This document shows positions 1 to 64,000 of a DNA stretch of 64,000 nucleotides, in pieces. This DNA is from a virus. The notes beneath the pieces are model-generated. The model had not been told where the DNA came from, did no database searches, and was given only the letters and a program-made list of their open reading frames with translations. A program made the translations under genes and the position numbers. Each line of letters opens with the position of its first letter. The first letter of the stretch is position 1. Location: positions 64,001 to 128,000 of the IMG/VR virus record IMGVR_UViG_3300035670_000035; one strand, written 5' to 3'.

Positions 1-2
1 TA

Positions 3-86
3 CCATATTATTATAATTTACATTATCCTATTGGTATACCAGAGGATCTAATGTATTTTGAAAAATATATATATGAAAATATATAA
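3..86 (+). CDS. C-terminal end of a probable sugar-phosphate nucleotidyltransferase (partial, runs off left edge)
   Basis: Frame from nt 3 reads PYYYNLHYPIGIPEDLMYFEKYIYENI*. IGIPEDL resembles the (L/I)GTPEDL C-terminal motif of dTDP-glucose pyrophosphorylase-like NTP transferases. Not in the ORF track. Confidence 0.4.
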   Translation, partial: PYYYNLHYPIGIPEDLMYFEKYIYENI

Positions 87-399
87 AATCAAAAACTTTA
101 AAGACGGTTGGTTTATAGGAAATTTTAAACCAACAATATTTAAAACTAAAGATTTTGAAATATGTTATAAAAAGCATAAGAAAAATGAAAAATGGCCTAT
201 CCATTATCACAAAATTGCGACAGAGTATAATTATTTAATCAGCGGAAAAATGAAAATACAAAATAAAACTTTAAAAAAAGGTGATATATTCGTATTATAT
301 CCTAGTGAGGTTGCGAATCCAATATTCCTAGAAGATTGTGAATTAATCGTAGTGAAAACACCTTCGATAAAAGGAGATAAATACCATGTTAAATTATAA
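73..399 (+). CDS. Cupin-fold protein (sugar epimerase/isomerase-like)
   Basis: GWFIGNF N-terminus; cupin motif 1 HYHKIATEYNYLISG and motif 2 LKKGDIFVLYP. ATG at 73 preferred over the TTG at 58. Confidence 0.7.
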   Translation: MKIYKIKNFKDGWFIGNFKPTIFKTKDFEICYKKHKKNEKWPIHYHKIATEYNYLISGKMKIQNKTLKKGDIFVLYPSEVANPIFLEDCELIVVKTPSIKGDKYHVKL

Positions 400-1600
400 C
401 ATATTTAAAACTGAAGATCAGTTAGATAAAAATTTTTACGAAAGATATTTTATTGTCTCTTATGATTTAGAATCAAAAACTAATCTTAGAGATGCTGCAT
501 GGAATCTTGCAATAGGCCAATCTATAGGTAATCCAAGCGCAAGATCCGAATTTGAAACTCAAGATATGATAGACAATCATTGCGTATTAATATTGGCCGA
601 TGAGAAAGAGCTTTTGCAAAAGAATAAAGGAAATGTAAAATTCGCCTTCCCAGAAACAAATATAAATTTTGAAACAGATGGAATAAGTCAGCTTTTAGTT
701 CAGATCATGGGCGGACAATGCGACATAGACATTATATATCGCTGTTTTGTAACAGACCTACAATTAACAGAAAACATGAAAAAAATTCTAAAAGGTCCAA
801 AAATAGGTTTAAAAGAAATAAAACAATATTGTAATATAAGTAATGACAAACCAATATTTGGCGGTATTGTTAAACCAAAAATAGGATTATCTCCAGAAAA
901 AAATCTTGATCTTGTAAAACAGATGATTGACGGAGGATGTAATTTTATTAAAGAAGACGAAATTCTTTCTGATCCGCAACATTGCCCAATTCATAAAAGA
1001 GTTCCATTAGTTATGAACTATTTAAGGAATAGTGGTTTAAAAGTTTTTTATGCTGTATCTATACATGCAGATCCTTCACAAATTCTAAAAAGAGTTAAGC
1101 AAGTTTATGAATTAGGTGGAAATGGCGTTCATATTAATTTTCACTGTGGATTAGGAGCATATAAAAGCGTAAGAGAATTAAATCTTCCTATCCTAGTTCA
1201 TTTTCAAAAAAGTGGAGATAAGATTTTAAATTGTATAGATCATAGATATGGTATAGATCAAAATGTTATATTTAAGCTGGTCGCTCAAAGTGGTTGCTCC
1301 ACTCTGCATGCAGGAATGATTGGTGGATATATGGATAATGAGACAATAGAAGTTAAAAAGACAATAAAAATCTTAAATGATGAAAATGCTGTTCCTGCAC
1401 TTAGTTGTGGCATGCATCCAGGATTAATTGATTACATTATGAATGAAGTAGGTCATGGAAATTGGATGGCCAATGTAGGAGGAGCGCTTTCTTCTCATCC
1501 AATGGGTACTCTAGCTGGTACAAAAGCTATGCGTCAATCTATAGATAAAAATTATGGTATAGAATATCAAAAAGCTATAGATAAATGGGGTAAAAAATAA
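386..1600 (+). CDS. RuBisCO-like protein (form IV, RLP)
   Basis: GGIVKPKIGL (K175/K177), FIKEDEIL (carbamylated K201, D203, E204), LHAGMIGGY (H327, K334 replaced by Y), PALSCGMHPG, VGGALSSHPMGTLAGTKAMRQ. Confidence 0.92.
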   Translation: MLNYNIFKTEDQLDKNFYERYFIVSYDLESKTNLRDAAWNLAIGQSIGNPSARSEFETQDMIDNHCVLILADEKELLQKNKGNVKFAFPETNINFETDGISQLLVQIMGGQCDIDIIYRCFVTDLQLTENMKKILKGPKIGLKEIKQYCNISNDKPIFGGIVKPKIGLSPEKNLDLVKQMIDGGCNFIKEDEILSDPQHCPIHKRVPLVMNYLRNSGLKVFYAVSIHADPSQILKRVKQVYELGGNGVHINFHCGLGAYKSVRELNLPILVHFQKSGDKILNCIDHRYGIDQNVIFKLVAQSGCSTLHAGMIGGYMDNETIEVKKTIKILNDENAVPALSCGMHPGLIDYIMNEVGHGNWMANVGGALSSHPMGTLAGTKAMRQSIDKNYGIEYQKAIDKWGKK

Positions 1601-1668
1601 TGAGTATAGAAATAAATAAATGCAACAATAATGATTATGGCATAGATTTTACATATAAAATTATATGA
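1600..1668 (+). CDS. 22-aa mini-ORF bridging RLP and GDPD genes (possible deletion remnant)
   Basis: MSIEINKCNNNDYGIDFTYKII*. Starts in a TAATG overlap with the RLP stop and ends in an ATGA overlap with the next start. Confidence 0.35.
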   Translation: MSIEINKCNNNDYGIDFTYKII

Positions 1669-2099
1669 GAGTCATCTCTCATAGAGGCAACCTTTTAGGA
1701 ATACAAAAGAAAACAGAAAATAATCCAGATCAAGTAGACAAAGTATTGTCAATGGGTTTTGATTGCGAGATAGATGTGTGGTATAAAAATAATAATTGGT
1801 ATTTAGGTCATGACAAGCCAATTTATAAAATAAATGAAATTTTTTTAGAAAATAAAAAATTATGGTGTCATGCAAAAAACTTAAATGCTTTAAGTCTTAT
1901 GTTAAAGAATAGAAATATTCATTGCTTCTGGCATCAAAAAGATGATTTTACAATAACCTCTAAAGGTTATATTTGGACATATCCAAACAAAAATACAACA
2001 GACAATTCTGTAATAGTTTTAAAAAATAAAAAAAGTAAATTGCCTAAAAATCTTTTTGGAATATGTACAGATTTTGTACTTTTATACAAAAATACTTGA
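1665..2099 (+). CDS. Short glycerophosphodiester phosphodiesterase-like (GDPD/PI-PLC superfamily) protein
   Basis: ISHRG, GFDCEIDVW, LGHD, WCHAKN and terminal GICTDF motifs. Confidence 0.75.
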   Translation: MRVISHRGNLLGIQKKTENNPDQVDKVLSMGFDCEIDVWYKNNNWYLGHDKPIYKINEIFLENKKLWCHAKNLNALSLMLKNRNIHCFWHQKDDFTITSKGYIWTYPNKNTTDNSVIVLKNKKSKLPKNLFGICTDFVLLYKNT

Positions 2100-2124
2100 C
2101 CAAATTATATTATTAATATAATAT
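2096..2124 (+). promoter_or_regulatory. sigma70-type promoter (TTGACC-N17-TAATAT)
   Basis: -35 overlaps the TGA stop of the GDPD gene; the -10 ends 6 nt before the TTG start at 2131. Confidence 0.5.
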
Positions 2125-2130
2125 AAATTA

Positions 2131-2475
2131 TTGAAAAATATAAATCATAAACTTTGTCAATTAATAATTATAAAATATATTAAAAAAAATATAAATTGGC
2201 CACGAGAAATAAAAATAGCTAAAAGATTAGTTAAAAAATTTAATTCATTTGAATTTTGGAATAAATTAAAAGAATTAAAAAGTTCACCACCTTCATTAGC
2301 TTGGTTTTTAAAGCCTGAAGGAAAAGCTTTTCTTTTGAAAGAATATGAAATATTTAATTTAAAATTAAATAAAAATCATATTCAATTAGAAAAAAATAAA
2401 TTAGGAGAAGATAAAAAAGTTTGCCAAAAACCTAAAACCTTGCTAGAATTTATAAGATATGGGAAGAAAACCTAA
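2131..2475 (+). CDS. Hypothetical protein upstream of recA
   Basis: 114-aa ORF overlapping the recA start; no recognisable motif. Confidence 0.65.
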   Translation: MKNINHKLCQLIIIKYIKKNINWPREIKIAKRLVKKFNSFEFWNKLKELKSSPPSLAWFLKPEGKAFLLKEYEIFNLKLNKNHIQLEKNKLGEDKKVCQKPKTLLEFIRYGKKT

Positions 2476-3601
2476 AGAAGAAGTAGCTGAATCTACTGGT
2501 CCATCCGCATCAGATAGATTATTATCATTTTTAAAAGACAACAAAGAAGACCATTATAACTTTGAAGAAGAAATCTATTACAAGGTTTCAACTGGTAGTC
2601 TTAATTTAGATATCGCCACAAGCGGTGGTTTGTGTCCAGGATTGCATAGATTTATTGGTATGAATGAAGGAGGAAAAACCTCAGAAGCACTAGAAGTAGC
2701 CAAGAACTTTCTTAAAACAGTACAGAATTCTAGAGCTTTACTTTTTAAAGCTGAAGGTCGCCTAAGCAAAGAAATTAAAGAAAGATCAGGAATCAAATTT
2801 GTTGCTGATCCAAAAGAATGGGTTGATGGAACGTGTTTTGTATTTGAATGTAATATTTTTGAAACAGTATCTGAATTGATGAAAGATTTAATTCAATCCA
2901 ATGACGAAGATAAAAGATACATGTTTATTCTTGATTCAGTAGACGGTCTAATTACTAAAGGTGATAAAGAAAAAACTTTAAGTGAAGCTACAAAAGTTGC
3001 TGGAGGAGCTGTAATATCTTCAATGCTTATGAAGAAGATTTCTTTGGCTTTATCAAAGCGAGGCCATATGGCAATCTTCATTAGCCAAGTTCGATCAGAT
3101 ATTAAGCTCGATCCATATGCAGCAAACAAAGAAATAAGACAAACTACTGCAACTGGCGGTAATGCGTTGTTGCATTTTGCTAATTGGATTCTTGAATTTG
3201 AACCTCGTTACAATAAAGATCTTATCCTAGAAAAACCAAATGAAAAATATGATCCAGTTAAAAATAAGATCATTGGACATAATGTAAAAATTGGTATTAA
3301 AAAATCTACAAATGAATCAACAAATTCTAAAGTGCAATATCCAATCAAATATGGACGAAAAGAAGGATCTTCTGTTTGGAAAGAATACGAAGTAATTGAC
3401 CAAATATTGTCTTGGGAATTTGCTACTGCTAAAGGAGCATGGGTTACTTTTTCTGATGAGATTATAGAGGAACTTAAAAAATCTAATATTGAGCTTAAAA
3501 AGCAACATCAAGGCATTGATAACCTAAGACTTTATCTAGAAGAGAATAAGCCAATTACTGAATACTTTTATAATAAATTTATTAGCACACTAGCATCATG
3601 A
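2459..3601 (+). CDS. recA: RecA/UvsX-like recombinase
   Basis: STGSLNLDIATSGG, Walker A GMNEGGKT, Walker B FILDSV, FISQVR, GGNALLHFA. Confidence 0.92.
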   Translation: MGRKPKEEVAESTGPSASDRLLSFLKDNKEDHYNFEEEIYYKVSTGSLNLDIATSGGLCPGLHRFIGMNEGGKTSEALEVAKNFLKTVQNSRALLFKAEGRLSKEIKERSGIKFVADPKEWVDGTCFVFECNIFETVSELMKDLIQSNDEDKRYMFILDSVDGLITKGDKEKTLSEATKVAGGAVISSMLMKKISLALSKRGHMAIFISQVRSDIKLDPYAANKEIRQTTATGGNALLHFANWILEFEPRYNKDLILEKPNEKYDPVKNKIIGHNVKIGIKKSTNESTNSKVQYPIKYGRKEGSSVWKEYEVIDQILSWEFATAKGAWVTFSDEIIEELKKSNIELKKQHQGIDNLRLYLEENKPITEYFYNKFISTLAS

Positions 3602-4017
3602 GATTATTAAATATTAACGGCAAGCTCGTTAATAAAAATGTAAGAAGAAATCTAATAAATTGGGAAGGTAAAAGTCGTAGTAAATTACAATTTAAATTTA
3701 AGCAATTTTTCTATCCCTACTGGAAAAATCATATTGTTTATGAAGAGTTTCCAGTCTATGGCTCTATGCTTAAAGTTGATATATTAAATGCAACAAAAAA
3801 GATAGCGGTTGAGATACAAGGCAACCAACATGAGTCCTTTAATAAATTCTTTCACGATGATTCTAGATTAAAATATCTTCAAAGTATAAAAAGAGATGTA
3901 AAAAAAGAAAAATGGTTAGAAATGAATGAATTTAAATTCTTAGAATTATATGAATCTGATTTAAAGGTTTTATCACCACAATATATAGAAAAAAAATTTG
4001 ACATTTTAATTATATAA
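3598..4017 (+). CDS. Vsr/DUF559-like PD-(D/E)xK endonuclease
   Basis: VDILNATKKIAVEIQGNQH...RDVKKEKWLEMNEFKFLEL pattern. Confidence 0.65.
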   Translation: MRLLNINGKLVNKNVRRNLINWEGKSRSKLQFKFKQFFYPYWKNHIVYEEFPVYGSMLKVDILNATKKIAVEIQGNQHESFNKFFHDDSRLKYLQSIKRDVKKEKWLEMNEFKFLELYESDLKVLSPQYIEKKFDILII

Positions 4018-4026
4018 GATTATAAT
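3998..4026 (+). promoter_or_regulatory. Consensus sigma70 promoter TTGACA-N17-TATAAT
   Basis: TTGACA 3998-4003 (inside the last codons of the endonuclease gene), TATAAT 4021-4026. Confidence 0.8.
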
Positions 4027-4047
4027 ATTTTAAATAAAGAAAAATAC

Positions 4048-4695
4048 ATGATATTAAATATAAATTCTGCAGAAGTTCGTATTCAAGAAAATGAATCTAA
4101 TATAAAAGGTCTTAAATTTATACCTCAAATAACAAATTTTGGTCCAAAAGGAAATGATGAAGATCAATTACCATTTAGCACAGGTTTTGCAATAGAAGTA
4201 TCTCCATCAAATTTTTTTCTTACTGAGGAACTTACTAAAAAATATGCAAAACATCATATAGTTGAAATTGGAGTTCATAGAAATGGACAAAATTCTTTTA
4301 CTCGCGCAATGCTTAATCATAAACCAAAAAATTCAAAATATTTAGGTATAGATTTAGAGAGTAAAACCTTCTTAAATAATCAAGAAAATAATATTTACAC
4401 AATACAAGCCAACTCTTTTGAGCAAGAAAGAGTAAGGGCTTACATGCATGAAATAGGTATAGACAAAATATCAATATTTTTTATTGATGGCTGGCATTCT
4501 GTAAATACAATTATAAATGATTGGAAATATACAGATTTACTAGCTGATGATGGAATAGTGATTTTTCACGATACGAATTATCATCCAGGGCCACCTATTT
4601 TATTGGAAGCCATTGATAAAAATTTATATGACATTAAAAAATATTTTGAAAATGATAGAGCAGATTGTGGGATGGCGGTTGCTTTCAAAAAATAA
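4048..4695 (+). CDS. Class I SAM-dependent methyltransferase (Methyltransf_24-like)
   Basis: IVEIGVHRNG motif I, FFIDGWH, IVIFHDT. Confidence 0.78.
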   Translation: MILNINSAEVRIQENESNIKGLKFIPQITNFGPKGNDEDQLPFSTGFAIEVSPSNFFLTEELTKKYAKHHIVEIGVHRNGQNSFTRAMLNHKPKNSKYLGIDLESKTFLNNQENNIYTIQANSFEQERVRAYMHEIGIDKISIFFIDGWHSVNTIINDWKYTDLLADDGIVIFHDTNYHPGPPILLEAIDKNLYDIKKYFENDRADCGMAVAFKK

Positions 4696-4722
4696 AATAA
4701 ATAAAATAAAATTTCAATTTTT

Positions 4723-4732
4723 AGTGTAAAAT
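4723..4732 (+). promoter_or_regulatory. AGTGTAAAAT motif (putative late promoter class)
   Basis: Same motif found upstream of about 10 structural genes on the - strand; ends 5 nt before the GTG at 4738. Confidence 0.5.
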
Positions 4733-4737
4733 ATTCG

Positions 4738-5046
4738 GTGACGAATAAAAAGAAATTTAATTTTCCTAATAATTTGCTAAAGCAACTCGATGAATGTAGT
4801 TTTGGTGGATATATTCTATTTAATTTTAATTCTAAAGGCGATCCACAAGTATTTACAAAATTTGATAATCAAATGAACGCAATGGCTCTTTTATATTATT
4901 TGGGTTCTTGGAGCAGTACTGTAGATCAAATGAATATGGATGCAACAGCAGACGCTATTTTAGAACAAGGTAATAAAAATAATAAAAACCAAGACGATTT
5001 TGATGATGATTTTGACGATGATGGTTTCGATGATAAAAAAGACTAA
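4738..5046 (+). CDS. Hypothetical protein with acidic C-terminal tail
   Basis: 102 aa ending DDFDDDFDDDGFDDKKD; GTG start. Confidence 0.65.
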   Translation: MTNKKKFNFPNNLLKQLDECSFGGYILFNFNSKGDPQVFTKFDNQMNAMALLYYLGSWSSTVDQMNMDATADAILEQGNKNNKNQDDFDDDFDDDGFDDKKD

Positions 5047-5061
5047 TAATTAATACTTTAC

Positions 5062-5090
5062 TTGACTTTTAATTCTTATTGTAGTATCAT
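5062..5090 (+). promoter_or_regulatory. sigma70 promoter TTGACT-N17-TATCAT
   Basis: Exact 17-nt spacing; the -10 ends 7 nt before the dnaB ATG. Confidence 0.75.
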
Positions 5091-5097
5091 ATAAAGG

Positions 5098-6582
5098 ATG
5101 ATTTATTCGGTCCAAATTGAGCGCCACGTTTTAAGTGGTCTTATTAAATATCAGAACTTATTTGCGGATGTAGATGTTTTTATATCTGAAAATGACTTTT
5201 ACAATGATGTACATTCTACTATTTATGCCGTATATAAGAATATGCGACACAAAGGCGAGAATATAGATAAAGTATTACTTGCAGAAAAGATTAAAAATCT
5301 TGGAATATCTTTTAAAGATGATATTAATATTTACGATTATATAGATAATTTAAGCTTCTCTCAAATAACAGAGAAAGCCACGATGGAGGCTTGTCAAGAG
5401 CTTCTTAAATTAAGAATAAGAAGAGAGATAGTAGAAACAGCAGACAAGATTAAGACTTTTGTTTCTAAAAATAGTGAACTAACAGTAGATCAACTTTTAG
5501 CTGATGCAGATGCTATGTATAATGGAAAAATTTCAGCATATTCAACAAATGATATACCAATTAATCTTTTTAAAGACGCAGAAGATATTATTGAAGAAAT
5601 AGGTAATAGCCCTAGAGAAGAAATAGGTTTGGTAACCCCATATCCAGAATTTAATAGAATGTATGGCGGTTTAAAAAATGGAAATATTTACGCAATCGTA
5701 AGTAGGCCAGGTCAAGGAAAATCAACATGGATTAATGATATGTGTTTTAAGACATCAATAAATCCAAAGAATAAAACAAAAGCTTTGATCTTGGATACAG
5801 AAATGCAAGCTTTAGATATTAGATTTAGAATGATATCTTCACTTACTGGAGTTCCAGTATGGTATTTAGAAACTGGAAATTGGAGAAAAAATCAAGAAAT
5901 GGTAGTGAAGGTTAGAAATGCTTGGTCAACAATCAAGAACTATGAATATGACCACTATCATGTAGGATCAAAAAATATTGATCAGATTTGTTCGATCATT
6001 CGTAGATGGCATCTTTCTCAAGTAGGAAGAGGTAATCAAGCAATTATCGCTTATGATTATATAAAATTAACTGGCGAAAAAGTTGGTCAAAATTGGGCAG
6101 AGCATCAAGCTATTGGAGATAAGATTGACAAATTAAAAAGAATTTCAGAAGAGCTACAAACCCCAATAGTAACAGCGATGCAATTAAATAGAAGCGGCGA
6201 ATCTTTTAATAAAAAAGGTTCTGATATTGTTGATGATGCTTCAGCGATATCATTGTCAGATAGACTTCAATGGTTCGCTTCTTTCGTAGCTATCTTTCGT
6301 AGAAAAACAGTAGATGAATTAGCTTTAGATGGACAACAATTTGGCACTCACAAACTTATACCAACTAAAACTAGATTCCAAGGTAAAGATTCTGCTGGAC
6401 ACCAAGATATTGTCAGAAGGCTTGACGCTTCTGGAAAAGAAACATGGGCACAAAATTATCTAAACTATAGAGTAGAAAACTTCAATATAACAGAACACGG
6501 ATCATTGGTTGATGTTGCTCAAAGACAAAGAGAGCAATATGAATTAAATGATCGAAACCAAAACGATGGAGAACTATTATGA
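5098..6582 (+). CDS. dnaB: Replicative DNA helicase, DnaB family
   Basis: N-terminal helical domain, Walker A SRPGQGKST, LILDTEM, AYDYIKL, TAMQLNR, SDRLQWFAS. Confidence 0.93.
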   Translation: MIYSVQIERHVLSGLIKYQNLFADVDVFISENDFYNDVHSTIYAVYKNMRHKGENIDKVLLAEKIKNLGISFKDDINIYDYIDNLSFSQITEKATMEACQELLKLRIRREIVETADKIKTFVSKNSELTVDQLLADADAMYNGKISAYSTNDIPINLFKDAEDIIEEIGNSPREEIGLVTPYPEFNRMYGGLKNGNIYAIVSRPGQGKSTWINDMCFKTSINPKNKTKALILDTEMQALDIRFRMISSLTGVPVWYLETGNWRKNQEMVVKVRNAWSTIKNYEYDHYHVGSKNIDQICSIIRRWHLSQVGRGNQAIIAYDYIKLTGEKVGQNWAEHQAIGDKIDKLKRISEELQTPIVTAMQLNRSGESFNKKGSDIVDDASAISLSDRLQWFASFVAIFRRKTVDELALDGQQFGTHKLIPTKTRFQGKDSAGHQDIVRRLDASGKETWAQNYLNYRVENFNITEHGSLVDVAQRQREQYELNDRNQNDGELL

Positions 6583-7238
6583 ACGTAGAATTAGTATCAA
6601 TTACAAAACCAGAAATTAAAGGAATTAAAAACGCAGAAGACCTTGTTGCGTTTTGTGCAAGAGTCAGTAATCCATCTAATCAGATGAATACAGAAACTGC
6701 TCCAAAACTTTTGAAATTCTTGATAAAATACAAACATTGGAGTCCGTTTGAATTAGTTGATATGTGTGTTGAAATTAAAACTAGTCGTGGTATTGCAGCG
6801 CAAATCCTTAGACATAGATCATTTAGCTTTCAAGAATTTAGTCAAAGATATAGTATCGCAAATGAGTTTGAGGATATTGAACTCCGTTTGCAAGGAGATA
6901 AAAATAGGCAAGTTGGCGAAAAGTTAATGCCAATAGACACAGATGCTTATGATAAAGTTAGCGAACTATTAGTAGAATCACTTTCAATCTCACAACATTG
7001 TTACGAGACAATGATTGAGAATGGGGTAGCTAAAGAAGTAGCTAGGATGATACTTCCTTTAACCACTCAAACAACGATGTATATGAAGGGATCTCTTCGT
7101 AGTTGGATTCATTATATAGAACTAAGAACAGAACAGAATACTCAGAAAGAACATAGATTAATAGCTGAACGTTGTAAGAAAATTTTTATTAAAGAATTCC
7201 CAGTAATTAGCGAGGCATTAGAATGGAAAGCGGAGTAA
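6579..7238 (+). CDS. thyX: FAD-dependent thymidylate synthase
   Basis: HWSPFE, ThyX signature RHRSFSFQEFSQRY, EVARMILP, GSLRSWIHY. Confidence 0.96.
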   Translation: MNVELVSITKPEIKGIKNAEDLVAFCARVSNPSNQMNTETAPKLLKFLIKYKHWSPFELVDMCVEIKTSRGIAAQILRHRSFSFQEFSQRYSIANEFEDIELRLQGDKNRQVGEKLMPIDTDAYDKVSELLVESLSISQHCYETMIENGVAKEVARMILPLTTQTTMYMKGSLRSWIHYIELRTEQNTQKEHRLIAERCKKIFIKEFPVISEALEWKAE

Positions 7239-8134
7239 ATATTCACGAAATCTTAACTAGCATAGGCTATACTCTAAAAGATTTTGGCAAAGAGTATAGA
7301 GCTAAACCTATTTATCGTGATAGCGATAATGATACTGTCTTAAGGATTTATAAAGACACTGGTTTTTGGGTTGATTTTAAAGAGAATATAAGTGGAGATT
7401 TTAATTCTTTAGTTAAGCTTAGTCTAAAGTTACAAACCGAAGATGAAGCCAAAACTTGGCTTAAAAATAAAAACTTTCAATACTTTGTTGCTCCTACTGA
7501 AAAACCTAAAGTAAAAGACAAAAAGATCTTTGACAAAGATTTATTATTAAAATTATCTAAAGATCACACCTATTGGATAAATCGAGGAATTGAAGAGAAT
7601 ACAGTTCAGTTATTTAATGGTGGAATAGCATCTGCTGGCAAAATGAAAGATAGATATGTATTTCCAATTTTTAATAGTAAAAATGAAATAGTAGGATTCT
7701 CTGGTAGAGACATAACTAATAAAAGTAAAATTAAATGGAAGCATTTAGGAGATAAAAGCTCTTGGTGTTATCCAACATTCTTAAATCTAGAATCAATACA
7801 GAAAACAAGAGAAGTATTTCTTATTGAAAGTATAGGTGATTGTCTATCTTTATATCAAGCTGATATTAAAAATACTATCGTAACTTTTGGTTTAGAAATA
7901 AGCGTCTCAATTTTAAATTTCTTATTAAAAATCGATCCAATTAAAATCTATATATCATTTAATAATGATGAAGCTAAAAATAGCGCAGGTAATGAAGCAT
8001 CAAAAAAAGCATATAATAAACTACTAAGATATTTTGACCCAAAACAATTAGTAGTAAAGCTTCCAACTAAAAAAGATTTTGGCGAGATGACTATAGAAGA
8101 AATACAATTATGGCAAAAGAATCTAAACAATTAA
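7223..8134 (+). CDS. dnaG: DnaG-like primase (Toprim) lacking zinc-finger cysteines
   Basis: YVFPIFNSKNEIVGFSGRD, KWKH, VFLIESIGDCLSL, SFNNDEA...AG, DFGE. Confidence 0.85.
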   Translation: MESGVNIHEILTSIGYTLKDFGKEYRAKPIYRDSDNDTVLRIYKDTGFWVDFKENISGDFNSLVKLSLKLQTEDEAKTWLKNKNFQYFVAPTEKPKVKDKKIFDKDLLLKLSKDHTYWINRGIEENTVQLFNGGIASAGKMKDRYVFPIFNSKNEIVGFSGRDITNKSKIKWKHLGDKSSWCYPTFLNLESIQKTREVFLIESIGDCLSLYQADIKNTIVTFGLEISVSILNFLLKIDPIKIYISFNNDEAKNSAGNEASKKAYNKLLRYFDPKQLVVKLPTKKDFGEMTIEEIQLWQKNLNN

Positions 8135-9069
8135 AAGTTTTATCCGCTTCAAGAATTAAAACTCTAGAAACTTGTTCTTGGGTTTACTGGAATAACTATC
8201 ACGCTAAAGTACCACAAACTCAAAACGATGGAGCGCTTAGAGGAACGATTTGTCACACTATTTTTGAACTTCTTTTAAATCCAAAACACAAGAATCATTA
8301 TAGCAAAATCATAAAAAAGAATTCTATCAAAGGTAGTAAAGCTATAACTAGACTCGTCAAGAAATTAAAAGCGAAAGTTGGATTAAATGAATCTAATTTT
8401 GAAATTCTTGACCAGATGATTATGGTTGGACTAAAACATGATTTCTTTGGTGAAAAAGATGGAAAGATTGTATCTCCAGAATATGCCTTTGAAATTAAGA
8501 ATGATGAACCAAAATACCATATCAAGGGCTTTATTGATAAGCCTATTAAATCGAAGAATAAAATGGTTATAATTGACTATAAAAGCTCTAAGGCTAAATT
8601 CAGAGGAGATGACTTAGAGGCTAATATTCAAGCTATGATGTATAGTCTTGCTAGTAAAAAACTCTGGCCTAAGTTAAAGCCTATTGTGAGATTTCTATTT
8701 CTTAGGTTTCCAAAACAACCAATACAAGAACTAGAGTTTACAGATGAACAAATTAAAGGATTTGAATACTATCTAGAACACATTAATGATTATATTAATA
8801 AATTTGACGAAAATGCTGCCAAAGCTAATTTTGCAGTAGATAATGATAAGAGTAAATGGATGTGTGGAATTGGAAACTGGAGATGCCCATATAGAGATTC
8901 CTATGAATATTATGTAAAATTAAATGATAAAGGTGATGTTATTGAGACTAGTCTAGATGGTAAATTTAAAGATATGAAAGGATTTAATATAGAGAAAAGA
9001 AAATATGATGGATGTCCAAAATTTAATAATAAAATTGAAATAAATAATACAGACGATTTTCTAGATTGA
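8110..9069 (+). CDS. PD-(D/E)xK nuclease, RecB/AddB/Cas4-like, with putative Fe-S cysteines
   Basis: LSASRIKTLETC, RGTICH, GFID...IIDYKS, QAMMY, C-terminal C-x6-CP...GCP. Confidence 0.85.
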   Translation: MAKESKQLKVLSASRIKTLETCSWVYWNNYHAKVPQTQNDGALRGTICHTIFELLLNPKHKNHYSKIIKKNSIKGSKAITRLVKKLKAKVGLNESNFEILDQMIMVGLKHDFFGEKDGKIVSPEYAFEIKNDEPKYHIKGFIDKPIKSKNKMVIIDYKSSKAKFRGDDLEANIQAMMYSLASKKLWPKLKPIVRFLFLRFPKQPIQELEFTDEQIKGFEYYLEHINDYINKFDENAAKANFAVDNDKSKWMCGIGNWRCPYRDSYEYYVKLNDKGDVIETSLDGKFKDMKGFNIEKRKYDGCPKFNNKIEINNTDDFLD

Positions 9070-9094
9070 CAATTAAAAATATATATTTTATAAT
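9066..9094 (+). promoter_or_regulatory. Consensus sigma70 promoter TTGACA-N17-TATAAT
   Basis: TTGACA 9066-9071 contains the TGA stop of the nuclease gene; TATAAT 9089-9094; ATG 8 nt later. Confidence 0.85.
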
Positions 9095-9102
9095 AATCAA
9101 AA

Positions 9103-9852
9103 ATGCAAGCTATACCTTTATTCAAATCTCATTTTAGTATAGGTAGATCAATTCTTACTCTTGAAGACGAAGAAATCGGTGAGAATGACCCAGATTCTAT
9201 TATAGATATAGCAAGAAAAAATGATATTAAAAATCTTTATTTAGTAGAAGATAATATGTCCTCTTTTCTTCAAGCATATACAAATACTAAAAAGTATAAC
9301 ATAAATTTAAGATATGGCTTGAGATTATCAATTAATGATAATATTGAAGACAAGACAGAAGAATCAAGATCAAAAACCTCAAAAGTTGTTATATTTTTCA
9401 AGACAAATAAAGGTTATAAAAATCTAATAAATATTTTTTCATTAGCCGCAAAAGAGGGATTTTATTATGAACCAAGAATAGATTATAAAAGTCTTAAAAA
9501 GCATTGGTCAGAAGAGGATTTGATTTTATGCGTACCATTTTATGATTCTTTTATATTTAATAACACATTAAAGAATTTTATATGTGTGCCAGATTTTAAT
9601 TTTACAAAACCAGTAGTGTTCTTGGAAAAAAATCATTTACCATTTGATGGTATCATAACTAATAGAATACAAAAATACGCAGACGTAAACAAATTAGAAG
9701 TTTTTAACACGAAAAGCATTTACTATAAAACAAAGAAAGATTTTAAATCTTATTTGACTTTTAGATGCATTAACAATAGAACTACATTAAACAAACCAGA
9801 ATTAATACATATGAGTAGTAGCGAATTCTGCTTTGAATCTTTAAAAGGATAA
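9103..9852 (+). CDS. Stand-alone PHP domain of DNA polymerase III alpha
   Basis: PLFKSHFSIGRS, YGLRL, GYKNLINIFS, TKSIYYKTKKDFKSYLTFRCI align with the DnaE PHP motifs; metal ligands look degenerate. Confidence 0.8.
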   Translation: MQAIPLFKSHFSIGRSILTLEDEEIGENDPDSIIDIARKNDIKNLYLVEDNMSSFLQAYTNTKKYNINLRYGLRLSINDNIEDKTEESRSKTSKVVIFFKTNKGYKNLINIFSLAAKEGFYYEPRIDYKSLKKHWSEEDLILCVPFYDSFIFNNTLKNFICVPDFNFTKPVVFLEKNHLPFDGIITNRIQKYADVNKLEVFNTKSIYYKTKKDFKSYLTFRCINNRTTLNKPELIHMSSSEFCFESLKG

Positions 9853-9857
9853 AAATT

Positions 9858-10331
9858 ATGATAATAAAAAAACTAACAATTAATGGAACAAAAGCCATTC
9901 AAAGAGATGATAGAGAAGACAGGTTAAGAGATTATAAAAAATGGATTTATGATCAGCCTAAATTATACGCTTCCGATATTGACCAAGTTGAATGGGGGTA
10001 CAAAAATGGAGAAGAAGATCCAGTAGCAGTATTAGAATTAACGAGAATTGATAAACAATATAGACCCCCAGTTGGTTATTTTGATGCGATTATACATAGA
10101 TTTGAGATAAGAGATACTCAAGCTAGAAGAATAAGAAAGATTGCTAAGAGACTAGGAGTTGACGCGCATATAGTCGCATTTCTTCAAGATCTTTCTGAGT
10201 TTTCAATGTATAATCTATCAAATCCAAATGGATGGAACCATTTATCTCCTCAAGAATATATAAATTGGCACTATAAAATAAGAGGTCTAGATCATATGAT
10301 GAAACCTATCGAAGATCCATTCTTGGGATAA
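9858..10331 (+). CDS. Hypothetical protein, possible restriction-endonuclease fold
   Basis: SDIDQVEW...AVLELT then QARRIRKIAKRLGVDAHIVAF, a divergent PD-(D/E)xK-like layout. Confidence 0.45.
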   Translation: MIIKKLTINGTKAIQRDDREDRLRDYKKWIYDQPKLYASDIDQVEWGYKNGEEDPVAVLELTRIDKQYRPPVGYFDAIIHRFEIRDTQARRIRKIAKRLGVDAHIVAFLQDLSEFSMYNLSNPNGWNHLSPQEYINWHYKIRGLDHMMKPIEDPFLG

Positions 10332-10334
10332 TTT

Positions 10335-10973
10335 ATGGACGAACATTTATTAAGATATAATAAAGATAAAACATTTGTTTTCATAGATCTGGAAACATTT
10401 AATCTTTGTCTTAATTTTTGTCATAATTTACCTTGGCAAGTAGGAATGATAAAAGCTAAAGGAGATTTTAAAACTGATAGCAAGAATTTTTATATTCATT
10501 GGGATACCGATTTAAAAATCAGTCAAGATGCAGCAAGAATAACAAGATATGATCATAAAAAAGTAGAACGAGAAGGTTTAAAAATTAAAGACGCTTTTCC
10601 AACCATTAAAGACTGGTTAGACCATGCAGATTATATTGTTGGGCATAATATTTTAGGATTTGATCTTTATCTTATAAAAGAATTATACGAACATATGGGA
10701 TGTCATTGGGATCATCTTTTAAATAAAATTATTGATACAAATTGTATTGCAAGAGGAGCAAAGTACGGCACACCATACAAATGTGATGAAAACTTATTAG
10801 AATATCAATATAAGATTTATCATACTAAAAGAAAAGATGTGAAAAGTAGTTTAACTGCTTTAGGTAAAGAAAATGGGATAGAACATGATTACGATAAATT
10901 GCATGACGCAATTAATGATCTTGACTTAAATTTAAAAGTATGGAATAAATTAAAATGGCAAGTGGAGATTTAA
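10335..10973 (+). CDS. DEDDh 3'-5' exonuclease (DnaQ/epsilon-like)
   Basis: ExoI VFIDLET, ExoII GHNILGFD, IIDT, ExoIII HDAINDL. Confidence 0.9.
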   Translation: MDEHLLRYNKDKTFVFIDLETFNLCLNFCHNLPWQVGMIKAKGDFKTDSKNFYIHWDTDLKISQDAARITRYDHKKVEREGLKIKDAFPTIKDWLDHADYIVGHNILGFDLYLIKELYEHMGCHWDHLLNKIIDTNCIARGAKYGTPYKCDENLLEYQYKIYHTKRKDVKSSLTALGKENGIEHDYDKLHDAINDLDLNLKVWNKLKWQVEI

Positions 10974-10974
10974 T

Positions 10975-11190
10975 ATGGCATCATTAGACGATATTTATGA
11001 TATGATTCAAAAATTAGAGGATTCTGATATAGAATATCTTTTGATAACTATACAGAAGGGCAAAAAGACTGGTAAGGCTGATGTTTTTTATTCGTTAAAA
11101 GATAAAAATTCATTTAGAATTTTAGCCCAAGGCTTAGATTCTTTTAATAGAGAAATTGATAAATTAGATGGAGAAATTGGAAATGATTAA
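10975..11190 (+). CDS. Small hypothetical protein
   Basis: 71-aa ORF tightly packed between the exonuclease and dnaE genes. Confidence 0.6.
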   Translation: MASLDDIYDMIQKLEDSDIEYLLITIQKGKKTGKADVFYSLKDKNSFRILAQGLDSFNREIDKLDGEIGND

Positions 11191-13747
11191 AGAATTTGAA
11201 TCTAGATTTAAAGACTTAGACTTACCTCTTCATGGAGTTAGACTTCCAGAATTTAAAATCGAAAATAAGTATAAACATGAAGTAGGCATTAGTGAAGATT
11301 CTAGTAATTATGACTTCCTAAGAGCTTTATCTTTAAAAGGTTTTAAAGACTTAAATATTAACAAAGATTCACAAGAATATAAAAAATACATCGAAAGAGC
11401 AAAATACGAACTTGAAACATTAAAAGAACTAGGATTTATTGACTACATTCTTCTTGTATGGGATGTTATTAATTTTTGCAAAGAGAATAATATACCAGTT
11501 GGTCTAGGTAGAGGTTCTGCTGCTGGTTCACTTATATTATATTTAATTGGAGTCACAAGGATTGATCCTGTTAAATATGACCTTTATTTTGAAAGATTTA
11601 TATCCAAGATTCGAGCTAAAAAGCAGGTTGTTGATGGAGTAACCTATTTGGATGGTTCTTTAATGTGTGACGTTGATCTTGATATTTGTTATTATAATAG
11701 AAGCAAAGTATTAAATTATCTAGAAACCAAATTCTTGGGCAAAACAAGTAAAATATTAACTTTAAATACTTTAAGTGGAAAACTTTTAATGAAAGAGTGT
11801 GGCAAAATTATTGGAGAAAAAACAGATCAAGAAATGACTGAAGTTTCAACATTAATTCCTAAAATATTCGGTCAAGTAAAAGATATTTCTACAGCATATG
11901 AAGAAGTTAATAAATTTAAAGAATGGTGCGAAGAAAATAAACAAATTTATCAGATTGCATTGAAATTAAGGAATCTTATTAAGAATAAAGGAGTTCATCC
12001 ATCTGGAGTTCTTTTGTCTCATGATAATTTAAATAATTCTTGCCCAACAGAGTTATCAAGCGATAAAGAATCTGTTTCTAGTTTTGACATGAGTTGGGTG
12101 AGCTTATTTAATATTAAACTTGATATTTTAGGTTTAAGAAGCGTTTCTGTAGTAGATGACGTATGCAAAAGTATTGGTATAAAAATTACAGATATTGATT
12201 TGGACCATGAATCTATTTATAGAAATCTTCAAGATTTAAGATGTCCTCATGGATTATTTCAAATCGAAGCAGATACCAACTTTAAAGTATGCCAAAAAGT
12301 AAAACCCAAGAATCTAGAAGAACTTAGTGGAGTATTGGCTCTTGCTAGACCTGGAGCCTTACAATTCGTAGATAAATACGCAGCTCATACAAATTATCAA
12401 CAATCAGAAAGTATCCATCCATTCTTTGATGATATTCTAAAAGAAACTGGTGGAGTAGCTTTATATCAAGAACAACTAATGAAAATGGCTCACAAGATTG
12501 GCTTTACATTAGACGAAGCAGAAATCTTAAGAAGAATTGTAGGTAAGAAGAAAGTAGAAGAGATTAAAGATTGGCAAAAGAAAATTGAAAAGAAATGTAA
12601 AGAAAATAAAATACCAAAACAAGTAGGCGAAATTCTCTGGAAAATTTTAGAGGATTCTGCAAATTATTCATTTAATAAATCTCATTCTCTAGCCTATGCA
12701 GCTTTGGCTGCTTGTACAATTTACTTAAAGTTTAATTATCCACAACAATTTTTCTTGTCCTTATTAAAGATGACAAGACATGAGCCAGATCCTATTGGTG
12801 AAATTTCAAAAATACAAAAAGAGATGGCACATTTTAATATTAAATTATTAAAGCCTCACATTATCAAATCTGATATGGACTTTTCAATTGAGGATAATGA
12901 TATTAGATTTGGTCTACTTTCTGTAAAAGGCATCTCAGATAAATCTATTGAGAAGCTCAATAGTTTTAGAAATAAATATTCTAATAAATTTGAAATTTTT
13001 CAAGCAGCAGAAGAAGCCGATTTAAATATCGGAGTATTATGCTCCTTAATTCAAGCGGGTGCTTTAAGTGGTTTTAAACAAAGCAGAAGTAAAATTGTTT
13101 TAGAAGCTCAACTCTGGAATATTTTAACAACCAAAGAAAAGAGATACGTTATTTCTTTTGCTGATAAATTTGATCATGATTTAATCAGAATTATTAAACA
13201 TTTAAATAAATTTACCGATGAGAAGAATAAGGTTATTATTAAAGATGGTCGAATGGAGACTATTAAATCGAAATATGAACCATATTTAAAAATATATAAT
13301 CAAAATAGTAAAAGTGAAAGTTTCGCTAATTGGTATTATGAAAAAAGATTATTAGGCTATACATACGAAAAAACGCTTAAAGATATCTTTTTAGATAAGA
13401 AAGACGACTTAATATCATTAATTGATATTAATGATATGCCAATAAATGCTAAAGTTTCATTTGTTGCACAAGTTGAGGAAGTTTATTCTGGAGTTTCAAA
13501 AAGCGAAAAGAAAACCAAATATGTAAGATTAAAAGTCTCAGACGAAACAAGTAATTCAACGGTATTATTCTTTAATGATAAAATAGATACAAATAAAATA
13601 TTAAACAAAAGCAAGAACTTTGAAGAAGGTAATATTGTCATATTTAAAGGCATAAAAAGAGATGATTGTGTTTTTGGAGATTTAGGTGCAATCCAAGATC
13701 ATGATATTTATATGAAACTTAGTGAAGTTAAGAATATAAAAACTTGA
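11183..13747 (+). CDS. dnaE: DNA polymerase III alpha subunit, catalytic part lacking the PHP domain
   Basis: GRGSAAGS, FERF, DVDLD, HPSGV, KLDILGL, YQEQLM, FNKSH, IRFGL, C-terminal OB fold. ATG 11183 has a GGAG upstream; ATG 11168 is the alternative. Confidence 0.95.
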   Translation: MIKEFESRFKDLDLPLHGVRLPEFKIENKYKHEVGISEDSSNYDFLRALSLKGFKDLNINKDSQEYKKYIERAKYELETLKELGFIDYILLVWDVINFCKENNIPVGLGRGSAAGSLILYLIGVTRIDPVKYDLYFERFISKIRAKKQVVDGVTYLDGSLMCDVDLDICYYNRSKVLNYLETKFLGKTSKILTLNTLSGKLLMKECGKIIGEKTDQEMTEVSTLIPKIFGQVKDISTAYEEVNKFKEWCEENKQIYQIALKLRNLIKNKGVHPSGVLLSHDNLNNSCPTELSSDKESVSSFDMSWVSLFNIKLDILGLRSVSVVDDVCKSIGIKITDIDLDHESIYRNLQDLRCPHGLFQIEADTNFKVCQKVKPKNLEELSGVLALARPGALQFVDKYAAHTNYQQSESIHPFFDDILKETGGVALYQEQLMKMAHKIGFTLDEAEILRRIVGKKKVEEIKDWQKKIEKKCKENKIPKQVGEILWKILEDSANYSFNKSHSLAYAALAACTIYLKFNYPQQFFLSLLKMTRHEPDPIGEISKIQKEMAHFNIKLLKPHIIKSDMDFSIEDNDIRFGLLSVKGISDKSIEKLNSFRNKYSNKFEIFQAAEEADLNIGVLCSLIQAGALSGFKQSRSKIVLEAQLWNILTTKEKRYVISFADKFDHDLIRIIKHLNKFTDEKNKVIIKDGRMETIKSKYEPYLKIYNQNSKSESFANWYYEKRLLGYTYEKTLKDIFLDKKDDLISLIDINDMPINAKVSFVAQVEEVYSGVSKSEKKTKYVRLKVSDETSNSTVLFFNDKIDTNKILNKSKNFEEGNIVIFKGIKRDDCVFGDLGAIQDHDIYMKLSEVKNIKT

Positions 13748-13772
13748 CATTCTAATAAAAGTACATTATTAT
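13744..13772 (+). promoter_or_regulatory. sigma70 promoter TTGACA-N17-TATTAT
   Basis: -35 contains the dnaE TGA stop; the -10 ends 7 nt before ATG 13780. Confidence 0.78.
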
Positions 13773-13779
13773 TCTTAAT

Positions 13780-14325
13780 ATGATATCATTCTATAAACCA
13801 AATAGTAAGAACACAGGAACTGCCTGTAGTTTCAGCGTAAACGAAAAAGACTCCTCAATTTGGAGCTCTCTAATTAAACAAGCGTCTTGGAACGATGCTA
13901 AAAAGGTAGGATCTTTTTCTCAAAATCAAAATAACCCAGCAAAAAGCGTAAAGATTAAATTCTCTTTAACTGAAGCAGCTGGTATTCTAGACGCTATTGA
14001 GAGAGGAACAGAATTCTCTGCATATCATACTTCAGAGAAGCAAACTACACAAATTAAGTTTAGCCCATATATTAAAGACGAAAAACATGTAGGTTTTTCT
14101 TATATGGTATCTAAAACAGATAAACAAAATAGTGAAAATAAACAATCCTATGTAATAGGATTTTATTTTAATGAAGCTAGACTTTTAAAACAATTTTTAG
14201 GTTACGCTTTAGATTCAGTTTTTGATTCATTAAAAATTGAAATGATTAAAAAACTAAAAAATGCTAAAAAAGAAAATCAAGATAAAGTAGTTACTGATAA
14301 TCAAGAAGATAGCGAACTTTGGTAG
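13780..14325 (+). CDS. Putative ssDNA-binding protein (PC4/Whirly-like)
   Basis: Two beta-rich repeats each followed by a helix (KIKFSLTEAAGILDAI; IGFYFNEARLLKQFL), acidic aromatic C-tail (EDSELW), position next to dnaE. Confidence 0.4.
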   Translation: MISFYKPNSKNTGTACSFSVNEKDSSIWSSLIKQASWNDAKKVGSFSQNQNNPAKSVKIKFSLTEAAGILDAIERGTEFSAYHTSEKQTTQIKFSPYIKDEKHVGFSYMVSKTDKQNSENKQSYVIGFYFNEARLLKQFLGYALDSVFDSLKIEMIKKLKNAKKENQDKVVTDNQEDSELW

Positions 14326-14329
14326 TTTA

Positions 14330-16246
14330 ATGAGGAAAAAGAAACTAGTATATCAATCTGATTTTAGTTTAGCAAAAACTGGCTTTGGAAGAGCTGCCAA
14401 AGCCTTATTGTCTTATTTGTATAAAACTGGGAAATATGATATAACACATTATTCTTGTGGATTAACTTATAATCATCCAGAATTTGAAAGAACCCCTTGG
14501 AAAACAGTTGGTTCCTTACCAAATAACCCTCAAGAGATACAAGAGTTAAATAAAGATCCTAATGTTGCTAGATTAGCGAGCTACGGAGCTCATTATCTAG
14601 ATAAGGTAATACAAGAAGAAAAACCAGACGTATATATTGCAGTTCAAGATATATGGGGCATTGATTTCGCAATCGATAAAAAATGGTTTGATAAAATTAC
14701 ATCTGTACTATGGACCACATTAGATTCTTTACCGATTTTACCAACCGCAGTAGAAAAAGCTCCAAAGATTAAAAATTATTGGATATGGAGTGATTTCGCT
14801 ACAAAAGCACTGCATGATCTTGGACATAAACATGTTGAAACTGTACACGGACCTATTGAAGTTAAAAATTTCTATAGATTAGAAAACTCTAAAAGAGAAG
14901 AGCTTAGAAAAAGAAATAATATTCCATTAGATGCTTTTATTGTTGGATTTGTTTTTAGAAATCAACTTAGAAAAAGCGTTCCTAACTTATTAGAAGGATA
15001 TGCTTTATGGAAAAGATCTAATCCACAAATCAAAAATACATATCTATTATTCCATACACATTGGTCAGAGGGATGGAATATACATAGACTTGCAAAAGAA
15101 TATGGAATTGATTTGAAGGAAATATTAACAACTTATGTTTGTAAAACATGTGGAAATTATGAAGTAAAACCTTTTTATGGTCAAGATATTGATTGTAGAT
15201 TCTGTGGCACTAAAAAATCTCAAACCACAACAAATGTTGGATTAGGGGTTACAGAAGAACAACTAAATGAAGTATACAATATCATGGATGTTTATTGTCA
15301 TCCATTTACTAGTGGTGGACAAGAAATACCAATACAAGAAGCGAAACTAACAGAATTAATTACTCTAGTTACTAACTATAGTTGTGGTGAAGAAATGTGC
15401 CAAGATGAGGCGGCTACATTACCATTAGAATGGTCAGAATATCGCGAGCATGGTACGGAATTTATTAAAGCTTCAACAAAACCAAATTCAATTGCTAAAC
15501 AATTAAATAAAGTATATAATCTGCCAGTTCAAAAAAGAAGAGAAATGGGTAAGAAAGCCAGAGAATGGACTATCAATAATTTTTCTGTTGAAGTTGTAGG
15601 TAAATATATAGAGAATTTTATAGATAATGCACCATTTACAGATTTTGATTTCTCTACAAAGGAAGAGGAAAGAGAGCCTTTTCATAAAATTCCAGAAATA
15701 AAAGATGACGCAGAATGGATAACGTATATGTATCATAATATACTTAAAATGCGTCATGTGGATAATAATGATGATGGTCATAAATATTGGATGAACGAAA
15801 TATCAAAAGGAGTAAAACGACAAGATATTGAAAAATATTTTAGACAAGTTGCTACTCAAGAAAATCAAAAAAATAAAAAAATTACTTTTGAGGAATTGTT
15901 AGGCGAAGGTAATCCAAAAGATAGAATTCTATATGTAATGCCAGAATCTATAGGTGATATTTATATGTCCACAAGTTTATTTGCTTCTATAAAGAAGCAA
16001 TATCCAGATAAAAAATTATACGTCGCAACGAATCCTCAATATTTTACAATATTGGAGGGTAACCCTTTTGTAGATAAAGTCATACAATATACCCCTCAAA
16101 TGGATCAACTATTATGGTTGGAAGGAGTTGGAGATCATAAAGGTTTTTTTGAAATTGCATTTTTACCGCACATAGGCACGCAAAGGATGTTTAATTATCA
16201 ACATAATGGGAAAACTAAAATAGCCTTTGATTTAAAAGATGAATGA
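14330..16246 (+). CDS. Multidomain glycosyltransferase: GT4 (GT-B) with Zn-ribbon insert, DUF4214-like helical domain and GT9 N-terminal half
   Basis: TGFGR, RNQLRK, CKTC...CRFC, MDVYCHPFTSGGQEIPIQEA; YHNILKMRHVD..GHKYW; ILYVMPESIGDIYMSTSLFASIKKQYPD. Confidence 0.8.
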   Translation: MRKKKLVYQSDFSLAKTGFGRAAKALLSYLYKTGKYDITHYSCGLTYNHPEFERTPWKTVGSLPNNPQEIQELNKDPNVARLASYGAHYLDKVIQEEKPDVYIAVQDIWGIDFAIDKKWFDKITSVLWTTLDSLPILPTAVEKAPKIKNYWIWSDFATKALHDLGHKHVETVHGPIEVKNFYRLENSKREELRKRNNIPLDAFIVGFVFRNQLRKSVPNLLEGYALWKRSNPQIKNTYLLFHTHWSEGWNIHRLAKEYGIDLKEILTTYVCKTCGNYEVKPFYGQDIDCRFCGTKKSQTTTNVGLGVTEEQLNEVYNIMDVYCHPFTSGGQEIPIQEAKLTELITLVTNYSCGEEMCQDEAATLPLEWSEYREHGTEFIKASTKPNSIAKQLNKVYNLPVQKRREMGKKAREWTINNFSVEVVGKYIENFIDNAPFTDFDFSTKEEEREPFHKIPEIKDDAEWITYMYHNILKMRHVDNNDDGHKYWMNEISKGVKRQDIEKYFRQVATQENQKNKKITFEELLGEGNPKDRILYVMPESIGDIYMSTSLFASIKKQYPDKKLYVATNPQYFTILEGNPFVDKVIQYTPQMDQLLWLEGVGDHKGFFEIAFLPHIGTQRMFNYQHNGKTKIAFDLKDE

Positions 16247-16880
16247 AGTTAAAGTACTTGTTCCACAATTAATATCTCCAAAAGGAGCTTGGTTTTTTTG
16301 GAAACAAAATGCGGATAATATATTTAATAATTTAACATTTAAAAATAAATATAGAGCCATATACGATGGTTATATCGAAGGTAATGAACATAGATATGCT
16401 AAATTAGTAAAGTTAAGAAATAAAATTATAGAAGATAACTTAAAAGACGAATATACTCATATTTTTTGGATGGATGTAGATATAGTAGAATACCCTTTTG
16501 ATATTATAGAAAAATTACTATCAATTTCCACAACAGAAGTAGTCGCACCATATGTTTATATAGAAGATAATGATTGGTGGCCTTGGAAAAGATTCTATGA
16601 TATTGATGGTTTTATTGATTGTCAAGGAGTCAAATTTGATTTTAAACCACCATATAATAGATCTAATGGAGATATTAAAACAGAAGTTAATTCTGTAGGA
16701 ACTTGTTTTATTATTCCAGCTCATTTACATAAAAAGATAAAATATGATATTAATGATAAAAGATTAGATCATGTAGCTTTTTTTGAGAAAGTTCGCGGTC
16801 TTGGACGTAGAATAATAGTAGAACCAAGTATAGAAATAAGACATGCATTTTTACCTAAATATGGAGAAAATTTTCATTAA
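16239..16880 (+). CDS. GT-A fold glycosyltransferase (GT2/Anp1-like)
   Basis: LVKLRNKII, HIFWMDVD (DxD), VVAP, VNSVGTCFII, DHVAF. Confidence 0.72.
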   Translation: MNEVKVLVPQLISPKGAWFFWKQNADNIFNNLTFKNKYRAIYDGYIEGNEHRYAKLVKLRNKIIEDNLKDEYTHIFWMDVDIVEYPFDIIEKLLSISTTEVVAPYVYIEDNDWWPWKRFYDIDGFIDCQGVKFDFKPPYNRSNGDIKTEVNSVGTCFIIPAHLHKKIKYDINDKRLDHVAFFEKVRGLGRRIIVEPSIEIRHAFLPKYGENFH

Positions 16881-16883
16881 TTT

Positions 16884-18068
16884 ATGCACCTAATAGAATC
16901 ATATGCAACATCTTCTGGTCTAAAAATAGGAAAACCATTTATTCTAGAATCCTATTTTCCTTTGCCTTTTGAAAAGTATATATCTTTTCAGCCTTTTAGC
17001 AAATATCCAGCTAAGGATTATGATTATTGGCAGGAAGTGATTAATTTAATATTACCACATTTAAAAGCATACAATATCGAAATTGTTCAAATTGGTGGCG
17101 AAAAAGAAAAAATTTTAGAAAATACATATAATACAGTTGGTCAAACTAATATAAGGCAAGCTGCATATATTATTAAAAATAGTATCATTCATGTTGGTAC
17201 AGATAGTTTTGGAGCGCATATTGCTTCTGGTTTTGGTAAAAAAATAGTAGCTTTATATAGTAATAATAATATTAATAATGTTAAACCATATTGGACAAAA
17301 GAAGAAGATATGGTTTTACTTTCACCAGAACTTGAATGTAAACCTAGTTATGCTGCCCAAGAAAACCCTAAAAGTATTAATAATATAAAACCAGAAAAAA
17401 TTGCACAAGCCATTTTAAAACTTCTAAAAATTAAAAATAATTTAAATACATTAGAAACGATTTATGTTGGTAAAGTTTTTAATAATAAACTTTTTCATAT
17501 TGTTCCAGATCATATAGTTCAGAGATCTAGTCTAATAGACCATTGCGTTTCTAGAATGGATATATTATTCAATGAAAATAATTTAAGAAATCAATTAAAA
17601 ATAATGCCATGTATTATCGCCACGAATAGACCAATAGATATAAATATATTACTAGAAAATAGGACTCATGTAATAGGCATAAATTGTTTTATAGAAGATG
17701 AAACTAATCTTGAATTCATTAAACAATTAAAAAATGCTAATATTAAATATCAATTATACTCTTATCTTTCAGAAGAAGACTTAAATAAATATAAATTAGA
17801 TTATTTAGATTATGGTATAATTGCTAAGATTAATCTTCAACATCCAAAAGTAGAGGAAATTATTAACAAATATAAATCTAATAATTTATATTATAAATCA
17901 AATAACCTAATTCTTAGTAAAGGTAATGTATTTCTAAGCGAAAAAGCTTTTTTTGATAATAAACCAGTTAATTCAATTAATGAAAATATGCAGGAATTTT
18001 ATGATATTAAAATAATAAATGAGAATCCTGAAAAGTTTTATATCTTTAATATGAACTTGACACAATAA
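16884..18068 (+). CDS. GT9-like C-terminal Rossmann domain fused to an unknown domain
   Basis: KDYDYWQEVI, IVQIGG, GQTNIRQAAYIIKNSIIHVGTDSFGAHIASGFGKKIVALY. Confidence 0.75.
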   Translation: MHLIESYATSSGLKIGKPFILESYFPLPFEKYISFQPFSKYPAKDYDYWQEVINLILPHLKAYNIEIVQIGGEKEKILENTYNTVGQTNIRQAAYIIKNSIIHVGTDSFGAHIASGFGKKIVALYSNNNINNVKPYWTKEEDMVLLSPELECKPSYAAQENPKSINNIKPEKIAQAILKLLKIKNNLNTLETIYVGKVFNNKLFHIVPDHIVQRSSLIDHCVSRMDILFNENNLRNQLKIMPCIIATNRPIDINILLENRTHVIGINCFIEDETNLEFIKQLKNANIKYQLYSYLSEEDLNKYKLDYLDYGIIAKINLQHPKVEEIINKYKSNNLYYKSNNLILSKGNVFLSEKAFFDNKPVNSINENMQEFYDIKIINENPEKFYIFNMNLTQ

Positions 18069-18085
18069 ATAAAGTATATTATACT
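18057..18085 (+). promoter_or_regulatory. sigma70 promoter TTGACA-N17-TATACT
   Basis: -35 inside the last codons of the GT9-like gene; the -10 ends 9 nt before ATG 18095. Confidence 0.78.
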
Positions 18086-18094
18086 ATACTTAAT

Positions 18095-18874
18095 ATGGAA
18101 AATACAGAATCTACCATCATCCAACCAAATATTAAATTTATTGAAGAAGTTCTAGAGCCAGAACCGCTAAATAAGCCACCAAAAGTATCTACAAGAAATA
18201 AATATGGTCTTATTGAAGATGAAGGCGTAAAGTACATCTACAATGATGATGGAACCATAAATTGGCGTAAAATGGTCAAAACAGAATACCTTGTTCCAAA
18301 TAGACAAAAAACTCAAGAGACGGATGTTTCAAAACTCGAAGATAAAGACCTGTTGATTCTTCTTGGTGGTATTAAAGAGCTTGCTCAAATTCGTGGTTAT
18401 ACTAGTGTCGAATATAAAGTCGTGGCCGCTTCGGAAGGATATTTTGCTACATCATGTAAGATAAAATGGATTCCCAACTATGAAACTAATGGTAGAGTTA
18501 TTGAATTTGAAGCTCTTGCTGATGCTACAGTAAATAATACAAAATCATTTGCTAGATTTTTCTTAGCAGCAATTGCAGAAAATAGAGCTTTTGTAAGATG
18601 TGTTCGTAACTTTTTAAAAATAAATATTGTATCTCAAGAAGAATTAGGCGATGCAAAACTTTTAGACGAAGGTACTGTTATTCAAGATAACCCAACTTCT
18701 CCACATGTTCTTTTAGAAAAAGTTATGAAAGATAAAAATATATCTTTTGATATATTAAAAAATAAACTAATAAAAGAAAAATTTGATAATGCAGAAAATT
18801 TAAATAATATTAATGATATTCCCAAGGCAAAAATTTTTGAGCTTATTGATAGGCTTAAAAAATTTAACAAGTAG
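18095..18874 (+). CDS. Rad52/Sak-like single-strand annealing protein
   Basis: LLGGIKELAQIRG, FEALADAT, AIAENRAFVRCVRNFLKINIVSQEEL, matching the Rad52-fold A-E-x-R-A-x-x-R-A-L helix. Confidence 0.6.
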   Translation: MENTESTIIQPNIKFIEEVLEPEPLNKPPKVSTRNKYGLIEDEGVKYIYNDDGTINWRKMVKTEYLVPNRQKTQETDVSKLEDKDLLILLGGIKELAQIRGYTSVEYKVVAASEGYFATSCKIKWIPNYETNGRVIEFEALADATVNNTKSFARFFLAAIAENRAFVRCVRNFLKINIVSQEELGDAKLLDEGTVIQDNPTSPHVLLEKVMKDKNISFDILKNKLIKEKFDNAENLNNINDIPKAKIFELIDRLKKFNK

Positions 18875-20222
18875 AAGCAGCTTGTGTGGAATTAGCCTTG
18901 GATTTCGTAGAGCCAATATCTCCAGCACCTAAATTAAAAGCCGAATCTTTACCTAAAAGTTTACATCCGCCAAATAGCTGTGGTAATATATTATACGAAG
19001 CCATTCTTAATATTAACTCCATTGAAGATAAGTCATTAGGAAGAGCTATATTATAAGCTGTTGTTGGTACGCCAAAAAGATCTAAAGCTCCTGTATATGG
19101 AACTCCATTAGATTTAATACCTAGGGTACTCATAACCGTATCTTGAATTATAATTTTAGGATAATATAAAAAAGCTTTTTTTGATCTACAAATATAAGGT
19201 CCAAATATTGATTTTTCTTTCTGTGGATTTGGATATCCCTTTTGACGCGTACCAGATACAATTGTTTTATAATCAGAAAAGTCAATATGTACAGAAATTG
19301 GTCTAAGAATACTATTTATTTGAACTTTTAATTTATCTAATATCGCTTTTTCTCTCTCTTGGGATCTTAAAATAAAAGCTTTATCAGAATATTTTGATGA
19401 AAGTTTATTTAATTGATCATATTTTATAGTACTATTTGCTTTTAAAGTTTCTATAAACATTTCTATATTTTCTTTTTCAATATTCTTAAATATGCTTGAT
19501 GTAAATCCACCTCCACCATTAAACTGATATTTACTTAAAATTGTATCATAACTGGAAGTACCTGTAACTTTTTTAAAACCAGATTCACTAGAAAGATTTA
19601 TTAATTGATCTTTTTGTATTTTTGCTTCGATCTTATCTTCTTTTTGTTCAGTAGGAACGAAAGGATGTTTTCTTTTTACTATTTCTGATAAAATTGTCCT
19701 TTCTTTATTTGCTAAATCTTTCTTTTCATATGTATAATAATCTGTATAACCCATTTTAGGTATTTGAGCTTTGATAACAGAACTAAAAAGCTGATCTACA
19801 ACAACTTGTAATGTAAGCGATATAGATATTGCCGCTAAAAGGGCAAGCAACCCAGTATATCCACCAGTTATTAACATAATCATAAAAGGATCAACTGTAT
19901 ATGGTCTAGAAACAATATCTATATCTAAGCCAAAAGAATTATAATACAAATCACTCATCTGAGTTTCTGTAAAAGCAGCTGGCCTAGCAGTGCCTTCGCC
20001 ATGATCATTTTTATTTCTATCTATTCTTTCTTTTTCTAATGCAGCTTTAACTTCTGGCAGAATATTTTTATCATTTTGCATCATTGAAGTTGCTCCATTT
20101 TTAAAAAATAAATAATGTTGATTTATAGGTAAGGAGCCAAAATTAGTAACCTTATTTAAGACATTTTTTGGATTGTCCATGCCATATTGAAAATTCCAAT
20201 TTGCTGAAGCTAATTCACTCAT
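18864..20222 (-). CDS. Hypothetical protein, last gene of the virion block
   Basis: Long ORF; ATG 20222 preferred to the GTG at 20237; overlaps the convergent gene by 11 nt. Confidence 0.65.
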   Translation of the reverse strand: MSELASANWNFQYGMDNPKNVLNKVTNFGSLPINQHYLFFKNGATSMMQNDKNILPEVKAALEKERIDRNKNDHGEGTARPAAFTETQMSDLYYNSFGLDIDIVSRPYTVDPFMIMLITGGYTGLLALLAAISISLTLQVVVDQLFSSVIKAQIPKMGYTDYYTYEKKDLANKERTILSEIVKRKHPFVPTEQKEDKIEAKIQKDQLINLSSESGFKKVTGTSSYDTILSKYQFNGGGGFTSSIFKNIEKENIEMFIETLKANSTIKYDQLNKLSSKYSDKAFILRSQEREKAILDKLKVQINSILRPISVHIDFSDYKTIVSGTRQKGYPNPQKEKSIFGPYICRSKKAFLYYPKIIIQDTVMSTLGIKSNGVPYTGALDLFGVPTTAYNIALPNDLSSMELILRMASYNILPQLFGGCKLLGKDSAFNLGAGDIGSTKSKANSTQAASTC

Positions 20223-20226
20223 GTTA

Positions 20227-20907
20227 TTAAGCAGCACCGCTAGGATTATACCAAAAGAATGGATTCATAAAAGGAATTCCGTAAGCAACTGGATTTCCAT
20301 CATAATTAAAAGTAGTCATCATTATATTATAGTCTATAGTTTGAACTAATTGATAAAGTTTAGCTTGTTTATTATCTGCACCACCACCAATTAAAACCGT
20401 AGTACCAACCTGTGAATCATCTTTTGTTAGATATGCAAGGGGAAATATAGCTGCCGTTTGTCTTCTATAAACTATATTACTTTTTAAGTTTCCTTGTTCA
20501 TCAAATTCTATTGGTGGATTGTATTCGAATGGCTCTGGATATCCACTCCAAGGATTAGATATATCTGATACTATAATGTCCGCACTATTAGCATATAAAT
20601 TTGGTCCGATTCCAACTTTTAAATAAATAATATGACTATCTTTATCTTCTGAAAGTTCTAGTTCTGTACCTAAATTATTAATAATATGCCCACTAATATT
20701 TCCTCCTTCAAAACTTTCTATTGTAGATTTTGTATTATCATCTAAAAAGCCACTCCATATCATCATATCTTTTAAATTAAAAGATCTATATATTACAGAT
20801 CTTGGCTCTACAATTGCATAAGTTTTATTATCTTTTTTTACTATTGTTACTTCAAATGGCCTAAAATTATTAGAAGTTGTAGTTGTTATAGATTTAAATA
20901 TTTGCAT
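20227..20907 (-). CDS. Hypothetical virion/tail-tip protein
   Basis: 226-aa ORF coupled to the upstream gene by a TAATG overlap; context only. Confidence 0.55.
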   Translation of the reverse strand: MQIFKSITTTTSNNFRPFEVTIVKKDNKTYAIVEPRSVIYRSFNLKDMMIWSGFLDDNTKSTIESFEGGNISGHIINNLGTELELSEDKDSHIIYLKVGIGPNLYANSADIIVSDISNPWSGYPEPFEYNPPIEFDEQGNLKSNIVYRRQTAAIFPLAYLTKDDSQVGTTVLIGGGADNKQAKLYQLVQTIDYNIMMTTFNYDGNPVAYGIPFMNPFFWYNPSGAA

Positions 20908-22547
20908 TAGGCTACTCCAGTAAATCTTATGTTTATATTTTCTGCATCATTTAATGATATTTTTAATTCAGCTATATCATCAAAAATTCTATTATTAGGA
21001 TTAGAATATTCGACTTGAATATTATATAGATTAATAATAGGATCATCTATAAAATTACTTATATATTTAATTCCAGTTGTAGAAGTATATTCGGGAAATG
21101 CATTTGCTATAATGTAAGATATATTATTATCCGAAACATAAAGCCTCCAGACATCTTCGAATTTCTTCAATCCTAAAACGCCAGTTAAATTTCCTGTAAC
21201 AAAATTTGAATATCCAGTTGTCATTAATCCAGTAGCTAATACAATTGAATAAACATTACCACTAAATATACCAGTTGGCGTTAATGGTGCATAATAAGTT
21301 ATTCCGCTTTGTAAAAAGTCTGGGGCATCAAAAAATGGTCTTGTTGGACTTCCAAATGATTCTACAGATATTAAATTACCACTTTCTCCAGAAGTTGCAG
21401 AAACAATTTTTAATTTTCCACCAGCAATTTCTGAAGTTATTCCATATGATGTGGTTCCAGAATTAATAATATTATTTAAAGTATTTAAAGAATCAAAATA
21501 TAGAGGAGGCCTAAATAATGGACCCGTACTAAAAGTAAACGTACTTAAAACATCTAAATTTGGATTTGTTATATTTATAAAATCAAATTCTTCTGGATCA
21601 TTTAGATTTAAGAAGTTAAATGAATTAGTAAATCCAGTACCAAATCCTTGATTTGCAGATAGTACGTTTCCAGTGACTATTTGATTAAAGATATAAATTC
21701 CACTATTAATCTCTAAAACTTGCCCAGTTAATCTTCCTGTTAATTGTGAATAACCAATTAGATTTCTTCTTGATAATTCTGCTCCAATTATATTACCGCT
21801 TACAATTACATTTTGAGTAGATGAAGCGAATCCACTACCTTCACTCATAACTTTATTTAATATAAATATGCCTGGGGGCTCATTAATATTATTTACATTA
21901 TTTTGAATATTTGTAGCAGAGACAACATTAAAACCAGTAAACCAAAAACTTTTTGAATTTTCACCCGTAGTTGTATCTCCGCTCACAGTATAATTAAAAT
22001 TTTTATAGAATGTTACTATGGACGTATCTGGATCATAGAAGTTATCTTTTAGAAGTATTGAGCCAGTATAAACTCCAGTATATCTATTGTCTCTATAAGT
22101 AATTGGAGAGTTTACATAACCAGTAGTCGCTCCATCACTAGACACGATTTCTAAATTTTCATTTATTGGATAAACTTGTCTATTTTTTTGATCATAAAAA
22201 ATTTGTCCACCAGAGAAAAATCCTGTATGATAACCTTGTGCAACATATATTCCAGAAGAATTAGTTGGACCTTCATCAACAAATTCTGCTATTCCTGTAA
22301 TTTTTGGATATAAATCTCCAGAATAAAATGAATCATACATAGTATCTACGCCACTTAAAATAATATTATTCGGATCATATTTACCATAAACGTCATAATC
22401 AGAAAAAAGAGTAATATTATAAATCTTTATAGTATTTAAAGGAACAGATTTAAAACTAATTTTTTTATTACTTAATTCTTTTAAAACTTCTGGCTCCATT
22501 GGAGCTGTCCTAAATCCAGTCATAAATATTCTTGCGTATTTAGCCAT
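20907..22547 (-). CDS. S/T-G-rich putative virion structural protein
   Basis: 546 aa, beta-rich, about 33 S/T-G dipeptides by hand count; preceded by the late element. Confidence 0.55.
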   Translation of the reverse strand: MAKYARIFMTGFRTAPMEPEVLKELSNKKISFKSVPLNTIKIYNITLFSDYDVYGKYDPNNIILSGVDTMYDSFYSGDLYPKITGIAEFVDEGPTNSSGIYVAQGYHTGFFSGGQIFYDQKNRQVYPINENLEIVSSDGATTGYVNSPITYRDNRYTGVYTGSILLKDNFYDPDTSIVTFYKNFNYTVSGDTTTGENSKSFWFTGFNVVSATNIQNNVNNINEPPGIFILNKVMSEGSGFASSTQNVIVSGNIIGAELSRRNLIGYSQLTGRLTGQVLEINSGIYIFNQIVTGNVLSANQGFGTGFTNSFNFLNLNDPEEFDFINITNPNLDVLSTFTFSTGPLFRPPLYFDSLNTLNNIINSGTTSYGITSEIAGGKLKIVSATSGESGNLISVESFGSPTRPFFDAPDFLQSGITYYAPLTPTGIFSGNVYSIVLATGLMTTGYSNFVTGNLTGVLGLKKFEDVWRLYVSDNNISYIIANAFPEYTSTTGIKYISNFIDDPIINLYNIQVEYSNPNNRIFDDIAELKISLNDAENINIRFTGVA

Positions 22548-22550
22548 TTT

Positions 22551-22576
22551 CCTTATACCTTTAAATATATTACACT
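22551..22576 (-). promoter_or_regulatory. Composite late element AGTGTAA-TATATTT-AAAGG-TA-TAAGG
   Basis: Reads directly on the - strand; the TAA of the motif is the stop codon of ORF 22570-23430. Confidence 0.7.
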
Positions 22577-23430
22577 GTTAATTTAATTAAATTTTTATAT
22601 ATATTAGGATATTTAATATTTATAACATTTAGAATTTTATCTAAATATTTATCTCTGTGTTCTTTAGAGCTTAAATGAGCAAAAGTCATTATTTTACTAT
22701 CTTTTTCTTTTTCGGTTTCATATATACTATAAGTTTTTAAATTATGATATTTTGCATAAAATGATAAGAATAATTGCTCTGGTATCGTGGGTAAATAAAT
22801 ACTATTATACAAATAAGAAATATTTTTATAAAATTTATTAAAAAATTCAAATAATAATAAAGACTTTTCGGCGTAATCTTTTGCGTACTTTGAGTTTTTA
22901 AAACCTATAATAGAACAATTATATGCTTTAAAAGAATATGCTTCATTCTCATTTTTAAGATTTAAATTTTTATCATAAAAACTATCAACTAAATAATCCC
23001 ATTCTAAAATTAAGTTCTTGGGAACACTTTGAGCAAAAATTTTTAAAAGCTCACCACAATACCATTTTCTTTCTTCTATAATTTCGTCATGCGTATAGAT
23101 TAAATCATTTTGATCTAAAAGATTCGATAAATCTTTAAAGAGAAAAACATCATGATCAATAATTATTTCATCATTCATTTTCTCAAATGTTTTCATTTTA
23201 GAAGAGCTCCAATAATTTCTGTACTTATCGTCGTGATTAATTTCTATAAAATTATCATAATTTAAACCTAAATTTTTACATTTATTAATATGTTCTAAAT
23301 TTGAATATAGATTTATTTTTAATTTTTTTTCTTTTATCAAAAGAAAAGAAAATATCTGGTAAACAAAAAAAATAATATCTGCTCTATTATATTTTAAATT
23401 ATTTGGCAAAAAAGAATGAGCATAAATCAT
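22570..23430 (-). CDS. GT-A-like nucleotide-sugar transferase (DUF6734-like)
   Basis: WSSSKMKTF, IIIDHDVFLFK (DxD), YNCSIIGF, IPEQLFLS, FAHL. Confidence 0.6.
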   Translation of the reverse strand: MIYAHSFLPNNLKYNRADIIFFVYQIFSFLLIKEKKLKINLYSNLEHINKCKNLGLNYDNFIEINHDDKYRNYWSSSKMKTFEKMNDEIIIDHDVFLFKDLSNLLDQNDLIYTHDEIIEERKWYCGELLKIFAQSVPKNLILEWDYLVDSFYDKNLNLKNENEAYSFKAYNCSIIGFKNSKYAKDYAEKSLLLFEFFNKFYKNISYLYNSIYLPTIPEQLFLSFYAKYHNLKTYSIYETEKEKDSKIMTFAHLSSKEHRDKYLDKILNVINIKYPNIYKNLIKLTV

Positions 23431-23432
23431 AT

Positions 23433-26381
23433 TTATTTTTTAGATTTTAATATATCCAAAAAGTTCTGTATTTCTTCTTCATTTATATTTTCATCACTAA
23501 AAAAGTCTACGTTAATATCAGGATTTTCAATTTGAAAATCTAATAATTTTTCTAAATTTTGTAAGGTTTGAGGTTTATAATTACAATCACTAGAGCAGTA
23601 CTCAATTAAACAATTAATTCGCAGTTCTATGCAATTTGAATTTGAAAATGACAGAATTTCTCTTTTACAATAGTCACAAGGTGCAAAACAAGGGCATGGT
23701 CGTAAATAATCGTATAGGGATTGAGGAATGAAATCACGACAACTGCATGATCTTAGTTCTTTACATCTTTCACATGTATATGTTTCATTTGGACAAGCGC
23801 TTCCTGGGCCATCGCCTGGAACAGCATAACTTTCACAACGATATCGCTTTGGAGGTGGACCACATAGATTTGGCCAACACCCAAATTGTTTAAAAGTACC
23901 AGAACCACTACATTTTTGACATGGGCCTGGACCACTTGTAGGGCCTGGACCACTTGAGGCTGGTGAACCGGATCCTGGAAGTACTCCACCAGGTTTCCAA
24001 GGTGGAGGTGGTGGTGGTTGTGGAGGAGGTGGAGGAGCTGGTGGTGGAGGTGGTGGTGGAGGTGGTGGTGGAGGTGGTGGTGGAGGTGGTGGTGGAGGTG
24101 GTGGTGGAGGTGGTGGTATAGGTGGTGGAGGTGGTGGTGGTATAGGTGGTGGAGGTGGTGGAGGAGCAGGTGGTGGTGGAGGAGATGATGGGCCAGTTGG
24201 ATTTGTAAAAACAGGTGCGTCACCAACAACAATAACATCACTTTGAGCAGAGCCATTATTATTTATTATTGTTATTGGACCAGATGTTGCTCCAATTGGA
24301 ACAGTAAAAGTGATTCCTGTATTTGAACAACTTATAATTTCTGTAGCCAGAATACCATTAAAATAAACTTGAGATCCACACCCAAGATTTTCGCCAATTA
24401 CAGTAATTCTATCACCAATATTTACTCTATCAGGCCAAACATCATATATTATTGGTTCAGTACTAACAATTGTGACTCTAAAACTAAGAGCACTTTCTAC
24501 TGGAGAATATCCAGCAACTGTTACAGAGATTTTTCCAGTAGTAGTTCCAGCCGCAACTGTAGCTGTAATTAAAGTTCTAGCGCTATTTACAGAAACGCTT
24601 GTGGCATTTACTCCATTAAATTTAACAGTAGGATTAGATCCAAAATTTCTACCAATTATTGTTACAATTGTTCCGATTGGTCCCCATTTTGGAGTAAAAT
24701 TATTTATAACGGGAAATGGACTGATACTATCGCAAGTAGAGCAAAGAGATCCATTTGTATACAATTCTCTTGCTAAGTTATTATTTGGGCAAACAATTTG
24801 ATTACTAGAAAATAGACCAAAATCTTCACAAGTTGATGATTCATCCCAACGAAAAGATGGAGACTTTCCACTACATGCATAACAATATAAATCATATACC
24901 CTAATTGGAGTTACAACACTAGTATTAAAATCGCAAGGTAAATCATAATCAGAAGAATATTTATAATTTTCGCAAGTTAAAACTCTGTCATTGCCATATA
25001 AATATATGCCAACATTTGCCACAGAAGTTCTACCCTCTTTATCAGAAAAATAAATATTTTGATAATACCATTTTCCTGTTTCATCATTTATATACCCAGT
25101 AATATAATTTAATTTATTTAAACCCAAAGTAGAATGACTAAAAATACATGATGGATTATTTTCATAATAACCAAAATGTTCTACAGGATAATTAATATAA
25201 GTATTTAAATCTGCAGTAAAACGATGTTCTCTTGTAAATAAAACGTCATCTAAACTTTTTATTGAAGGTATTTGGGAAAAATCTATTTTAAAATCTTCAT
25301 TTGTAAATATAAAAAATTTTCCACTATTTTCAAAAGAACTAATAATTAAAATCTTATCATCGTTACTAATAAAAATATTTTGTCCAAAAAAATTAGAATC
25401 TGTAGGATTTAAAACTTGATCTGTTATTTGTTGATTAAAATTCCAGTCATTATTATCATTTTCATATATTACAATTTTTCCAATATTATATGGACCACCA
25501 ATAAAAATTCTATTTCCAGAAGAATTAAATGTTAAACTTGCTCCAAGTGTTCTTTCTGAATCTCCAGTAAATGTTTTTTCTAAAGTCCAGTTTGAAGTAT
25601 TATTTTTATAAATAAACGTTTTGCCATTATTATTTTCTGAAAATGGAGCGGAAATACTAATATAATCGCCTTTTTTATCTATAGCTGTACTAAATCCAAA
25701 AAAATTGTTACTTGCTTCACTACCCGTTATTCTTTCATTTAATTGCCAATCTATTCCATCTCCAGTAAATACATAAAATGCCCCACTGTTCTCATTCTCA
25801 CCAATGGCACTAACAACTAATTTATTACCACTTTCATCTATACTTATAGACGAACCAAAAGCTCCACTAGTAGTTAAATCTCCAGTAATTATTTTATGAT
25901 AATTAAAATCATATCCTGTGCCAGTAAAAATATAAACTGCCCCTGCGTTAATAACATCATGTGAAGAATCGTATGGTGCAGAAACAAAACCTATATTTCC
26001 ACTACTATTGAGCAAAGTTTTAACACCAAATAAATCTGAAGCATTTGGATAGCCCGTAATTCTTTTTATTAAGTTCCAATTATTATTATATTTATTAAAT
26101 AAATATGCCCCATTTGCACCAGGAGCACCTATTAAAGCAGTATCTCCAGTTTTATTTAAACTTATGTAAAATCCAAAAGAATCATAATTACCACTTATTT
26201 TTTCTTTAAATTTAAATTTATTATCAATATTCTCATAAATATGAACATACCCTCTTAAATCATCTCCAGGATGTCCTATAAATAGATATTTATTATCATT
26301 ATCCATCGATAATCCTTCACCAAAAATTGGATAATTATTATTTGGATTATCTATTTGTTGGATTAATGAATAATATTTCAT
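23433..26381 (-). CDS. Adhesin-like virion protein: FG-GAP beta-propeller, 2 IPT/TIG domains, polyproline stalk, Cys-rich tip
   Basis: About 7 FG-x-S-x-x-x-x-x-x-G...GAP...G-x-VY repeats; INNFTPKWGPIGTIVTIIGRNFG and IYDVWPDRVNIGDRITVIGENLG (IPT/TIG); 61-codon Pro tract. Confidence 0.8.
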   Translation of the reverse strand: MKYYSLIQQIDNPNNNYPIFGEGLSMDNDNKYLFIGHPGDDLRGYVHIYENIDNKFKFKEKISGNYDSFGFYISLNKTGDTALIGAPGANGAYLFNKYNNNWNLIKRITGYPNASDLFGVKTLLNSSGNIGFVSAPYDSSHDVINAGAVYIFTGTGYDFNYHKIITGDLTTSGAFGSSISIDESGNKLVVSAIGENENSGAFYVFTGDGIDWQLNERITGSEASNNFFGFSTAIDKKGDYISISAPFSENNNGKTFIYKNNTSNWTLEKTFTGDSERTLGASLTFNSSGNRIFIGGPYNIGKIVIYENDNNDWNFNQQITDQVLNPTDSNFFGQNIFISNDDKILIISSFENSGKFFIFTNEDFKIDFSQIPSIKSLDDVLFTREHRFTADLNTYINYPVEHFGYYENNPSCIFSHSTLGLNKLNYITGYINDETGKWYYQNIYFSDKEGRTSVANVGIYLYGNDRVLTCENYKYSSDYDLPCDFNTSVVTPIRVYDLYCYACSGKSPSFRWDESSTCEDFGLFSSNQIVCPNNNLARELYTNGSLCSTCDSISPFPVINNFTPKWGPIGTIVTIIGRNFGSNPTVKFNGVNATSVSVNSARTLITATVAAGTTTGKISVTVAGYSPVESALSFRVTIVSTEPIIYDVWPDRVNIGDRITVIGENLGCGSQVYFNGILATEIISCSNTGITFTVPIGATSGPITIINNNGSAQSDVIVVGDAPVFTNPTGPSSPPPPPAPPPPPPPIPPPPPPPIPPPPPPPPPPPPPPPPPPPPPPPPPPAPPPPPQPPPPPPWKPGGVLPGSGSPASSGPGPTSGPGPCQKCSGSGTFKQFGCWPNLCGPPPKRYRCESYAVPGDGPGSACPNETYTCERCKELRSCSCRDFIPQSLYDYLRPCPCFAPCDYCKREILSFSNSNCIELRINCLIEYCSSDCNYKPQTLQNLEKLLDFQIENPDINVDFFSDENINEEEIQNFLDILKSKK
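24000..24182 (-). repeat. Polyproline microsatellite (CCA/CCT; 12-nt unit ggtggtggtgga on + strand)
   Basis: 61 codons, 56 Pro, interrupted by A, I, I, A, Q. Confidence 0.95.
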
Positions 26382-26387
26382 TATTGT

Positions 26388-26397
26388 AAATTACACC
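26388..26397 (-). promoter_or_regulatory. GGTGTAATTT late motif, leaderless geometry
   Basis: Ends 6 nt before ATG 26381; no Shine-Dalgarno between. Confidence 0.6.
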
Positions 26398-26399
26398 TT

Positions 26400-29045
26400 T
26401 TAATTTTCCGAAAGATAGTCATAATAGCTTATTCTAAACCTATTTATTTCCTGTGTTATAGTCTTACTATCCTCTCCTTTTGAAGAATCTAATTGTTGAG
26501 GCTCTTTCTCTATTAATCCATCTTTTCCAGAGCCCAATGCTTCTAAATCTTCTTCACTAAATTCTTTTGTTTTACATTGAAAAGAGAATAAACTTCCTAA
26601 TTCAAAATCTTTATATCCACTTCCGCAAATTTTTCCACTACTTCCTGGGCTAAAAATACATATTGTTTCTCCAGAAACAATATTACCAGATTCAAATTGA
26701 CTCGCTAAAGCTTCTAAATCCTCCTCTTCCTCCTCTTTATTATTAATTAATTCTGTTTCAGATGAGATTGGTACAGTTACTGTAAGTGGATATTTTGTAT
26801 TCTCGATCTCTTCATATGGAATTTCATTTGTAACTAATGCGTTAGGATTTTTAATATATAAATTTACTGGTAATCTATTTTCTGAAGTAGCAACTCCAGT
26901 CCAATTGATATAATCATCTGAAATTTCTAATCTCATGATTTTTGGTACAAGGTAATTATATATTTCTAATCTTGGTTGAAGATCTAATTCAATTTTATGA
27001 CTTCCAAATTTACCACTTCTTAATGAGACTATATTAATAATTGAATTACCACTTGCGTCTACACCTCCATCAATTCCAGTAAGTAATGGACCATATTCAT
27101 ATTGAGGGGTTGGATAGTATTTTAAAGGTTTCCAACTAAATAGACCAGAAGAAGCTAATTTATAATTAATCTTATTTATTAAATCTTGTTTTCCAGAAAA
27201 ATAATTATTTCCAATTGAAGAATTAGAGAAGATAAATTCTGTTGTGTATTCTTTTATTATAGGTTTATATCCATATAGATCTTGAAATGTTTCATCATAT
27301 TTAAATGGATATTGCTTGAATTTTATCTTATCTCCCTCATAAAAATTATTAAATGCAATTTGACCAGAATGATAATTCAAATTATATTTAATATTAATTA
27401 GAGCAGCATTTAAATCATCTATAAAAAATATTCCAGAATCTATTGTTGTACCACTCGTTGATATACCGCTTGCAGCCAAATTTTGATTTCTAGTTTTAGT
27501 AACAACTTTTTGTTTTACATCGGAACAACCAACTTCTCTACAGGCGCAACATTCAGCTAATAATGATTGATCAATTGCTATTCTATAGGTTGATGGACTT
27601 GGATCAGGATCATAATATGTTAATAGATTTCCATATGTGCGTATTGGTATATATTGTTTAGGAACATCGATAAATCTTTCTCCTTGATTATACAATTTTG
27701 TTGCTTGGTCACAGATTAAGCAAAATGAAGTCGAACATCCTTTGCCAAGTCCAACAGAGACAATAATTGGAGTACATAAATCTCTGTATACTCCAGAATA
27801 TTCTCTATAGAATAAAAATGGACTTTCAAGTTGTCCACTTATATTTCTTTCAAAGTCAATAGTGAACGCTACGGGATCTTGAGCGTTTAACGCATTAAAT
27901 CCAGAACCAGGCATTAGTTCTGTGGAACCCAAAAAGTATGTAGCCCAAATTTTATCTTGATTTTCAATATAAATATCTTGTAATTTCTCATCAGACACGA
28001 AATTAACATCCATAGAAATTAAATGAGTATTTTGATTTTTGCCACTCAAACTATTTTCGTTATATAAAAAGTCTATCTCATTACCAGAAATTATCGTGGT
28101 ATAAGTTCCAGGGCTTAAGAAATATAAAAATCCAGTATTAGTTCCTGTTATATAATATCCACTTTGTAAACTTTCTGAAGAATCATAAATAAAGAATCCG
28201 TATTCTCCAACATCATAATTTAAATTATTCGTGGAAGATTTATGTCTAAATAAACATGGTAATGCTATATTTTTATTATATGATGCTGCGGGCGGACTAA
28301 TTACAATTTCATTTTTAATAAATCTATACTTTTCATTAGGCGAAGTAAGATTCGATAAATAAGAATTATCATAACTAATTTGACTATTAGTTTCAAAATT
28401 TTGTAATATTCTTTTTTGATTAATGTAATCTTGAACATTATCTGTTATGCCAATTGGCTCTTTTAAGTCTATAATTTCTAAATTAAGTATAGAAGGATTT
28501 TTAGGTATATTATGAAAAAAACCCGTTTTGATAATTGTGGCATTTAATTCTATATCACAATCTTCTATTTTATCTTCTTCAAAACCATAAAGATTTAAAT
28601 CTAATATTAGAACATGTGATTCCCCACTTTCTGGTAAAAATGCTTGATAATAAGGATCTACTGGATTATATCTATAACTTTTGGCTTTGTAATCTATGTA
28701 ACTATTTTCTCCTAGTATAACGTCTCCAGTAATTTTAGGTAATCCATGCATTCCAACTTCGTATTCAATTGGTTCTTTGCCAGAATATAATCCAGTATAA
28801 ATATGACCCAAATAACTTTGTAAAGGTATAAATGAAATATCATTTAGTATATTGTAGCCATTTAATTTTGAATATGTTGCGCCAGATGCTGCGTTTAATA
28901 TATATTTTCTTAAATCTGATGAATTTAAATTAATTTGACCAGATTTGTAATCATAAATGCCTTCATCAAAAAATGGACGAATTCTCTTGTTTGTTATTTG
29001 GTTTTTTAATAAGTATAATCCAGATCCACTTGTAAAAATGTTCAT
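26400..29045 (-). CDS. Large hypothetical virion protein
   Basis: 881 aa, SG-rich, Cys cluster (CSTSFCLIC...CCACREVGC), acidic C-terminus with EDLEAL twice. Confidence 0.6.
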   Translation of the reverse strand: MNIFTSGSGLYLLKNQITNKRIRPFFDEGIYDYKSGQINLNSSDLRKYILNAASGATYSKLNGYNILNDISFIPLQSYLGHIYTGLYSGKEPIEYEVGMHGLPKITGDVILGENSYIDYKAKSYRYNPVDPYYQAFLPESGESHVLILDLNLYGFEEDKIEDCDIELNATIIKTGFFHNIPKNPSILNLEIIDLKEPIGITDNVQDYINQKRILQNFETNSQISYDNSYLSNLTSPNEKYRFIKNEIVISPPAASYNKNIALPCLFRHKSSTNNLNYDVGEYGFFIYDSSESLQSGYYITGTNTGFLYFLSPGTYTTIISGNEIDFLYNENSLSGKNQNTHLISMDVNFVSDEKLQDIYIENQDKIWATYFLGSTELMPGSGFNALNAQDPVAFTIDFERNISGQLESPFLFYREYSGVYRDLCTPIIVSVGLGKGCSTSFCLICDQATKLYNQGERFIDVPKQYIPIRTYGNLLTYYDPDPSPSTYRIAIDQSLLAECCACREVGCSDVKQKVVTKTRNQNLAASGISTSGTTIDSGIFFIDDLNAALINIKYNLNYHSGQIAFNNFYEGDKIKFKQYPFKYDETFQDLYGYKPIIKEYTTEFIFSNSSIGNNYFSGKQDLINKINYKLASSGLFSWKPLKYYPTPQYEYGPLLTGIDGGVDASGNSIINIVSLRSGKFGSHKIELDLQPRLEIYNYLVPKIMRLEISDDYINWTGVATSENRLPVNLYIKNPNALVTNEIPYEEIENTKYPLTVTVPISSETELINNKEEEEEDLEALASQFESGNIVSGETICIFSPGSSGKICGSGYKDFELGSLFSFQCKTKEFSEEDLEALGSGKDGLIEKEPQQLDSSKGEDSKTITQEINRFRISYYDYLSEN

Positions 29046-30103
29046 TATATTTTCCTTGGTATACTGTAACTAGTATCATTATAAAAACTTTTACTGTATT
29101 TAATTAATCCAATATCATCAAAAGTTATAAAATCTTGTGTATTTATATTACCGCTATTTGTATTTAGAAATAAATTTGCACTATAATCTTTAGTCAATTG
29201 TATTGGATTATAATATATTTCAAAAGTTCCGCTATATGCATTATTTTTACCAGTAGTTAATATTATTTTATTAATACAACCTTCGCAACTAGAGAGTTGA
29301 TATCCATACTGTTTATATTCTTTTTTATTAAGACTAAAAATATCTATATTTCCAGAATCAGCAAAGCTTTTATCATTTAATAACCAATATAGATCCGAAA
29401 GATTTGACCATTCATTTTCACCAGTTGCGTTACTCTTTTTATAATATAAAGTGTTACCGAAATAATTTATATTAAAATTTTTATTAAATATTCCACCATA
29501 TTGCGTTGATAAAGAAACACTTAAAGTATCTTTTCTAGTGAATAAAGTAGACGAAGACATATTATCATTTTCTGGAGTAGAAATAAAACCTAAAATTCCA
29601 GAAGTTAAAGCAAAATAATTATCTTCTCCATTATAATTTATAAATTTTTGATCAAGAAGTCTATCTGGTATAATATATTTTGTTCCGTCATGTTTTACAT
29701 CAAGACAGATCAATTTGATATTGTGTTTTAAATAATAATCTGTTGAAATTAATTTAATTGGCGCACCGAAAAATTTTCCACTTTCATTACCATAGTAAAG
29801 CGTATTTGTCTCTTTATAAGATTTTGGTATAGAAACAGTAACATATCTATCCAACCCAGCTGCGCCACTAATTGATACATATTTTTCTAATTTTTTATTA
29901 CCATATTCGTCAAGGTAAATATTTAGTGGATTACCGCTATTTGAGGCTCCTGTTTGAACGAATTGATAAGTTTTACCTTTTTCAAAAAATAAGCCAGAAG
30001 CTTCTACATTATTTAGATAATAACATTCTGGAGATCCTATACCAGAATATATATTATATGTATTTTTAATTCCTGTGCTTACATTATAACTTTTGTCTGC
30101 CAT
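29045..30103 (-). CDS. Putative tail/baseplate-associated protein
   Basis: FEKGKTYQFVQTGASNSGNPL ... TLYYG module typical of aquatic phage virion proteins. Confidence 0.5.
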   Translation of the reverse strand: MADKSYNVSTGIKNTYNIYSGIGSPECYYLNNVEASGLFFEKGKTYQFVQTGASNSGNPLNIYLDEYGNKKLEKYVSISGAAGLDRYVTVSIPKSYKETNTLYYGNESGKFFGAPIKLISTDYYLKHNIKLICLDVKHDGTKYIIPDRLLDQKFINYNGEDNYFALTSGILGFISTPENDNMSSSTLFTRKDTLSVSLSTQYGGIFNKNFNINYFGNTLYYKKSNATGENEWSNLSDLYWLLNDKSFADSGNIDIFSLNKKEYKQYGYQLSSCEGCINKIILTTGKNNAYSGTFEIYYNPIQLTKDYSANLFLNTNSGNINTQDFITFDDIGLIKYSKSFYNDTSYSIPRKI

Positions 30104-30108
30104 TTTTT

Positions 30109-30134
30109 CCTTTTGCCTTTAATTAAATTACACT
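30109..30134 (-). promoter_or_regulatory. Composite late element AGTGTAA-TTTAATT-AAAGG-CA-AAAGG
   Basis: Reads directly; overlaps the TAG stop of ORF 30133-30552. Confidence 0.7.
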
Positions 30135-30552
30135 ATTCTAAACCTAATCTTTGTGGCGCATTATATTTTATAAAACCTATATTAATAGGATAATTTACTT
30201 TATATAAGTATTTTACGCCAGTATTTATAACATTTAATACTATTGTTTTTTCGCATAATATACCTGATTCTAGAATATGAGCTTTAATATGATAGGTTCC
30301 ATAGTCTTGCAAATATCCTTGAATATATTTTGAGCCAGTATTATAATAAACATTATTTGGTAAATTTGATAAATTTAGAAGATTAGGATTCCTAGTAATG
30401 TCTTGATTTTTATAAAACCCACTAACAATAGAATTTAAATTAACAAAAATACTATTTGCCACACCAGTTGGCAATTGATATGTTAGTCCAGTAATAAAAG
30501 AGGGTAAATCATGACAAGATTGATCATTAAACTCAAAATATTGATTTGCCAT
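30133..30552 (-). CDS. Small Ig-like (He_PIG/cadherin-like) domain protein
   Basis: LSNLPNNVYYNTGSKYIQG...YGTYHIK pattern. Confidence 0.5.
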   Translation of the reverse strand: MANQYFEFNDQSCHDLPSFITGLTYQLPTGVANSIFVNLNSIVSGFYKNQDITRNPNLLNLSNLPNNVYYNTGSKYIQGYLQDYGTYHIKAHILESGILCEKTIVLNVINTGVKYLYKVNYPINIGFIKYNAPQRLGLE

Positions 30553-30559
30553 ATTTCAT

Positions 30560-30601
30560 CCTTTGTCCTTTATAAAGCCATAGCCTTATAAAAATTACAC
30601 T
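30560..30601 (-). promoter_or_regulatory. Late element AGTGTAATTT with extended AAGG repeats
   Basis: AGTGTAA-ttttta-TAAGG-ctatggctttat-AAAGG-AC-AAAGG upstream of ATG 30552. Confidence 0.6.
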
Positions 30602-30613
30602 ATAATATAGCAA

Positions 30614-31033
30614 TTATAGGAAGAAAATAAGCCAAGAATTCTGGTCTTCAATAACTGAAAATTGTCTAAATTCAAATTTATTCTCTTCAGTATGTTTAAA
30701 AAATTGATAAAAAGAATCATCATTTTTATGTATTCTAAAAATACGCCCTTGGACATTTGTTCTTTTATTCTTTTCGCGCATTTCATCTAAATTTATTTTA
30801 ATTTGAGGATTTTCTTCTAAAAAATATGTTACAAAATTTGTAACAATAGTTACGTTTTCAAGTACATAATCTGCTACAGTTCTTCTACAAGAACAATCTG
30901 CGTTTTTAGATAAGCTTTCTATTTTATCTTGAATTGATGGAGCAAAATCTTTGAATCTTTTAACAAATACTACATCTTGAGATATAAGTTCAAATACTAC
31001 ATTAATTAAAATATCTTCTGTGATTTTTTGCAT
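30614..31033 (-). CDS. Hypothetical protein (CSC motif)
   Basis: 139 aa, NADCSCRR; no recognisable family. Confidence 0.6.
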   Translation of the reverse strand: MQKITEDILINVVFELISQDVVFVKRFKDFAPSIQDKIESLSKNADCSCRRTVADYVLENVTIVTNFVTYFLEENPQIKINLDEMREKNKRTNVQGRIFRIHKNDDSFYQFFKHTEENKFEFRQFSVIEDQNSWLIFFL

Positions 31034-31074
31034 ATTTATTATTATTATATTATATTATTATTATATATATTATT

Positions 31075-33549
31075 CTAATAATTATTTATATTTAAACCTG
31101 TATAGAATTTATACTCTTTTCCAAGGTTATATATCTTCCATTCAAGATTTATTAAATTATTTATAGGTTTAATATTTTTTATTGAAATGTTTTTAGTATA
31201 TCTTGATGAGTAGCCATCTAATTTATAGATATCTGTATATAGTGGCGAGGAATAATTATAAAATTTATATATATCATATGTAGGAGAACAATTAAGATTT
31301 TTTATTGACAAAGAAAGTTCTAAATTTAAATTATTTAAATTATTAATATATCCAGTAGTTATAGATAAAGATTGCTGTATTCCGCAACAATCTCTACAAT
31401 TTAGTCCAGTATCACAAATACAATAATTAGTAATATTTGATGTAGATATTCCAAAATAATCTATATAATTATCCCATGGAGCTGATAATAAATATGCAGA
31501 ACCTTTTGTAGGATTACCAACTATCATGGTATTTCCATCTCTATTTAAAGCTATACTTTCACCAAAAAAATCTCCAGAAATTTGATTTTCATCATTTATT
31601 TTTAAATATTTTTGCCATCCTGGATAAATAGATGGGCATGTAGGAGGATTTATTGGCCAATATCCATAAAAAATACCTCCACTATATCCAAAGCCTGTTA
31701 CTGTTCCATCTTTAAGAACTACCATAGAATAACCGCATCCAGCAGATATTCCCGTAATTTTTCCAGAAATGCCAGTTGGGAAATTTAATTGTCCATAAGT
31801 ATTATCTCCATAACCAGTTACAGATCCATCATTTAAAAGAAAAAGAGTATTAACACAACCCAAACTCATTTTAACTATTTTACCAGAAATACCAGTTGAT
31901 ATATTAAATTGGTTAGAAGAATCGTATCCTATTCCAGTAGCCCATCCACCGCTAATAAGAAAAAGAGAGCTCCTCTCTGTCGCATCAATCCCAGTAACAT
32001 ATCCTTGAATTGATTGTGGAATAGATATTCGATCAAATTGATTACTTCCCCAACCAGAAACTGTTCCATTTTTAAGAAGTGCAAGTGCACTATATCCACC
32101 AAATGCTATTCCAGTTACATTTCCTTGAACATTAGCTGGAATTTTTGTTAAATCAAAAGTATCGCGCCAATCGTCACCCCATCCAGTAACTCTTCCGTCT
32201 TTTAAAAGAACCATATTGGTATCTATAGCAGAGATTATATCAACTACATTATTTCTAACAAAACCAGTAACGCCAGTTGAAATACTAGCTTTAGAAAATT
32301 GGCTACTTTGACCAAGACCCCATATATTTCCATCTTTTGTTAAAATAAATGAATGGTCATCTGCGATTGTTACTTTTTTAACATTTCCTTGAATTATATC
32401 TTCATCTATATATTCGCCTGTAATTTTTCCATCTGGTTCATTAAGATTTCCAAAAGCAACAATACTATCATCTTTTCTCAGCGCAAATGTAAGAACTTTA
32501 TTTGAGCTAGTATCTTTTAGGGGAAAAACATCTTTATAACATTTTTGTTTATCTTCTTGGACAAGTGAATTTAACTCTAAATATCCATGTATTGTTCCAG
32601 TTCGATCTGAAGAAGAAGCAAAAAATAAATTACCACTATTATTGATAGCCACAGACGTACCAAAATTAGTTGTATTTCCAGTAAATCTAATAAAAGGAAA
32701 GCTATATTTTTTATCTCTAAACCAAAAATTAGAATCTTTATCGTATTCAAATAAATAAACTCTACCAGAATATATATCATTAGAAGAATATCCATATTTA
32801 TTTGCTCCTATTAGGATACTTTGTGCATCATCTGTAACGCTAATACTTTTTCCAAATCCTTGATCTTCATTTTCAAAGTCGAATTTGTTATTGTCTGGAT
32901 TTTTAATCCTTCCTAATAAATTCCAATTTCCAGTTTCTGAGTATACAAAGATTTCTCCATTTCCATTATAATTTGGTGCAGCAATAAATACATAATTTCC
33001 ACTATTTATAGATACTTTTGTTCCATATTCCATACCCTCACTTGTACCTGAAAAAGTTTTATGTTTAACCCAAGTATCTCCTGCTTTTATGTAAAGATTA
33101 GCAAAACCACTTCCAAGTACTCCTTGATATGAACCAACAATTAATTTATTACCAGAATTGTTTAATTTTAAATCCCATCCAAGATAATCTTCTGCATTGT
33201 CTCCAATAATTTTTTGTACTTGATACCAGTTTTCATCTTTTCCAGTATAAATATATACTGCGCCCCTAGCATTTTCTTCAAGTGGAGCGGACACAGCTAA
33301 AATATCTCCTTTATTATTTATATCAATAGAATAACCAAAATTAACAATTGAATCTGATTCTAGTTCAATTTGTTGAATTTTTTTCCAAGAATTCCATTCT
33401 CCTTCATATTGTTTATATACATAAACCTTACCTTTAAGACTTTCTTGTGGGGCAGATATAGCAAAGATATCTCCACTATTTATAGCTACAGATTTTCCAT
33501 AATAAGAATAAGCAGATAGGTAAGTTTCATTTATATTTAAAAATTTCAT
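31075..33549 (-). CDS. FG-GAP beta-propeller protein with an inserted RCC1/BLIP-II repeat domain
   Basis: FG-GAP repeats (FGYSIDINNKGDILAVSAP...GAVY) flank 6-7 RCC1 repeats (ALLKNGTVSGWGSN). ATG 33549 overlaps the upstream TGA. Confidence 0.8.
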   Translation of the reverse strand: MKFLNINETYLSAYSYYGKSVAINSGDIFAISAPQESLKGKVYVYKQYEGEWNSWKKIQQIELESDSIVNFGYSIDINNKGDILAVSAPLEENARGAVYIYTGKDENWYQVQKIIGDNAEDYLGWDLKLNNSGNKLIVGSYQGVLGSGFANLYIKAGDTWVKHKTFSGTSEGMEYGTKVSINSGNYVFIAAPNYNGNGEIFVYSETGNWNLLGRIKNPDNNKFDFENEDQGFGKSISVTDDAQSILIGANKYGYSSNDIYSGRVYLFEYDKDSNFWFRDKKYSFPFIRFTGNTTNFGTSVAINNSGNLFFASSSDRTGTIHGYLELNSLVQEDKQKCYKDVFPLKDTSSNKVLTFALRKDDSIVAFGNLNEPDGKITGEYIDEDIIQGNVKKVTIADDHSFILTKDGNIWGLGQSSQFSKASISTGVTGFVRNNVVDIISAIDTNMVLLKDGRVTGWGDDWRDTFDLTKIPANVQGNVTGIAFGGYSALALLKNGTVSGWGSNQFDRISIPQSIQGYVTGIDATERSSLFLISGGWATGIGYDSSNQFNISTGISGKIVKMSLGCVNTLFLLNDGSVTGYGDNTYGQLNFPTGISGKITGISAGCGYSMVVLKDGTVTGFGYSGGIFYGYWPINPPTCPSIYPGWQKYLKINDENQISGDFFGESIALNRDGNTMIVGNPTKGSAYLLSAPWDNYIDYFGISTSNITNYCICDTGLNCRDCCGIQQSLSITTGYINNLNNLNLELSLSIKNLNCSPTYDIYKFYNYSSPLYTDIYKLDGYSSRYTKNISIKNIKPINNLINLEWKIYNLGKEYKFYTGLNINNY
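31759..31797. repeat. 39-bp exact repeat, copy 1 (copy 2 at 35289-35327)
   Basis: ttttccagaaatgccagttgggaaatttaattgtccata is identical at both loci; encodes YGQLNFPTGISGK. Confidence 0.9.
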
Positions 33550-36056
33550 AAGGAATCTCCTTGTTGACACACACCAGAATCTCCACTAATAAAGCTTCTT
33601 GTGTAAAAATTGACTCCAGAAACAAATCCATTTATTGATGCAAACCATTTTGTTCCAGTTGTTGATGTATTACAATTCGGAACAACAAGAATACCTAAAG
33701 GAAACATTCCACTTTTAAATACTAAATTATTGGTTGCTTTAAATAAATTCCCAAATTTTTCCCAGTTATATGGAATTGAATTAGGAGGGTTATCTCCATT
33801 TGTTCCTATGCATGTAGTATCAAATAGCGTTAAACCGCTACCATTTAAATTATTTACAAAATTATCTATCGAATTAGATGAATTAATAGAAGCGCAATCA
33901 AATCTATTATTACAACCAGATGACCAAACTATTAATCTATCTTTTAGATTATGACTTACAAAATACGTTTCTAAATTAATATTATCATTATTATTTAAAT
34001 TAGTTGGATTTTCACCACAAGTTAAATTATTGTTTTGGGGAGTACTAGAGCAAACGTAATTTGGACAAAATCCACAATTTTCTACATATTTAATATAATC
34101 AATTATTAAAGTCTCTCCATTATTACAAGTTGGTGCCGCTGGACAACAATGAATAGGTACTGAAATAGATGGACTTGAAGATAATGCAACAGATGGACAA
34201 AATGGTATTTTAGAAAGTTTATAAGAAGCATTTAAAGCGCTATTTCCAACAATAGAAATATCATTATCTCCAAAAAATCCATTTCCAATTTGAGCTGCTT
34301 TTGCATAAAAAGTTTTAAGATCTTTTTCGTTATATAAAAATTTAGATTTATCAATAGAGTAATTTAACTCTTTATCTAAGTAAACGAAATTAAATGTTAA
34401 ATTTTCAGAACTTCTATAAGAAGCGATTTTATTTAAAAATGTTGAATATTTTATTTCAATTGGCGGGGCATATAAAGGGTCAATTTCAGCACAAGGTTCG
34501 GCATCAGATTCAATATATGGAAAATTATTTGTTATTATGTTTACAATTTTAGTTTTACTTGCGTTCCAAGATAGATTTTGTATTGCATAATCTAGAGCAT
34601 CATTTATTGCGATACCTTCTTTTATTTTTTGATATGGTTCTAAAGTTTTTATACCACTAAAGAAAATCCCAGTATTATTTGTAAAATCATGTCCTGTTAT
34701 AGTATAAATATCATCACTAAAATAAATAGTTGCTATTTGATTTAATCCAGAATTGGATCTTATTAATGTATCTAAAAGAATTCTGCTATTGCTTTTAAAT
34801 AAAGCTAATCCAGATTTATTACTATAAGAAATATCAATTAAATTAGCAACTTGAACTCCAGCATTACAATAGTATGGCATTGTGGAATTATCATTATAAA
34901 TTGTTCGAATTTTAGTTTTATAATTACCTGTATCAAAAATTCCTGTATACGTTGATATTATTCCAGCAGAGTAAGGAGCATAATTAACTTCAAATATTGG
35001 CAAATAACCAACACCTAAACCGCTCTTATAAATTAAAAGTTTATGTTTACTATTATATAATGGAGTAAATCCATCTTCTCCTTTTAAATTAAATTGAAAA
35101 TTACTTAGATTTTGGTCGCACCCATCTGTTGGTGCATCACCATAAACTACGAAAACACTACTACTACTAGTAGTAGTAGTAGGAACCATGCCGTATACTG
35201 CGCCTAAACTATTATCTCCATAAGCTACAATAGATCCATCTGTAAGAAGAATTAAATTATGAGTATAACCAGCAGAAATTTTTGCAACTTTTCCAGAAAT
35301 GCCAGTTGGGAAATTTAATTGTCCATAGCTATTGTCTCCCCAGCCAGTTACCCAATTTCCATTTCCAGAAAGCATAGCAAGATTGTGGTATTGTCCCGCG
35401 GATATATCTATAACTTTTCCAGAAATACTAGCTGGTACATTTAATTGTCCAACATTATTACGTCCCCAACCAGTTACCCAATTTCCATTATTTCCACTAA
35501 CAAGAGCAATGCTATGATCTCCACCTGCGGATATGCCTATAACTTTTCCATTAATAGCAGATGGTACATTTAATTGTCCGTAAGTATTAGATCCAAAACC
35601 ACTAGCTACTCCGCCACTATTAAGAGTTAAACCATGATTATAACTAGCTGAAACTTTTTTGAATCCAGTAACTCCACTGAAAGATATTTTTTGAAAATCA
35701 AAAAAGGAGCCCCAACCAGTAATAATTCCGCTCGTTTTTAAAACAACATAACTATTTGATGCAGAATTAGAAAAATCTTCTACATTATATTGTATAGAAT
35801 TTGGTATGTTTGATTGACCATACCAATTTCTTCCCCAGCCCGTAATTCTTCCATCTTTAAATAAAGCAAGAGTATGAAAAGGACCAGCATCTACACCAGA
35901 TATATTCCCAGAAGTAGAAAGTGGTATATTAATTTGCCCATCCTCATTATATCCCCAACCAGTTAATCTACCATTTTTTAATAATGCTAAACTAAATCCG
36001 GAACCAGCATATATTCCAGTAACATTTCCAGATGTAGCGATAATAGCGTTAATCAT
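33546..36056 (-). CDS. RCC1-repeat + von Willebrand A domain + Cys-rich protein
   Basis: 7 RCC1 repeats (ISAGxxHxLAL...GWGxNxxGQ); vWA with MIDAS DISYS and DALDYAIQNLSWNASKTKIVNIIT. Confidence 0.8.
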   Translation of the reverse strand: MINAIIATSGNVTGIYAGSGFSLALLKNGRLTGWGYNEDGQINIPLSTSGNISGVDAGPFHTLALFKDGRITGWGRNWYGQSNIPNSIQYNVEDFSNSASNSYVVLKTSGIITGWGSFFDFQKISFSGVTGFKKVSASYNHGLTLNSGGVASGFGSNTYGQLNVPSAINGKVIGISAGGDHSIALVSGNNGNWVTGWGRNNVGQLNVPASISGKVIDISAGQYHNLAMLSGNGNWVTGWGDNSYGQLNFPTGISGKVAKISAGYTHNLILLTDGSIVAYGDNSLGAVYGMVPTTTTSSSSVFVVYGDAPTDGCDQNLSNFQFNLKGEDGFTPLYNSKHKLLIYKSGLGVGYLPIFEVNYAPYSAGIISTYTGIFDTGNYKTKIRTIYNDNSTMPYYCNAGVQVANLIDISYSNKSGLALFKSNSRILLDTLIRSNSGLNQIATIYFSDDIYTITGHDFTNNTGIFFSGIKTLEPYQKIKEGIAINDALDYAIQNLSWNASKTKIVNIITNNFPYIESDAEPCAEIDPLYAPPIEIKYSTFLNKIASYRSSENLTFNFVYLDKELNYSIDKSKFLYNEKDLKTFYAKAAQIGNGFFGDNDISIVGNSALNASYKLSKIPFCPSVALSSSPSISVPIHCCPAAPTCNNGETLIIDYIKYVENCGFCPNYVCSSTPQNNNLTCGENPTNLNNNDNINLETYFVSHNLKDRLIVWSSGCNNRFDCASINSSNSIDNFVNNLNGSGLTLFDTTCIGTNGDNPPNSIPYNWEKFGNLFKATNNLVFKSGMFPLGILVVPNCNTSTTGTKWFASINGFVSGVNFYTRSFISGDSGVCQQGDSL
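35289..35327. repeat. 39-bp exact repeat, copy 2
   Basis: Identical to 31759-31797. Confidence 0.9.
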
Positions 36057-36064
36057 TAATAAAT

Positions 36065-36090
36065 CCTTTTACCTTTATGTATTTTACACT
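36065..36090 (-). promoter_or_regulatory. Composite late element AGTGTAA-AATACAT-AAAGG-TA-AAAGG
   Basis: Reads directly in the 36057-36097 intergenic gap. Confidence 0.7.
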
Positions 36091-36097
36091 GTATTAA

Positions 36098-38200
36098 TCA
36101 TAGTATATTAAACTTAATATAATTAAAATTATCTGTAATATTATCTTCAAAAGATATTATTTGAATAGAATTAGAAGATATATAATTATTTGTATAATAA
36201 TTAGTGGTATTTGATGTATAATCAATAAAATTATGCTCCCAAATTCCAGCATCTGCACAACCTGCTTCTGAAAATATACCACTAAAATAACCACTTCCGC
36301 TTATAGTATTTCCAATATGAGATATTCTTGTTCTTATTCCTGTGCCATGAATATTTCCTGTTAAATATTCTATGTTTTCTAAATGCGTAAGACTTGATTC
36401 AACTTCTCCAGTAACTCCAATTATAATAAATTTAGGAATATCTTCTTCCTCATTAATCGTTTTATCTTCGCCAGATTCATATAGTTGATAACCTCGTGTT
36501 GGTTTACCAGTAACCACAAAATCAAAAAGTATAGGATCATCATCGCAATAATCTAAGAATTCGCTATATCTATTTATTCCAGATACTAATCCTACTCCTA
36601 AATATTTAAATTTTTTTAAATCTGAATTGCAGCGCAACAAGCCTGATAGACCCGTTATTATTAATCCTTCATCTGATAAACTAAAAAATCCAGAAACCCC
36701 TGTTGTTAATTTAGTAAAAAAGTAATTTCCTCCTTCAAAAAATCTAAAAAAATCTGGATCAACAATACCAGTTTTATTAATTCCCGTACCATATCCTGTA
36801 GCCAATTGATAGTATGGTTGTCCTGTGATAATTAATCCTGCCATTGATTCTAAATGCGAGCCACTAAAAGTTTTTAAAAAATATTGACTATTAGTTAAAT
36901 ATACGCCAGAAATATCTCCAGTATAAAGGACTGTGAGATAATTCGTTACAGTATTTGAAAATCCCGTAATTTCTACAGGATTATTATCCATATCAACACT
37001 ATATCCAGTTGATAAAAATCCTCCTGTAGTATAAAAAAGCTGTCCCCCACCTAAATATGGTACATAACCAGAAACAGAAACTGTAATTGCGCCACTAGAG
37101 GGAACGTCTAAATATACATATCCAGTACCTAATCCTGTTCCTGTTATAGTATAATCTAAATAAACATTACCAGTTGCATAAACAAATTCTCTTATTGTTA
37201 CTCCAGTAACTCCTATAGAATCATTAACTTCGCCATATGGATTATATCCAGTTAAAACAACAGAAGTATCTAATGTTTTTTCGATATAACCAGAACCAGT
37301 TATTATACCAGAAATTGTATCTGTTACATAACCTGTTCCAAAAATATTACCAGTAAAAAATCCTGTAGTTCCACTAATATAGTTTAGTTGAATATTTAAA
37401 TATGAACCACTACTACTACCATAGTTTACAAAAAATTTTGAAATTTGATTATTAAATATATTAACATTTTCAGTTGGATCAATTGTGAGACTAGAAAATT
37501 GTAATGGAATATATTGATTTTTAAAATTAAAATCAAAAGATATTGGACCATAATTTGTATTAAAAGTAATTGGTAAGATTAAAGAACTATTATAAAATTG
37601 TGTTGCCCCAGAATCTGTAATAATATAAAAGTATCCTGTATCATAAAATGACAATGGTAAACCCGAAAGAGTGAATTCAGGATTATTAGATATGTAGCCA
37701 TCAAATATTTTGACATTTAGTTCGGGTTTATTATTAATAATTCTTCCGGTAACATAATTTATTATTTCATTTGTATTATCGTTTTTAACTCTATTATTTA
37801 ATCCAGATATTTGTAAAGTAGTCGCCTCGCCTCTAATAAAAAAATTAAAATCTACAATTAATCCAGAAGGATCAACGAAAAAATAATTATAATTATGTGT
37901 ACCAAAAAAATTACTTGTTTTAAAAAAGAATTTTGGATTATTATTATAATATAAAGTATCTTTAGAGTTTATTATTTCATTTTTTATTGTAAATGGATTA
38001 TTAATAGCATAAGAACCTAATAAATTATTATAAGGATCATAAAGTTCTCCGCTTTTTATTGTATACGCATATATATTCCCGTTTCCACTAATTCCGAATT
38101 TACCAGAACCAATTATGTTATTGATTGATATAACCCAATCGGTATTAAAATCTCCAGTTTGATTTAGAAAATTTCTATAAGTTAAATTTTCCGCGATCAT
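36098..38200 (-). CDS. S/T-G-rich virion protein
   Basis: 700 aa, about 49 S/T-G dipeptides by hand count; beta-rich. Confidence 0.6.
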   Translation of the reverse strand: MIAENLTYRNFLNQTGDFNTDWVISINNIIGSGKFGISGNGNIYAYTIKSGELYDPYNNLLGSYAINNPFTIKNEIINSKDTLYYNNNPKFFFKTSNFFGTHNYNYFFVDPSGLIVDFNFFIRGEATTLQISGLNNRVKNDNTNEIINYVTGRIINNKPELNVKIFDGYISNNPEFTLSGLPLSFYDTGYFYIITDSGATQFYNSSLILPITFNTNYGPISFDFNFKNQYIPLQFSSLTIDPTENVNIFNNQISKFFVNYGSSSGSYLNIQLNYISGTTGFFTGNIFGTGYVTDTISGIITGSGYIEKTLDTSVVLTGYNPYGEVNDSIGVTGVTIREFVYATGNVYLDYTITGTGLGTGYVYLDVPSSGAITVSVSGYVPYLGGGQLFYTTGGFLSTGYSVDMDNNPVEITGFSNTVTNYLTVLYTGDISGVYLTNSQYFLKTFSGSHLESMAGLIITGQPYYQLATGYGTGINKTGIVDPDFFRFFEGGNYFFTKLTTGVSGFFSLSDEGLIITGLSGLLRCNSDLKKFKYLGVGLVSGINRYSEFLDYCDDDPILFDFVVTGKPTRGYQLYESGEDKTINEEEDIPKFIIIGVTGEVESSLTHLENIEYLTGNIHGTGIRTRISHIGNTISGSGYFSGIFSEAGCADAGIWEHNFIDYTSNTTNYYTNNYISSNSIQIISFEDNITDNFNYIKFNIL

Positions 38201-38201
38201 T

Positions 38202-41200
38202 TTATATTCCTTTTACATTTCTGTCAAAACGTCTTGAATTTTGAAATTTTAAAAGGTCAGAAGATATTCCTTTAACTATTTTTGTTCCATATTGGAGATT
38301 TGTGCTAATTCCTTGTTCTGTAATTTCAATACTAAGGCTTTCTAATCCTCTTAGGATTTCTGTTGAATAATCTTTGATATCTGGTAATCCTTTAATTTCT
38401 AAACTTAAACTATCATCTGGATCAGTATTTGAAAATACGTTTCCAGTATAAGCATTGTTTATGCTTGATAAATAATTTAGATTTGGAATACATCCGTATC
38501 CTTTTGAACCCGTAAATGATTTAAAATCATCATCTGTCAGTTTAGTATACACAACATCAAAATTTCTTATATTATCCCCACAAGTCATATTACTATAAAC
38601 TCCTGTTTGTATTTTGGGTAAAGTGACAGGTTGATCAAAGGCTTGAGATACATAAACTCTATAAGCTGGCACTCTAAAAGTCTCAGTCTTTAAAGCGCTA
38701 TCGCATGGCCTAGCTTTATCTCCTTTATTCGCGGTAGATTTTAATGTATTTTCTTCAATTAACGCTTTTGTATTTTTTGGTACTAATGTATGAGGAGGAG
38801 TATATATTCTTGGAAGAGCTAATCCAGTTGAAATTATTTCAATTTCGTGACATTTATTATTTATTAAGCCAATCGGTGTTTGCGATGAATATTTTCCACC
38901 AACTCTTTTTAATAATTTTTTAGTTACAGCAGCAGTTTTATCTGTTGGATGATTTTTAGTCGTCGCAAAATCCTCATTAAGTGATGGAGTTACCTTAAAA
39001 TCTCCTTTATATACAATAAAGATTTTTATTTTAGCAGATTTACCATCTCCTATAAATCCAGTTCTTCCTCCATAAGCAGAAGTCATCCAGGTTGCATTTG
39101 GAGGTACTCCATTATTTCCGAATAATTTCCATTCTAAATTTCCTAATTTATCTGAGATAAGTTCATTATAATTTTCTTGGAACTGTTGAACTTCTGGAAT
39201 CCATTTTGCTTCTCGATCAAGAATAATTGCAGTTTGTTCGAATCTTGGAATTATTTCATTAGATTTTTTAAGAGAAAACATTGATCCTGCCGCACCTGCG
39301 CTATCAGTATAACTATTTGGGGTATCCATTAATGAAACAACATCTTGATTGTTAACTTTAGAAGTTTGAAGATCAAAACCTTGAGTAGAAGTTGGGGCTG
39401 ATGTTGCATCTGGTTTAGCAGGATCAAAATTTGATAAGTTTTCAGGACCAACTATACATCCAAGATAACCACTTTTATAATATTTATATCTACTTAATGG
39501 ATGACTACCAATGCCATCTTTTTTGGAATATATTTGAGCACTACCATCTGCAGATTCAATATTTGTATTATTTTTTATAAATTCTTCATTTCCTGTCATT
39601 CCGCATAATCTAAAAAGGCTTTCTCTAACATAGAATCTTCCTAAGAAATCATAAAGTTCATCTTCCATCTCATATCTTTTCTCAAGAGCAAATTCGTCAA
39701 TATATGCTACTACAAAAAACCCACTATTTATTAAAAGCTTCTCTCGATCCATCGAATTCATTTGTCTTTTTAGAGTATGATAATTCATATTAGCAAGTTT
39801 TTGAAATTCTGTTATTTCTCTATCTTCTTGTGATAGATTACAATCTACTACTGCTAAAATTCGCATATCACCATATTCTGGAATAACTTTTGTATCAGGT
39901 ACAACATATTGTTCGCCTGTTCTTTGTGCGTTACGATTAGATCCTGAAAAAAATAAGTTAAAATCTGTAATATATTGTATCATATCTTTAGAAGATTTCA
40001 TATCATATATATTTCTTAACCAAAATAAATCTCTTAATAAAGGATTATATGCTCTTAAAATTGCTCCAACAACATCTGTATTAGAATTTATATCTTTACC
40101 ATTAAGCGCGGTTCTTGTTCTATTTCCTAAATAGTCTGCTCCATATAGAGCAGAAAGAACAACTGTGGTAGCCTTAGAACAATTAGCGCTCTTTCTTTCT
40201 CCTCCTCTTTCGTACCAAGATATTGCGCCTCTCTGAGATGTTCTCTCTGATGTTACTTCGTGTTCATAAGAAATTAAAGTACTTTTCCTTTTGTATTCAT
40301 TTACAATATTTCCCACGGGGACTTGTATTTCTTGGGCTGATAAATCAATAAATTTAATTTTTTTATCTTTTAAATCATAAAACCAATTTAGTCCAAATTC
40401 ATTTGCCCAAGATGTTAAAACTTCTCTTAATGGTCCAAAATGATCTCTATAAAATTTTTGATATTTATTTATATCACTTTCTATTGCTTTTGGTATTTCT
40501 ATATCGATTTCTGTTGATCCTTGTCTTGGTTTATATGTTTTAAATGCATCAACAAAATCTTTAAACGAGTATCCAATTTCAAATATAGTAGTATAAGAAA
40601 GTTCTTTGCAACGATTTTCATATTTATCTTCTGGACAACTTGGACATGGATCACATGGATCAACATTGAATGCTTCATCAAAAGATATCATATTATCTTT
40701 ATTTTCGTCACAAGGATGAAATTGTCTACCAATAATCCAAAAATTATCTGTTATTTTTTGACTTATATTCGGTGAAATTGCGGATGAGCTTGAAGAAGAA
40801 GAAGAAGAAGAACCTAAAGATTCAATAAATGTATTTTTATTTCTTTCTTCAATTTCTTTACCAAAACCATTCGTCCACGCGTGTTTTCCATTTAAACCAA
40901 TAAATATTTTGTCTAACATAAAACTTGGATCAATAAAGGATATCTCTAATATATTTCCTTGAGAAGAATATCTATTTTTATATTTATAAGGATACATATC
41001 TCCTAAATCTAAATCTCCAATCTTCACTTTTACTGTAGTTTTAAAATTTATGGTAGGTGTTTGATATTGACCATTTGCACTAATTACATTAATCTGAACT
41101 TCGCTAGGTCTTTCGCTAAAATTTGGCGAAAAATTACAATGATATATCCTTCCGCCCGCATAATTTACATCATTATCTAAAGTTATAGATTGTACTTTAA

Positions 41201-41222
41201 TTTTACTAGGAGTGCTACTCAT
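38202..41222 (-). CDS. Putative tail-tip hub (Tal/gp27-like) protein
   Basis: Position downstream of TMP and Dit-like genes; hub-like N-terminus (FSERPSEVQINV...DPSFMLDK) and C-terminal LESLSIEITEQGISTNLQYG; poly-Ser and EF-hand-like insert. Confidence 0.5.
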   Translation of the reverse strand: MSSTPSKIKVQSITLDNDVNYAGGRIYHCNFSPNFSERPSEVQINVISANGQYQTPTINFKTTVKVKIGDLDLGDMYPYKYKNRYSSQGNILEISFIDPSFMLDKIFIGLNGKHAWTNGFGKEIEERNKNTFIESLGSSSSSSSSSSAISPNISQKITDNFWIIGRQFHPCDENKDNMISFDEAFNVDPCDPCPSCPEDKYENRCKELSYTTIFEIGYSFKDFVDAFKTYKPRQGSTEIDIEIPKAIESDINKYQKFYRDHFGPLREVLTSWANEFGLNWFYDLKDKKIKFIDLSAQEIQVPVGNIVNEYKRKSTLISYEHEVTSERTSQRGAISWYERGGERKSANCSKATTVVLSALYGADYLGNRTRTALNGKDINSNTDVVGAILRAYNPLLRDLFWLRNIYDMKSSKDMIQYITDFNLFFSGSNRNAQRTGEQYVVPDTKVIPEYGDMRILAVVDCNLSQEDREITEFQKLANMNYHTLKRQMNSMDREKLLINSGFFVVAYIDEFALEKRYEMEDELYDFLGRFYVRESLFRLCGMTGNEEFIKNNTNIESADGSAQIYSKKDGIGSHPLSRYKYYKSGYLGCIVGPENLSNFDPAKPDATSAPTSTQGFDLQTSKVNNQDVVSLMDTPNSYTDSAGAAGSMFSLKKSNEIIPRFEQTAIILDREAKWIPEVQQFQENYNELISDKLGNLEWKLFGNNGVPPNATWMTSAYGGRTGFIGDGKSAKIKIFIVYKGDFKVTPSLNEDFATTKNHPTDKTAAVTKKLLKRVGGKYSSQTPIGLINNKCHEIEIISTGLALPRIYTPPHTLVPKNTKALIEENTLKSTANKGDKARPCDSALKTETFRVPAYRVYVSQAFDQPVTLPKIQTGVYSNMTCGDNIRNFDVVYTKLTDDDFKSFTGSKGYGCIPNLNYLSSINNAYTGNVFSNTDPDDSLSLEIKGLPDIKDYSTEILRGLESLSIEITEQGISTNLQYGTKIVKGISSDLLKFQNSRRFDRNVKGI

Positions 41223-44200
41223 TGAAATAATTGTCCGTATTATTATATATAATTACATCTGTTTTGTCATAAAAATTTGGATTATAAAATTGATCATTTT
41301 CAGATATTTCATAATAACTATCAGATCTTAATTTAATACCATTTAGCCAAATTAATTGGCTATTTTTACTAAATCTAGGTAAGTCAAAGCTATACATAGA
41401 ACCTGTATATCTATCATATTCTAGTAATAAATTAAAAGCATGAATTATTCCTGTAACAGGTATATTTCCTGTAATATATTCAATATTTGGAGCATTAAAG
41501 TTGTAGTGATATCCACTTATTAATTTTTGTCCATTTAAATATAAAAAGTCTTTATTATTTAAAGATAAGCCAGTCTCTCCAGTATAATTAAATATTGCTT
41601 CACCAGTTTTTATAAAATCAGCTTCAATATTATCAAAAAAATCATATAAACTGATAGGCGAGCCTAATGTATCATTTAATAAATAGTTTAAACCACTAAT
41701 TTGAGCAACGCCATTTAAATTTACTGAATAATTTGCTCCAGTATTTCTAAATCTAAAACTATTAGAAGCCTTGCTCATTAATAGCGAATTATTTAAACTA
41801 ATATCTAATCCACTATTTATTTTAAATAAATATATTTCAAGAATATCATCATTATCAATTAATTGATTAATTAGCAATAGATCTATTCCTAAAGAATTTA
41901 AATAATCTAAATTTTTATTTAATGTATAATTTTTAGTATAATTTAAAATTGTAGTTTTATTTGCTATGTATCCGTTTTGTTTATTAAATATATTTTTAGA
42001 TTCTGAACTATGATACCCTGAATCTAAATAGATAGTATCAACCATATTTACACGAGAGCCATCATTAACATATACAAATTCATAAATATAATTTCCAGTT
42101 TTTGATGCGTCATAGATTCCAGAAGAGAATCCAGTTTGATAAGTTCCATTACTAATTAATTTTTGAGATGTAAATGATGAAGTTGTTATATCTATTCCAG
42201 TTAATACATCGCCAGTAATAACTCCTATGATTCCAGAGACAAGATGCATCGGAAATCCTGTTCCACAAAACTGAGGAATATCTTTATACCAACCAGTATT
42301 GTATCCAGTTATTCCAGAGAATAATACTTGATTTTCAAAACCAGAGATTTGACTTACGATAACAGTAGTTGTTTCTGTTATTGTTATTGGTCTTTCGACT
42401 TCTATATTATATATAAAATGCGCATTACCAGAGGCTAGATTTTTTACTTCCTGACCAGTTATATATTCTGCATAAGTTCCATATTCTGAAGTATTATATT
42501 TTTTAATATCATTTAAAGAATCTCCATATCCCGCGTTGCCATAATAAGTTAGATCTTCATTTTCAAAAAGTATTGAAGAAGAATAATATCCAGCATCTAT
42601 TTGAATTGCACCAGTTAAGCCAATTGGATCTGTGGCTTGTCCGCCACCATCTTCACCCCATCCTGTTATTGAATTATCTGTATTTAATATAGCTATTGTA
42701 TGTAAGTTACCCGCTGCTATATCTAATACTCCAGTTAGGTTATTTCCGTTTCTTGGATATGCTCCTACTCCTTCGCCACCCCAACCAGTAATTGTATTAT
42801 CTATTCTTAAAGCAATATTATGATAATCTCCAACAGAAATTTTTGATACCCCTGTAAGTTCTGATATAAGAGTCTCTTCAAATGCTCCAGTAAATCTTCC
42901 GTCAGTATCACTATTATAAATATAATCTAATTGAACATATTTTGGTTTTACATTAATTTCACCATAATAACCATTATCTTCTACTCCACTCCAATTAGTT
43001 AATGGTAATAATGAAGAAGTTCCATTACCATTTCTGTATCCAGTTATTCCAGAATAAACAATCCAATTAATTCCACTTCTAAATATTCTCCATTTGTTTA
43101 TATCGTTAATATATCCAGAAGTAGAGTTATAGCTATATAAAAGATTTATTCCTGTATCTATACTATTTTCAACTACTATTTGATATGGAAGATTTAAGTC
43201 GTTTGATAATGGTGGAGGAGTAACGTTTCCTGTTAAATTAATAGTATCAGATGCTCCACTATAATTTAAAATCCATCCAGTAGTATTGTTATATAATGAA
43301 AGATTAAAATTTTCAAAATCATTGATATATTTATACGCTGGTTTACTATTGTAATCTCCAGTATAATCCAATATTAATCCTAATAAATATGTATAATTTT
43401 CATATATTCCTGTAATTCTTAATTTTAATGGATAAGATAAATTATCTCTATCATTAATAGAAGCCACTTGATTATAACTATTATCTCCCCAACTTAATAA
43501 TGTTCCATCTGTTTTTAAAAACAACGCATGATTGAGACCTAATTCAATAGCGGAAATATTTGATAATTGACCCAGAGGAGAAGTGCTGTAATTTCCAGTA
43601 AAGTAACCAGAAGAATTATCATAATCTATTGTGCCAAATATTTTTCCAAAACTATTTTTACCCCATCCAGTAACAGTATTATCATCTTTAAGAGCTAAAC
43701 AAGCGCTTCCTTTACATGATATGTCTATTATGTTTGTTAATTTTCCAACTGGAGATCCAGTCCAATGCCCCGCGTATCCTGTAGCTCCATAAAGAGTTCC
43801 TTCATCATTATTTCCCCAACCAGTAATTGTATTATCTTTTAATAAAGCTAATACTGTTAAATCATTTAAAGTAGTTGTGTCTCTGAATATTTCTAATTTT
43901 TCAATTTGCCCAGTTAGAAGTAAAAGATTTTGTGGATTAGGTAAGTTATAACCAGTTACCCCAGTAAGATCAAGGCTATAATTACTTCCAGTTATGCTTC
44001 CAGAGATAACTCCAGCTTGATCTAAGAATTGATTACTAAAACATCCAGTTATATCAGAATAGCTATCAAAAATATGAGTAATATTACTTGGATAGTTTAT
44101 ATAACCATAGAATTGATTGTTTAAAGAAAATGTATAATATGAATTTAAGTTATAAACAAATTGATCTATTACATTATTTAATTGAAAATCAGTAATATTT

Positions 44201-44850
44201 TTATTTATTAATATAAAGTCTTTTAAATAACCACTATAGTTAGGAAAATTAGAAAATTTACCACTACTTAAAATTATAGATCCTGTTACATTTGGTGTTA
44301 AATTATTATCTATTTGAAAAGCTTCTGTATAAAAATCATCATATCCAGCATTATAATAACTTATAAATATATTGCCTCCATATCCTCTAACAGATAATAT
44401 GCCTTTTGTATCTAAATTATAATTTGTAGTTAAATATTTTAATTCATTATTAGTATCATAGTATTCTATAAGAATATTATTATAATTACTTACGCAAATA
44501 TTAAATCCATAATATTTGCCATTAGATCCAGTATTTAAATTAGAAAATAAAACACAAGGACTATTATTTGTCTTTTCATAGGAATATATAAAAGTAAATT
44601 GTTCTGTGCTGAAATTAGATAAATTTATATCTATTCTGCTATCTCCAGTAAAATATAAATAACCAGTTTGGGCATTTAAATTATCAACTAGATTTGATCC
44701 GCTATAGAAACCAGTATATTGCACATATGGACTATTATTGTATGTATAATAATTTCCACTAAAGTTAAGAGGATCAAAAAAGTAATGTATAATATAATTA
44801 TTAGTTTCTACGCTCAGTGGATTTAAGAAATATTTTGTATCGTTTTTCAT
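41215..44850 (-). CDS. Tail protein: LamG-like N-terminus, RCC1 repeats and C-terminal Ig-like repeats
   Basis: YSGYLKDFILIN (LamG end); RCC1 repeats (ALKDDNTVTGWGKN); VNLNGVAQISGLNY, LNGQKLISGYHY, LNGIKLRSDSYY. Confidence 0.7.
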   Translation of the reverse strand: MKNDTKYFLNPLSVETNNYIIHYFFDPLNFSGNYYTYNNSPYVQYTGFYSGSNLVDNLNAQTGYLYFTGDSRIDINLSNFSTEQFTFIYSYEKTNNSPCVLFSNLNTGSNGKYYGFNICVSNYNNILIEYYDTNNELKYLTTNYNLDTKGILSVRGYGGNIFISYYNAGYDDFYTEAFQIDNNLTPNVTGSIILSSGKFSNFPNYSGYLKDFILINKNITDFQLNNVIDQFVYNLNSYYTFSLNNQFYGYINYPSNITHIFDSYSDITGCFSNQFLDQAGVISGSITGSNYSLDLTGVTGYNLPNPQNLLLLTGQIEKLEIFRDTTTLNDLTVLALLKDNTITGWGNNDEGTLYGATGYAGHWTGSPVGKLTNIIDISCKGSACLALKDDNTVTGWGKNSFGKIFGTIDYDNSSGYFTGNYSTSPLGQLSNISAIELGLNHALFLKTDGTLLSWGDNSYNQVASINDRDNLSYPLKLRITGIYENYTYLLGLILDYTGDYNSKPAYKYINDFENFNLSLYNNTTGWILNYSGASDTINLTGNVTPPPLSNDLNLPYQIVVENSIDTGINLLYSYNSTSGYINDINKWRIFRSGINWIVYSGITGYRNGNGTSSLLPLTNWSGVEDNGYYGEINVKPKYVQLDYIYNSDTDGRFTGAFEETLISELTGVSKISVGDYHNIALRIDNTITGWGGEGVGAYPRNGNNLTGVLDIAAGNLHTIAILNTDNSITGWGEDGGGQATDPIGLTGAIQIDAGYYSSSILFENEDLTYYGNAGYGDSLNDIKKYNTSEYGTYAEYITGQEVKNLASGNAHFIYNIEVERPITITETTTVIVSQISGFENQVLFSGITGYNTGWYKDIPQFCGTGFPMHLVSGIIGVITGDVLTGIDITTSSFTSQKLISNGTYQTGFSSGIYDASKTGNYIYEFVYVNDGSRVNMVDTIYLDSGYHSSESKNIFNKQNGYIANKTTILNYTKNYTLNKNLDYLNSLGIDLLLINQLIDNDDILEIYLFKINSGLDISLNNSLLMSKASNSFRFRNTGANYSVNLNGVAQISGLNYLLNDTLGSPISLYDFFDNIEADFIKTGEAIFNYTGETGLSLNNKDFLYLNGQKLISGYHYNFNAPNIEYITGNIPVTGIIHAFNLLLEYDRYTGSMYSFDLPRFSKNSQLIWLNGIKLRSDSYYEISENDQFYNPNFYDKTDVIIYNNTDNYFNE

Positions 44851-46376
44851 ATTATATCCGAGAATGTTTTATCATTTCCTACTTTTTGTTGAGTATAACT
44901 AAATGTTTTATTATTATGATCAATACTTACCTCATCTTTCAATATTAAAATTTTAGATAAACTTACTAAATCTCCGCTTTTTGTTAAAGAATCACGAAAA
45001 CTTTGATCTGGAGGAATATCATCAGCATATTTGCAATTAATAGTTGTATTTAATACTGAATTATTAATATAATCTAAATTTTCTAAATAATAATGTCCTT
45101 GACCACTTAAAAGGGGAGTAAATGTATTCTGTGGAAATCCTGGTTGATAATCTACATCAATAGAAAGATCGTAATATTTTATACCATTCTGATCTCCAAT
45201 TATATTTGGGGAACTAATATAATTTTCGCTATAATTTGATAATTTAGTAACAATACCTGTTCCTTCAGATGAACTTTCTAGTATAAAAGAGCTTGATGTA
45301 GGATCATAAATTTTTAATTTATCTGATATTTTTTTATCAAGATCACTTTTTGTATTTTCTGTATCTTTTACTACAGTTATGGGTTTTACTTCTGAAGTAA
45401 AATTAGCTGTATAGTTTTTATTAAAAAAATCATAGTTAAAACTTAAACTATTTGCTACTTTATTACCATTAGAAGTTATAGTCTTATCATTAGAATAAGT
45501 TGTATTAATTTCTAATGTTTTGCTTACGTCATCAAAACTACTTGTATTAGATATTACTGAAAAACCTTCTGGGATAGAAAAATTATTGGTTTTTGCCAAA
45601 TTTTGTAAATCTTGTTCTGAAGTATTCAAACCTCCAACTATTGTTGATATTTTATTTATGGTTGATAATCCATCAATACTAGATTGGATTTCTATTGAAT
45701 TTTTTATTATGCCCTTTTTTGAAAGATCTTTTTTTAATAAATTGGCTGTAAAATTTTGTTGTATTGAATATGTACCATTAAAAATATCGGCGGTTTCGGA
45801 AGAGCTATTTAATACTATATTTGAAAAATTTTGATTAGTGTTACTTGAAGAAAAGTTTAATTTCCAATCAGTCGTTTTCCCACTAAGTAATTGAGCGTAT
45901 GTTTTAGCATCTAAAACAGGATTTGATCCATTAACTGATACGGCGCCAACGTTTATATTTCTGCTAATTGTAATTGTGCCATCAATATTTTCAGTAACGT
46001 TTATTTCATTGCTGGCGCTAATTGTTTTATTAAGATTATCGTTTACAAACGCATAACATTCACAATCTACAGAATAAGGTACATGACCTATCCAATTTGA
46101 TTCTTGTAAATTAACGTTAGTTAATGTACAATTCTGATTTGTTAAACTTATAAAACTATCTAGAAATGTTTTAATATCAATTGGTGATAATTGGTTTGGA
46201 ATGTTACCTCCAATTCCCTGCGGTAAGTATTCGCCTTCGATACTAAATATTACTTTATTTGCATAATGTTTTGCGCCATCAAAAATAGGCTCTATTCTTT
46301 TTGTGGCGAATGTTGTTATTCCATTATTAGAATTTAAAGATCCTTCTAAGAGATTAAGGGGTAAAGATATACTCAT
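44847..46376 (-). CDS. Tail-tip protein (paralog of 46373-48055)
   Basis: Directly downstream of TMP; shares the ATKRIE N-terminal motif and repeat layout with its neighbour. Confidence 0.55.
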   Translation of the reverse strand: MSISLPLNLLEGSLNSNNGITTFATKRIEPIFDGAKHYANKVIFSIEGEYLPQGIGGNIPNQLSPIDIKTFLDSFISLTNQNCTLTNVNLQESNWIGHVPYSVDCECYAFVNDNLNKTISASNEINVTENIDGTITISRNINVGAVSVNGSNPVLDAKTYAQLLSGKTTDWKLNFSSSNTNQNFSNIVLNSSSETADIFNGTYSIQQNFTANLLKKDLSKKGIIKNSIEIQSSIDGLSTINKISTIVGGLNTSEQDLQNLAKTNNFSIPEGFSVISNTSSFDDVSKTLEINTTYSNDKTITSNGNKVANSLSFNYDFFNKNYTANFTSEVKPITVVKDTENTKSDLDKKISDKLKIYDPTSSSFILESSSEGTGIVTKLSNYSENYISSPNIIGDQNGIKYYDLSIDVDYQPGFPQNTFTPLLSGQGHYYLENLDYINNSVLNTTINCKYADDIPPDQSFRDSLTKSGDLVSLSKILILKDEVSIDHNNKTFSYTQQKVGNDKTFSDII

Positions 46377-48055
46377 AGCTTTATCTCCGTTGGATTCTGT
46401 ACTGTACTTGCTGTGTCATTTCTATCCCTATGTCCTCCAAATTCCAACCAAGTTGCTGTTCCTTGAAAATTTCTATTAATTAAATTTGTAGATATATTTA
46501 AGCTTTTTAATATGCCATTGTTATAATTATTTTTAATTAAATCTTTAAATTTTGTTATATAATCTTTTATTTTTCCTGCATCTTTAAATAAAGCTTGAAC
46601 TTGAAGATTTCTCTCTACGGGTTTTGATTGATTACTTTCCTGTATAAGTTCTTCTCCTGGTTCTTGACCTCCAATAATAATAAATTGATTAGCTAAATGA
46701 ACCGCGGATTCGTTTGTTATTTGTGCAGATCCATAAATCATGTCTTGATCTTGAACATTATATTCTGGACGATCTTCGTATGTTATACTAAAATTTATGC
46801 TTCCTTCGCTTATGTTATAAGTTAAATCGCCATTAGTTATATAAGTTTTATAATCTCCTATTTTAGGAGTTATAGATGTAAAACTTTTAGCTTGAGTAAA
46901 TAATTGTTTGTAATTACTGTCAAAATAACTTTTGGCTGCTGCTAATTTTTTATTTGTATTAGGATCAATTTCTTTATCTGGAGGAAGTTTCATTCCAACT
47001 ATTGTGCCTCTAATAGTTTTCTTTTTGGCTTTTTCTTTTTTTAGATCTTCTGTGGTATCAACAATTTCTACTCTTACGCCTTGAATATATTCTGGTTCAT
47101 TAGTAATAGATACATTATATTGAGATGTTCCAGCGGCTTCATCAACGGTAATTTGTCTTGAAGTTTCTTCAAAAGTGCTTCTGTAACCACTTGGTAAAGA
47201 TCCATAAGTTAAACTATAATACGTGGAAATAAATGTTTGACATCTAGCTTTTGCACCATCAGATTCGGATAATGCTTTATCATATAGTTCTTTTATTGTA
47301 AAATCATTGTTTTTATTTATTTTAATTTGTCCGTTTTCTGAAACTACTATTGAACCATTATTTTGTATATTGTAATTTGTTGATCTTAAAACTGAGAATC
47401 CGCCACTAGATCCTCTATATTCATTTTTTGTTTCAATAAAACTATATGTTCCACTAGTTTCATCATATACATTTGATGCTGTTGTTCTTGAAGAGCTAAT
47501 GGATAGAACATTTGTAGCATTTAATATAGCGTTTGCAATATTTTGAGCGCGACTCAAACTATAATTATTAGCATTTTCCCCAAAAGTTATACCAATTGAA
47601 GTTGTTAGAGTTTTTCCTTCTAAATTTTCTTCTCTTGCTTGAGATATTTTAATGTCTGATATATCTTTTAAATCTGATAGATTTACTCCATATGAGGTTA
47701 GTAGAGATGAGTTGACTGCTTCATATATTTCAAAAGTTATAGAGAAATCTTTACTCTGTACGTCTTGATTGCTTGTATTTTCAAAACTAATATCTGTTAT
47801 TTTAACTCCAGAATAGGATAGTAACCCAGCAAAATTAAGAGTACAATTCTTTGCTTCTTTATTATCTTCGATAGCATCAATTTGCGCCCAAATTTCACTA
47901 TATCCGCTTAAATTATTTAATTCTAATAGTTTTCCTTTTACAGTTATTTCTTGAACTATTTTTAAAAGAATATTAGATTGACTTTTTTCTATTCTTTTTG
48001 TGGCACTAGTAACTTCTGGGTAATTTAAAGATATGTTAAATGTTGGATTTGCCAT
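46373..48055 (-). CDS. Distal tail / tail-tip protein
   Basis: First gene after TMP; beta-sandwich-like repeats (DFSITFEIYE, QYNVSITNE, INFSITYED). Confidence 0.55.
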   Translation of the reverse strand: MANPTFNISLNYPEVTSATKRIEKSQSNILLKIVQEITVKGKLLELNNLSGYSEIWAQIDAIEDNKEAKNCTLNFAGLLSYSGVKITDISFENTSNQDVQSKDFSITFEIYEAVNSSLLTSYGVNLSDLKDISDIKISQAREENLEGKTLTTSIGITFGENANNYSLSRAQNIANAILNATNVLSISSSRTTASNVYDETSGTYSFIETKNEYRGSSGGFSVLRSTNYNIQNNGSIVVSENGQIKINKNNDFTIKELYDKALSESDGAKARCQTFISTYYSLTYGSLPSGYRSTFEETSRQITVDEAAGTSQYNVSITNEPEYIQGVRVEIVDTTEDLKKEKAKKKTIRGTIVGMKLPPDKEIDPNTNKKLAAAKSYFDSNYKQLFTQAKSFTSITPKIGDYKTYITNGDLTYNISEGSINFSITYEDRPEYNVQDQDMIYGSAQITNESAVHLANQFIIIGGQEPGEELIQESNQSKPVERNLQVQALFKDAGKIKDYITKFKDLIKNNYNNGILKSLNISTNLINRNFQGTATWLEFGGHRDRNDTASTVQNPTEIKL

Positions 48056-48061
48056 ATTTTA

Positions 48062-51000
48062 TTACGCTGTTAAATTCAAATTTTGAGGTGGATTAACAAC
48101 GCCCTTTTCCCTTGCTTTAGCCTTTTCATCCGCAATTTTAACAATTGCTTCACCGAATTTTTTAACTTCTGCTTCAATCATTTTTTGTAGTTCTGCTTTA
48201 TCCATTGCAGCTTCTTGCGCTATATTAATGTTTGGAGATACAGAGATGGTATTATTTATTTCAAATGGTTTTTCTTTTTCTGTTGCTTTAGCTTTTTCTG
48301 TTGCTGTTTCTTCTGATTTGGCAAGCATTTCTGCTTTAGAAAACTCTTCTGGTCTTGAAGTATTTTCAAATTGTTGGGCAAATTGCTGTTGAGATTCTTT
48401 TAATGTTGCTAACGCTACTTCAAGCCCTTTTGCTTGAGAAGCTTGCTCTTCTTCGGTAAGAGCACTAGCTCCACCTCCGCCTAAAAATCCAGGTAAATTT
48501 TGAGATAATGATGTAAATAAATCTGGCATTGTATCGTAAAGTTTATCACCTAAAACGCTTGCTACATTTTCTCCTTTATCTCCAACTGGAACTTGACTAA
48601 TTCCATAACCAACAGCTGCTCCACCAGCAAATGCACCAGCACCTAAAGCAGTTGTTCCTGCAACTCCTCCAGGTAATGCTAATGCCCCTCTTACTCCTAT
48701 ATTCATTCCATTTGCTGCAGCTGCTGTATTTAATGCTCCTCTAGCAACTCCAAATCCTCTTCCTATACCTCCAACAACATTTTTTCCTAAATTAGCTGCG
48801 CCTCCAACAACATTTTTTCCTAAATTAGCTGCGCCTCCAACAACATTTTTTCCTAAATTAATTGCACCTTTTCCAGCTGCAGATACTCCTTTTGCACCAA
48901 GTATTCCACCGCCTACCGCCGCTATTGTGCTTCCAATTCCACCACCAGCAAGTAATGTATTTATTATGCTACTTGCATCCATACTTGGAGCAGGAGTAGG
49001 TTTTACTACATCTGGAGTAAAGTCAACCTTAGTTTCTTTAGGAACATCTTCGGCTCTTTTTCTCATAGCTTCTATCTCTGCGGCTTTTTCTTGGGCTTTC
49101 TTTTGATCTTCTGTGAGTTCAGGAGCTTTAGATCCTAAGTCGTTTAACATAACTCTACCTTCTCCTACTTTCTCCTCTAATTCTTTCATTGTCTGTGTAC
49201 CAGCATCACCAAAATCATAACCATTTTTTCCTCCTGCTAAAATATCCTGTGCAGGTTTAAATCCTAAAGCACCCGCTTGTTCCATCTGTTGTCTTTGTAC
49301 ATTAGCTATATATCTTGCTCCTCTTTCTTTATATTCTTCTGGAGCTTCAAGTCCAGCTTGTCGTGCTAATAATACAGCTTGCCCAGCTAATCTATCTAGC
49401 TCTTCTTCTTTTCCTGGTCCTGCCCCCATAGTTTCAACCATTTTTATTCTTGACAATGCCGCGTTAAGCTTATCCATTGGTTGAGCTACAAATTCTTCAT
49501 CAAAAATTCCTTCTCCTTGTACGCTACTTATACCTTTATAACCTGGAGCTTTAGGCTGTACTGCTGCTGCTTTCGCTCTTGCTTCGGCAGCTTTAAGCTC
49601 AGTTTGAGTTAATTTCATGGTTGCTGCTACCATTTTTTGTGCTGCTTCTGGATTTTTAGCTAATTCACTTTTTAACTGAGCAATAGATTCTGTAGATGCA
49701 CCTGCCATTACTGCTCCTGCTTCAAGCACAGCAAAAAATTCGGAAGCAGAACCTGATGATTGAGATAAAGCGTCTGCAACAGTTAGAAAATCATCTGGAT
49801 TAAGAGAGAGAATCGGTGCCATAACAGATTTGGCAGCGGAATCAATTGATTCTTTGCTTTGAAATGTTGTTTTCATTTCTTTATTCATTAAACCTTGGCC
49901 ATAATCTACTAATGGTCCTATTCCTGTACCAGTTAAAATTCTACCAAATTGACCCATAGCACCCATATCAGCTCTAGCTTTTCCTTGTTCGGCTGTAACT
50001 GTTTGTCTTAAAGCAATTTGGCTCTGGGCTACTGATTGTTTACGTTGCTCCTCTGAGATAGAGCCCATTACTCCTTCTGGAGTACTTAAATTTTTCATTA
50101 TTTTATCTCGTAGTTCTGGGCCTAAATCAGCTATGCCATCTAAAATGCTTGTTCTAAATTTTGCAATAGCTTCTGGATCTGGTTCTGCTTTCTCTAATTC
50201 TTCTGCATAAGCATTTAATGTTGGATTTAAATTAGATACTACAGTTTCTAATTTAGAAGTAGCAGCTCTTGAAGATTCCATAGCTTTATTTAAGCTATCC
50301 ATCTGCTTGGTAAGAGGTTTATCTGCATTTGCAGAAAGTCCAGCTACACCTTGAATTGCTAACATTGTTCCTGCCGCAGCAATTCCTTTTTTACCACCAC
50401 CAAAAGTACCAATAGCTGTACTAACAGAACTTAGTGCAGTTAAACTTTGATTTAACCCTTGAATTACTTTACTATTTGTATCCCCAAATTGAAGTATTGT
50501 TCCTTGTAATACAGATATGCCAAGACCAAGTGCTATTAATTTGCTTTGATTATCGTTTACTTTCTTGGATAAATTTTTACTAGAATCAGCAGTTTTACTT
50601 AATCCTCTAGCGGCTTCATCTGCTGCTTTTGCTACGGCAGTAAAATCTCCAGATTTACCTGTACCTACTGACATTTTTCCACCTGGATTTCTAAATGGTA
50701 TTCCTTTTGGCATAGGGGCAAAATTTGGTATAACTCCACTATAACGATTTACTCCTTGCTGTAATCCAGCTGGTTCATCTCGCGTATTATAAACTCCAAG
50801 ACCAAGAGGGTTATCTCTAGACATTAAACTAGAGCTAGTACCAACTCGAATTAAATTAGGATTAACGCCAGCAGCTTGCTCGCGAGCAATAGCGTCTTGT
50901 AATGCGGCAAAATTTGGAATATAACCAAAAGATTTAGTTCTTCTTGCGGAGCTTATCTTTTGTGCTTTTCCTAGCTGTATTCCTTTTTCTGCAGCTTTTC

Positions 51001-53491
51001 TAGCGGCAAGTTCTTTCTCTTTTAATTGTCTCTGTTTTAGTTCTTTTGTATAATTTTCACCTAACATTTCCTTTGTTTTTTGACCTATATACCCTAAATT
51101 TAATATTTTTTGAGCTACACTATCTCTTTGGTCTCCTTTTGCATTTACTTTAGCTTCAAATGTAGCAGCTCTATCCGCCCCCATATTAAATAATTTTCTT
51201 AATTCAGGACTTGGAGCAGCAAAATCTATTGGAGCATTTTGACCTCTTCCTTCATTTAGAGTGCTAGTTGCAAGTCCAACAGCTGTTTCAAATACTGCTC
51301 CAGCAATACTACCAAATGATCCAGCATTAGATAGTTGATTAATACTTGCGATCTTTGGTATTTGTCCACCACCTTGAAATAATTTTTTAGCAAAATCATT
51401 TGTAAATGTTACAATTTTATCTCCAAGTTGTTTTATCAAATCTATGTCTGCTGGTTTCCTTATGTTCGCTGGGTTATATCCAGACATTGGAAATCCTATT
51501 TTAATTTTATAATCTCCATATTTAGCATAACCAAAAGCATCTACAGCTTTATTAGTTTTATATGGAAAAATCATTCCAACTTTATTTTGTCTTCCAGTAT
51601 CAATAATCTTTGTATATTTTTTTCTTTCTTTATCTACAAAATTAGGAACATATCCACGATAAGCATAAGGATCAAATCCTACTTGTTTTCTAAATGCGCT
51701 TCTATAATTTTCTCCAGCAAGACTATTTTGTGGTGGCATAATAGCTGGACCATCTGCACCAGCAAATTGTACAACACTCTCTGCTGTATTATAATACATT
51801 CCTCCTATCTTTTTGACTGCACCAGGAGTATAACCTCCAGCGTATGCACCCATTTTTTCTTGCATAGTTGGCGATACAAAATTTGGTATATAACCACCAG
51901 CTTTTGTTTTTACTGTTGGAGTGGCTATTCTTGCTGCGGCTGGAGCAACTCTAGCTGAAATTGTAGCGCCTATAGCTCTTGCCGTATTTTGCTGCTCAAT
52001 AATCCTTAGTATTTGATTTTCTATTTGTAATAGTGAAGACTCTTTAGAAATAATAGCTTGTATAAGCGAAGGATTTTGTGCTAAGATTGCATTTACTCTT
52101 GCTTGTGCTGATGCAATTTTATCAGCTTGACTACTAATTCCAATTAAACTTTTTAACGCTTCTGCACTAAATTTAGTTAATCCACCAAATATCTTAATAA
52201 ATGCTGCACCAACCACAGCAAGTCCTGGACCACTTAAATAACCACCTATTCCTTTTAAAATACCTGTGGCAATTTTTGTTCCTGTACCTTGAAGCTCTTC
52301 TGGTTTATTGAATTCTTCTAAAATAGAATTTAATCCACCAAGACCAATTTTTAAACTTGGAGCAATAGTTAATTCGCCAATTCTTGCAGCAGCTTCTTGT
52401 AAGTTAACAAAAGTTTTATTCGTTAATGCTGAAAGAGTTTGATTTAAAGCTTGATTTCTTTGAATTGCTTGATCTGCGGCAGTTCTAGATGCATTTAAAG
52501 CTCCACTATAGACACTATATTCTTTACTTAAATCTGATAGTGCTGCTCTTAAAATATTGATCTGGAAAACACCGCCAACAGTTTCTGCAACAGAAGCTCT
52601 TTGAGAATCACTTAATTGATAAAATACATCTGATAAATTTTTTAGAATTTGTATAGCTGGTAAAGTGTTACCTTGTAAATCTCTAACTGCAATTCCTACG
52701 GCTTCTAATTCATCTAACGTATCTGTTCGTTGTAAACGTGTAAAAATCGTCTTAAATGAGTTACCAATTACTGCTCCACCTCTAGCGGTTGTTTGTTGGG
52801 CGGCTGTAACAATAGCTATTAATTGATCAAAATCAACTCCTACGTCTTGAGCTGTACTACCAACTCGACTAATAGCCTCTGCAAGATCCGCTGTGCTTAC
52901 AGCAAAAGCCGCGTCAACTGTTGCAAGTTTATTAATAATCTGACTAGAGGTTAATCCTGCTCTTGCAAATGAGTTTACTGCCGCAGTTAATGTTTCTACG
53001 CTTCTTGCTGCATCTAGACCAGAAAGACGACTTAATATAAGTGCGTCATTTGTTCTTTTTAATGTTTCTTCAATACCAAGACCTTGACGAGCAAATTCAG
53101 TTGCAGCTTTTGCTACTTGATCAAATCCTTGACCAGTATTTTTTGCTATACCAAATAATTCTTTACCAAATTTGCCAAGGTCTTTTGTTGAAGCATTTAA
53201 AACAACATTAATATCTGTAAGGCTTTTTTCTACTTCTAATGTGGCCTTTACTACTTCCCCAAATGCTCTTTGTATTGCGTAAACTGCTCCAGCAGATGCT
53301 CCGAATGCTAAAACACGAGCATTAGATGCTTCTAATGATTTTTCAAATTCAGATACTTTACCAGTAATTCTTCCTAAAGGCTGAGATAAGCTATCCTTTA
53401 GATTTAAATTAACGCTTCTAGACGATATTTTATTTAACTTAGACTCTAACGGTCTCAGATCTCCATCTACCGATAAAATAATATCGCTCAT
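48062..53491 (-). CDS. Tape measure protein (TP901-type) with internal nuclease-like domain
   Basis: PhageMin_Tail-like region (VAKAATEFARQGL...SRVGSTAQDVGV...GGAVIGNSFKTIFTRL), Ala/Gly-rich helices, hydrophobic segments, position after the chaperones. Confidence 0.93.
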   Translation of the reverse strand: MSDIILSVDGDLRPLESKLNKISSRSVNLNLKDSLSQPLGRITGKVSEFEKSLEASNARVLAFGASAGAVYAIQRAFGEVVKATLEVEKSLTDINVVLNASTKDLGKFGKELFGIAKNTGQGFDQVAKAATEFARQGLGIEETLKRTNDALILSRLSGLDAARSVETLTAAVNSFARAGLTSSQIINKLATVDAAFAVSTADLAEAISRVGSTAQDVGVDFDQLIAIVTAAQQTTARGGAVIGNSFKTIFTRLQRTDTLDELEAVGIAVRDLQGNTLPAIQILKNLSDVFYQLSDSQRASVAETVGGVFQINILRAALSDLSKEYSVYSGALNASRTAADQAIQRNQALNQTLSALTNKTFVNLQEAAARIGELTIAPSLKIGLGGLNSILEEFNKPEELQGTGTKIATGILKGIGGYLSGPGLAVVGAAFIKIFGGLTKFSAEALKSLIGISSQADKIASAQARVNAILAQNPSLIQAIISKESSLLQIENQILRIIEQQNTARAIGATISARVAPAAARIATPTVKTKAGGYIPNFVSPTMQEKMGAYAGGYTPGAVKKIGGMYYNTAESVVQFAGADGPAIMPPQNSLAGENYRSAFRKQVGFDPYAYRGYVPNFVDKERKKYTKIIDTGRQNKVGMIFPYKTNKAVDAFGYAKYGDYKIKIGFPMSGYNPANIRKPADIDLIKQLGDKIVTFTNDFAKKLFQGGGQIPKIASINQLSNAGSFGSIAGAVFETAVGLATSTLNEGRGQNAPIDFAAPSPELRKLFNMGADRAATFEAKVNAKGDQRDSVAQKILNLGYIGQKTKEMLGENYTKELKQRQLKEKELAARKAAEKGIQLGKAQKISSARRTKSFGYIPNFAALQDAIAREQAAGVNPNLIRVGTSSSLMSRDNPLGLGVYNTRDEPAGLQQGVNRYSGVIPNFAPMPKGIPFRNPGGKMSVGTGKSGDFTAVAKAADEAARGLSKTADSSKNLSKKVNDNQSKLIALGLGISVLQGTILQFGDTNSKVIQGLNQSLTALSSVSTAIGTFGGGKKGIAAAGTMLAIQGVAGLSANADKPLTKQMDSLNKAMESSRAATSKLETVVSNLNPTLNAYAEELEKAEPDPEAIAKFRTSILDGIADLGPELRDKIMKNLSTPEGVMGSISEEQRKQSVAQSQIALRQTVTAEQGKARADMGAMGQFGRILTGTGIGPLVDYGQGLMNKEMKTTFQSKESIDSAAKSVMAPILSLNPDDFLTVADALSQSSGSASEFFAVLEAGAVMAGASTESIAQLKSELAKNPEAAQKMVAATMKLTQTELKAAEARAKAAAVQPKAPGYKGISSVQGEGIFDEEFVAQPMDKLNAALSRIKMVETMGAGPGKEEELDRLAGQAVLLARQAGLEAPEEYKERGARYIANVQRQQMEQAGALGFKPAQDILAGGKNGYDFGDAGTQTMKELEEKVGEGRVMLNDLGSKAPELTEDQKKAQEKAAEIEAMRKRAEDVPKETKVDFTPDVVKPTPAPSMDASSIINTLLAGGGIGSTIAAVGGGILGAKGVSAAGKGAINLGKNVVGGAANLGKNVVGGAANLGKNVVGGIGRGFGVARGALNTAAAANGMNIGVRGALALPGGVAGTTALGAGAFAGGAAVGYGISQVPVGDKGENVASVLGDKLYDTMPDLFTSLSQNLPGFLGGGGASALTEEEQASQAKGLEVALATLKESQQQFAQQFENTSRPEEFSKAEMLAKSEETATEKAKATEKEKPFEINNTISVSPNINIAQEAAMDKAELQKMIEAEVKKFGEAIVKIADEKAKAREKGVVNPPQNLNLTA
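48768..48860. repeat. 33-bp tandem repeat (about 2.8 copies) encoding GGAANLGKNVV in TMP
   Basis: cctccaacaacattttttcctaaattagctgcg at 48768 and 48801, partial at 48834. Confidence 0.95.
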
Positions 53492-53492
53492 T

Positions 53493-53524
53493 CCTTTAAC
53501 CTTTTCCTATGATATTATTACACT
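53493..53524 (-). promoter_or_regulatory. Composite late element AGTGTAA-TAATATC-ATAGG-AAAAGG-TT-AAAGG
   Basis: Reads directly upstream of the TMP ATG. Confidence 0.7.
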
Positions 53525-53531
53525 TTTAAAG

Positions 53532-54518
53532 TTAAATTTTTGATAATTTTGCTAAATCTGCTATATTTAGAGTGCCTCCTTTAGACTTTGCTATTTCATT
53601 AACATCATTTTTAACGTCTTGTTTTAAATATTCCATGTCTTCTTTATTTGCGCCCATAACAAAATTCATACCTTTGCCACTAGAATTAGGATTTTTACTT
53701 TTAAAATTAACAAAAGCGTTATACCATTCTATTAATTTATCTGGATTTCTTTTTGTTTCTAAATCTAATTTTTTAGCTTCTTGCATACCTAAAACTGTAT
53801 GAAAAAATTTACCATAACTATATATACTTGTTTGATAATAACTCAAATTATAAATTGCTTGATTAAATAAGTGATAACAATTTCCATCTGCTGCATTTAT
53901 CATATTTTGAAAAAATTCAGACAGTGATAATTGTTTGATATTATTGATATTAAATTTTTCCATTACTTTATTGTGCAATATTATATATTTATAGTATAAA
54001 TTTTCATCAATATCATAATTTTCAATATCTAATAATTTAAACTTAAGTTCTTTATCTTTATAAAATGAATTTAAAATATAAATAAAATCAACTTTACTTT
54101 GAGCATAAGATTCAGCATATATGCCCATAAGATCTTTCTTGTCGTTCAAAAGGGTTTTGACTTCTTTTTTTAAATTAACTATTTCTTTTTTTGATTTATC
54201 TATATGGGATTTTAAAAATAAATTACTATGTGATTTCTCTAATTTTTGAAGTTTTTCTTTTTTATATTTTAATTCCTTTTCCTGCTCTTCTGTCCAGTAA
54301 TTTTCAGAGATTAATAGCTTTTCTTTTTCTTCATAATTTGGCAAACCATTCTTTTTTGCTTTATCATAATATTCAAAAAAATGCTCTTCAAATTCACCAG
54401 AGCTAAATTCTCCGTAATGTTTTATGTAAATATATTCATTTTTATCTAAGACTTTAGAATAACGATTACAAATTTCAAAAAATAATAATTTTAATTTGCG
54501 CTCTGTAAGATTTGTCAA
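53532..54518 (-). CDS. Tail assembly chaperone (second)
   Basis: Helical, immediately upstream of TMP; TTG start overlapping the upstream TGA. Confidence 0.55.
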   Translation of the reverse strand: MTNLTERKLKLLFFEICNRYSKVLDKNEYIYIKHYGEFSSGEFEEHFFEYYDKAKKNGLPNYEEKEKLLISENYWTEEQEKELKYKKEKLQKLEKSHSNLFLKSHIDKSKKEIVNLKKEVKTLLNDKKDLMGIYAESYAQSKVDFIYILNSFYKDKELKFKLLDIENYDIDENLYYKYIILHNKVMEKFNINNIKQLSLSEFFQNMINAADGNCYHLFNQAIYNLSYYQTSIYSYGKFFHTVLGMQEAKKLDLETKRNPDKLIEWYNAFVNFKSKNPNSSGKGMNFVMGANKEDMEYLKQDVKNDVNEIAKSKGGTLNIADLAKLSKI

Positions 54519-55276
54519 TCTTGATTACCTTGCTCTTTAATATAATTTTCTATTATTTTAAAATCTTCTTGTTTGGTAGCTTTTCCAGCATACCAAAAAC
54601 TTACAAAGTACGCAAATCTTGTTAATATTTTCTTTAAGAATGCATCATCGCCTTCTTCAATTTCATCATACTTTTTAAGTCTTTGTTCATAAGTTCCTTC
54701 TCCAAACAAAGGAACGTAATCTTCTCCACTCTTTTTATATGACATAAAAAGAATCCACCACATCATTGTTTTATTCTTTGCTCTATTCTCTGCTGTTTGC
54801 TCAAAAATATTATTCTTAGCATTTTCTAATTCAACTAATTCTAATCTTAGAGCATTAATTTGATTTTCTAATTCAATTTTCTCTTTATTCTCTTCCTCGG
54901 TAAGTTTTTCTTTTTTCTCCTCTTTTTCAACATAAACTTGATATTTAATTTGAATATTTGTAATTTCTTCTAAAAGGATCTTAATTTTCTCTACTTCTCC
55001 ATCAGTAAAAATACCACCATCTTTGTCGTATTTTTTAACCATTAGAGTTCTTGTCAACATGCCAGCTTTAATTCCTTCTGCTAATTTTACTCCATAAAAA
55101 AGTTCAGCATCATCAAGCATTGCTCTTGTTGGTTTTTTAAGTGCAAATTCGACTGGTTTTTCTTCTTTGACTTTTTTAATAGTCTTTACTAGTTCGTTGT
55201 TATCGTTAGTTGATTCTTCGATTTTTTCTACTTCTTTAACTTCAGATTCTGTAAACGTATATAAATACTTGCTCAT
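54515..55276 (-). CDS. Tail assembly chaperone (first)
   Basis: Acidic, coiled-coil (FALKKPTRAMLDDAELFY...); canonical position between tube and TMP. Confidence 0.6.
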   Translation of the reverse strand: MSKYLYTFTESEVKEVEKIEESTNDNNELVKTIKKVKEEKPVEFALKKPTRAMLDDAELFYGVKLAEGIKAGMLTRTLMVKKYDKDGGIFTDGEVEKIKILLEEITNIQIKYQVYVEKEEKKEKLTEEENKEKIELENQINALRLELVELENAKNNIFEQTAENRAKNKTMMWWILFMSYKKSGEDYVPLFGEGTYEQRLKKYDEIEEGDDAFLKKILTRFAYFVSFWYAGKATKQEDFKIIENYIKEQGNQD

Positions 55277-55533
55277 TGTTTTTCTCCTATTTTTTCATCA
55301 AAAAAATATTTAACTTTTTTAAAATTAAGTTTACCAGCTATAGTTTTGACAAAATCTTCTTTTCTTTTTTCATCCCAATTTCTATACATAGAAATAAATT
55401 TATCGCTAACTAACGTCTCTAGCTTTGGACTATATATCTTATATTCCTGAGATAAGCTTCTTTGAACTGTCTGTAAATTCAAATTAGCTTCAATTATAGA
55501 CTGGGCGGGAAAATTAAATATTCTCTTTCTCAT
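55273..55533 (-). CDS. Small hypothetical protein
   Basis: 86 aa, ATGA overlaps on both sides. Confidence 0.6.
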   Translation of the reverse strand: MRKRIFNFPAQSIIEANLNLQTVQRSLSQEYKIYSPKLETLVSDKFISMYRNWDEKRKEDFVKTIAGKLNFKKVKYFFDEKIGEKQ

Positions 55534-55745
55534 AGATTTATCTTGAATTGCTTAAGATCTTCTTCAAGCTCTCTAATAGTATCATTACCATAATCTAGCA
55601 CTCTTTTACGAAGCTGATTGTATTTCTCTTGAGAGATGGAAGGATTATCTTTTGATAAATCTTCTAGAATAATAAAGAAGTTTTTGAATAAGTTAGTTAC
55701 TTTTCTACGTATCTGAAATGATAGATAATCTCTTTCCTTTGACAT
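55530..55745 (-). CDS. Small hypothetical protein
   Basis: 71 aa; preceded by AAAGG-TT-AAAGG. Confidence 0.65.
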   Translation of the reverse strand: MSKERDYLSFQIRRKVTNLFKNFFIILEDLSKDNPSISQEKYNQLRKRVLDYGNDTIRELEEDLKQFKINL

Positions 55746-55773
55746 ACACCTTTAACCTTTAAAATATTATATG

Positions 55774-55800
55774 ATAAACTAAACGGAAAGTCTAGTTTAT
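55774..55800 (-). terminator. Stem-loop downstream of the tail tube gene
   Basis: RNA AUAAACUAGAC-UUUCC-GUUUAGUUUAU, 11-bp stem with one G.U pair; no strong U-tract. Confidence 0.45.
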
Positions 55801-55815
55801 TATAATATTGAAACC

Positions 55816-56634
55816 TTAGGCGCCAATTAATATATGATCTTGACTTTTAACACCAGCCTCTAGAGCTATAGAAGCTATTTGAATATCATCCAAAGAAGTA
55901 TTAGAAGTAAAGTTAGATAGTTTTGCGCCAGTAACTCCAAAAGATATAGTTCCCATTGAAATAACTACGTTTTGTGGATCATTTGTTCCAAATTTTGGAT
56001 CTGCATTATTTCTTAAAATAACTTCTGCTTCTACTGTAACTTTTGGAGGTCCGTTCAAAATAGTCGCAATTGAATCGATTTGTCCAAGTTTATTTATGGT
56101 TTGGCGTGGAATATCAAGAGCATAAGAGAATGATCTACATTCATACTCTGTACCATTAAATGTAATTTGAATTTGATCTGGTCTAGCAACATTTATTGCA
56201 TCTATTGTCCCAACTTGGGATGAAGAAGGCTCTCCAGCTGTATAAATTGCATCTACGGCTTGTATACTTACGCTAGCGATTGGTATATTTCCAACTGATC
56301 CTTCAACTGAATAAGAAGTAACAATTCCACTTTTTATATCAAGTGATCCAGCGCCACTAATTTTAAAATCACGTCCAGCTACATCTGCTAAGGTATTTTC
56401 TAAATTATTTAAACCAATTTTTACATGATTATCGCTACCAGTAGCTATAGCATAGCTATAATTTAAAGTTACAGTTGGCGGTTCTACTTGAATATTATCT
56501 ACCGCAAATACATTACCAAATTCAAAAATATCCTGACGACTAATACTGAAATCTACGTCTGCGCTTTGAACAAGATTAATTTCTTCTCCTGTTACTAGTA
56601 ATTTTTGTGCTGGATAGTGTGTTACATTTCCCAT
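55816..56634 (-). CDS. Major tail tube protein (two tandem tube-like repeats)
   Basis: VQSADVDFSISRQDIFEFG...PPTVTLNY and CRSFSYALDIPRQTINKLG...PPKVTVEA; AGGAG Shine-Dalgarno; position after the terminator gene. Confidence 0.75.
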   Translation of the reverse strand: MGNVTHYPAQKLLVTGEEINLVQSADVDFSISRQDIFEFGNVFAVDNIQVEPPTVTLNYSYAIATGSDNHVKIGLNNLENTLADVAGRDFKISGAGSLDIKSGIVTSYSVEGSVGNIPIASVSIQAVDAIYTAGEPSSSQVGTIDAINVARPDQIQITFNGTEYECRSFSYALDIPRQTINKLGQIDSIATILNGPPKVTVEAEVILRNNADPKFGTNDPQNVVISMGTISFGVTGAKLSNFTSNTSLDDIQIASIALEAGVKSQDHILIGA

Positions 56635-56661
56635 ATATTTTTTCTCCTATAAATTCATACT

Positions 56662-56671
56662 AAATTACATT
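56662..56671 (-). promoter_or_regulatory. AATGTAATTT variant of the late motif
   Basis: In the intergenic gap upstream of the tube gene. Confidence 0.45.
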
Positions 56672-56699
56672 AAATTAAAGTATTTGAGAACTGATTAAT

Positions 56700-57545
56700 T
56701 TAAATTGTCCTTACCTTTTTAAGGGTAAAATCAACAAAAGCTGGATATAATACGTTTTTAAAATTAGTGCCATTAAATCCTAAATTTGGGACCTTGCTAA
56801 CCCTAACTTCATCAATATATAGCCTATCGGTACTATTTGACTTGCTATTAACTATATTATTATAGTTATAATATCCGCTTGTAAAATTGCCTAGATTATC
56901 CATACCTAGCTCACTTGAATTAATGGTATATACAAAAGTATTGCTAGTATCCCTTAATATTGAGCAAGCCGCATCTAAATTAAATAGATTATCGGCCACA
57001 ACTATAGCTCTTACATTTAATATAGAGTCTTTAACGCCTCCAAAAGCAAAAGGCTCGTTAGTGCCTCCATTGTATTTAACAAATATCGAAGGAATAGTCT
57101 CTGTATCATCAGCTAAACCAGTTAAATTTTGAGTTACTTTTGGTCTTACCTTATATTGGGTCTCAAATAAGATCTCTTCTTCTGGCTTATTAGTTAAATA
57201 TATATTAAAGTCTTTAACAGCATAATTACCACTAACTGTACCCGCTGGATTACCACTAAAATATACTTGGCCGCGGTAATGATTTATTCCTTTTAAATTA
57301 CTGGTATTAATAGTAGTAAATGAACCATTAATGTATACTCCAGACATTATATTGGCTCCGCTAATTGAACTATCGGCTATAATTTGCTTAAATGGTAAAG
57401 CATAGGTATTATAGGAATAATAAGTGCTTGTTATAGGAAATATTTGACCACTATAGTTTGTGTAAGCTTCACCAACTGAACATAATTTATGATCAATAAA
57501 TAGAAGCATGCTAGAGGTGACTATATTATCAAATTGGCTTTTCAC
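56700..57545 (-). CDS. Putative tail terminator / tail-completion protein
   Basis: Synteny (adaptor, stopper, neck, terminator, tube); IPSIFVKYNGGTNEPFAFGG...LNVRAIVV. Confidence 0.55.
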   Translation of the reverse strand: MKSQFDNIVTSSMLLFIDHKLCSVGEAYTNYSGQIFPITSTYYSYNTYALPFKQIIADSSISGANIMSGVYINGSFTTINTSNLKGINHYRGQVYFSGNPAGTVSGNYAVKDFNIYLTNKPEEEILFETQYKVRPKVTQNLTGLADDTETIPSIFVKYNGGTNEPFAFGGVKDSILNVRAIVVADNLFNLDAACSILRDTSNTFVYTINSSELGMDNLGNFTSGYYNYNNIVNSKSNSTDRLYIDEVRVSKVPNLGFNGTNFKNVLYPAFVDFTLKKVRTI

Positions 57546-58132
57546 TTAATATTCTTTACACTTTTTACAAAATTCGTTACTATTTCAGACATATATTTAA
57601 CTGGCTTAAATGTTCCTGTTCTAACTCTATTTTCAGATTGTAAGGCTTCTCCAGATCTTCCCTTCTCGAATCTTTTAGCAATATAACTACCAAATCCAGA
57701 GATGCCTCTTTCGATCCCAATTAGCCAACTATTGCCACTTTCCCAAGGCATTCTTGTTAATCCATCTAGGTCTTTATCTGTAGGATAAGATATTTTATAA
57801 TTAACATTAATTTTATTTCCAACAGTTTTTGATTTTAGTCTATCTAATTTAAAAGCATTTCTAATAAATTCTCTAACTGATCTTATGGGATCTGAGCCTC
57901 TTTCAAAACCTATGTAACTAAAAAGATTGCCAATTCCATTTAGCGTTCCGGAGTTATTTGATGCTGTTGGGCCTTGGCTTATCTCCTCTGTTACAGGATG
58001 ACTCTCAAAATCTTGAATAAAATTATTTTTTAATTCTTCAAAGTTCTTTTTGATTTTTTTATCTATTGTTACTTCAAATTTTGCGGAATTTTTAACTTTA
58101 TTCCTAACCGCAGAGTAATTAATTCTGCTCAT
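57542..58132 (-). CDS. Putative neck / tail-completion (HK97 gp10-like) protein
   Basis: Basic, Gly-rich (GNLFSYIGF, WLIGIERGISG); synteny. Confidence 0.5.
   Translation of the reverse strand: MSRINYSAVRNKVKNSAKFEVTIDKKIKKNFEELKNNFIQDFESHPVTEEISQGPTASNNSGTLNGIGNLFSYIGFERGSDPIRSVREFIRNAFKLDRLKSKTVGNKINVNYKISYPTDKDLDGLTRMPWESGNSWLIGIERGISGFGSYIAKRFEKGRSGEALQSENRVRTGTFKPVKYMSEIVTNFVKSVKNIK
57553..57562 (-). promoter_or_regulatory. AGTGTAAAGA late motif embedded in coding sequence
   Basis: Inside the last codons of 57542-58132 (KSVK), ending 7 nt before GTG 57545. Confidence 0.45.
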
Positions 58133-58133
58133 T

Positions 58134-58577
58134 TTATTTTGTTTCTTCTAGATAAAAATAATAATATTGAAGTCCCTGATAGTCTTTTACAATATCCGTA
58201 CTTATTAAATTAAAAGATTTATTATCGAAGGTTATTTTTTCCGTAGAACCTTCTAATATATAATTTTTTGCATCACTTTTTACTTTAATTGAAACTATGG
58301 GATTACTTGTTTTAATTTGTATTTGCTCAATTAGATCTGGAGTAGCATTATTTTCATATTTAATAATTGCATAAAAATTTTGACTAATTGGAGTATATTC
58401 TATTTGTTCTTCAATTGAGTCAGTTTGATATCCAATTATTTGTGGATTTGATGTAGAAATAGTTATTTTTTTAGATGGAGTTTTGTGAACCGTGATTAAT
58501 CTTTTAAATGTATCAAAATGATCATTTATTGCTTGATGAAAATCTGTTATTTCTTGAGCAGATATAAAAGAAGGCAT
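58134..58577 (-). CDS. Putative head-closure (stopper) protein
   Basis: 147 aa, beta-rich; KITFDNKSFNLIS...YYYFYLEETK; synteny. Confidence 0.55.
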   Translation of the reverse strand: MPSFISAQEITDFHQAINDHFDTFKRLITVHKTPSKKITISTSNPQIIGYQTDSIEEQIEYTPISQNFYAIIKYENNATPDLIEQIQIKTSNPIVSIKVKSDAKNYILEGSTEKITFDNKSFNLISTDIVKDYQGLQYYYFYLEETK

Positions 58578-58580
58578 ATA

Positions 58581-59186
58581 TTATAAATTTTCTATGTTTC
58601 TTAAGTAATTTGTAGAAGTATATGGTCTTGTTGGGTCTTGATAAATATCATCTCCAGCAATTTGTAGTGGACTTACTTCGTTTAAATTATAACTATCTAT
58701 AAGAGATTTTAACTCTAATGCTTCCTGTTTCTTTAATTCAACAAAATTTAAACCAAGTTGACGTATAAATTGTGTATTGGCTTTTATTGTTTCATTGGCG
58801 GTTTTTGTGCTACTTGATTTTTGATAAGTAAAACCATTTTCTGAAATTTGTATACTATCTGCATTATTGACTCCAGTTGTACTTGTATCTGTGCTAATTA
58901 AATTTATATTTCTAGATTTTCCAATAAGATTTACGATTTGTCTATCATAATAACTTATATTATACATTTTTTTAAATATAACTTTTTCTGTGAGAGTAAA
59001 AGTCTCTGGGCTGATAGCGTCAACCTCTAAATCTAAAGAATTTATGCTATATTGTTTATTTATTAATATATTTAATTTACCTAAATTTGTACGCAACCAA
59101 AAAGCTATAGATGCTATGCTAATATCTTCTGGTTCTCCTAATTCACGATAGATTTCGTCTGCAATATCTACAATTTTATTAGTCAT
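58581..59186 (-). CDS. Putative head-tail adaptor protein
   Basis: Helical N-terminus (IADEIYRELG...WLRTNLGKLN), QISENGFTYQK; synteny. Confidence 0.55.
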   Translation of the reverse strand: MTNKIVDIADEIYRELGEPEDISIASIAFWLRTNLGKLNILINKQYSINSLDLEVDAISPETFTLTEKVIFKKMYNISYYDRQIVNLIGKSRNINLISTDTSTTGVNNADSIQISENGFTYQKSSSTKTANETIKANTQFIRQLGLNFVELKKQEALELKSLIDSYNLNEVSPLQIAGDDIYQDPTRPYTSTNYLRNIENL

Positions 59187-59193
59187 ATAATAG

Positions 59194-59203
59194 ATATTAC
59201 ACT
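59194..59203 (-). promoter_or_regulatory. AGTGTAATAT late motif, leaderless geometry
   Basis: Ends 7 nt before ATG 59186. Confidence 0.65.
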
Positions 59204-59240
59204 ATATAAAGCAAATATTAATACTAAATAACCTTAAAGA

Positions 59241-59918
59241 TTATCTATTATTTCTGGTGCATTTTAGTATTTTTATAGAATCTCTAAATTCAAATTTTAC
59301 TATAGGATTATGACTATAGGTTATATCAAATCCACTATTCATTAGTTTATCTGTTATTTCATCGATATTTCCAAAATAATTATGAACTTCTATAGCCATT
59401 TGCTTAAACTTTCTTAAAGTTTCTATAGGCGCACTTTTTATAATCTCAAATTCTGCCCCTTCTGCGTCTAACTTTAGACATCCGTCTTCAATGCTATGTT
59501 GATTAACAATGGTTTCTAGGCTAATTTTATTTAATTTTTTATCTGGATTTTCAGCATAGTATACTTTTGTTTCTGCTCGATTTTCAAAATCTGGATCACA
59601 GTTGAAAAACCCATCCTCATTTGAAACTGCCATTCGGTAACTTTTTATATTATTACATCCATTCAATCGTGCGTTAGATAAAATAAACGATTCGCTCTTA
59701 AATGGTTCATATGCAAATACTTCTGATGCTCCCATTCTTGAATAATATATAGCGGTTTCTCCATAAAAAGCGCCAATATCAACAACTTTAGCTCCTTTTA
59801 CGTCCATCTCGTATATTCCACCCATTATTTCATAAAATACATCATTTAGATATACTTTATTTGGATAATAATCTAAACAATCAATCTTAATATCTAGTAT
59901 CTGATTCTCTATCCTCAT
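59241..59918 (-). CDS. FkbM-family methyltransferase
   Basis: VVDIGAFYGETAIYY, VFAYEP, LKLDAEGAEFEII, IEVH. Confidence 0.9.
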   Translation of the reverse strand: MRIENQILDIKIDCLDYYPNKVYLNDVFYEIMGGIYEMDVKGAKVVDIGAFYGETAIYYSRMGASEVFAYEPFKSESFILSNARLNGCNNIKSYRMAVSNEDGFFNCDPDFENRAETKVYYAENPDKKLNKISLETIVNQHSIEDGCLKLDAEGAEFEIIKSAPIETLRKFKQMAIEVHNYFGNIDEITDKLMNSGFDITYSHNPIVKFEFRDSIKILKCTRNNR

Positions 59919-60538
59919 TAGATATAGATCTTCTTTTCATGATACAGTCTTAAATCAAGATAGCGAAGTTGTATTTTATTATCTCTAAAGAAATTAATAT
60001 CTTCTGGACGATCATCGTAATGAAATTGGTAATCTAAATTAATTTCTCCATAGTAAAAACCTAAACCAGAAACAGTATCTGGCAGTTCATCAAAAGTTTT
60101 TAATTTAACCAAATCTTCATCAGAGTAAAAAGAATATTGATCATTTTTCTTTCTTTTCATCATAACATTTACCATACCATTTTCTGTTGCAGTATGTTGA
60201 ACTCTATAGTTAGCTATAAGATTCCAATTATTTTGGTCTGCTTTTTTAAAAGCATCAACGACAACTCTTAAATCAAGATTCGTTGGTAGGATTATATCAT
60301 CATCTATTAATAATGCTCTTATTTTCCCACCGTGTTTTACTCCCATTTTATCAAGAGTATTTTTAGCTGTATTAAAAGCTGCAGTTCGTGAAGCAGGAAT
60401 TCCTTTATTGTAAACTGTGATTGGAAAGAGTCTTTTATTTAAAAATACTGGTATAGTAGATAATTTCCAGAGGGTTTCTATATCAGCTTTACCACCACCA
60501 GTAGGAATAATAATAAAGAAAAAATCTTCTTTTACCAT
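59918..60538 (-). CDS. GT-A fold glycosyltransferase (GT2-like)
   Basis: FFIIIPTGG N-terminus, RTAAFNTA, ALLIDDDII (DxD), GLGFYY, EDINFF. Confidence 0.65.
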   Translation of the reverse strand: MVKEDFFFIIIPTGGGKADIETLWKLSTIPVFLNKRLFPITVYNKGIPASRTAAFNTAKNTLDKMGVKHGGKIRALLIDDDIILPTNLDLRVVVDAFKKADQNNWNLIANYRVQHTATENGMVNVMMKRKKNDQYSFYSDEDLVKLKTFDELPDTVSGLGFYYGEINLDYQFHYDDRPEDINFFRDNKIQLRYLDLRLYHEKKIYI

Positions 60539-60569
60539 AAAGATATTATACTTTAAAAGTAAATAAAAA

Positions 60570-61442
60570 TCAATATTTTTCTTCTATATACAATTGAACG
60601 TCTCGAACACGGATTACTCTACCAGAAATTCCAATATCAAACCAATATTCAGTTCCAGTATTTAAACCAGTTATTTCTGCAACCCAAGAAGTTCCAACAG
60701 GATTTGGAATACTGGTAGCTGGATTGGTGGTGGGGACATATTTAGTTCCTCCAATTCTAGTTCCTCCTAAGCTTACTAGATTTCCAGAATAAACTGGAGG
60801 AGTTCCTGTGCCATACCAAAATGTAGTAGCCTGTGCTGTATCAGTTGATATTCCGCCTATTTGAGTAAATGAAATAGAAGCGTCTGCTCTTAATGTACCT
60901 ACATATTTTGGAGTAAGAGTGCAATTTGCGCCATAAGCAATGACTGTAGTTGAATTTCCTCCTCCAATTGAATTACCTGAATATATAAATTTTTTATTTT
61001 GCTGAGGAGTTCTAATCATTCCAGAAACATCAAGATTTCCATTAACAAATAATTTAGTCGTTTCAGTATTTGGAAGTCCACCTATTCCTAATGCATTTCC
61101 AGTTAATACAAAATCATTGCTATTATAAGCTCCCATAATAACAGTATTATCATCAAAAGCTTCTATGATAGGAAGACCAGCTATATCGTTAACGCTAAAA
61201 AGAGATCCAGAAAGATTATCTGTTACAGAAAATAGTCTACCATTAGCGCCATCTACGGAAAATCTATCTAATCCAGTAACATTAGATACATAACTAGTTA
61301 AATTTAATCCACCATAATTATCAAAACTCATTCTATTAGCAAAAGCGCCACCAGTGAAATTAGTATTAAATGAACTAGCTCCAGCAGTTCCTGTGGCGAA
61401 TTCTATTATTCCTGAGTTTGGATTGATTAATATGTTGGGCAT
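60570..61442 (-). CDS. Fibre-like virion protein
   Basis: FSVDGANGRLFSVTDNLSGSLFSVNDIAGLPIIEAFDD trimeric beta-fibre segment; KLFVNGNLDVSG. Confidence 0.6.
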   Translation of the reverse strand: MPNILINPNSGIIEFATGTAGASSFNTNFTGGAFANRMSFDNYGGLNLTSYVSNVTGLDRFSVDGANGRLFSVTDNLSGSLFSVNDIAGLPIIEAFDDNTVIMGAYNSNDFVLTGNALGIGGLPNTETTKLFVNGNLDVSGMIRTPQQNKKFIYSGNSIGGGNSTTVIAYGANCTLTPKYVGTLRADASISFTQIGGISTDTAQATTFWYGTGTPPVYSGNLVSLGGTRIGGTKYVPTTNPATSIPNPVGTSWVAEITGLNTGTEYWFDIGISGRVIRVRDVQLYIEEKY

Positions 61443-61449
61443 ATAGATA

Positions 61450-61459
61450 AAATTACACT
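61450..61459 (-). promoter_or_regulatory. AGTGTAATTT late motif, leaderless geometry
   Basis: Shares its first A with the TAA stop of 61459-62160; ends 7 nt before ATG 61442. Confidence 0.65.
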
Positions 61460-62160
61460 TATGTTAATTGAAATCTTCCTTTTAAAGATTTAAAATTTGT
61501 TAAAATTTCTTGTGGATTTAATGCCCTGTTGTATATCTTTAAACTAGATACATATGTATCAGATTTTCTACCTCCTCCAACGCTATTGTAAGATATAGTA
61601 GAAGATGGCGCCACAAATGTTCCAACGTTTTGATTATCATAAATGCCATTTATATAAGATATACCTTTAGTTCCATCATATGTTACAACATAATTAATTG
61701 GCGTATTAAGGATAACAGAATAATTCGTTATAAGATTTAATGTACCACCACTTTGAGTAGAGAAGAATCCAAGTTTGTTAGTACTTTGCTGCATCCCAGC
61801 TCTAAAACCATTAGTTAAATAGCTTTCACATGAAAGAAAAAAATCAAAAAAATTGTCTCCGTATCTTGTAAAAGAAAACCATATGCTAATTGTAAAATTA
61901 GTAGAAAGATTTAATGAACTCCAAGTTGGTAAACTAGCAGTTTTACCAATGCTTGTACTGCCTGCTTGTCCTTCAAAATATATTCTTCCTAAATATTTAT
62001 TATCGCCAATTGTACCTGCTGTTAATGTCGCAGTTTGATTTAAATTTACTAAATTTCTCCATGTTGTGGTGCTAAAATTTGAATAGCTTCTTTTATCAGC
62101 AGCATTAAGATCTAATACAAGCCCATCTGTAATTAAATCTGGGCCACCAGCGCAACTCAT
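61459..62160 (-). CDS. LamG/concanavalin A-like domain protein
   Basis: GLVLDLNAAD..SY, FTISIWF, VVTYDG...YINGI, KIYNRALNPQEI. Confidence 0.88.
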   Translation of the reverse strand: MSCAGGPDLITDGLVLDLNAADKRSYSNFSTTTWRNLVNLNQTATLTAGTIGDNKYLGRIYFEGQAGSTSIGKTASLPTWSSLNLSTNFTISIWFSFTRYGDNFFDFFLSCESYLTNGFRAGMQQSTNKLGFFSTQSGGTLNLITNYSVILNTPINYVVTYDGTKGISYINGIYDNQNVGTFVAPSSTISYNSVGGGRKSDTYVSSLKIYNRALNPQEILTNFKSLKGRFQLT

Positions 62161-62846
62161 AAACTAAACCTCCCCTTTAATGCATTGTAATTCTGCAAAA
62201 CTTCAGAAGCTGATAAATTTCTGTTATAAACTCTAATAATAGCCATAGAACCGTTATAATAATATCCAGCTAGATTGGGTGTTCCTCCATTATATGCACC
62301 AATAGTCATGCCATTATTATTTGTACTAATTGTACCAGCTTGGGTATCAGAAGTAATTAATTGTCCGTTCAAATATAATCTTCTATTTCCTGAGATAAAT
62401 GTTCCAACAACTTGATGCCATCCATTTATAATTAAATTTGAAGTACTAATTAATGCAGCAGTAAGACTACCACCAGTAAAACGTTGTCTCCAAGTAATAT
62501 TTGCTCCTTCTAAGAATAAACTGTATTGTGTATTAACAGCGCCTTTTTCAAAAAAGAAACCATTTTGATTTAATATACTTGTTCTAAACCAAACTTCTAC
62601 GGATGGAGTTTGAGTATTTAATAAAGTATTATTTGGTATTGTTCCGCCTTGAGTACTACCATTAAAAGAGAAATTACCAAAATTACTTGTTGAAAAAGTA
62701 GGAGAATTAATTAAAGTTACATTATTATCATTTTGAGACAGATCTTGCCAAATTGTTCCACTACCAACATAACTTTTTCTATTACCAGCATCTAAACATA
62801 ATACAAGACCATCTGTAACTATTCTTGGAGAATGATGAAGGCTCAT
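62157..62846 (-). CDS. LamG/concanavalin A-like domain protein
   Basis: GLVLCLDAGN..SY, SVEVWF, WHQVVGT, LYLNG, RVYNRNLSASEV. Confidence 0.9.
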   Translation of the reverse strand: MSLHHSPRIVTDGLVLCLDAGNRKSYVGSGTIWQDLSQNDNNVTLINSPTFSTSNFGNFSFNGSTQGGTIPNNTLLNTQTPSVEVWFRTSILNQNGFFFEKGAVNTQYSLFLEGANITWRQRFTGGSLTAALISTSNLIINGWHQVVGTFISGNRRLYLNGQLITSDTQAGTISTNNNGMTIGAYNGGTPNLAGYYYNGSMAIIRVYNRNLSASEVLQNYNALKGRFSL

Positions 62847-62847
62847 T

Positions 62848-63576
62848 TTAGTATATTTTCCATTTGTTATTAAGATAATTTTGTATTTTTAGAATATTAG
62901 TTAAAGATGGAATTGGAGAATATACAATAATTTCGCCAAGAAAACCTTTTAGAAAATAAGTTGCACTATTTTGAAAAATATTTGTATTTTGAAATACATT
63001 CGAAACTGTAGAATAAAATGAAGTTGAATTTATTTTTGATTCCCAAAAACTAGATCTAGACTCGACGCTATACATAGTTAAATTTGTTAGATTTTGCGAT
63101 GGATTACTTGTCGTTTTTCTTGTGTTAGTAAATGTTGCATCATAAATTGTTCCATCTGTCCAAGGTATATGAGAATTTAAACTAGAAATTGTTCCTAATG
63201 GATGTCCAGCGAGAATATTTGCTGTAGGAGGATCATTGTCTATTTTAAAAATACATATTGCAAATGCAGAAGTTGCAGCTGAGGTATTTATAGCGCTAAA
63301 ATATTGAGTTCCATCCATTCTTATAAGACTTAATCTATTTTGTCCATTTAATTTTAAAGTAGGTCTTACGCCAGCAGTTGATTGAAGAGCGTGTCTACTG
63401 TTTCCACTTTTATCTTCCCATCTGCCAATAGCTGTTCCGTCTGCAATAATTCTATTTCCTCCAGTATTATTATCAAACAAAGTAGTTGAGTCATTTGCAT
63501 CTAACCATAAACTTAATCCACTAATAGTTTTTGGAAATATGCTTTTTTCTGGCGTAGTTCCATATACTGTTGCCAT
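62848..63576 (-). CDS. LamG-like lectin domain protein (WLDA type)
   Basis: LSLWLDAND, WEDKSGNSRHALQ, FLGEIIVYS, IQNYLNNKWKI. Confidence 0.82.
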   Translation of the reverse strand: MATVYGTTPEKSIFPKTISGLSLWLDANDSTTLFDNNTGGNRIIADGTAIGRWEDKSGNSRHALQSTAGVRPTLKLNGQNRLSLIRMDGTQYFSAINTSAATSAFAICIFKIDNDPPTANILAGHPLGTISSLNSHIPWTDGTIYDATFTNTRKTTSNPSQNLTNLTMYSVESRSSFWESKINSTSFYSTVSNVFQNTNIFQNSATYFLKGFLGEIIVYSPIPSLTNILKIQNYLNNKWKIY

Positions 63577-63577
63577 A

Positions 63578-64000
63578 TTAAAACTCCACAGTTAATTTTG
63601 GTATATCTTTTCGTTCTGCTGTGAAACTCCAATAAAATTCATATTCATTTTTATCAAACCAGCCGCGATTAGTTCCTACAACAAAGTTATTTTCTTTTAC
63701 ATTAACTTCTTTTACGAATAATATCTTGTCGTGATTAATGTTTGTGAGTTGAACATTTACTTTGTCTTCGTTTACTAAGGCAGAAATATAATCTGGTAAG
63801 TTTACTTTAACTGAATCGGCGCTAATTTTATTTTTATCTGTTAATCTAATTCCATGATAAGGAGACTCTAAGCTTCCGTATTGGAGTTTTTTGCCAATTA
63901 TTGTTGGATGATCTATTAAGAATGATTTAGAAGCTGCAGAAAGATGACCAGTAATTGTTGTGTTGCCACTTACTGTTAGATCACCTTGTAATGTGCTATT
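63578..64000 (-). CDS. C-terminal part of a tail/head fibre with chaperone-like end (partial, runs off right edge)
   Basis: Reads NSTLQGDLTVSGNTTITGHLSAASKSFLIDHPT...LQYGSLESPYHGIR...FYWSFTAERKDIPKLTVEF*. Missing from the ORF track because it lacks a start in the window. Confidence 0.75.
   Translation of the reverse strand, partial: NSTLQGDLTVSGNTTITGHLSAASKSFLIDHPTIIGKKLQYGSLESPYHGIRLTDKNKISADSVKVNLPDYISALVNEDKVNVQLTNINHDKILFVKEVNVKENNFVVGTNRGWFDKNEYEFYWSFTAERKDIPKLTVEF

Follow-up and report, generated by a model that had tools for sequence, protein, structure and literature searches.

A phage RuBisCO-like protein in a conserved cassette of nucleotidyltransferase, cupin and GDPD-like genes, with a probable role in the synthesis of glycan donors

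To our knowledge, every characterised RuBisCO-like protein (RLP) works in salvage or catabolism. In the known salvage routes the RLP has a cupin partner, as in the MtnW/MtnD pair and in the R. rubrum RLP with its own cupin, and these are precedents for an RLP and cupin pairing. The original prediction on the present locus had pointed out that RuBisCO-family genes have been reported in phage from metagenomes, and the clade in question is indeed on record: Jaffe, Castelle, Dupont and Banfield (Mol Biol Evol, 2019; PMC6389311) described RuBisCO-related proteins, termed "form IV-like", in phages and Beckwithbacteria, left their function open, and suggested that they might act in RuBisCO transfer or in carbon metabolism, without analysing the gene context of the clade. 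A literature search on RLPs in connection with nucleotide sugars, nucleotidyltransferases or cupins found no paper on the cassette described here.

The locus comes from an uncultured phage of 136 kb, and the window is the whole 64,000-nucleotide stretch that was analysed (G000:C1:64001-128000). It opens with the end of a nucleotidyltransferase gene (N), a cupin gene (C), the RLP gene (R) and a GDPD-like gene (G), all four lying where they had been predicted; the features referred to below are the following.

1..86, plus strand: N, sugar-phosphate nucleotidyltransferase, 241 aa, 3' end in the window (full gene L003:15361-16086)
73..399, plus strand: C, single-domain metal cupin, 108 aa (phrog_24762, 1.5e-37)
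386..1600, plus strand: R, form IV ("IV-like") RuBisCO-like protein, 404 aa (PF00016, 2.9e-33)
1665..2099, plus strand: G, minimal GDPD-fold phosphodiesterase-like protein, 144 aa (phrog_34507, 5.4e-24)
4048..4695, plus strand: CmcI/Methyltransf_24-like methyltransferase, 215 aa (PF13578, 4e-5; PF04989, 1.2e-3)
14330-16246: GT1 glycosyltransferase (Pfam)
16239-16880: Anp1-like glycosyltransferase (Pfam)
16884-18068: GT9 glycosyltransferase (Pfam)

N and C overlap by 14 nt, as do C and R, and the spacing of 64 nt between R and G holds no plus-strand terminator, in keeping with the coupled run that had been proposed. The last 28 codons of N open the window, where frame 3 of positions 1-86 terminates in ...HYPIGIPEDLMYFEKYIYENI and a stop, and its 5' part reaches 639 nt further upstream; the upstream DNA completes a 241-aa ORF that matches PF00483 (NTP_transferase) at 7.8e-12, so the gene is the NTP transferase that its C-terminus had suggested. 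The cassette closes a 16-gene sugar cluster on the plus strand, whose members include NeuB, a TPP enzyme, SDRs, a DHQS-like protein and a GDP-mannose 4,6-dehydratase. Five glycosyltransferases and two methyltransferases had been claimed for the window, and Pfam recovers part of this set, namely GT1, the Anp1-like enzyme, GT9 and one CmcI-like methyltransferase. This methyltransferase is 44% identical to the cassette-adjacent one of locus L057, whose family occurs 32 times and adjoins the cassette in all but one case. A profile search finds neither a DUF7796-like nor a WavE-like gene in this phage. Against 50,697 GenBank phage records, its DnaB reaches at most 25% identity, which gives no host inference, and R has no match by tblastn, that is, no cultured phage carrier is found there.

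R belongs to the RuBisCO large-subunit superfamily, with 115.8 bits on PF00016 against a cut-off of 30.1 and 99 matching PDB sequences of RuBisCO or RLP at E <= 1e-3 (best 8dht, 8.3e-31), and it falls far under the cut-offs of all NCBIfam RuBisCO and RLP equivalogs. Specifically, the best of these, the type III RuBisCO model TIGR03326, gives 144.7 bits against 497, the MtnW models give 100.2 against 513.6 (TIGR03332) and 125.2 against 409 (NF007095), and the OiaX model NF042437 gives 114.1 against 700. The metal/carbamate and P1 sites are retained whereas the carboxylation residues are lost: R keeps K175, K177, K201, D203, E204, H327, S379, G381 and G403/404, and the K189-E-D191-E192 motif (KEDE), invariant among 31 clade members, aligns to the KDDE of form I and thus reproduces the Lys201/Asp203/Glu204 metal site. 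Conversely, of the full carboxylating set of forms I-III (H294, R295, K334, T65/W66, N123), H294 is replaced by Q274, R295 by K275, K334 by Y315, T65/W66 by N49/P50 and N123 by G/Q, and H298 by D278. The replacements of K334, H294, R295 and T65/W66 are fixed throughout the clade, and the equivalent of the distal phosphate site is polar (Q274, K275, D278, Y315). In a quick maximum-likelihood tree (IQ-TREE, 47 clade rows, with references that omit the DeepYkr and Photo clades), the R clade is monophyletic with an SH-aLRT of 99, a long, 99%-supported stem sets B. velezensis MtnW apart from it, and the Beckwithbacteria homolog L020 (47% identical to R) nests inside it, which identifies it as the "IV-like" clade. 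The clade, which may also be Tabita's IV-GOS, counts 2440 homologs at E <= 1e-10 and is present on at least 383 IMG/VR viral contigs.

The nearest PDB entry to N, over its full length, is the V. cholerae NDP-sugar pyrophosphorylase 4evw (1.4e-9), and its best matches, RmlA, GlmU, HddC and 4evw, are all sugar-1-phosphate transferases, with weak matches to IspD, LicC and inositol-1-P cytidylyltransferase; it shares 49% identity with its counterpart in a CPR-like bacterial cassette. In C, H44, H46 and E51 are strictly conserved and H35 almost so (motif HxH..E), and the model (pLDDT 97) has 3h8u, KdgF and the Thermococcus phosphomannose isomerase 7zvm as its nearest folds; the isomerase (7zvm/7zvy; 26% identity, TM 0.67) is among the best matches, with 3h8u and KdgF scoring equally high, and C may be regarded from its modelled fold as a putative aldose-ketose isomerase of sugar phosphates. 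For G, Pfam yields nothing at E <= 0.01 and Foldseek, run on its model (pLDDT 96), nothing at E <= 1e-3. A wide VIA search gives only GDPD/PLD proteins among its 22 best structural matches (Z 8.1-10.9, 131-140 of 144 residues aligned), and the family profile matches the N-terminus of the GDPD 7e0v at 8.8e-4. Moreover, the GDPD motifs H6 R7 G8, E18 N19, E35-x-D37 and G48 H49 (D50) are fully or almost fully conserved, which places G in the GDPD superfamily, and the invariant residues comprise H6, R7, E18, N19, E35, D37, H49, H69, K71, H90, W104, C134 and D136. G is shorter by about 100 residues than any GDPD of solved structure, and its family forms 3013 clusters at 50% identity.

The neighbourhood of R is conserved. 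A census of 108 RLP-anchored loci from phages, GVMAG giant-virus bins, SAR11, CPR, DPANN, Bacteroidota and Verrucomicrobiota, many of which are related phages and some near-duplicates so that the counts overstate independent events, finds N within 5 kb of R in 105 loci, C and G in 89 each, and putative transferases of the DUF7796 or WavE-like type in 71; at 36 loci a CmcI-like methyltransferase lies within the same distance. Gene order is shuffled, with NCRG the most frequent arrangement (49 loci), followed by NCR (11), GNCR (7), and then RNCG and others. The neighbours are transferases and methyltransferases, not transporters or kinases, and a phosphomutase is usually absent. The cassette is conserved and mobile, and its glycan loci belong to phages as well as to cells; a neighbourhood analysis of this kind had been proposed as a check. 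The exceptions are the Verrucomicrobia-type loci L010 and L028, which lie outside obvious glycan clusters, L010 also having no N within 10 kb. A 222-aa protein beside the Verrucomicrobia RLP was considered as a divergent G and rejected (hhalign probability 0.2%); it is a distant relative of DUF7796 (probability 79%). The partner profiles of the DUF7796-like (A4) and WavE-like (A5) families have no match among PDB sequences, and a structural model of DUF7796 resembles the capsular DUF8374 proteins of Campylobacterota (TM 0.73), which is a lead only.

Gene fusions join the same components. Two natural proteins, P0121 (817 aa) and P0122 (813 aa), combine R, N and C in one chain, with C placed after R-N. 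G is often fused too, mostly to transferases or methyltransferases: to DUF7796 (8 cases), to MT24 (P0131 and P0210), to WavE-like and GT61 domains, and also to a cupin (cupin-G). When the search is anchored on G (80 modules), N is found in 69, DUF7796 or WavE-like genes in 51, a beta-phosphoglucomutase-like HAD in 50 and an RLP in 4. The wider core module, new here, is N plus G, with or without DUF7796, and usually has no RLP. In the sister modules a beta-phosphoglucomutase-like HAD stands in place of R and RpiB in place of C. Specifically, 39 of the 50 HADs are HAD-N fusions whose nucleotidyltransferase domain is 40% identical to N, HAD-IIIA domains are likewise fused to N, and the RpiB part of N-RpiB fusions scores 106.6 bits on TIGR00689 (cut-off 88.3). 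G adjoins R in the phage, as had been described, but it belongs mainly with transfer and decoration enzymes and with this wider module.

On balance, R, C and N probably form a mobile donor-synthesis unit, with R as its signature enzyme, whose product, an unusual nucleotide-activated sugar or sugar-like phosphate, would serve to decorate surface or virion glycans. The linkage and fusion of the genes, the folds of their products and the pattern of residues are observed; every chemical step, and what the substrate and product may be, we infer from them. With its Mg2+/carbamyl-lysine centre and phosphate-binding glycine loops retained, R would enolise a 2-keto sugar phosphate whose phosphate lies next to the carbonyl and then reprotonate it, in an epimerase or isomerase type of reaction and not a carboxylation. 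The small metal cupin C would perform an isomerisation of the aldose-ketose type, the role that RpiB may fill in the sister modules, and N would join the resulting phosphate to an NMP. G would act at the transfer end, with the DUF7796/WavE-like transferases and the CmcI-like methyltransferase, probably trimming or rearranging a phosphoester on the donor or the decorated glycan. Since RLP cassettes usually have no phosphomutase, a C1 phosphate fit for a PF00483-type transferase would have to come from isomerisation of a ketose-1-P to an aldose-1-P or from a host mutase, or N would activate a primary phosphate instead. The anabolic role that had been predicted for the RLP is partly supported, by the conserved glycan-locus cassette; the rearrangement or (de)carboxylation of a ketose phosphate to a branched sugar offered with it stays hypothetical, and the residues required for carboxylation chemistry are replaced (K334 to Y, H294 to Q). 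Against donor synthesis stand the lack of a mutase, the location of L010 and L028 and the missing DUF7796 or WavE-like gene of this phage. A bolder and speculative extension, to which we lend limited credence, is that within the RuBisCO superfamily this branch is biosynthetic and acts in a new pathway to nucleotide sugars or sugar-phosphate donors: R would epimerise a C1-phosphorylated ketose through an enediolate, C would make the aldose-1-P, yielding a rare sugar-1-phosphate without a mutase, a new transferase family (DUF7796/WavE-like) and the miniature GDPD would use the product, and viruses would have spread the system across microbes of all three domains.

Alternatively, and in our view improbably, the product may be a CDP-alcohol-type donor. 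R and C would supply a ketose or polyol phosphate whose primary phosphate N would activate, much as AbpA activates xylulose-5-P and TarI ribitol-5-P, the DUF7796/WavE-like proteins would act as phosphotransferases and attach a group through a phosphodiester, G would trim it and the methyltransferase would cap it, resulting in a decoration like teichoic acid or MeOPN and not in a glycosyl residue. The phosphodiesterase fold of G and its fusions to putative transferases and a methyltransferase, the lack of a mutase in RLP cassettes, the weak matches of N to IspD, LicC and inositol-1-P cytidylyltransferase and the DUF8374 lead are compatible with such a donor, as is the phosphate position, all RuBisCO and RLP substrates known to us carrying a phosphate on the CH2 that adjoins the carbonyl. 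However, the best matches of N remain sugar-1-phosphate transferases, and in the sister modules N has a beta-phosphoglucomutase-like HAD and RpiB as partners, the classical isomerase/mutase route to a sugar-1-phosphate.

It is very unlikely that the cassette is instead a salvage unit for methionine or SAM by-products, in which R would be an MtnW-like enolase or an MTRu-1-P isomerase, C an enzyme of the ARD or methylsulfurylase type and G the phosphatase, all serving the neighbouring methyltransferases. The frequency of those methyltransferases, the cupin partner shared with the known salvage routes, and the alternation of HAD and RLP, which parallels the replacement of the RLP enolase by the HAD enzyme MtnC in other organisms, would fit such a unit, but SAM-dependent methyltransferases give SAH and not MTA, R is fused to a nucleotidyltransferase, its distal phosphate site is polar and its mtnW scores of 100-125 bits are far from the cut-offs of 409-514. 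Furthermore, none of the five cassette genomes (two of them complete chromosomes) holds a member of the MtnA/R15P-isomerase family (IF-2B, PF01008), which the same search finds in 9 of 14 control genomes, and this argues against both methionine salvage and the AMP pathway; the PF00485 (PRK) profile also matches uridine kinases and is non-diagnostic for PRK. With these genomes, the transferase and methyltransferase neighbours and the R-N-C fusions, none of the observations named beforehand as refuting the original prediction has come up. Least credible of all is a working carboxylase, form III-like and part of the nucleotide/AMP pathway, or else a catabolic RLP for sugar acids of the OiaX/OiaC kind, as the best NCBIfam match to a type III model, the retention of both K175 and K177 as in true RuBisCO and the use of form III enzymes by CPR and DPANN organisms (PMC6389311) are outweighed by the clade-invariant replacements, the score far below 497 bits, the five genomes without an R15P-isomerase family gene, and the absence from all 108 loci of the four-carbon acid-sugar kinases and transporters that neighbour plasmid OiaX-type RLPs.

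If true, a role in glycan biosynthesis would add a new function to an enzyme fold that ranks among the most studied and would assign a function to a large clade that has lacked one since 2007-2019. The cassette occurs in hypervariable glycan islands of SAR11, CPR and DPANN cells as well as in phages and giant-virus bins, which makes its product a likely surface determinant in phage-host recognition of abundant environmental microbes. The natural R-N-C fusions and a sequenced, cassette-bearing Pelagibacter genome (Pelagibacter sp. Uisw_094, L012) make the question directly testable.

Compared with the known systems, R belongs to the same clade as the "IV-like" proteins of Jaffe et al. (PMC6389311), which come from uncultured phage contigs of many environments and share the divergent residue set; that account contains neither the N/cupin/GDPD cassette nor the fusions, nor the modules in which a HAD takes the place of the RLP. 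MtnW (YkrW clade) and the MTRu-1-P isomerase RLP of R. rubrum share with R the RuBisCO large-subunit fold and the carbamyl-lysine/Asp/Glu metal site, and R probably also enolises a keto sugar phosphate, yet R is only about 25% identical to them, scores well below the family cut-offs, keeps K177, and is partnered by a nucleotidyltransferase and transferases instead of salvage enzymes, in genomes without MtnA. OiaX/OiaC of apiose catabolism and related proteobacterial RLPs are also form IV RLPs, with phosphorylated keto sugars as their substrates; their loci adjoin four-carbon acid-sugar kinases and transporters and their motif is of the HxHRNG/K334 type, whereas the R clade has HFQKSGD/GGY and resides in anabolic glycan loci. 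The routes to GDP-mannose (PMI/PMM/GMP) and GDP-heptose (GmhA/HddA/GmhB/HddC) follow the same logic, in which an isomerase and a phosphate-repositioning enzyme feed a PF00483-type transferase. We know of no nucleotide-sugar pathway that uses an RLP or a miniature GDPD; relative to the classical isomerase-mutase-nucleotidyltransferase order, the cassette puts an RLP in the supply position and adds the miniature GDPD.

The RuBisCO-like protein (RLP) of this phage belongs to a real and strongly conserved module with a nucleotidyltransferase (N), a metal cupin and a mini-GDPD (G), and gene context and gene fusions give good support to an anabolic donor-synthesis role for this known but uncharacterised RLP clade. 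In the source IMG/VR virus record (136,131 bp, of which the window, G+C ~28%, is bases 64001-128000), genes were located by ORF listing, Pfam and PHROG scans, and reading of the raw sequence:

L003:6574-15346 (upstream DNA; = G000:C1:54574-63346), + strand: contiguous sugar cluster, shortly upstream of the window
entering from upstream and stopping at base 86, + strand: C-terminal part of N, reading frame ending in IGIPEDLMYFEKYIYENI and a stop
73-399, + strand: cupin, 108 aa (ORF, Pfam and PHROG listing)
386-1600, + strand: RuBisCO_large protein, 404 aa (PF00016, 2.9e-33)
1665-2099, + strand: G, 144-aa ORF (ORF listing)
4048-4695, + strand: CmcI-like methyltransferase, downstream of UvsX
14330-18068: glycosyltransferase block of three Pfam-supported genes (GT1 with a DUF4214 tail, Anp1-like, GT9)
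22570-23430, minus strand: DUF6734 protein

The original prediction of a four-gene run headed by an NTP transferase is borne out by ORFs, domain matches, raw sequence and upstream DNA; specifically, the frame entering the window becomes a 241-aa NTP_transferase (PF00483, 7.8e-12) once 16 kb of upstream sequence is included. N and cupin overlap by 14 nt, as do cupin and RLP, and no + strand terminator was found in the 64-nt spacer between RLP and G. The cassette is followed by UvsX, the CmcI-like methyltransferase, DnaB and primase, while the three adjacent glycosyltransferase genes are flanked by replication genes on one side and the structural block on the other. DUF7796/WavE-like genes, putative transferases, were not found in this phage. 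The upstream cluster codes for NeuB, an acetolactate-synthase-like TPP enzyme, SDRs, an epimerase, GDP-mannose 4,6-dehydratase, an AroB-related putative sugar-phosphate cyclase-like protein (TIGR04425, 291 bits, below the cut-off of 400) and further unassigned ORFs of 325, 81 and 367 aa; since none of these genes is conserved beside RLP cassettes elsewhere, the cluster probably makes sugars other than the cassette product. The RLP gene is absent from all of a 50,697-record GenBank phage collection, to any record of which the DnaB helicase (5098-6582) is at most 25% identical, and the lineage of the phage has no close cultured relatives.

A search with the RLP finds 2440 homologs at E <= 1e-10, and relatives occur on at least 383 IMG/VR contigs and in 23 GTDB species genomes, including a complete Pelagibacter chromosome, other SAR11 genomes, a complete Verrucomicrobiae chromosome, Saccharibacteria, Beckwithbacteria, other Patescibacteria, Woesearchaeota, other archaea and Bacteroidota. 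When 108 RLP loci were scanned with HMMs made from the cassette proteins, N lay within 5 kb of the RLP in 105/108, G and cupin in 89/108 each, a DUF7796- or WavE-like protein in 71/108 and a CmcI-like methyltransferase in 36/108, counts that overstate independent events because several loci are near-duplicates. Gene order varies (NCRG 49, NCR 11, GNCR 7, also RNCG, GRN and others), which argues for selection on linkage beyond inherited synteny alone, and RLP, N and cupin are fused into one chain in proteins P0121 (817 aa) and P0122 (813 aa). A beta-phosphoglucomutase-like HAD gene occurs in only 12/108 loci, 7 of which carry a second nucleotidyltransferase copy. Two Verrucomicrobia-type genomes (L010:6707-9962, L028:12292-14949) have the RLP outside any obvious glycan cluster: one places it beside genes for arginase, ornithine cyclodeaminase and an amino-acid permease, the other beside those for a fatty-acid desaturase and an HI0933-like flavoprotein. 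A distant relative of DUF7796 still adjoins the RLP there, and N was not found within 10 kb of the RLP in L010. A divergent SAR11 branch has the order G-N-R-N' without a cupin, with a ThyX (Thy1) gene immediately upstream of the cassette (L024:7806-8753); the protein cluster of this ThyX recurs in 7 loci.

A second census, anchored on G, reveals a wider module that is new in this analysis. At 50% identity the mini-GDPD family falls into 3013 clusters. Its members are present on at least 588 viral contigs, and among the family's best 80 loci the partners within 5 kb are N (69/80), a DUF7796/WavE-like protein (51/80), a beta-phosphoglucomutase-like HAD (50/80), cupin (15/80), RpiB (6/80) and RLP (4/80). 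HAD-N fusions, whose nucleotidyltransferase domain is 40% identical to N, account for 39 of the HAD occurrences. The natural fusions of N, which make up one family of modular enzymes for donor synthesis in viral glycan loci, include:

L040:13563-14960: N with an N-terminal beta-phosphoglucomutase-like HAD
L170:4556-5707: N with an RpiB/LacAB-type sugar-phosphate isomerase (106.6 bits on TIGR00689, above the cut-off of 88.3)
L192:4578-5672: N with a HAD-IIIA/Cof-like domain

Moreover, G is fused to DUF7796 in 8 cases; its other fusion partners are the CmcI-like methyltransferase, WavE-like and GT61 domains and, in a single case, the cupin (fusion proteins P0183, P0206, P0176, P0131, P0210, P0202, P0205 and P0262); as a lead only, DUF7796 clusters are named viral "capsular polysaccharide biosynthesis" or "glycosyltransferase" in Atlas. 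From the G-anchored partner counts and the fusions of N and G, the best-supported anatomy has two parts: donor synthesis, consisting of N and a variable precursor-supply enzyme (HAD mutase/phosphatase, RpiB, cupin, or RLP with cupin), and transfer/decoration, consisting of a DUF7796/WavE-like transferase, the mini-GDPD and a methyltransferase.

The RLP scores 87.6-144.7 bits against every NCBIfam RuBisCO/RLP model (cut-offs 409-700), among PDB entries it is closest to 8dht, 3nwr and 2oej, and in a quick ML tree all 47 clade sequences share one long stem (SH-aLRT 99), separate from MtnW, OiaX-type RLPs and form I. Residues were read from two alignments, one against form I, MtnW, OiaX and further RLPs and one of 31 clade members: K175, K177, the carbamyl-lysine motif (as KEDE), H327, S379, G381 and G403/G404 are invariant, whereas H294->Q, R295->K, H298->D, K334->Y and T65/W66->N/P are replaced. 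The protein keeps the enolisation machinery and proximal phosphate site and has lost the carboxylation/cleavage residues. The cupin model (pLDDT 97) has an HxH...E metal motif, with 3h8u, small Thermococcus phosphomannose isomerases and KdgF as nearest relatives; the closest solved relative of N is 4evw, an uncharacterised V. cholerae NDP-sugar pyrophosphorylase. G (pLDDT 96) has the catalytic motifs of GDPDs and matches GDPD/PLD barrels over its full length (Z 8.1-10.9). At ~100 residues less than the shortest of these, it is an undescribed pared-down GDPD barrel; H69, K71, H90, W104, C134 and D136 are further invariant in its family.

The RLP occupies the place held by the mutase-type HAD in sister modules, and the mutase is usually missing from RLP cassettes. 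The RLP would enolise a 2-keto sugar phosphate with the phosphate adjacent to the carbonyl, a motif common to all known RuBisCO/RLP substrates, and would reprotonate the intermediate to an epimer or positional isomer; the cupin would perform an aldose-ketose type isomerisation and N would attach NMP. It is an attractive but rather doubtful refinement that C1 carries the phosphate from the start and that isomerisation of a ketose-1-P to an aldose-1-P (MtnA-type chemistry in reverse) yields the sugar-1-phosphate. The main alternative, a CDP-alcohol-type donor for a phosphodiester-linked decoration, draws on the phosphodiesterase fold of G and on its fusion partners, and is itself rather improbable. 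MTRu-1-P and RuBP from the AMP pathway are unlikely substrates, because no gene of the IF-2B family, which covers MtnA and ribose-1,5-bisphosphate isomerase, was found in 5 cassette-bearing genomes (2 complete) by a search that detected the family in 9/14 control genomes.

New RuBisCO-homolog groups were described in ocean metagenomes by the GOS paper (PMC1821046), and ~80 phage "IV-like" RLPs were grouped with Beckwithbacteria, their function left open (Jaffe et al. 2019, PMC6389311); in the literature searched, neither the cassette nor a glycan role for an RLP is described. Of the findings that would speak against an anabolic sugar-nucleotide role, such as RLP homologs lying mainly beside methionine-salvage genes or catabolic transporters, none was encountered. 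Unlike the cassette RLPs, those of proteobacterial plasmids adjoin four-carbon acid-sugar kinases and transporters.
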